Below are positions 1 through 22,631 of a stretch of 22,631 nt of DNA, piece after piece (positions within the stretch are counted from its first letter, which is position 1; every line of letters begins with the position of its first letter). A program made the position numbers and the translations under genes. Where the stretch lies: NCBI GenBank assembly GCA_038153405.1, contig JAYOYH010000061.1:1-22631 (forward strand), given 5' to 3'. The notes beneath the pieces are model-generated. The model saw only the letters and a program-made list of their open reading frames with translations. It was not told the origin of the DNA and made no database searches. The DNA is from Gemmatimonadota bacterium. GTDB taxonomy: Bacteria > Latescibacterota > UBA2968 > UBA8231.

Positions 1-53
<53 letters not shown>

Positions 54-65
54 TCGCAAGTAAAC

Positions 66-94
66 AATCTAACGCACGATACGATATCGCGCAA
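66..94 (-). promoter_or_regulatory. Sigma70-type promoter for tRNA-fMet
   Basis: Minus strand TTGCGC (94-89), 17 bp spacer, TAGATT (71-66), just upstream of the tRNA 5' end. Confidence 0.55.
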
Positions 95-105
95 CCCCTG
101 TGCTA

Positions 106-1464
106 TTACTCTTGGCCGTTTGCCGGCGTTTCGAGCCGTTTGAGTTGCACCTGGCCGATGCGCTGGCCATCCACTTTTAAAATCGTGACTTCGAGGGAAT
201 CGGCCTGAAAGCTCTGGCCCTCGGCCGGTATCTGCCCAAGGTGATCGAATATATAGCCGCCCAGCGTTTCAAATCCATTGTCGCTAGGCAGGTTGATCCC
301 CAATAAATCGTTGATGTCATCGATATCGATGCGGGCGTTGGCCAATAGCGTTTCGCCGGGCGCGACCCACTGAAAAAATTCTTCCTCGTCGTCGTCGTAT
401 TCATCCTGTATATCGCCGACGATTTCCTCCACTAAGTCTTCCGTCGTTACCAGACCGGCCGTGCCGCTGTACTCGTCGAGAACGATGGCCATGCGCATTC
501 TATTGCTCCGCATATCGTTGAGCAATATATCGATCTTCTTAGTCTCCGGCACGTAGTAGGGGGCGTGGATGAACTCAATGGTAGCCGACCCTTCGGGTGC
601 GTCTATGAGCTGCTTGAGTGGGGTCTGCAAGTCGACGCCGCCGTTGTCAAGCAGCAGCAAGTGCAACAGGTCTTTGGCATAGGCAATTCCGCGAATCTTA
701 TCGAGCGACTCGTCGTAGATGGGCAGGCGCGAGTGGCCTTTTTCCTTGATCTGCGTGATCAGATCATAGAGCGTGGCCGACTGCTCCAACGCCACCATAT
801 CGACCCGCGGTACCATGACTTCGCGCACGATGCGGTCGTGGAAACCGAACACGCCCTGAATCATTTCGCGCTCGCTTTCCTCGATGACGCCCGACTCGCC
901 CTCCGACTCGACGATGCTGCGCAGTTCCTCTTCTTTTTCTGCGCGAAAGTCTTCGTCGCTATAGTCGCCCGATGTCAGTTTGTCCAGCAGGCCGGTTAAG
1001 GGAGCAAGAAAGGCGTGCACGGGAACAAAGGCCATCGCCAGAGGCGCGATGCGGTTTTCTTCCCCCTCCTCGTCAAAGCGGAGTCGGCGCGGTGCCGAAA
1101 GGACCAAAAAAACGGCAAATAGCGCGCCCAAAAAAGACGTAGCCAAGCTGTAAGACGGCGGCAGGCCATTGGCCGCATAGAGCGGGTGCACTATGTATAG
1201 GAGGGATAGCGAACAGCTTATGACCCCAAAGGCTTCGCCGAGGCGGGCCATGAGGCGCAGCCTGTGTCTGGGCTCATATATTTTGAGCATGGCACGGGCG
1301 CGCGGCACGCCGTTTTCTACCAGCTTTTCCAGCGATGAGCGAGACAGCAGAATAAAGGTAGACTCATAGCTGGCCAGCAGGAAGAGTTCGAGAAGAGCGA
1401 GTAAAAATACAGCTGAGGCAATGAGCTGCCAAAACTGCAAAGGGTCAGCTTGCGGAGGTTCCAA
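106..1464 (-). CDS. Hemolysin-family / CNNM (DUF21)-CBS-CorC transporter-associated protein
   Basis: Hydrophobic N-terminal domain, EEELR..V..G..E.EREMI..VF.F....VREVMVPR, GHSRLPIY, MAIVLDEYSGTAGLVTTEDLVEEIVGDIQDEYD and a C-terminal CorC/HlyC segment FETLGGYI. TTG start with AAGGAG upstream. Confidence 0.92.
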   Translation of the reverse strand: MEPPQADPLQFWQLIASAVFLLALLELFLLASYESTFILLSRSSLEKLVENGVPRARAMLKIYEPRHRLRLMARLGEAFGVISCSLSLLYIVHPLYAANGLPPSYSLATSFLGALFAVFLVLSAPRRLRFDEEGEENRIAPLAMAFVPVHAFLAPLTGLLDKLTSGDYSDEDFRAEKEEELRSIVESEGESGVIEESEREMIQGVFGFHDRIVREVMVPRVDMVALEQSATLYDLITQIKEKGHSRLPIYDESLDKIRGIAYAKDLLHLLLLDNGGVDLQTPLKQLIDAPEGSATIEFIHAPYYVPETKKIDILLNDMRSNRMRMAIVLDEYSGTAGLVTTEDLVEEIVGDIQDEYDDDEEEFFQWVAPGETLLANARIDIDDINDLLGINLPSDNGFETLGGYIFDHLGQIPAEGQSFQADSLEVTILKVDGQRIGQVQLKRLETPANGQE

Positions 1465-1504
1465 GCAGGAGACTCCTTTCGGGAAAACTGTCGACCAAGA
1501 CAGT

Positions 1505-1966
1505 CTAGGTTGGCAGTAGGCCGAGCGCGTCTAATATTTCGTCGGTCTCCCGTTCCATGCGCTGCAGCGTTTCTTCTGTTTCGTGATCCCAGCCGCTCAG
1601 GTGAAGCAGGCCGTGGACGAAGAGGCGGGCCAGTTCTTCGGAAAGCGCCACGCGCATTTCCTCAGCCTGACGCCGGGCCTGTTCTACGGATATATAAATT
1701 TCTTTGTAGGCCGTTTCATCGCCTTCATCGATTGGTAACGGTGCTCCAAGATCAAAGGAGAGCACGTCGGTTGTGCGATCTTTGGCCCGAAACTGGGCGT
1801 TGAGTGCGTGCATATGGGCATCGTCGGTAAGGACGAGCATAATCGATCCGGTTAACCGGTGGCGTTGCTGGACCCGCTGGGCGAGTTCGTCAAATGTCGC
1901 ACCCAACTCCGGGGAGATGGCATCGTCTTTAATCGAGCACTCGATGTGTAGAATGGGCATGGGCAA
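1505..1966 (-). CDS. ybeY: rRNA maturation endoribonuclease YbeY (ATG at 1960 is an alternative start)
   Basis: LNAQFRAKDRTTDVLSF and the HGLLHLSGWDH zinc motif; usual position between phoH/HD and corC-like genes. Confidence 0.95.
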   Translation of the reverse strand: MPMPILHIECSIKDDAISPELGATFDELAQRVQQRHRLTGSIMLVLTDDAHMHALNAQFRAKDRTTDVLSFDLGAPLPIDEGDETAYKEIYISVEQARRQAEEMRVALSEELARLFVHGLLHLSGWDHETEETLQRMERETDEILDALGLLPT

Positions 1967-4237
1967 CTAGTTGCGACTGATCTGGGTTTGGCGCGCCAAC
2001 TGGGCGCGTTTTTGCCAAGGATATTCTACGCGCCCGTGCAGCGTGCCCATCAAAACAGGTATAAAGCTATCTTCGATCTTGTGCAAATCCTGCAGAGTCA
2101 GCGCGCACTCGTCGAGCTCGCCGGCGGTGAACTTTTGCTGGATGATATTGCCGACCAACTGGCGCACCCTATTGGGGGTCCGCTCGGCCAGGGTGCGCGC
2201 GGCTGATTCTACCGAATCGGCTAGCATGAGAATGCCCGCTTCGCGCGTTTGCGGGCGAGGTCCGTCATAGCGGAAGTCGTCTTTGCGCACGCCGCCGCTG
2301 CCCAGCTCGATGGCCCGGTTATAAAAGTACTCGATGACCGTCGTGCCGTGGTGTTGCGGAATGAGATCGCAAATCGATTTCGGCAGACCGTGTTCCTCGG
2401 CTAGCTCGAGGCCGTCTTTAACATGCGATGCAATAATGAGCATGCTCATATTCGGCGTGAGGTGGTCGTGCGGGTTCTTGCCGCCCCGCAGTCCTTGATT
2501 TTCGCTAAAATACTCCGGTTTAAGCATTTTGCCAATATCGTGATAGTAGCAACCAACCCGGACCAACAGCGCATTGGCACCGACCGCCTCGGCAGCGCTT
2601 TCGGAGAGATTGGCCATAATCAGGCTGTGCGTATAGGTGCCGGGGGCGCGGATGGCCAGCTCGCGCAGCAGGGGACGGTTGAGATCGGATAGCTCAAGCA
2701 GGGTGATGTCGGTCGTGATGTGAAACGCGCTTTCGAATATGGGCAGCAGACCGATTGTCAGAATGGGTGCCGCTACGCCCGTAAAAATGCCGGGCAAAAT
2801 ATGTCCGTACATAGCGTCAAGGGGAACAAAGCGCAGCAGGTCGGTCGCAGCGATGAGCAGGGTATAGGAAACGGGTAAAAAGATCATCGAGCGGTAAAAC
2901 TGGTTGCGATGGCGCACGTGGCGCACGGTGTATACGGCGACGGCCGCCGTAAGGGCGCAGGTAAGGGCGATGTAATAATCGCCGAAGAGACTGCCGATAA
3001 AGAGCGCTAGGACAAAGGACAGGACTAGGCCGGTTTGCGGCGAAAGCAAGATGGTCGCCAGCATGGCGACTAAGGGTGTCGGGACGAGAAATACGTCCAG
3101 CTCGTGCGCTTTGATATAGGCACCGATCGCCGCGGTGGAAACAGTTAGTATGGCCAGCAGGAGCAGCTGAGAGGGCTGGTTGAAAATGGCCAGCTCGCGC
3201 GTGGCCAAATAGTAGCCGAAGACAAATACGAGAAAGGCGGCAATCGTCGCCGAGGCAACTATTTGCAGAAGGCGCTTGATGGGGTTTTCGGCTTCGCGCT
3301 CGGCGACGCGCTCGGCCAGTGCATCAAGGGCTTCTATATGGGCTTCGCTGATCGTCGCGTTCTTTTCGACGATGGTATCGTCGGGCGCGTAGAGGCGTTT
3401 AATGCTGGCCACACCCGACCGCGCTTCGCCGCGCAGGCGCTCCGTTTGCACCGCGTCGATGCGCAGGTCGGGTTTGACGAAAAGCGATAGGAGTTCGTGA
3501 ACGGCCTCTACGGCATCGCGCTCTGAGATGGTGCGATAGGGCGCGATAACGTTCATCATTTGGCCCTGTTTGAGCTCCTCCTCGCTGTAGAGCAACCTGC
3601 TGTCTACCGTGCGCTTGTCCAGTCGCACCGCCGGGGTTGGTCCGGCTAGGATAGACGCTTTGGAATCGATAATGCCCGTCGTGTAAAAATTGGCCAGAAT
3701 TTGGCGACACACGGCCTGAAAATCTTCGACGTAGGGTTCGCTCGATGTCGAGAGAACGCGCATCAGCGTATGGAGGGCATCGACGGATAGCGAACCTATA
3801 ATGTGCGGTAGGGCCCTCTGCAGATGGCGCTGTTTGAGCGAATCGGCCATTTGCACGCGTATGGCCGGCACCATGATGGCAAATACGGAATCCAACTGCG
3901 CCAACTGGGTAGTGCCCACCGCGGGTGAGTGGATTAGCACGGTTGGGATGCCCGCTTCGACCTCGTCGCGCTCGCGCGCCAGTTCGCTTGCGCTTTTGGG
4001 CACGTGAAAGAGGAACGGGGCTTTGACGCTCTCCTGCGCCGTATTGCCGACGCGCAAGACGGGGATGTTATAGGGCCGTTGGTATGGGGAGAAATAGGTC
4101 AGCAGCGCGATGACGATGCCCGCCAAGAGAAAGCGAAACAGCCCCAGCGTATGGGTAGACCAGGGCATGCTCTGGTGTGCGGAGTGTCTGCCGCGCGGCA
4201 TGGGCAGCCAAGAAGGGGCCAACTGACGTAGATTCAT
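1967..4237 (-). CDS. 7TM-HD (HDIG) membrane phosphohydrolase, PgpH-like
   Basis: N-terminal TM helix, large extracytoplasmic domain, multi-TM block, then APGTYTHS, YYHDIGKMLKPEYFSENQ, QHHGT and YDGPRPQTREAGILMLADSVE. Confidence 0.92.
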   Translation of the reverse strand: MNLRQLAPSWLPMPRGRHSAHQSMPWSTHTLGLFRFLLAGIVIALLTYFSPYQRPYNIPVLRVGNTAQESVKAPFLFHVPKSASELARERDEVEAGIPTVLIHSPAVGTTQLAQLDSVFAIMVPAIRVQMADSLKQRHLQRALPHIIGSLSVDALHTLMRVLSTSSEPYVEDFQAVCRQILANFYTTGIIDSKASILAGPTPAVRLDKRTVDSRLLYSEEELKQGQMMNVIAPYRTISERDAVEAVHELLSLFVKPDLRIDAVQTERLRGEARSGVASIKRLYAPDDTIVEKNATISEAHIEALDALAERVAEREAENPIKRLLQIVASATIAAFLVFVFGYYLATRELAIFNQPSQLLLLAILTVSTAAIGAYIKAHELDVFLVPTPLVAMLATILLSPQTGLVLSFVLALFIGSLFGDYYIALTCALTAAVAVYTVRHVRHRNQFYRSMIFLPVSYTLLIAATDLLRFVPLDAMYGHILPGIFTGVAAPILTIGLLPIFESAFHITTDITLLELSDLNRPLLRELAIRAPGTYTHSLIMANLSESAAEAVGANALLVRVGCYYHDIGKMLKPEYFSENQGLRGGKNPHDHLTPNMSMLIIASHVKDGLELAEEHGLPKSICDLIPQHHGTTVIEYFYNRAIELGSGGVRKDDFRYDGPRPQTREAGILMLADSVESAARTLAERTPNRVRQLVGNIIQQKFTAGELDECALTLQDLHKIEDSFIPVLMGTLHGRVEYPWQKRAQLARQTQISRN

Positions 4238-4249
4238 CGGAATAGAAGA

Positions 4250-5215
4250 CTACCTGTTCGTTGGGTTCGACGGCGGCTCGTAGCGCTCGTACGCCTTTAT
4301 GATTTTCTGCACCAGCGGATTGCGCACGACGTCGCCCTCGTTGAGGTAGACAAAAGACAAGCCGTCGATATCGGTCAGTATCTTGGGGGCCTCGGCCAGG
4401 CCAGAGGGCTGGTCCTTGCCCAAGTCGGTCTGCGTGATATCGCCGGTGACTACCGCTTTGGAGTGTGCGCCGAGGCGAGTGAGAAACATCTTCATTTGCT
4501 GTGGCGTAGTATTTTGCGCTTCGTCGAGAATGATAAACGCATCGTTGAGCGTGCGCCCGCGCATATAGGCGAGGGGAATGACCTCGATCACTTTCATGCT
4601 CTGCAGTCGCCCTAGCCGCTCTGGCTCCATCAGGTCTTGCAGGGCATCGTAGAGCGGGCGCAAGTAGGGATCGACCTTGTCTTCAAAGGTGCCGGGAAGA
4701 AAGCCGAGTTTCTCGCCTGCCTCCACGGCGGGGCGCGCCAGCAGTATGCGCGAAACCTGCTTTTGCCGCAGTGCCGCCACCGCCATGGCGACGGCCAGGT
4801 AGGTTTTACCCGTGCCCGCGGGGCCAATGCCAAAGACGATATCGTTTTGGGCCATGGCTTCTAAGTAGCGTTTCTGTCCGACCGTGCGCGCGCGGATGAG
4901 GCCCTTGTACGTGCGCGCCGTCCCGAGGGCATCGGCGCCTTCTTCAAAAGGGGGCGGCAGCGGGTTCTGCTGGATGAGCTCGGCAAGCTCTGTCGCGTCG
5001 ACCTGTGGGTCGTCGCGCAAGCGCTCAATCAGATGCGAAATCAGACCGGAGGCCTCCTGCAGCGAATCGGAACTGCCCGTCATCTGTAACTCTTCGCCGC
5101 GCGCGACCAAGCCAATGCCGTATTTCTTCTCAATACGATGAAGGTGCTCATCGTGTTTGCCAAACAAGGTTAGGGGATCGATACCCGTAAGGGAAAGCGT
5201 CTGTTTTTGGGTCAA
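4250..5215 (-). CDS. phoH: PhoH-family ATPase (YbeZ/PhoH-like)
   Basis: GPAGTGKT Walker A, EAGEKLGFLPG, YMRGRTL and DEAQN. Start placed at the in-frame TTG 5215 because the ORF-track ATG at 5263 lies inside a terminator hairpin. Confidence 0.93.
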   Translation of the reverse strand: MTQKQTLSLTGIDPLTLFGKHDEHLHRIEKKYGIGLVARGEELQMTGSSDSLQEASGLISHLIERLRDDPQVDATELAELIQQNPLPPPFEEGADALGTARTYKGLIRARTVGQKRYLEAMAQNDIVFGIGPAGTGKTYLAVAMAVAALRQKQVSRILLARPAVEAGEKLGFLPGTFEDKVDPYLRPLYDALQDLMEPERLGRLQSMKVIEVIPLAYMRGRTLNDAFIILDEAQNTTPQQMKMFLTRLGAHSKAVVTGDITQTDLGKDQPSGLAEAPKILTDIDGLSFVYLNEGDVVRNPLVQKIIKAYERYEPPSNPTNR

Positions 5216-5239
5216 TTTAGCCCGGGTGATTAGAAATGC

Positions 5240-5287
5240 AAAAAGGGGTTTGCATCCTTCCATTGAAGGAGGAACAAACCCCTTTTT
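5240..5287 (-). terminator. Intrinsic terminator downstream of the LysM gene (possibly bidirectional)
   Basis: AAAAAGGGGTTTG (5240-5252) pairs with CAAACCCCTTTTT (5275-5287), with inner stem TCCTTC/GAAGGA and a T-run on both strands. Confidence 0.8.
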
Positions 5288-5329
5288 ACATATGTGTTGT
5301 TTTGCTAAATCAAATGCAAACAGGCCGTT

Positions 5330-6166
5330 CTAGTTGCTGGGAATCTCCAGCACTTGAGCCGGAAAGATCAGGTGGGGCTCGACGACCTGCACTTTGTTAG
5401 CCTCGTAAATCTTGTGCCACTTGCTAGCGTCGTTATACACCTCGGCCGCGATCTTAAACAGGAAATCGCCGCGCGTAACCAGATACTGGTTTTCCGCCAC
5501 GCCAAAGGGAACGGCCAGCTTTTGCTTGGGGTAGATCAAGTCGGGGTCTTTGATCGCCTCTTTATTGGCGCGATAAATGCGCGGCCACATATAGGGGTCG
5601 TCGTAAACGCTTTCCTTTTTGGCGATATTCCACAGGTTGTCGCCCCGTTCGACCATGTAGTCAACCGTAACGGGTTGGGCGATGCGAGCTCTTATCTGCT
5701 CCAGCAGCTGATCGATCTGGGCCAATTTATCGGCCATCTCGGGCAGGGCCGCCATTTTGTCGCCCTTCATATCTGCCACTTCAGCGGCAAGCGCCTTGGC
5801 TTCGCCGCGGCGCTGGATCAGCACTTCCGGGGCCAGTGACAGCAGGCCTTCCAACTGGCCGGCAATGGCGTCGAGTCGCTGGCCGTAGGCCGCCACTTCG
5901 CTGGTGGTCGCATCGACGTGCGTGAGAATTTGATCGTTGAGGTCGGCAATGGCCATATCGCATGCACTTGCTTGACCGTTTAAATCGTCAATCTGGCGAG
6001 TTAGCGCCTCAATCTGCTGGGTCGCGGCCCCTTCCCGCTGCTGCAGGTCGGCTATCTGCGCGACGTATTCGTCGCGCGTCATTTTCTTCTCTTCTTGGGC
6101 TTGCGCGGTTGCGCTCAGGCTAACCAACAGCGCCAGAGCTAAGCCGCTTGCGAAAGTCTTTTTCAT
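5330..6166 (-). CDS. Secreted coiled-coil protein with two C-terminal LysM domains
   Basis: Signal peptide MKKTFASGLALALLVSLSATAQA, heptad-rich N-half, YMVERGDNLWNIAK...IYRANKEAIKDPDLIYPKQKLAVP and YLVTRGDFLFKIAAEVY...IYEANK...LIFPAQVLEIP. Confidence 0.9.
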   Translation of the reverse strand: MKKTFASGLALALLVSLSATAQAQEEKKMTRDEYVAQIADLQQREGAATQQIEALTRQIDDLNGQASACDMAIADLNDQILTHVDATTSEVAAYGQRLDAIAGQLEGLLSLAPEVLIQRRGEAKALAAEVADMKGDKMAALPEMADKLAQIDQLLEQIRARIAQPVTVDYMVERGDNLWNIAKKESVYDDPYMWPRIYRANKEAIKDPDLIYPKQKLAVPFGVAENQYLVTRGDFLFKIAAEVYNDASKWHKIYEANKVQVVEPHLIFPAQVLEIPSN

Positions 6167-6189
6167 GGCAATCAGGCTCCTGCGCTCGG

Positions 6190-6456
6190 TTAGTTGTCCA
6201 AGTTGGCTTTAGTGTCGGCCAACTTCTGTTCCAGTGCATCTTTCGTCGACTTTTTCTCGGCGAGTTGGCGTTCTAAGCTCGCCTTTTCTGCCTGGAGGTC
6301 CACGACCTTTTGCTCGGCAGCTTCAGTAGCCAAACGCTGCTTTTCCAGAGCGGCCATTTCCTCTTGCGAAACCCCTCCGCAGCCGACTGCGAGAGGCAGG
6401 GCCAAGGCAGCCAGGCCGATGCCCAATCTCCTGCTGATTGCAAAACGACGGATCAT
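6190..6456 (-). CDS. Small coiled-coil lipoprotein
   Basis: Basic N-terminus, hydrophobic core and lipobox LAVG-C26, followed by a 63-residue heptad-repeat helix. GGAGG RBS upstream. Confidence 0.82.
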   Translation of the reverse strand: MIRRFAISRRLGIGLAALALPLAVGCGGVSQEEMAALEKQRLATEAAEQKVVDLQAEKASLERQLAEKKSTKDALEQKLADTKANLDN

Positions 6457-6556
6457 CTAAAATTTCCTCCGCTGGCGATATATCACAAATGGGAGACGGA
6501 ACACCCGCACAGCGGCGTCCGAATGCGCTCACGAACTCTGTGTAACACGCGGTCAA

Positions 6557-6585
6557 AAGGTAATATGCCCCTAGGGCGATGTCAA
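6557..6585 (-). promoter_or_regulatory. Sigma70-type promoter for the lipoprotein-LysM pair
   Basis: Minus strand TTGACA (6585-6580), 17 bp spacer, TACCTT (6562-6557). Confidence 0.65.
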
Positions 6586-6610
6586 GTATAAAACAAATAG
6601 ATAAGCACCG

Positions 6611-8398
6611 TTATGGGATCGTGCGGATGCCCAATTCGCGCAGTTGTTTCTCCTCCGGGTGCGAAGGCGAATGTTCCATCAGACCTACGGCCTTGTTCGT
6701 CTTGGGAAAGGCGATCACGTCGCGGATCGAATCTTCGCCGGCCAGCAGGGCTACCAAGCGATCAAAGCCAAAGGCGATGCCGCCGTGCGGAGGCGCACCG
6801 TATTCTAGTGCCTCGAGCAAGAAGCCGAATTTCTCCGCGGCTTCCTGTGGTGTAAGTGCAAGTAAATCAAATAGTTTGCTCTGGACAGAGCGCTGCGATA
6901 TACGAATGCTACCACCGGCAATTTCATTGCCGTTTAGCACCAGATCGTAGGCGCGGGCGCGGGCGGACAGCGGATCGCTGTTTAGCAGGTGGACATCCGC
7001 TTCCATCGGCGAGGTGAACGGGTGGTGTATGGCAACCATGCGGTCCTCTTCCTCATCCCTCTCGAGCAGGGGGAACTCCGTGATCCACAGCGGTTTCCAG
7101 TTTTCCTTGTCGATCAGGCTGAGTCGGCGCGCCAATTCGAGTCGCAGGGCCCCGAGAACGCGGGCGACAACGCTGGGTTGGTCGGCGACAAAGAGCAACA
7201 GGTCGCCCGGCTCAGAGCTCAGCTCTTCGATGAGCGTTTGCTGCGCGGCTTCGGGGAAGAACTTGACGATGGACGATTCGAGGCCGTTGTCGGTGTGCTT
7301 GATCCAGCTGAGGCCTTTGGCGCCGGCGTCCTGCGCGAAGGCGATTAGGTCGTCTACCTGGCTGCGGGAAAAGTCGCTGCAGCCCTTGGCGTTAATGGCT
7401 TTGACCTGTCCGCCCGACTCGAGCACGTTCTGAAATACCTTGAATTCGGAGGCGCGCGCGGCCCCTTCTGCCCCTTGCAGTTCTAAGCCGAAGCGCAGGT
7501 CGGGTTTGTCGGAGCCAAAGCGGTCCATGGCCTCGGCGTAGGTGAGCCTGGGAAAGGGGTTGGGCAATTCGATGCCGCGCAGCTGGGCAAAGAGGGTGCG
7601 CGCCAGGTTTTCCGCAATGCCCATGACGTGGTCTTCGCGGACAAAGGACATCTCAATGTCGATTTGAGTGAATTCGGGCTGTCGATCGGCGCGCAGATCC
7701 TCGTCGCGAAAGCACTTGACGATCTGGAAATAGCGGTCGTAGCCCGAGACCATCAGCAGCTGCTTGTAGGTTTGAGGGGACTGCGGTAGGGCAAAAAACT
7801 GGCCGGGATGCACTCTGCTGGGGACCAAGTAGTCGCGCGCGCCCTCAGGCGTGCTCTTGGTGAGAAAGGGCGTTTCTACCTCGATAAATTGGTGGCCGTC
7901 CAAAAAGGCACGCGTCGCCTGATAGGCTTTGTGGCGCAGCGTCAGGTTGCGCTGCATGCGCGTGCGGCGCAGGTCGAGGTAGCGGTGGCGCAGGCGAATT
8001 TCTTCGCCGGTGTCTATGGAATCCTCTATGAGGAAGGGAGGCGTCGGGCTGGTATTGAGGATGCGCAGGTCGTCGCAGTTGACCTCGATGGCGCCGGTGG
8101 CCAACTTTTCGTTGACCATGCCCTCAGGACGCGCCTCCACCTCGCCGCGCGCAGCGATGACAAATTCGCTGCGCAAGTGGTCGGCCTTGGCGTGTGCCGC
8201 CGCGTCGCGCTGTGGATTGAATACGATTTGCGTCAGCCCGTAGCGGTCGCGTAGGTCGATGAAGATAACTCCGCCGTGATCGCGGCGCCGGGCGACCCAA
8301 CCCATTAGCAAAACGCGCTGTCCCACTTCGTTGGAACCGAGTGCACCACAGGTATGTGAGCGCTCCCAATCGCCGAGAAATTCCGTTTCAAGCGTCAT
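6611..8398 (-). CDS. aspS: Aspartate--tRNA ligase, probably non-discriminating (Asp/Asn)
   Basis: RSHTCG, RRRDHGGVIFIDLRDRYG, STPEGARDYLVPSR, ALPQSPQTYKQLLM, FRDEDLRADRQPEFTQID and GAPPHGGIAFGFDR. Start set at ATG 8398 (MTLETEF). Confidence 0.97.
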   Translation of the reverse strand: MTLETEFLGDWERSHTCGALGSNEVGQRVLLMGWVARRRDHGGVIFIDLRDRYGLTQIVFNPQRDAAAHAKADHLRSEFVIAARGEVEARPEGMVNEKLATGAIEVNCDDLRILNTSPTPPFLIEDSIDTGEEIRLRHRYLDLRRTRMQRNLTLRHKAYQATRAFLDGHQFIEVETPFLTKSTPEGARDYLVPSRVHPGQFFALPQSPQTYKQLLMVSGYDRYFQIVKCFRDEDLRADRQPEFTQIDIEMSFVREDHVMGIAENLARTLFAQLRGIELPNPFPRLTYAEAMDRFGSDKPDLRFGLELQGAEGAARASEFKVFQNVLESGGQVKAINAKGCSDFSRSQVDDLIAFAQDAGAKGLSWIKHTDNGLESSIVKFFPEAAQQTLIEELSSEPGDLLLFVADQPSVVARVLGALRLELARRLSLIDKENWKPLWITEFPLLERDEEEDRMVAIHHPFTSPMEADVHLLNSDPLSARARAYDLVLNGNEIAGGSIRISQRSVQSKLFDLLALTPQEAAEKFGFLLEALEYGAPPHGGIAFGFDRLVALLAGEDSIRDVIAFPKTNKAVGLMEHSPSHPEEKQLRELGIRTIP

Positions 8399-8451
8399 GA
8401 TAAAAATTCTTTTAAAGAGGTGATTTCGTAGCAAAAAGCGGCAAACAAGCA

Positions 8452-8480
8452 AAACTAACGGTTGGTTTTGCCAGTGTCAA
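8452..8480 (-). promoter_or_regulatory. Sigma70-type promoter for aspS
   Basis: Minus strand TTGACA (8480-8475), 17 bp spacer, TAGTTT (8457-8452). Confidence 0.65.
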
Positions 8481-8497
8481 GCTGGTGCGCGGCTAGT

Positions 8498-8525
8498 TTG
8501 ACAGCGCAGAGGCGGCCGGTATATT
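8498..8525 (+). promoter_or_regulatory. Sigma70-type promoter for the cysM-cysK operon
   Basis: TTGACA (8498-8503), 16 bp spacer, TATATT (8520-8525). Confidence 0.65.
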
Positions 8526-8652
8526 TGCTCTGAACTAGCAGACGGCACTATAGTGAAGGGAGATCTGTATTGTCAGAAGTTAAGCCGGTGAAACCGTGCG
8601 GGCAGACTGGGCGGATTCATCGCGTGCGAGGTGGGGGGGATCCGGCGTGAGT

Positions 8653-9615
8653 ATGCCCGTGCTGCAAAGCGAATCAATGGGCGATCCGATCGGCCAATCG
8701 GTCGTCGAACAGATCGGCAATACGCCCCTGCTGCGCCTGCGAGACGATGCCATTCCCCCCGGCGTAGAGGTCTATGCCAAATTGGAGTATTTCAATCCGG
8801 GTGGTTCGGTTAAGGACCGACCAGCGCGCCGCATGATCGAAGATGGTGAGCGCGAAGGTAAGTTGTTGCCGGGCAAAACCATTCTCGATTCGACCTCAGG
8901 TAATACGGGAATCGCCTACGCCATGATAGGCGCGGCCAAGGGCTTTCCCGTCAAACTGGCGATGCCGGCCAACGTGAGCCGCGAGCGCAAGGCGGTGCTG
9001 GCCGCCTACGGCGCGGAAGTCGTCTACACGGATCCCGGCGAACTGTCCGACGGCGCCATTCTCGAAGCGCGCCGCATATACGAGGAAAACCCGGACGCCT
9101 ATTTCAAGCCCGACCAGTACAATAATCCGTCAAATTGGCAGGCCCACTTTGATACGACGGCGCCGGAAATATGGCAGCAGACACAGGGCCGGGTAACGCA
9201 CTTTATCGCGACCATTGGTACGAGCGGAACCGTCATGGGCACGGGCCGGGGGCTAAAGCAGTTCAACGACGCCATCCAGATCATTGCCGCCGAGCCGGCC
9301 GACCCGTTCCACGGTATTGAGGGGCTCAAACACATGGAAAGTTCCATTGTGCCGGGCATTTACGACGAGTCGTTTCTCGACCACAAAATCGCTGTCGATA
9401 CGGAGGATGCCTACGACACGGCTCTGCGCTTGCCGCGCGAGCACGGGGTGCTGGTCGGTCAGTCGTCGGGTGCAGCCTATTGGTCGGCCATAGAGGTGGC
9501 ACGGCAGCTGAGTGAGGGCGTCGTCGTGACGATCTTTTGCGATGGGGGCGATAAATACATGAGCACGCCCATGTGGCAAATCGCTCTAGAAGACCACGTG
9601 CAGATAAAGAGATAG
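8653..9615 (+). CDS. cysM: PLP-dependent cysteine synthase, CysM-like (start uncertain: 8596, 8653 or 8677)
   Basis: IGNTPL, KLEYFNPGGSVKDR (PLP lysine), STSGNTG, QYNNPSN, IGTSGTVMG, GIEGLKHM (CysM-type loop rather than CysK IQGIGAGF) and GQSSGA. Lies next to JAMM and Ubl genes. Confidence 0.85.
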   Translation: MPVLQSESMGDPIGQSVVEQIGNTPLLRLRDDAIPPGVEVYAKLEYFNPGGSVKDRPARRMIEDGEREGKLLPGKTILDSTSGNTGIAYAMIGAAKGFPVKLAMPANVSRERKAVLAAYGAEVVYTDPGELSDGAILEARRIYEENPDAYFKPDQYNNPSNWQAHFDTTAPEIWQQTQGRVTHFIATIGTSGTVMGTGRGLKQFNDAIQIIAAEPADPFHGIEGLKHMESSIVPGIYDESFLDHKIAVDTEDAYDTALRLPREHGVLVGQSSGAAYWSAIEVARQLSEGVVVTIFCDGGDKYMSTPMWQIALEDHVQIKR

Positions 9616-9625
9616 GGAGAGCGCC

Positions 9626-10129
9626 ATGACGACACTCGTCGTGAAACGAGCCGATTACGAACGCATTTGCACCCAGTCGCTCGATGAGTATGAGCAGGGG
9701 GAGTGCTGCGGCATGCTCACCTACGGTTCAGAGGGTCCGGCGGTCGAGGTGCACCCGTGCGAGAATATCCAGGGGGCGATGCATGAGAGCGATCCAGAGC
9801 AATATCCGCGCACCAACCTCAACGCCTACCTGATCGATCCCGGCGAGCAGCATCGCATCATCTCTGGGGCGGAAAAGCGCGGCGGCGGCATCGCCGGATT
9901 TTACCACTCGCACGTCGACTGCGATGCCTATTTTTCCGACGAGGACAAGGCCCAGGCCTGCGCCCTGTTCGGCGATGAGCCGACCTACCCCGATGCGCTC
10001 TACTTGGTCGTGTCCGTATACGGTCCGCGCTCTGCTTTGGAAGCGCCCGTGGTAAAGGGGCATAAGTGTTTTGCCTGGAGTGAAGACCGCGCCGACTTTG
10101 TCGAAGTCGCTGTGGAATTGGTCGACTGA
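9626..10129 (+). CDS. JAMM/MPN+ (M67) metallopeptidase, Mec-like
   Basis: ECCGML (catalytic Glu) and YHSHVDCDAYFSDED, matching HxH-x7-S-x2-D. GGGAG RBS. Confidence 0.9.
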   Translation: MTTLVVKRADYERICTQSLDEYEQGECCGMLTYGSEGPAVEVHPCENIQGAMHESDPEQYPRTNLNAYLIDPGEQHRIISGAEKRGGGIAGFYHSHVDCDAYFSDEDKAQACALFGDEPTYPDALYLVVSVYGPRSALEAPVVKGHKCFAWSEDRADFVEVAVELVD

Positions 10130-10137
10130 GCTCGAAG

Positions 10138-11988
10138 GTGCGTATCCGCCGCAGGTGGGCTTTGCTGTTGGCGCTGTCGGCCGGCGTCGTCCAATGGCTA
10201 GGGGGGCAGGACGCATTTCACTACGACGATTTCCACTCCATAGTGCACAACCCGCACCTGCGTTCGCTGGAGAACGTCCCGCGTTTCTTTGGCGATCCGG
10301 CGCTTTTTTCCGCCGACGCCAAGCAGGCCATGTACCGGCCCGTCGTCCTGACCACTTATGCGCTCAACTATGCGCTGGACGGGCTCGAGCCGCGCTCCTA
10401 TCGCCTGTTTAATATTTTCGTGCATGCACTCAACGCCGTGCTCGTCGTGTATCTGGTGCATGCCCTTGCGCGTCTGCCTGCAATCGCCTGGACGGCGGCG
10501 CTATGCTTCGCCTTTCACCCGCTGTCCGTCGAGTCGGTGCAGTACATTAGCAGCCGCTCGGAATCGCTCATGGCGCTGGGTCTGCTATCCGCGCTGCTGT
10601 GCTATCAGCGCTGGCAGGCGGCAGGTGGGCTGCACTGGTATGGCCTATCTTTAGGGGCATTTGCCCTATCTATCCTGAGCAAGTCGGTCGGCTGCGTAGG
10701 GCTGCTGCTGCTGCCGCTGTGCGATTGGCTGCAGGGGCGCCCCATTGTGCACAGGGGGCGGCTCTTGGCATATGCACCCTTTCTGGTGCTGGTCGGGCTC
10801 TACGTATCGATTTCTCACCAGGTCGTGGGTAAGGCCATCGGCGCACCGGTCCGCTCCTACGACGTGCAGCTGTGGACGCAGCTCAAGGCGTGGATCTACT
10901 ACGCGTGGATGGGCATCATGCCGGCGCGGCTGAGCGTCGAGCACCAGTTTTTCACCTCGCTCTCCTTTATGGAGCCGGCGGTGTGGTGGGCGCTGCTGCT
11001 GGCTGCTTCGCTGCTTTGGCTGGGCGTTGTTGCGCGCCAGCGCCTGCTGGTCTTTGCCATCGCGTGGTGCGCCCTTGCGCTGCTGCCTGCCTCGGTGGTG
11101 CCCCTGATCGTCCTGGTCAACGAGCACCGCCTGTACCTGGCCCTGGTAGGTGGGGGTATGGCGCTGGGATGGCTGGTCAATGCGGTTTATGCCAATGCGC
11201 CGAGGGTGGCTCTCAGCAGCGCGGCTGTTTATACTTTGTTATTGATCATAATGGCCTATGGCCGCGCCCAAGTTTGGCGCAGTGAAGAGGTCCTGTGGGA
11301 CGACGCGGCATCCAAGGCGCCGGGCATGCTCAAACCGCACCTGCGTTTGGGGGATGCGCTAGTCGGAGTGGGTGCGTACGAGCGCGCCGAAGCGGCCTAT
11401 GGCCGCGCGCTGCAGCTGCGTACTCAACATCCGGCTGCGCGCAATAATCTGGGCCTCCTCTACATGCGTCAGGGGCGTTTCGACGAAGCTGAGGTGCAGT
11501 TTCGCACGCTTTTAGACGTTTCGCCCGACATTGTGCAGGCGCGACTAAATTGGGCGCTGCTGCTGCTGCGCAGGGGCGCTTGGCGCGAAGCCGAGGCGGC
11601 CTACGAGGAAGCGCTACGCTACGGCGATACCGGCGGCGACGCGCAGAAAAAATTGGGTTATATCGCGCTGCACCACCGCTCAGATAGCCAGCGCGCGGTG
11701 GGCTTTCTGAGTGCCGGGTTGGCCCTACACCCCGATGCGCCGACCTGGACGGCCCTCGGCGTGGCTCTGCGCAGCGGGGGGGAAAATGGACGGGCCGAAG
11801 CGGCCTATCGCGCGGCGTTGGCCCTCGACGGGCAGAGCGCGGACACTTGGTTTAATTTGGCCAATTTATACCGCGATACAGATCGGCTAGACCTGGCGCG
11901 CGATGCCTATCGCCGCGTCGCCGAGGCCGCCGGCCATACGCTGGTCCAACGAGCCGTACAGGAACTGCAACTACTCACGCCACAATAG
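10138..11988 (+). CDS. TMTC-like GT-C membrane glycosyltransferase with C-terminal TPRs (copy 1)
   Basis: FHYDD...IVHNP, MYRP, FHPLSVESVQYISSRSE and NEHRLYL in a multi-TM region, then W.SE..LW and TPR repeats (ARNNLGLLY, TWFNLANLY). GTG start. Confidence 0.82.
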   Translation: MRIRRRWALLLALSAGVVQWLGGQDAFHYDDFHSIVHNPHLRSLENVPRFFGDPALFSADAKQAMYRPVVLTTYALNYALDGLEPRSYRLFNIFVHALNAVLVVYLVHALARLPAIAWTAALCFAFHPLSVESVQYISSRSESLMALGLLSALLCYQRWQAAGGLHWYGLSLGAFALSILSKSVGCVGLLLLPLCDWLQGRPIVHRGRLLAYAPFLVLVGLYVSISHQVVGKAIGAPVRSYDVQLWTQLKAWIYYAWMGIMPARLSVEHQFFTSLSFMEPAVWWALLLAASLLWLGVVARQRLLVFAIAWCALALLPASVVPLIVLVNEHRLYLALVGGGMALGWLVNAVYANAPRVALSSAAVYTLLLIIMAYGRAQVWRSEEVLWDDAASKAPGMLKPHLRLGDALVGVGAYERAEAAYGRALQLRTQHPAARNNLGLLYMRQGRFDEAEVQFRTLLDVSPDIVQARLNWALLLLRRGAWREAEAAYEEALRYGDTGGDAQKKLGYIALHHRSDSQRAVGFLSAGLALHPDAPTWTALGVALRSGGENGRAEAAYRAALALDGQSADTWFNLANLYRDTDRLDLARDAYRRVAEAAGHTLVQRAVQELQLLTPQ

Positions 11989-11997
11989 GAGGCAATA

Positions 11998-12276
11998 ATG
12001 GCTGTAACTGTCAATATTCCAACGCCATTGCGCAAACTGACGAACAACGAATCAGAGGTGTCTTTGGAGGCTGGTTCGGTTAGCGAACTCGTCGATAACC
12101 TCGAGGCGGCCTACCATGGCATCGCCGAAAAGCTGCTCGACGATAAGGGTGAGATTCGCCGCTATGTCAACGTGTTTGTCAACGACGAGGACATTCGCTT
12201 TCTCGACGGTAAGGCAACGGCACTGAAAGACGGCGACAATATATCAATCGTACCGGCCATCGCCGGCGGTTGTTGA
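11998..12276 (+). CDS. Ubiquitin-like sulfur carrier (MoaD/ThiS/CysO family) ending in GG-C
   Basis: VNIPTPLRKLT...RRYVNVFVNDEDIRFLDGKATALKDGDNISIVPAIAGGC. GGAGG RBS overlaps the upstream stop. Confidence 0.93.
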   Translation: MAVTVNIPTPLRKLTNNESEVSLEAGSVSELVDNLEAAYHGIAEKLLDDKGEIRRYVNVFVNDEDIRFLDGKATALKDGDNISIVPAIAGGC

Positions 12277-12297
12277 GCGCGATACCCAACGCCTTTA

Positions 12298-12340
12298 GTG
12301 GGGGCCGTTCGGCGCGCTGTCGTCCGGCCCCCATTCCTTT
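12298..12340 (+). terminator. GC-rich intercistronic hairpin (weak terminator or mRNA stabiliser)
   Basis: GTGGGGGCCG (12298-12307) pairs with CGGCCCCCAT (12325-12334), followed by TCCTTT. Confidence 0.45.
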
Positions 12341-12352
12341 AATGCCGCATAC

Positions 12353-14338
12353 ATGAACGTGCGCTCGGAGTGGTTCGTGGCGACGGCCCTGCTGGGCTCG
12401 GTGCTCCTTTTCGCCTACGGCAATTCGTTCGACAATGGGTTTCACTACGATGACTTCCACTCGTTGGTCGACAACCCGCACGTGCGTTCGCTTGATAACT
12501 GGCGCGCCTTTCTCAGCGATCCCACCGCATTTTCCTCCATGCCCGACCGGGCGATGTACCGCCCGTTGGTGCTCTTTAGCTACGCCTTTAACTATCGCCT
12601 AGACGGCTATGCCGTAGGCGGCTATCATCTGGTCAACTGGTTCGTCCACCTCGGCTCAGCGCTGGCCGTATGTGCGCTGGCGCGTGCGCTGACGGCCGGG
12701 GTCTGGGCGGCGCTGGCCGGTGCGCTGGTCTTTGCCCTGCATCCGCTGTGCAGTGAGCCGGTAAACTACATTAGCAGCCGCTCGGAATCGCTGTGTGCGC
12801 TCTTCTTCTTACTCGCGTTGATCGGCTATGTGCGCGGGCGCGGGGGCGATGGCCGCTGGCTCTTGTTGGGGTTGCTCTGCTTTGCACTGGCGCTATTGGC
12901 CAAGTCGGTGGCCTTAGTGCTGCCGCTGGCCCTGCTGTGGTACGAACTGGTCAACGGGCAGATGAGCAACGCCCTGCGCCAGCGCCGCCTCGTCGGCATA
13001 CACCTGGCGCACTGGCTGGTGGTAGTGTTCTACCTATTGCTGGCCCGCACGTGGCTGGGCGATTCGCTCGGCGAGCCGGTGCGTGCCTTTGATGTGCAGT
13101 GGATTACCCAGATCAAGGCCTTGGTCTATTACGCCTATCTGGCGCTTTTTCCGGTCCGGCTCAGCGTGGAGCAGCCCTTTTCCATATCGGAGAGTCTGTT
13201 GGACGGCGCAGTGCTGTGCGCGCTGGTGACCCTGTGTTCGCTGGCCTATTGCGCCCTGCGCGGTCGCGGCGCGGTGCTGCACATTCTCGGCTGGGCGCTG
13301 CTGCCGCTGCTGCCTTCTTCGCTGATGCCGCTCAATGTGTTGGTCAACGAGCATCGCATGTATCTGCCGTTGGCCCTGCTGTGCGTGGGACTAGCCTGCA
13401 CGGTCGACCGACTCATTGGCAGGCGCGCGGTGCTCGTGGCCGCGTGCGTGGGGCTGGTCGCCTTTGTCGGGATCAACCGATTGCGCAACGCCGATTGGTT
13501 GGACGAGCGCAGCCTGTGGCAGGATGCGGTAGAGAGGGCGCCCTTGGCCTACCGGGCGCATATGCATCTGGGCGAGGCGCTGGAACGGGCGGGGGAGCGC
13601 ACTTCGGCGCTGAAGCATTTCGAGCGCGCCGTTGAATGCGCGCCCGAAGCGGCCGAGCCGCACTACAATCTGGGCAACGCGCTGCGCGTTCGCGGGCGCT
13701 TAGAAGAGGCGCTGGAAGCCTACGGGCGCAGTCTGCAGGCGCGCGCTCACTTTGCCCCCGCGCTGCTCAACCGCGCTGCGCTCTTACAAGATCTGGGCCG
13801 CTACGACGGGGCGGAGGCGCTGCTGCGGCGCGGTTTGACTGAGGGCATCGGCGCGCGCTCGGAACTGCTGCGGCGCTTGGGCGTGCTCTACGGCAAGGGG
13901 GGGCGCTATGGACGGGCCGAGGAGGCGCTGCAGCAGGCGCTGCAGGCCGATCCGGCCCTAGTCGAAGCACAGTACAATCTGGGCAACGTATATTTTGAAG
14001 CAGGGCAGGTCGAGGCGGCTATGCGCACCTATGGGGCTGTTCTGGACAGGCGGCCCGCGCACGCCGGTGCGCGGCGAAATTGGGGTGAACACCTGCTGAA
14101 AACGGGCGAATATGAGCGAGCAAAGGCCCTTTTTTCCGAGGGCTTGCGCCTGCGGCCGGACGAGGTGATTTTTCACTACGGCGCGGCGCGGGCCTACGAA
14201 GCGCTCGGCCAAGGGCAGGCTGCGCTGATTAGCTATCGCCGCTTTGCTCAAGGGGCCGCTCTCGATGCGGCCGGACGGGCCGCCGTAGCGGCCCATATCG
14301 AGCGTTTAGAGCGCCAACTGCGCGGGGAGCAACAATGA
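12353..14338 (+). CDS. TMTC-like GT-C membrane glycosyltransferase with C-terminal TPRs (copy 2)
   Basis: NGFHYDD...DNP, MYRP, LHPLCSEPVNYISSRSE, NEHRMYLP and multiple TPRs (HYNLGNAL, QYNLGNVY). Stop overlaps the cysK start (ATGA). Confidence 0.84.
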   Translation: MNVRSEWFVATALLGSVLLFAYGNSFDNGFHYDDFHSLVDNPHVRSLDNWRAFLSDPTAFSSMPDRAMYRPLVLFSYAFNYRLDGYAVGGYHLVNWFVHLGSALAVCALARALTAGVWAALAGALVFALHPLCSEPVNYISSRSESLCALFFLLALIGYVRGRGGDGRWLLLGLLCFALALLAKSVALVLPLALLWYELVNGQMSNALRQRRLVGIHLAHWLVVVFYLLLARTWLGDSLGEPVRAFDVQWITQIKALVYYAYLALFPVRLSVEQPFSISESLLDGAVLCALVTLCSLAYCALRGRGAVLHILGWALLPLLPSSLMPLNVLVNEHRMYLPLALLCVGLACTVDRLIGRRAVLVAACVGLVAFVGINRLRNADWLDERSLWQDAVERAPLAYRAHMHLGEALERAGERTSALKHFERAVECAPEAAEPHYNLGNALRVRGRLEEALEAYGRSLQARAHFAPALLNRAALLQDLGRYDGAEALLRRGLTEGIGARSELLRRLGVLYGKGGRYGRAEEALQQALQADPALVEAQYNLGNVYFEAGQVEAAMRTYGAVLDRRPAHAGARRNWGEHLLKTGEYERAKALFSEGLRLRPDEVIFHYGAARAYEALGQGQAALISYRRFAQGAALDAAGRAAVAAHIERLERQLRGEQQ

Positions 14339-15252
14339 GAAAAGCCAATAGCGTACTCGAACTGATTGGAGCCACGCCCATCGTGCGCTTAGGGCGGGTG
14401 GCCGACGAGGGGATGGCCGAAGTGTGGGGCAAATTGGAGTCGGCCAATCCGGGGGGCAGCGTCAAAGACCGAATCGCCCTAGCTATGATCGAAGCGGCCG
14501 AGCGCGAAGGGCTACTCAAGCCAGGCGGCACGATTGTTGAGCCGACCAGCGGCAATACCGGCATTGGCTTGGCCATGGTGGCCGCCTACAAGGGCTATCG
14601 GCTCATCGTCACGATGTTTGATACGGCCAGCCGAGAGCGGCGCCTGCAGATGCAGGCCTACGGCGCCGAAGTGGTGCTGACACCAGCAGCCGAAGGCATG
14701 CGCGGGGCGATTGAACGCGCGATCGAACTAAAGCAAAAAAACCCAGAATATTTTCTGCCGCAACAATTTATGAATCCGGCTAATCCCGAGATGCACCGCC
14801 GCACTACCGGCAGCGAGATCCTCTCGCAGTTGGGCGAGGGCATCGACGCGTTTGTCGCTGGCGTCGGCACGGGAGGATCTGTTACCGGCGTGGGCGAAGT
14901 GCTCAAAGAGCGCATTCCGACCGTGCGCATCATTGCTATCGAACCGGCCGGATCGCCCGTCCTGTCGGGCGGCGAGCCGGGTTTCAGTTATATAGAGGGG
15001 ATTGGCGCGGGTTTTGTGCCGGAGATATTGAATCGCGAAGTCGTCGACGAGGTGCGGGCTATCGAGGACGATGAGGCTTACGAAATGGCGCGGCGGTTGG
15101 CGCGCGAAGAGGGTCTGCTGGTCGGCATTTCGGCCGGAGCTAATGCGGCTAAAGCCGTCGAAGTAGCGCGCGAATTGGGTCCGGGGCACGTCGTAGTCAC
15201 CATTCTGTGCGACAGCGGTCTGCGCTATCTGAGCACGCGCGCCTTCGAATAG
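14335..15252 (+). CDS. cysK: Cysteine synthase A (O-acetylserine sulfhydrylase)
   Basis: KLESANPGGSVKDR, EPTSGNTGIGLA, QQFMNPAN, GVGTGGSVTG, IEGIGAGFVP and D.G.RYLST. Confidence 0.9.
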   Translation: MRKANSVLELIGATPIVRLGRVADEGMAEVWGKLESANPGGSVKDRIALAMIEAAEREGLLKPGGTIVEPTSGNTGIGLAMVAAYKGYRLIVTMFDTASRERRLQMQAYGAEVVLTPAAEGMRGAIERAIELKQKNPEYFLPQQFMNPANPEMHRRTTGSEILSQLGEGIDAFVAGVGTGGSVTGVGEVLKERIPTVRIIAIEPAGSPVLSGGEPGFSYIEGIGAGFVPEILNREVVDEVRAIEDDEAYEMARRLAREEGLLVGISAGANAAKAVEVARELGPGHVVVTILCDSGLRYLSTRAFE

Positions 15253-15294
15253 GGGGCGAACGGGACCCTCTGAGGTTCCAGACCGGGCAAATAG

Positions 15295-15330
15295 AAGCGC
15301 CCGCTTTCCGGTGGGGAAGGCGGGCGCTTT
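15295..15330. terminator. Bidirectional terminator between convergent cysK and rpsT
   Basis: AAGCGCCCGCTTTCC (15295-15309) pairs with GGAAGGCGGGCGCTT (15315-15329). Confidence 0.75.
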
Positions 15331-15355
15331 GCCGTTGATAGGTGGAGACGGCGTC

Positions 15356-15610
15356 CTATTCCATGCCGCGCACAAAGTGGGTCAAACGCGACTTGTAGCG
15401 GGCGGCCGTGTTGCGGTGCAGGCGGCCTTTGCGCACTGTGCTGTCGACGACGGAGATGGCTTGGCTGAGGGCCGCTTCGGCCGTGCTGCGGTCCCCGGCA
15501 GAGCGCACCTTTTTAATGGCCGTGCGCATGCGAGAGGTGATGGCCTTGTTGCGCACCTGCGCCTTAAGGTTGTTGCGAAGTCTCTTCTTAGATGATTTCA
15601 GATTGGGCAC
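15356..15610 (-). CDS. rpsT: 30S ribosomal protein S20
   Basis: PNLKSSKKRLR...RNKAITSRMRTAIKKV...KGRLHRNTAARYKSRL. GTG start with GGAG RBS. Confidence 0.97.
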   Translation of the reverse strand: MPNLKSSKKRLRNNLKAQVRNKAITSRMRTAIKKVRSAGDRSTAEAALSQAISVVDSTVRKGRLHRNTAARYKSRLTHFVRGME

Positions 15611-15688
15611 TCTTGCACTCCTTTAACGAGGTTCAGGCAAAATATTCCAGCGTGTAAAGCGGTAGAATACCGCCCGTTTAAAATTTCA

Positions 15689-15701
15689 TAAGCTATTGTT
15701 A
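15689..15701 (-). promoter_or_regulatory. IHF-like binding site
   Basis: Minus strand TAACAATAGCTTA, one mismatch to WATCAANNNNTTR, in an AT-rich patch about 40 bp upstream of the sigma54 motif. Confidence 0.45.
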
Positions 15702-15742
15702 TTTCTTGGCCAGAGAGGGATGCAAACACCTTCCGTTTGCTC

Positions 15743-15758
15743 TGGCACGCCGCTTGCT
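15743..15758 (+). promoter_or_regulatory. Sigma54 (RpoN) -24/-12 promoter
   Basis: TGGCACGCCGCTTGCT matches TGGCACG-N4-TTGCW, giving a predicted start site near 15769. Confidence 0.8.
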
Positions 15759-15768
15759 AAAGTCTGTC

Positions 15769-15927
15769 CGACAAGTCAGTCCTACGGGACCGAGGGCGCC
15801 TTCGGATCGAGTGACCCCCAAGCGCTCGGCCGCAAGAGAGCGCCCGGCAATCGCAACCGGGACACGACGCAGTCTGAAAGCGGAAACGGGGTCGGCCACT
15901 CGCGGAAGGGGTGCCGGCCCCATTTTT
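15769..15927 (+). ncRNA. Candidate sigma54-dependent small RNA or attenuated leader, family not recognised
   Basis: Bounded by the sigma54 promoter and an intrinsic terminator. Contains consecutive hairpins GTCC-TACG-GGAC, GCGCTC-N10-GAGCGC and CCGG-N9-CCGG, with no credible ORF. Confidence 0.55.
15888..15927 (+). terminator. Intrinsic terminator
   Basis: GGGGTCGGC (15888-15896) pairs with GCCGGCCCC (15913-15921), followed by ATTTTT. Confidence 0.75.
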
Positions 15928-16160
15928 AACCTTATGGCGGAAACGAATCTCATTAAAATAATGGCCTCTCTGCTAATTTGCAAGGGTTCCGCACTGCACT
16001 TCCTTTCGCCTTGCGGATGGATCCATTCCATCCGATGGGTGCGTTGCTATGGGCACAGGTATTGGATCGCTTGGTTGGGGGATAGCCGATGGGAAAAATA
16101 TGTTGAAGTTTGAAGTTTGCCTGCCGATAAGTAGATGTAAGGATTCGAACGTCTGGAAAG

Positions 16161-16180
16161 GTGGACACGCACATGTCCAC
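16161..16180. promoter_or_regulatory. Palindromic candidate operator
   Basis: GTGGACA-N6-TGTCCAC perfect inverted repeat, 20 bp upstream of a TTGACG hexamer at 16201. Confidence 0.4.
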
Positions 16181-16432
16181 TATAAGCGAGTAAAAGAGAC
16201 TTGACGAAAAAAAATCACATGCGAATACCAACACCTAATTATAGGAGGGATGGCTCTAAGGAGGTAGAACGCTTTCTCAATCGTCTGAGGGAATCGGAGG
16301 TCCGTGGGGGCGGACGGCCGCTTTCTTCTTCCGCACTGAGTTGGCAGGTGACCGATAGGGAAATGGGTCGCAGCCGACGAGTTTGTTCCGCTTTCAGCAA
16401 ATCTAGTCGTGTCCATGGAAGGAGTTTCTAAC

Positions 16433-19400
16433 ATGAATTCAAAGCGCAATGCTTTTTGCTTGCTGCTGTTTGTTGTTCTGGTTGGTCTGGGGGGCACTGC
16501 CTTTGCCCAGCCGATCTTTGAAAACAACACGCCGACGGGTTTCTCGCCGTCGGACAGCACGCGTAAGTCGAGGTTTGTAACCGATACGGATATCACCGTA
16601 TTGGTCGACCTCAACGAGGCCGCTAACGCGACCTACCCCGTTATGGGTAATTTTCAAAAGGTCGAAAAGAGCGTGCCGTTTTACGCCGACGGCGATCGGG
16701 CCGGCTATATGTCGCAGGCCGTAGCCGTCGACGACAACGGCATCATCCACCGCGCTTGGGTGCAGCAGCGCGGGTTGGTGCGCAACGCCGTTTCGACCTC
16801 GTCACCGGCCTACGGCGTCGTCTACGCCAAGAGCTTTGACGGTGGTAAGACCTTTACCGACACAGTGTCCGTATCGGGCACTATGCGTTTCGATATGATT
16901 ACCCCGTCGGTCCAAATGAAGAGCGGTTTTTCTACGGTCGATATCGTTGTCGATAGTAAGGGCAATCCGCGCGTTTCTTATGCTATGGACTGGTCGGCTG
17001 ACGGTTTTACGAACGGCCATTCGCAGGCGGCTGCAGCCAGCGGCACGATCCGGGGTTTTGACGGCATCTTCTTCAACTACTCCAACGACGGTGGAAGCTC
17101 CTGGCTGCCGAGCAACAATACGGTGGTCCTAAACGATACGATTACCGTTGGTAGCCAACCTATCACCGCAGACTACCCTGGTCGCAATACGGCGTTCCCG
17201 CGTATGGCCATTACCGAGACGGACGATATTTTTATCGTTTACCAGCGCGGTTTCTTTGGGATGGGGTCTGCAACCAGCTCATCGACGCCCGATATCATGC
17301 TGACCAAGATGGACTCGGACAGCCTGTTGCTGGGTTCGGCGCAGCCGGTGAACCTAGGCAGCACGGGCAATCTGGGTAGCTTGGGTGGTGTGCGCCTGGA
17401 TATGGACGATATAACGGGCGTCTCGCCCGATATTGCCGTTGGCGATGACGACATATTGCACGTTACCTGGTATGCACCGTCGGCCACCTCTTCGCGTCGC
17501 ATCTACTATAAGTCGGTTCCAGCTCAAGACTGGAGCATTACGGGCGCACTGGGTTGGAACCAAGATGTTGCCGGTGCAACCGTGGGTACGTTTAATTCGG
17601 AGATTGGTAATTCAGCTACCGCTAACTTTGGCACGGATTTTGTTGCGGGTGGCACCGCTGGTCAAGCAAATAATGGTCCGTTAGGAATAGGGGGCTCAAC
17701 TTACATGGGCCATGGTATCGATCAGAAAATCCACCTTTTCCCGACCATTGTAATCGACCGCGAGCGCACGCCGGACCGCGTCTACGTGCTATGGAAGCAC
17801 ACGGATGCGACTAGTGCCACGCTAGGCAACGACGAAAATATTCGCTATAACACCTACACCTATGACGGTCGGGTCGGTGGTTCGGCCACTTGGGGTTCGG
17901 AGACGGACGCTTTTCCCGTGGGTGGTGCTTTGACAGGCTTTTACAGCGCGGACGGGGCCGGTCTGTTCCAAAACGGTGCCATTCAGCAGATCGAGAGCAA
18001 CTGGATCTTTGTCGACCGCGTCTCTGCAGTGATAGACTCTAGGATCCCCGGCGTGCGCGGTGATCTGCACATTGCATTTTCCGGTGGTTCTAGCGCTTCG
18101 ATAGTCAAAGCAGCCGCAGAAAGGTTCACTACTACTGGTGCGAATAAGCTCTACTATTCGCGTTTTAACGGCACGGAGTGGGAACTGCCGCAGGTGTTGG
18201 CCACAGCCGACAACACGGACGACGGCGTGCTGGCCAAGCACAAGCATCTCTTCGGAGTCGACTTGGCCATTCGCGAGGGCAATGAGAATATTTACATGAC
18301 GTTTGTCGGAGGATCGCCTACGACTGGCGAAGCTAGGAATGTTTTTGCTAATGGTGTTGCCATAACACAAACGACTGCTGGTATTGAAGATCACACTCCT
18401 GGCTTTGGTTATGCATCGCTCCACACGGGTGATACACAGCCCTTGCCGTACTTCAAGGTGCTGGGTCGCGTATCGACGTTTGAAGACCAGTCGATACCGG
18501 TGGGAGCGTATCAGTACCACCTGACCTACAATCCGGTAAACCCGCAGACCAGCGCGGTGTCTAATAACCTGGTGAGCGTCACGGTGGCCGATAACCAGAC
18601 GGGTGTCGGTATCGGTGGTGCCACGCCGTCCTCTTCGAAGGCGCCAGGCGGTTTTCTCACGGGTCAGTGGCGGTCCTTCGGGAATGGGGGTACGCTTGGT
18701 GTCTCCTCGCTGACCCCGAGCTCGGCAAGTGCCGTATACAAAGGCGCTTCGAGCCAGACCGAGGCACAAAACGACGCCGGTGTGTTCCAAGGTAAGACCG
18801 ACGACGATGGTTCGAGCGGTTTTGGCGAGTGGGGCGACAGCGGCGATAAGAAGGGGCTGTTGGTCAAGCTCAATATCTTGGGATCCGACTCGGCCAGCAA
18901 TGTGCAGCTGATTTACGCGAGCACGGCATCCAAGCAGATCAGCGGTTCGTCCAGTCAGCACATTGCACTAGCTGTTCAGGGTGCTAAGTTCAACGACGGT
19001 GGCGGCGCAGTTGCTGCAACCAGCACTCAGATGTACTCCTTTGTCCGGCCGATAACTGCTTCATCTACGGCGGCGGGGTTTGTTATTACCGAAGCCGGAA
19101 CCCTCCCCGGTGGTGCAGGCCGTTGGCCCGCCATGGGTTCGTACTTTATGATTGGTCCGGACATCGACATCGTCGCTGAGAACAAGGCGCCGTCGGTGGC
19201 GGTGGTTGCGCCCAATGCCAGCACGCTGGCGGGCGGCGCGTTTGCCAACGAGACCTTTGGCATTCAGTACGTGCTCTTCGACAGCGACGACAACGTAACC
19301 GATACCGATTCGGATACGCTGACGGCGGCGCTGTATGCCTATCCGGACAACGGTCTGCGCTCCGTGCAGGACATTCAGACCTTTGCCACGCTGATCGTCG

Positions 19401-22400
19401 ACGAACGCGACGCCACGGGCGCTACCAGGCGCGCGGCGGGCAATCCGGCGGCGACCAACGACTTTGTCGAAGGCCTGTCGGCGGGCAATACGCAGACCTA
19501 CAGCTGGGACAATCCGGGCACGGCCTATCAGAACGCCTTTGGCTGGGCGCCGGTAACCCGCATGCTGGACGGCACCTACTACATCTACATTGTCGCCGAC
19601 GACGGCGTCAACCCGGCCATTTACGCGGTGAGTAGCGGCGCCCTGCGCGTCCGCCACGTGCCGATTGTGCGCTCGGTGGCGCCGGTGGCGGCCGACACGG
19701 TAGATACGGGTGAGTACAGCAACCTGGCCAAGGCCAATCCGTATAAGATCAAGTTCACGGTGGTCGACTACGACGACAACGCGCAAGTGCGCCTGTTTTA
19801 CTCGACGTCGAACGCCCTTACGGCCTCTAACGTGACGGTGACGGGTAGCTACCCCAACCAGACGCTCGAACTGGCCGGTGCTTCGGCTATCCAGCTTTCG
19901 GATAGCCTGCGCACCGACGAGGATATCGAGTTCTTCTTTAACGTGGCGGCACAGGGGTCCACCCGCGACTCGGTCGTGGCCCAGGGCAACTACTTCATCT
20001 ACGCTGTAGCGGCCGATGAAGACACCTTCTCGATCGGCGTTTCGTCGAACGCGCTGGCGGTGCGCCATTCGCCCGCCTTCGAATTCACGGCGCCGATGAC
20101 GGGCATCACGCTGCCCCTCGATCCGTCGCAGCAGGATCGCTATACGATCGAATGGCAGCGCGGTCGCTCGGACAGGGACCTGGACGGCAATGCGATCATC
20201 TCGCTCTACTACACGGGCGTGGATCCGCAGTCTGTTAACTACTCGGGCACCGATTCGACGCGGCTGTTGGCTACGTCGGGCACGAATCCGGGGAGTGCGG
20301 TGCTGATCGCCGGCAATATTCGCGAGGACTTGGAAGGCGGCAACGACCAGTATGTCTGGAACTTCCGCAATCCGCCCGGCGCGCTGCCGAAGGTGCTCCG
20401 TCCAGTTGCGACGGGTACCAATCCGCATCCATATGCCGAGGTGACGGGCAATCCGGTCGATACGGCCTGGGTCTACGCCGTGCTGCACGATTCGCTGGGT
20501 AATACCCGCGTGCAGGCCGGTGGTTCGATCGTGCTGCGCTCTGGTGAGCAATATACCTTCCAGGAGACGCCGCGCGTCGTCATGAAGACGCCGCCGGCCG
20601 GTGGTCAGAAAATCGTCAACGGCGATATCGTCCGCCTCGAGTGGGACGCGTTCCTGATCGACGACGGCACGGGCACCGATGACGCCTACCTGCGCCTCTA
20701 CGCGGCGCCCAAGGGCAAGTACGCCACGCTTACGGCGCTGGAGTCCAATGCCAAGGGCCGCGGTGGAGCACAGGACGTCTATGTCATCAATAGCCTGACG
20801 GGTCAGGTCTCGGGTAGCAACGACACGGAGGAAGCCTACGATCCGCGCTTGAGCGTGCTGCGCGAGAGCGGTGATAACTTCCTGCTGTGGGATACCAAGA
20901 CCACGTCCTTTAAGATCCAGGGCACGCCGACGGAGTTCGATATCTTTATCGCCGGCAGCAAGGATCGTCGCTTTGGTTCGCCCGTCTACACGACGGTCAA
21001 TCCCAACGGGGATGGCACTACGTGGGAAGCGCGGATCGATTCGATTGCCTCGGGTATAGGCGTACAGGCGCAGAAGGCGGTGCTGTCAAAGGCCCCGGGT
21101 GCGCTGCGCGTGGAAGGCGCCGATCCGATCTATAGCATCGAGCTTGGACCGGGCACCATGTCGGCCAGCTCGGGCGATACACTGGAGATGGACGTGCTGG
21201 TTAACTCGCAGAACAGCTCGATCGACCTGATGGCGCTGCACTTGAACGTGCCGCGCAACTACTTCGAGGTCGTCGATATGAATGCGAGCGCAGCCGGCCT
21301 GCAGCCGTTTGCCGATTCGACGGGCGCCTTTAAGACGCCCTCGACCATCGCGCAGAACGACACCACGCAGGGCACGGACCAGTTTGTCAAGCTCAACTTC
21401 GTCGAGTCCATCATCAACGGCGAGGTAGTCGGCAACTCTACGGGCGATAGCTCGCAGGTAGCCGCTCGCCTCAAGCTGGTGGTCAAGCGTTTCTCCGGCG
21501 GTGCGCCGTTTGATACGCTGCTGGTCTGGTCGGCGGAGTCGGGTCGCCGCACGGCGTTCCGCCGCGGCACGACCGAGCTGGCTGCGCCGGCCCGCGAAGG
21601 GTTCATCACCCTGACGCCGGGTGCGCGCATCATCGCCACGGCGCCGCTCGAGGGCCGCTCGAACTACTCTGATACGCTGGATGTCCATCTGCGCAAGATT
21701 GGTTCGACGCACGATATTACGAATGCGAACTACATCGCAGCCAACGATATCACGCTCGATACGCTGAGCAGTGTGACGACGCTGACCATTAGCGGCGTCA
21801 CCGGCACCTTCGCCGCCGGTGAAACGGTGACGGGGGGAACCAGCGGTGCGACCGCTACCGTGTCCACGGTGGGTGGCGCAAGCCTGGACGTCGCGTCCGT
21901 CACCGGTACCTTTGCGGCGAGCGAAGCGCTCACCGGCGGCACCAGTGGCGCCACGGCGACCTACGTATCGACGGCAATTGGCAGCGTCGTGCTGGGTGAC
22001 TCGGTGCAGGTCGTCAGCGACGCCTTCGGTACCTTCTCGCTGACCGAGATACCCCCGGGTATCTACGAGATGACGGTGAAGGCCGACGGCTACGTCTCGG
22101 GTCGCACGGACACGCTCAACGTGTTCAACGGCCTGACGCTGACGCCGGATCCGACCTACGGTTCGGACGTGCTGGGCAACCTCTCGCCGGCTACGCCGCT
22201 GGGCTTCTTGCGCGGTGGTGATGCCACGGGCGACAATCAGGTCGACATCGCCGATGCCAACCTGATCTACAGCCTGTGGAACTTGACGCCGGCCAGCGGC
22301 AACTTTAGGCGCGCAGCCGATGTCAACGCCGACGGCGTGATCAACTCGCTGGATCTGGGCTTTGTCACCTCGAACTTCGGCAACGACGGCTACGGTGCAG

Positions 22401-22631
22401 CGCCTGTCTTTAAGCCCACGGGCGAAGACGGCGACAACGCCGCAGCGCAGGTCAAAGTCGAAGGCATCGAGGATGTCGAGGCCTGGTGGCCGGGTCGCGT
22501 CTTTGAGGTGACGGCACGCGTCGAGAATATGAGCGACGTCATGGCCTACGAGCTGGTGCTCGGCTACGATCCCGACCGGGTCAAGCTGCTGCCCAACGAG
22601 GCCGTGGTAGAAGGCAACGTCTTCGCCAACA
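16433..22631 (+). CDS. Giant secreted multidomain surface protein (Asp-box region, tandem beta-sandwich modules, cohesin-like, carboxypeptidase-regulatory-like, dockerin, cohesin-like); 3' truncated
   Basis: AAGGAG RBS, ATG at 16433 and signal peptide MNSKRNAFCLLLFVVLVGLGGTAFA. Manual translation stays open to the window end (2066 codons), which explains its absence from the ORF track. Motifs: SFDGGKTF, SNDGGSSW, GTFSLTEIPPGIYEMTVKADGY and GDATGDNQVDIADA...ADVNADGVINSLDL. Confidence 0.92.
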   Translation, partial: MNSKRNAFCLLLFVVLVGLGGTAFAQPIFENNTPTGFSPSDSTRKSRFVTDTDITVLVDLNEAANATYPVMGNFQKVEKSVPFYADGDRAGYMSQAVAVDDNGIIHRAWVQQRGLVRNAVSTSSPAYGVVYAKSFDGGKTFTDTVSVSGTMRFDMITPSVQMKSGFSTVDIVVDSKGNPRVSYAMDWSADGFTNGHSQAAAASGTIRGFDGIFFNYSNDGGSSWLPSNNTVVLNDTITVGSQPITADYPGRNTAFPRMAITETDDIFIVYQRGFFGMGSATSSSTPDIMLTKMDSDSLLLGSAQPVNLGSTGNLGSLGGVRLDMDDITGVSPDIAVGDDDILHVTWYAPSATSSRRIYYKSVPAQDWSITGALGWNQDVAGATVGTFNSEIGNSATANFGTDFVAGGTAGQANNGPLGIGGSTYMGHGIDQKIHLFPTIVIDRERTPDRVYVLWKHTDATSATLGNDENIRYNTYTYDGRVGGSATWGSETDAFPVGGALTGFYSADGAGLFQNGAIQQIESNWIFVDRVSAVIDSRIPGVRGDLHIAFSGGSSASIVKAAAERFTTTGANKLYYSRFNGTEWELPQVLATADNTDDGVLAKHKHLFGVDLAIREGNENIYMTFVGGSPTTGEARNVFANGVAITQTTAGIEDHTPGFGYASLHTGDTQPLPYFKVLGRVSTFEDQSIPVGAYQYHLTYNPVNPQTSAVSNNLVSVTVADNQTGVGIGGATPSSSKAPGGFLTGQWRSFGNGGTLGVSSLTPSSASAVYKGASSQTEAQNDAGVFQGKTDDDGSSGFGEWGDSGDKKGLLVKLNILGSDSASNVQLIYASTASKQISGSSSQHIALAVQGAKFNDGGGAVAATSTQMYSFVRPITASSTAAGFVITEAGTLPGGAGRWPAMGSYFMIGPDIDIVAENKAPSVAVVAPNASTLAGGAFANETFGIQYVLFDSDDNVTDTDSDTLTAALYAYPDNGLRSVQDIQTFATLIVDERDATGATRRAAGNPAATNDFVEGLSAGNTQTYSWDNPGTAYQNAFGWAPVTRMLDGTYYIYIVADDGVNPAIYAVSSGALRVRHVPIVRSVAPVAADTVDTGEYSNLAKANPYKIKFTVVDYDDNAQVRLFYSTSNALTASNVTVTGSYPNQTLELAGASAIQLSDSLRTDEDIEFFFNVAAQGSTRDSVVAQGNYFIYAVAADEDTFSIGVSSNALAVRHSPAFEFTAPMTGITLPLDPSQQDRYTIEWQRGRSDRDLDGNAIISLYYTGVDPQSVNYSGTDSTRLLATSGTNPGSAVLIAGNIREDLEGGNDQYVWNFRNPPGALPKVLRPVATGTNPHPYAEVTGNPVDTAWVYAVLHDSLGNTRVQAGGSIVLRSGEQYTFQETPRVVMKTPPAGGQKIVNGDIVRLEWDAFLIDDGTGTDDAYLRLYAAPKGKYATLTALESNAKGRGGAQDVYVINSLTGQVSGSNDTEEAYDPRLSVLRESGDNFLLWDTKTTSFKIQGTPTEFDIFIAGSKDRRFGSPVYTTVNPNGDGTTWEARIDSIASGIGVQAQKAVLSKAPGALRVEGADPIYSIELGPGTMSASSGDTLEMDVLVNSQNSSIDLMALHLNVPRNYFEVVDMNASAAGLQPFADSTGAFKTPSTIAQNDTTQGTDQFVKLNFVESIINGEVVGNSTGDSSQVAARLKLVVKRFSGGAPFDTLLVWSAESGRRTAFRRGTTELAAPAREGFITLTPGARIIATAPLEGRSNYSDTLDVHLRKIGSTHDITNANYIAANDITLDTLSSVTTLTISGVTGTFAAGETVTGGTSGATATVSTVGGASLDVASVTGTFAASEALTGGTSGATATYVSTAIGSVVLGDSVQVVSDAFGTFSLTEIPPGIYEMTVKADGYVSGRTDTLNVFNGLTLTPDPTYGSDVLGNLSPATPLGFLRGGDATGDNQVDIADANLIYSLWNLTPASGNFRRAADVNADGVINSLDLGFVTSNFGNDGYGAAPVFKPTGEDGDNAAAQVKVEGIEDVEAWWPGRVFEVTARVENMSDVMAYELVLGYDPDRVKLLPNEAVVEGNVFAN
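21797..21961 (+). repeat. Intragenic degenerate duplication, 102 nt (34 aa) period
   Basis: VTGTFAAGETVTGGTSGATAT (21797-21859) and VTGTFAASEALTGGTSGATAT (21899-21961). Confidence 0.85.

Follow-up and report, generated by a model that had tools for sequence, protein, structure and literature searches.

The window, meaning the whole stretch of 22,631 nucleotides analysed here, is contig C61 of the genome designated G000. Between the gene for ribosomal protein S20 (rpsT) and the gene of a giant secreted protein, it holds a small RNA gene preceded by a sigma54-type promoter. All promoters in this work were called by motif against consensus sequences and are predictions. The features of the region are the following:

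15356..15610, minus strand: rpsT (ribosomal protein S20; Pfam PF01649, E 1.8e-24)
15636..15648, no strand assigned: conserved upstream motif GGCAAAAnnTTCC, at -133 from the +1 of the RNA
15689..15701, minus strand: IHF-like site, one mismatch to the consensus
15743..15758, plus strand: sigma54 -24/-12 promoter motif (GG at 15744-45, GC at 15756-57; predicted +1 at 15769)
15769..15930, plus strand: small RNA made of a rod (15770-15874), a linker and a 3' hairpin; covariance-model match 15769-15931, with covariation and RNA-library contigs
15814..15822, plus strand: C-rich apical loop (C5 at 15815-15819), predicted kissing site A; a C-run of at least 3, predicted unpaired (>0.7), in 34/40 homologues
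15860..15868, plus strand: site B of the RNA, 3' strand of the closing helices; complement of 16406-16414
15874..15885, plus strand: site C of the RNA, near-invariant linker and predicted toehold; complement of 16386-16397
15888..15927, plus strand: 3' hairpin (stem 15888-15921) with T5 tail, 93.9% paired; terminator-like in the window genome
15955..15983, minus strand: sigma70-type promoter facing rpsT (-35 at 15983-78, -10 at 15960-55; predicted start about 15948)
16104..16130, plus strand: sigma28-type promoter of the giant gene, predicted start about 16138; conserved in orthologous loci
16302..16313, plus strand: leader hairpin with G-rich loop (16305-16310), in 32/32 full leaders; predicted partner of the C-rich loop
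16354..16364, plus strand: leader hairpin with ANGGAN hexaloop, putative CsrA-type site 1; 26/32 leaders match, and csrA is in the genome
16386..16397, plus strand: leader site C, also predicted anti-Shine-Dalgarno in the free leader
16406..16424, plus strand: leader site B (16406-14), ANGGAN hexaloop (16415-20) and Shine-Dalgarno region (16417-24); putative CsrA-type site 2
16433..22631, plus strand: gene of the giant secreted protein, predicted target; >2066 aa, cut by the contig end; dockerin PF00404, E 1.2e-8

At the promoter level, both the IHF-like site and the consensus -24/-12 box reported by a first-pass annotation of this DNA are present. A comparable -24/-12 box appeared in 34 of 20000 shuffles of the intergenic region, rpoN is encoded in the genome, and the predicted +1 falls 0-3 nt ahead of the first paired base in the homologues. 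IHF-like sites with no more than two mismatches to the consensus occur in 22 of 27 orthologous promoters versus 12.6 expected from shuffles. Further upstream, GGCAAAAnnTTCC is found at -119 to -144 in 23 of the 28 loci matched by the covariance model and is likely to be the site of a sigma54 enhancer-binding protein. When its profile was applied to 79 sigma54 boxes of the genome, the next-best scores belonged to a flagellin (18.6), a gene of the fli cluster (16.0) and a paralogous giant-protein gene (15.6), a score of at least 14 being reached by 0.3% of random upstream regions; the sigma54 promoters of flgB and flgF scored low (7.1 and 5.3). The small RNA is probably transcribed from a sigma54 promoter of the flagellar regulon.

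The homologues are predicted to fold into an unbranched rod, 100-123 nt long, that contains an A/C-rich bubble and is capped by a C-rich loop, followed by the near-invariant linker and the 3' hairpin. In an alignment of 40 distinct sequences fitted to the model, in which related genomes are not independent, 81.1% of 1574 cells are paired and 222 cells are altered on both sides; none of 500 shuffles was as high, and slid registers gave 35-46% paired. In the rpsT-adjacent regions of relatives, for which a covariation check had been proposed earlier, the promoter is conserved and the stems are conserved and covary. Support for the fold comes from this conservation and covariation and not from single-sequence stability, which is modest for the free window RNA (z -1.66). 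RNAalifold run on a sequence-only alignment recovered the 3' hairpin alone, and the rod emerged via per-sequence folds and the covariance model. Variants in P2 are G-U and never A-C, which identifies the plus strand as the selected one, and z is lower on that strand in 20 of 22 homologues. A structure of the minus strand, that of the rpsT leader, was rejected on this G-U polarity and on the z-scores, even though, judged by raw energy, the minus strand folds better in 21 of 22 rods.

This rod with its 3' hairpin takes the place of the stacked hairpins first described for the region. The cUACGg string does lie at 15779-15790, but its hairpin has a probability of 0.15 in the free RNA and CUACGG occurs in 8 of 40 homologues; in the same free ensemble, 15779-83 pairs with 15859-63 in a long-range helix at a probability of about 0.85. 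Likewise, CGCAA is present twice as reported, but both hairpins have a probability of 0.00 and only 2 of 40 homologues carry two CGCAA. The strong terminator holds for the window genome (15888-15921 stem, T5) and not for the homologues, of which 7/40 have at least five T within the 8 nt directly after the 3' stem and 33/40 have a weak tail.

Because the cUACGg and CGCAA hairpins stand outside the conserved fold, the suggestion of a protein sponge working through a repeated loop fails, the CGCAA loops being neither conserved nor folded. It is very improbable that the RNA is a protein-binding decoy of any kind, be it a sponge of the CsrA type or, as with 6S RNA, a mimic of an open promoter. CsrB/RsmZ sponges carry many single-stranded GGA loops, and here single-stranded GGA averages 0.7 per RNA and reaches at least two copies in 6 of 40 homologues only. 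The rod does have a central bubble, but it measures about 107 nt and has a short closing stem, and 6S RNA is a rod of about 180 nt with a long closing stem. A search with RF00013 found no 6S RNA in 61 class genomes, nor was one seen in the zapA-rny spacer, which would agree with a 6S-like role; this silence says little, since RF00013 finds only 4-5 of 14 control genomes. An identity with 6S RNA was rejected on rod length and on the missing match to that insensitive model. Moreover, the RNA is lost along with flagella, and its conserved bases are explained by the leader pairing described below. The genome has four ZapA-family genes above the Pfam cut-off (on C23, C2, C6 and C4), and its zapA-rny spacer of about 80 nt contains no 6S-like RNA.

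Homologues were first picked up by BLAST, similarity beginning at the sigma54 box, and a covariance model was built from 17 sequences. With the best ~20 candidates scored per genome, this model matched 28 of 132 class genomes and 27 of 151 phylum genomes, every one in a single family, f1, and none beyond it; each genome with a match carries one copy. The upstream DNA of rpsT, found in 54 of 61 genomes, was compared in 48 of them, six f2 genomes being left out, and the RNA gene and rpsT stand head-to-head at every RNA-bearing locus. Pattern scans gave 7 genome loci and 71 metagenome loci, the latter consisting of 24 homologues and 47 chance-like hits; the complete sigma54 box is present in 23 of the 24 homologues and rpsT lies upstream in 21, the remainder being cut by contig ends. 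Neither the window RNA nor 12 homologous loci matched any Rfam 15 family at gathering or E-value thresholds, the sole weak signal being narK (E 3.4) over the promoter, and ARAGORN found no tRNA or tmRNA in the element. The earlier failure to recognise a known RNA is thus borne out by the Rfam check it had called for, and the novelty stands. No description of the RNA came up in listings of the open-access literature, nor any Latescibacter paper with RNA or sigma54 terms. The element has its own promoter, called by motif, and a conserved structure outside coding sequence, and it is about 160 nt long, from the predicted +1 to an end near 15930. Promoter, upstream motif and RNA are conserved together, as expected of the new sigma54-driven structured RNA that had been postulated. 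By comparative sequence analysis, the element is a real, conserved and previously uncatalogued RNA that probably constitutes a new sRNA family. Two flagellated f3 genomes (G042, locus L048; G038, locus L061) also show a sigma54 box head-to-head with rpsT; the sequence after it gives no match to the model and is perhaps an RNA or leader that is either older or separate.

On the other side of the RNA, the next ATG is at 16433, at the distance of some 500 nt given for the next gene. NCBIfam provides no family name for the giant protein encoded there, and homologues of its N-terminal part are confined to f1 and absent from the flagellin-negative members of that family. Motifs similar to its sigma28-type promoter precede flagellins and flgM in the genome, fliA is present, and RNA-library contigs of the giant gene start at 16158, 16173 and 16202. 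A riboswitch or transcription attenuator, with a sole upstream promoter and a switchable terminator that gates the gene, was rejected, given that past the hairpin the giant gene is served by a sigma28-type promoter of its own. The idea of an attenuator for the giant gene is not supported as stated, given this conserved promoter; the link to the gene is nevertheless borne out by three complementary sites in its leader. The leader shows the features of CsrA-regulated leaders, namely ANGGAN hexaloops, one of them over the ribosome-binding site, together with csrA in the genome (predicted sites, with the motif as given in PMC4894983). The hexaloop next to the ribosome-binding site reads AUGGAA in 29 of 32 leaders and ACGGAA in the other 3, these leaders having been chosen by a pattern that spans the same stretch. 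In the free leader, site C is predicted to pair with the Shine-Dalgarno octamer by a mean of 3.3 bp, an anti-Shine-Dalgarno arrangement of the GlmZ type. The 5' half of the leader (16138-16300 and its orthologues) is variable and keeps an AGGAGG-type motif and small hairpins. Elsewhere in the genome (C9, 78106-93809), divergent sigma54 boxes with a GGCAAAAnnTTCC-type motif in common precede the genes of two giant-protein paralogues and of a third large secreted protein.

The occurrence of the RNA was compared with that of flagella in the 31 f1 genomes in which rpsT was found. All 22 flagellin-positive genomes carry the RNA, whole in 18, cut by contig ends in two, split by an insertion sequence in G018 and with degenerate promoter and hairpin in G033. 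Among the nine flagellin-negative genomes it is absent from seven, a remnant in G025 and reduced to a kept rod in G008, and these same nine lack csrA and the giant-protein family; genera g10, g14 and g18 each include both states. Outside f1, six flagellated genomes yielded neither RNA nor giant gene in the same searches, so that within flagellated f1 the RNA tracks the target family. In G018 (C105; L059/L190) the RNA is interrupted between sites B and C by an insertion sequence that carries a transposase and shows an 8-bp target duplication, and similarity in the giant gene ends at residue 203. The RNA is kept without an adjacent target leader and gene in G126 (L192), G033 (L103), G008 (L105) and L189, with which L150 is grouped; the G126 RNA has an apical insertion, and in G008 an otherwise invariant C is changed and the 3' hairpin differs. 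Such persistence may reflect delayed decay or an additional function. The giant-protein family was found in flagellin-positive f1 genomes only. As for flagella themselves, the window genome holds complete-looking flagellar clusters with fliW-csrA (C1, 160974-188840, and C53), 9 flagellin-family matches, a FlgM with two domain matches, and flagellin promoters of both sigma54 and sigma28 type.

The leader carries complements of the three most conserved parts of the RNA, namely the G-rich loop, a 12-mer (16386-16397) and a 9-mer (16406-16414), the last ending beside the Shine-Dalgarno sequence and the CsrA-type hexaloop. The 45 loci comprise 32 with full leaders, 8 cut short, 4 without target (G008, G033, G126, L189) and G127, which departs from the pattern by one site-B mismatch. 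Over 22 distinct RNA/leader pairs, sites B and C are canonical in 454 of 462 cells (198/198 in site B, 256/264 in site C), with 21 G-U and no A-C. Cognate partners form 465 Watson-Crick pairs against 438.7 +/- 5.2 after shuffling, and none of 5000 shuffles reached the cognate value; invariant columns are partly circular here through the anchoring of the pattern, variable columns are not, and related genomes are non-independent. On a protein tree of 21 rows, read by eye and with four forks open, about seven separate change events fall on six positions, some via G-U sister states: G-C at site B position 7 arose twice, each time with a G-U sister, A-U at site C position 12 arose twice, and further changes affect three other duplex positions and the kissing loop. 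In the latter, five leaders of genus-g13 type read UAGGGG where their RNA loop is CCCU, so that the unpaired C-rich loop and the G-rich mRNA loop are linked by a prediction and one compensatory change. The RNA has the conserved, compensated complementarity to an mRNA that characterises base-pairing sRNAs, and a functional pairing with the leader of its neighbour is held with high confidence.

These matching stretches might alternatively be DNA inverted repeats of an invertible promoter segment, a proposal that is scarcely credible. They are indeed inverted, about 500 bp apart and flank two promoters, but their spacers differ (5 vs 8 nt), 21 mismatches read G-T on one strand where none reads A-C, and a single orientation is shared by the 32 full loci.

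The two-part leader site occurs once per genome. The giant gene lies outside the top 12 by raw duplex energy, and it comes first by ensemble energy among the 30 best raw-duplex candidates from 3874 start regions, with -25.7 kcal/mol in G000 compared with -19.6 for the next of the 30 and -7.6 +/- 2.9 for 120 random genes. Binding ranges from -9.7 to -26.6 kcal/mol over the 32 RNA/leader pairs, the weakest value belonging to G019, with two site-C mismatches; the leader UUU is retained where the RNA partner mismatches (G003, G007). The giant dockerin-protein gene is likely, from complementarity and its covariation, to be the target of the RNA. The genome-wide scan of start regions found no flagellar target, and the leaders of flgM (rank 2871 of 3870), fliS and flagellin were unsupported as targets.

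Expression data come from 8 of 20 RNA-library runs listed, as contigs without strand and with no true DNA control. Two runs from two studies (X2, X3) each provide a contig that matches the window exactly, 15781-15930 and 15779-15930, with no cover until 16158 and 16173, and these common ends at 15930 are a weak hint of a discrete RNA, since without strand they could also mark the 5' end of the rpsT leader. To these contigs, which bear on the transcriptome check put forward by the first-pass annotation, must be opposed a relative's contig in run X1 that bridges 15885 to 16091, and the lack of RNA cover from the own lineage in 5 of the 8 runs (X4, X7, X8, X9, X16).

The bridging contig bears on a different reading, in which the RNA is mainly the 5' domain of a leader of about 660 nt and sigma54 read-through lets it pair in cis; the early isoform would thereby escape the anti-Shine-Dalgarno and CsrA block that holds the shorter sigma28 isoform. 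In keeping with it, RNA and target are always adjacent, few homologues have a strong T tail, and sites B and C pair in both the minimum-free-energy and the centroid folds of 15769-16460 (692 nt). The path, however, contains a convergent sigma70-type promoter and a spacer that shows no conservation and differs in length between loci. The 3' hairpin is itself conserved and covaries, and in two studies the contigs end at 15930, cover being absent up to 16157. Owing to the weak T tail and to the pairings shared with the 692-nt read-through fold, the cis mode keeps some probability, while being unlikely.

The convergent promoter also places the RNA opposite rpsT. In 20 of the 22 loci that carry the RNA, the top sigma70-type site is found past it, and the same motif stands 29-160 nt from rpsT in all 8 loci without intact RNA; with the rpsT promoter beyond it, the RNA is antisense to a predicted 340-nt rpsT leader. 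It might then act mainly on rpsT, sigma54 transcription colliding with or pairing antisense to this leader and lowering S20 during flagellar assembly. The face-to-face promoters with full overlap, a contig (15529-15841, X1) that joins rpsT to the RNA region, and the action of E. coli flagellar sRNAs on ribosomal-protein mRNAs, according to PMC10578931, would agree with such a role. Nevertheless, it is highly improbable as the main one: the covarying complements in the downstream leader would go unexplained, and cis-antisense pairing requires no sequence conservation. Interference with rpsT may be a side effect of the RNA.

The reading preferred here is that the RNA pairs with the leader as a separate sRNA and turns translation of the giant gene on, to which a probability of roughly 0.45 is given. 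In this scheme, the activator of some flagellar sigma54 promoters would also fire the RNA promoter, and the C-rich apical loop would form a kissing contact with the G-rich loop of the leader, some 130 nt ahead of the start codon. Site C, the single-stranded linker, would nucleate a duplex and displace the RNA's own 5' strand from site B; the freed strand could form a local hairpin in 13 of 32 homologues, which in the window would be the cUACGg hairpin. The duplex would take both leader segments able to pair with the Shine-Dalgarno region, bury the GGA of the CsrA-type loop and halt before the AGGAG core, so that good translation of the sigma28 mRNA would require activity of both sigma54 and sigma28. 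In the unbound leader, site C is predicted to be able to pair with the Shine-Dalgarno region while site B closes the hexaloop.

The same RNA with the same three-site pairing might instead repress, which is judged less probable and, taken alone, somewhat unlikely. In this reading the duplex borders the ribosome-binding site and enters it in part, the C-rich strand of the bubble can reach GG pairs of the Shine-Dalgarno region, and RNase III may be invited; the sigma28-driven copy would be shut off during sigma54 activity, when the paralogues under sigma54 control are made. Predicted duplexes do extend onto UGG and often onto the second GG, sigma54 boxes lie directly upstream at two paralogue loci, and an imperfect duplex at the ribosome-binding site with a C-rich loop-loop contact is the topology of coa repression by RNAIII (PMC2837412). 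Energetic calculations depend on the window: from -75 to +24, binding eases the opening of AGGAG in 15 of 28 cases, hinders it in 6 and buries GGA in 23, which favours an open core, and from -150 to +30, the region from octamer to start is easier to open in 10 of 32 and harder in 17 of 32. Occlusion in the free leader is about that of ordinary genes (3.2 vs 3.1 kcal/mol). The duplex reaches -19, with marginal extension to about -15, positions that fall inside the typical 30S footprint. Activation is preferred because the approximately 21 conserved RNA/leader pairs stop at the edge of the Shine-Dalgarno sequence, no conserved complement of its AGGAG core being found beside them, and because a read-through isoform makes sense only if translated. 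The split RNA and broken target gene of G018 fit the loss of an activator at least as well as that of a repressor. Altogether, activation, whether in trans or by cis read-through, is the probable direction of control.

GlmZ-type activators depend on Hfq, and Hfq (PF17209) was not found in the window genome, which is 93% complete. In Enterobacteriaceae, GlmZ and GlmY have sigma54 promoters with IHF and activator sites more than 100 bp upstream, and GlmZ activates glmS by pairing with the stem that hides the Shine-Dalgarno sequence, an anti-antisense mechanism (PMC4152352). The RNA described here shares with that account the promoter type and, by prediction, the anti-antisense geometry, and differs from GlmZ/GlmY in having no Rfam similarity, an adjacent target, three pairing sites including a predicted kiss, and a flagellar instead of an amino-sugar context. 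In Staphylococcus aureus, RNAIII acts on coa and rot by contacts between C-rich loops and G-rich mRNA loops plus an imperfect duplex near the ribosome-binding site (PMC2837412). Pairing topology and surface or secreted protein targets are common to both, although RNAIII covers the Shine-Dalgarno sequence and represses many targets, whereas the RNA here stops at its edge and has one evident target; its kiss lies upstream of the ribosome-binding site, and there is no sequence relation. In Campylobacter, RpoN-dependent sRNA control, represented by FlmE (CJnc230) and FlmR, acts on the sigma28 tier of a flagellar cascade that CsrA-FliW is also part of, FlmE being processed from the flgE mRNA and repressing flgM (PMC11187230). 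The position in the cascade is alike, and the present RNA differs by its own promoter at rpsT and by flgM not being a predicted target. It resembles GlmZ, RNAIII and FlmE in parts but is a member of none of these families.

The closest counterpart of the leader is the Campylobacter flaA 5'UTR, a sigma28 leader controlled by CsrA-FliW with two ANGGA hexaloops, the second over the ribosome-binding site (PMC4894983). As in that case, csrA and a fliW-like gene are found in the flagellar cluster of the window genome; the hexaloops are about 52 nt apart here compared with the 21 stated there for flaA, in a leader of about 295 nt, and unlike flaA a dedicated pairing RNA overlaps the CsrA-type site proximal to the ribosome-binding site. 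MotR and FliX of E. coli are a loose precedent for the rpsT neighbourhood: they are flagellar sRNAs tied to ribosomal-protein mRNAs, sigma28-dependent and UTR-derived, and pair in trans with coding regions of the S10 operon (PMC10578931), while the rpsT link here consists of antisense overlap only.

The locus provides an sRNA-target pair in an uncultured family whose target was read from covariation between two RNAs, and such a covarying pair lends itself to a clean test by compensatory mutations, either in E. coli or in vitro. Should the RNA indeed activate, a pairing RNA would override a CsrA site and join the sigma54 and sigma28 flagellar tiers in a genome where Hfq was not found. Promoter motifs and joint loss tie dockerin proteins of about 2000 residues to the flagellar regulon. 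A bolder proposal, which is doubtful, sees in these 820 bp a three-sigma-factor switch: a sigma54 RNA, antisense within the sigma70 rpsT leader, would kiss a sigma28 mRNA and evict CsrA from its ribosome-binding site, forming an AND gate of the middle and late flagellar tiers that bypasses FliW, and the giant dockerin proteins would belong to a flagellum-linked surface structure and not to a cellulosome.

Two observations concern the region on the far side of rpsT. A hairpin at 15296-15331, with T-runs on both sides, lies between rpsT and a cysteine-synthase-like gene converging on it and is likely a bidirectional terminator. The stretch 8653-15252 of the window interleaves two genes that we take, from their motifs, to be cysteine-synthase-like with those of a JAB-domain protein, a ThiS/MoaD-like sulfur carrier and two membrane TPR proteins, and represents a CysM/CysO/Mec-like sulfur-carrier set.
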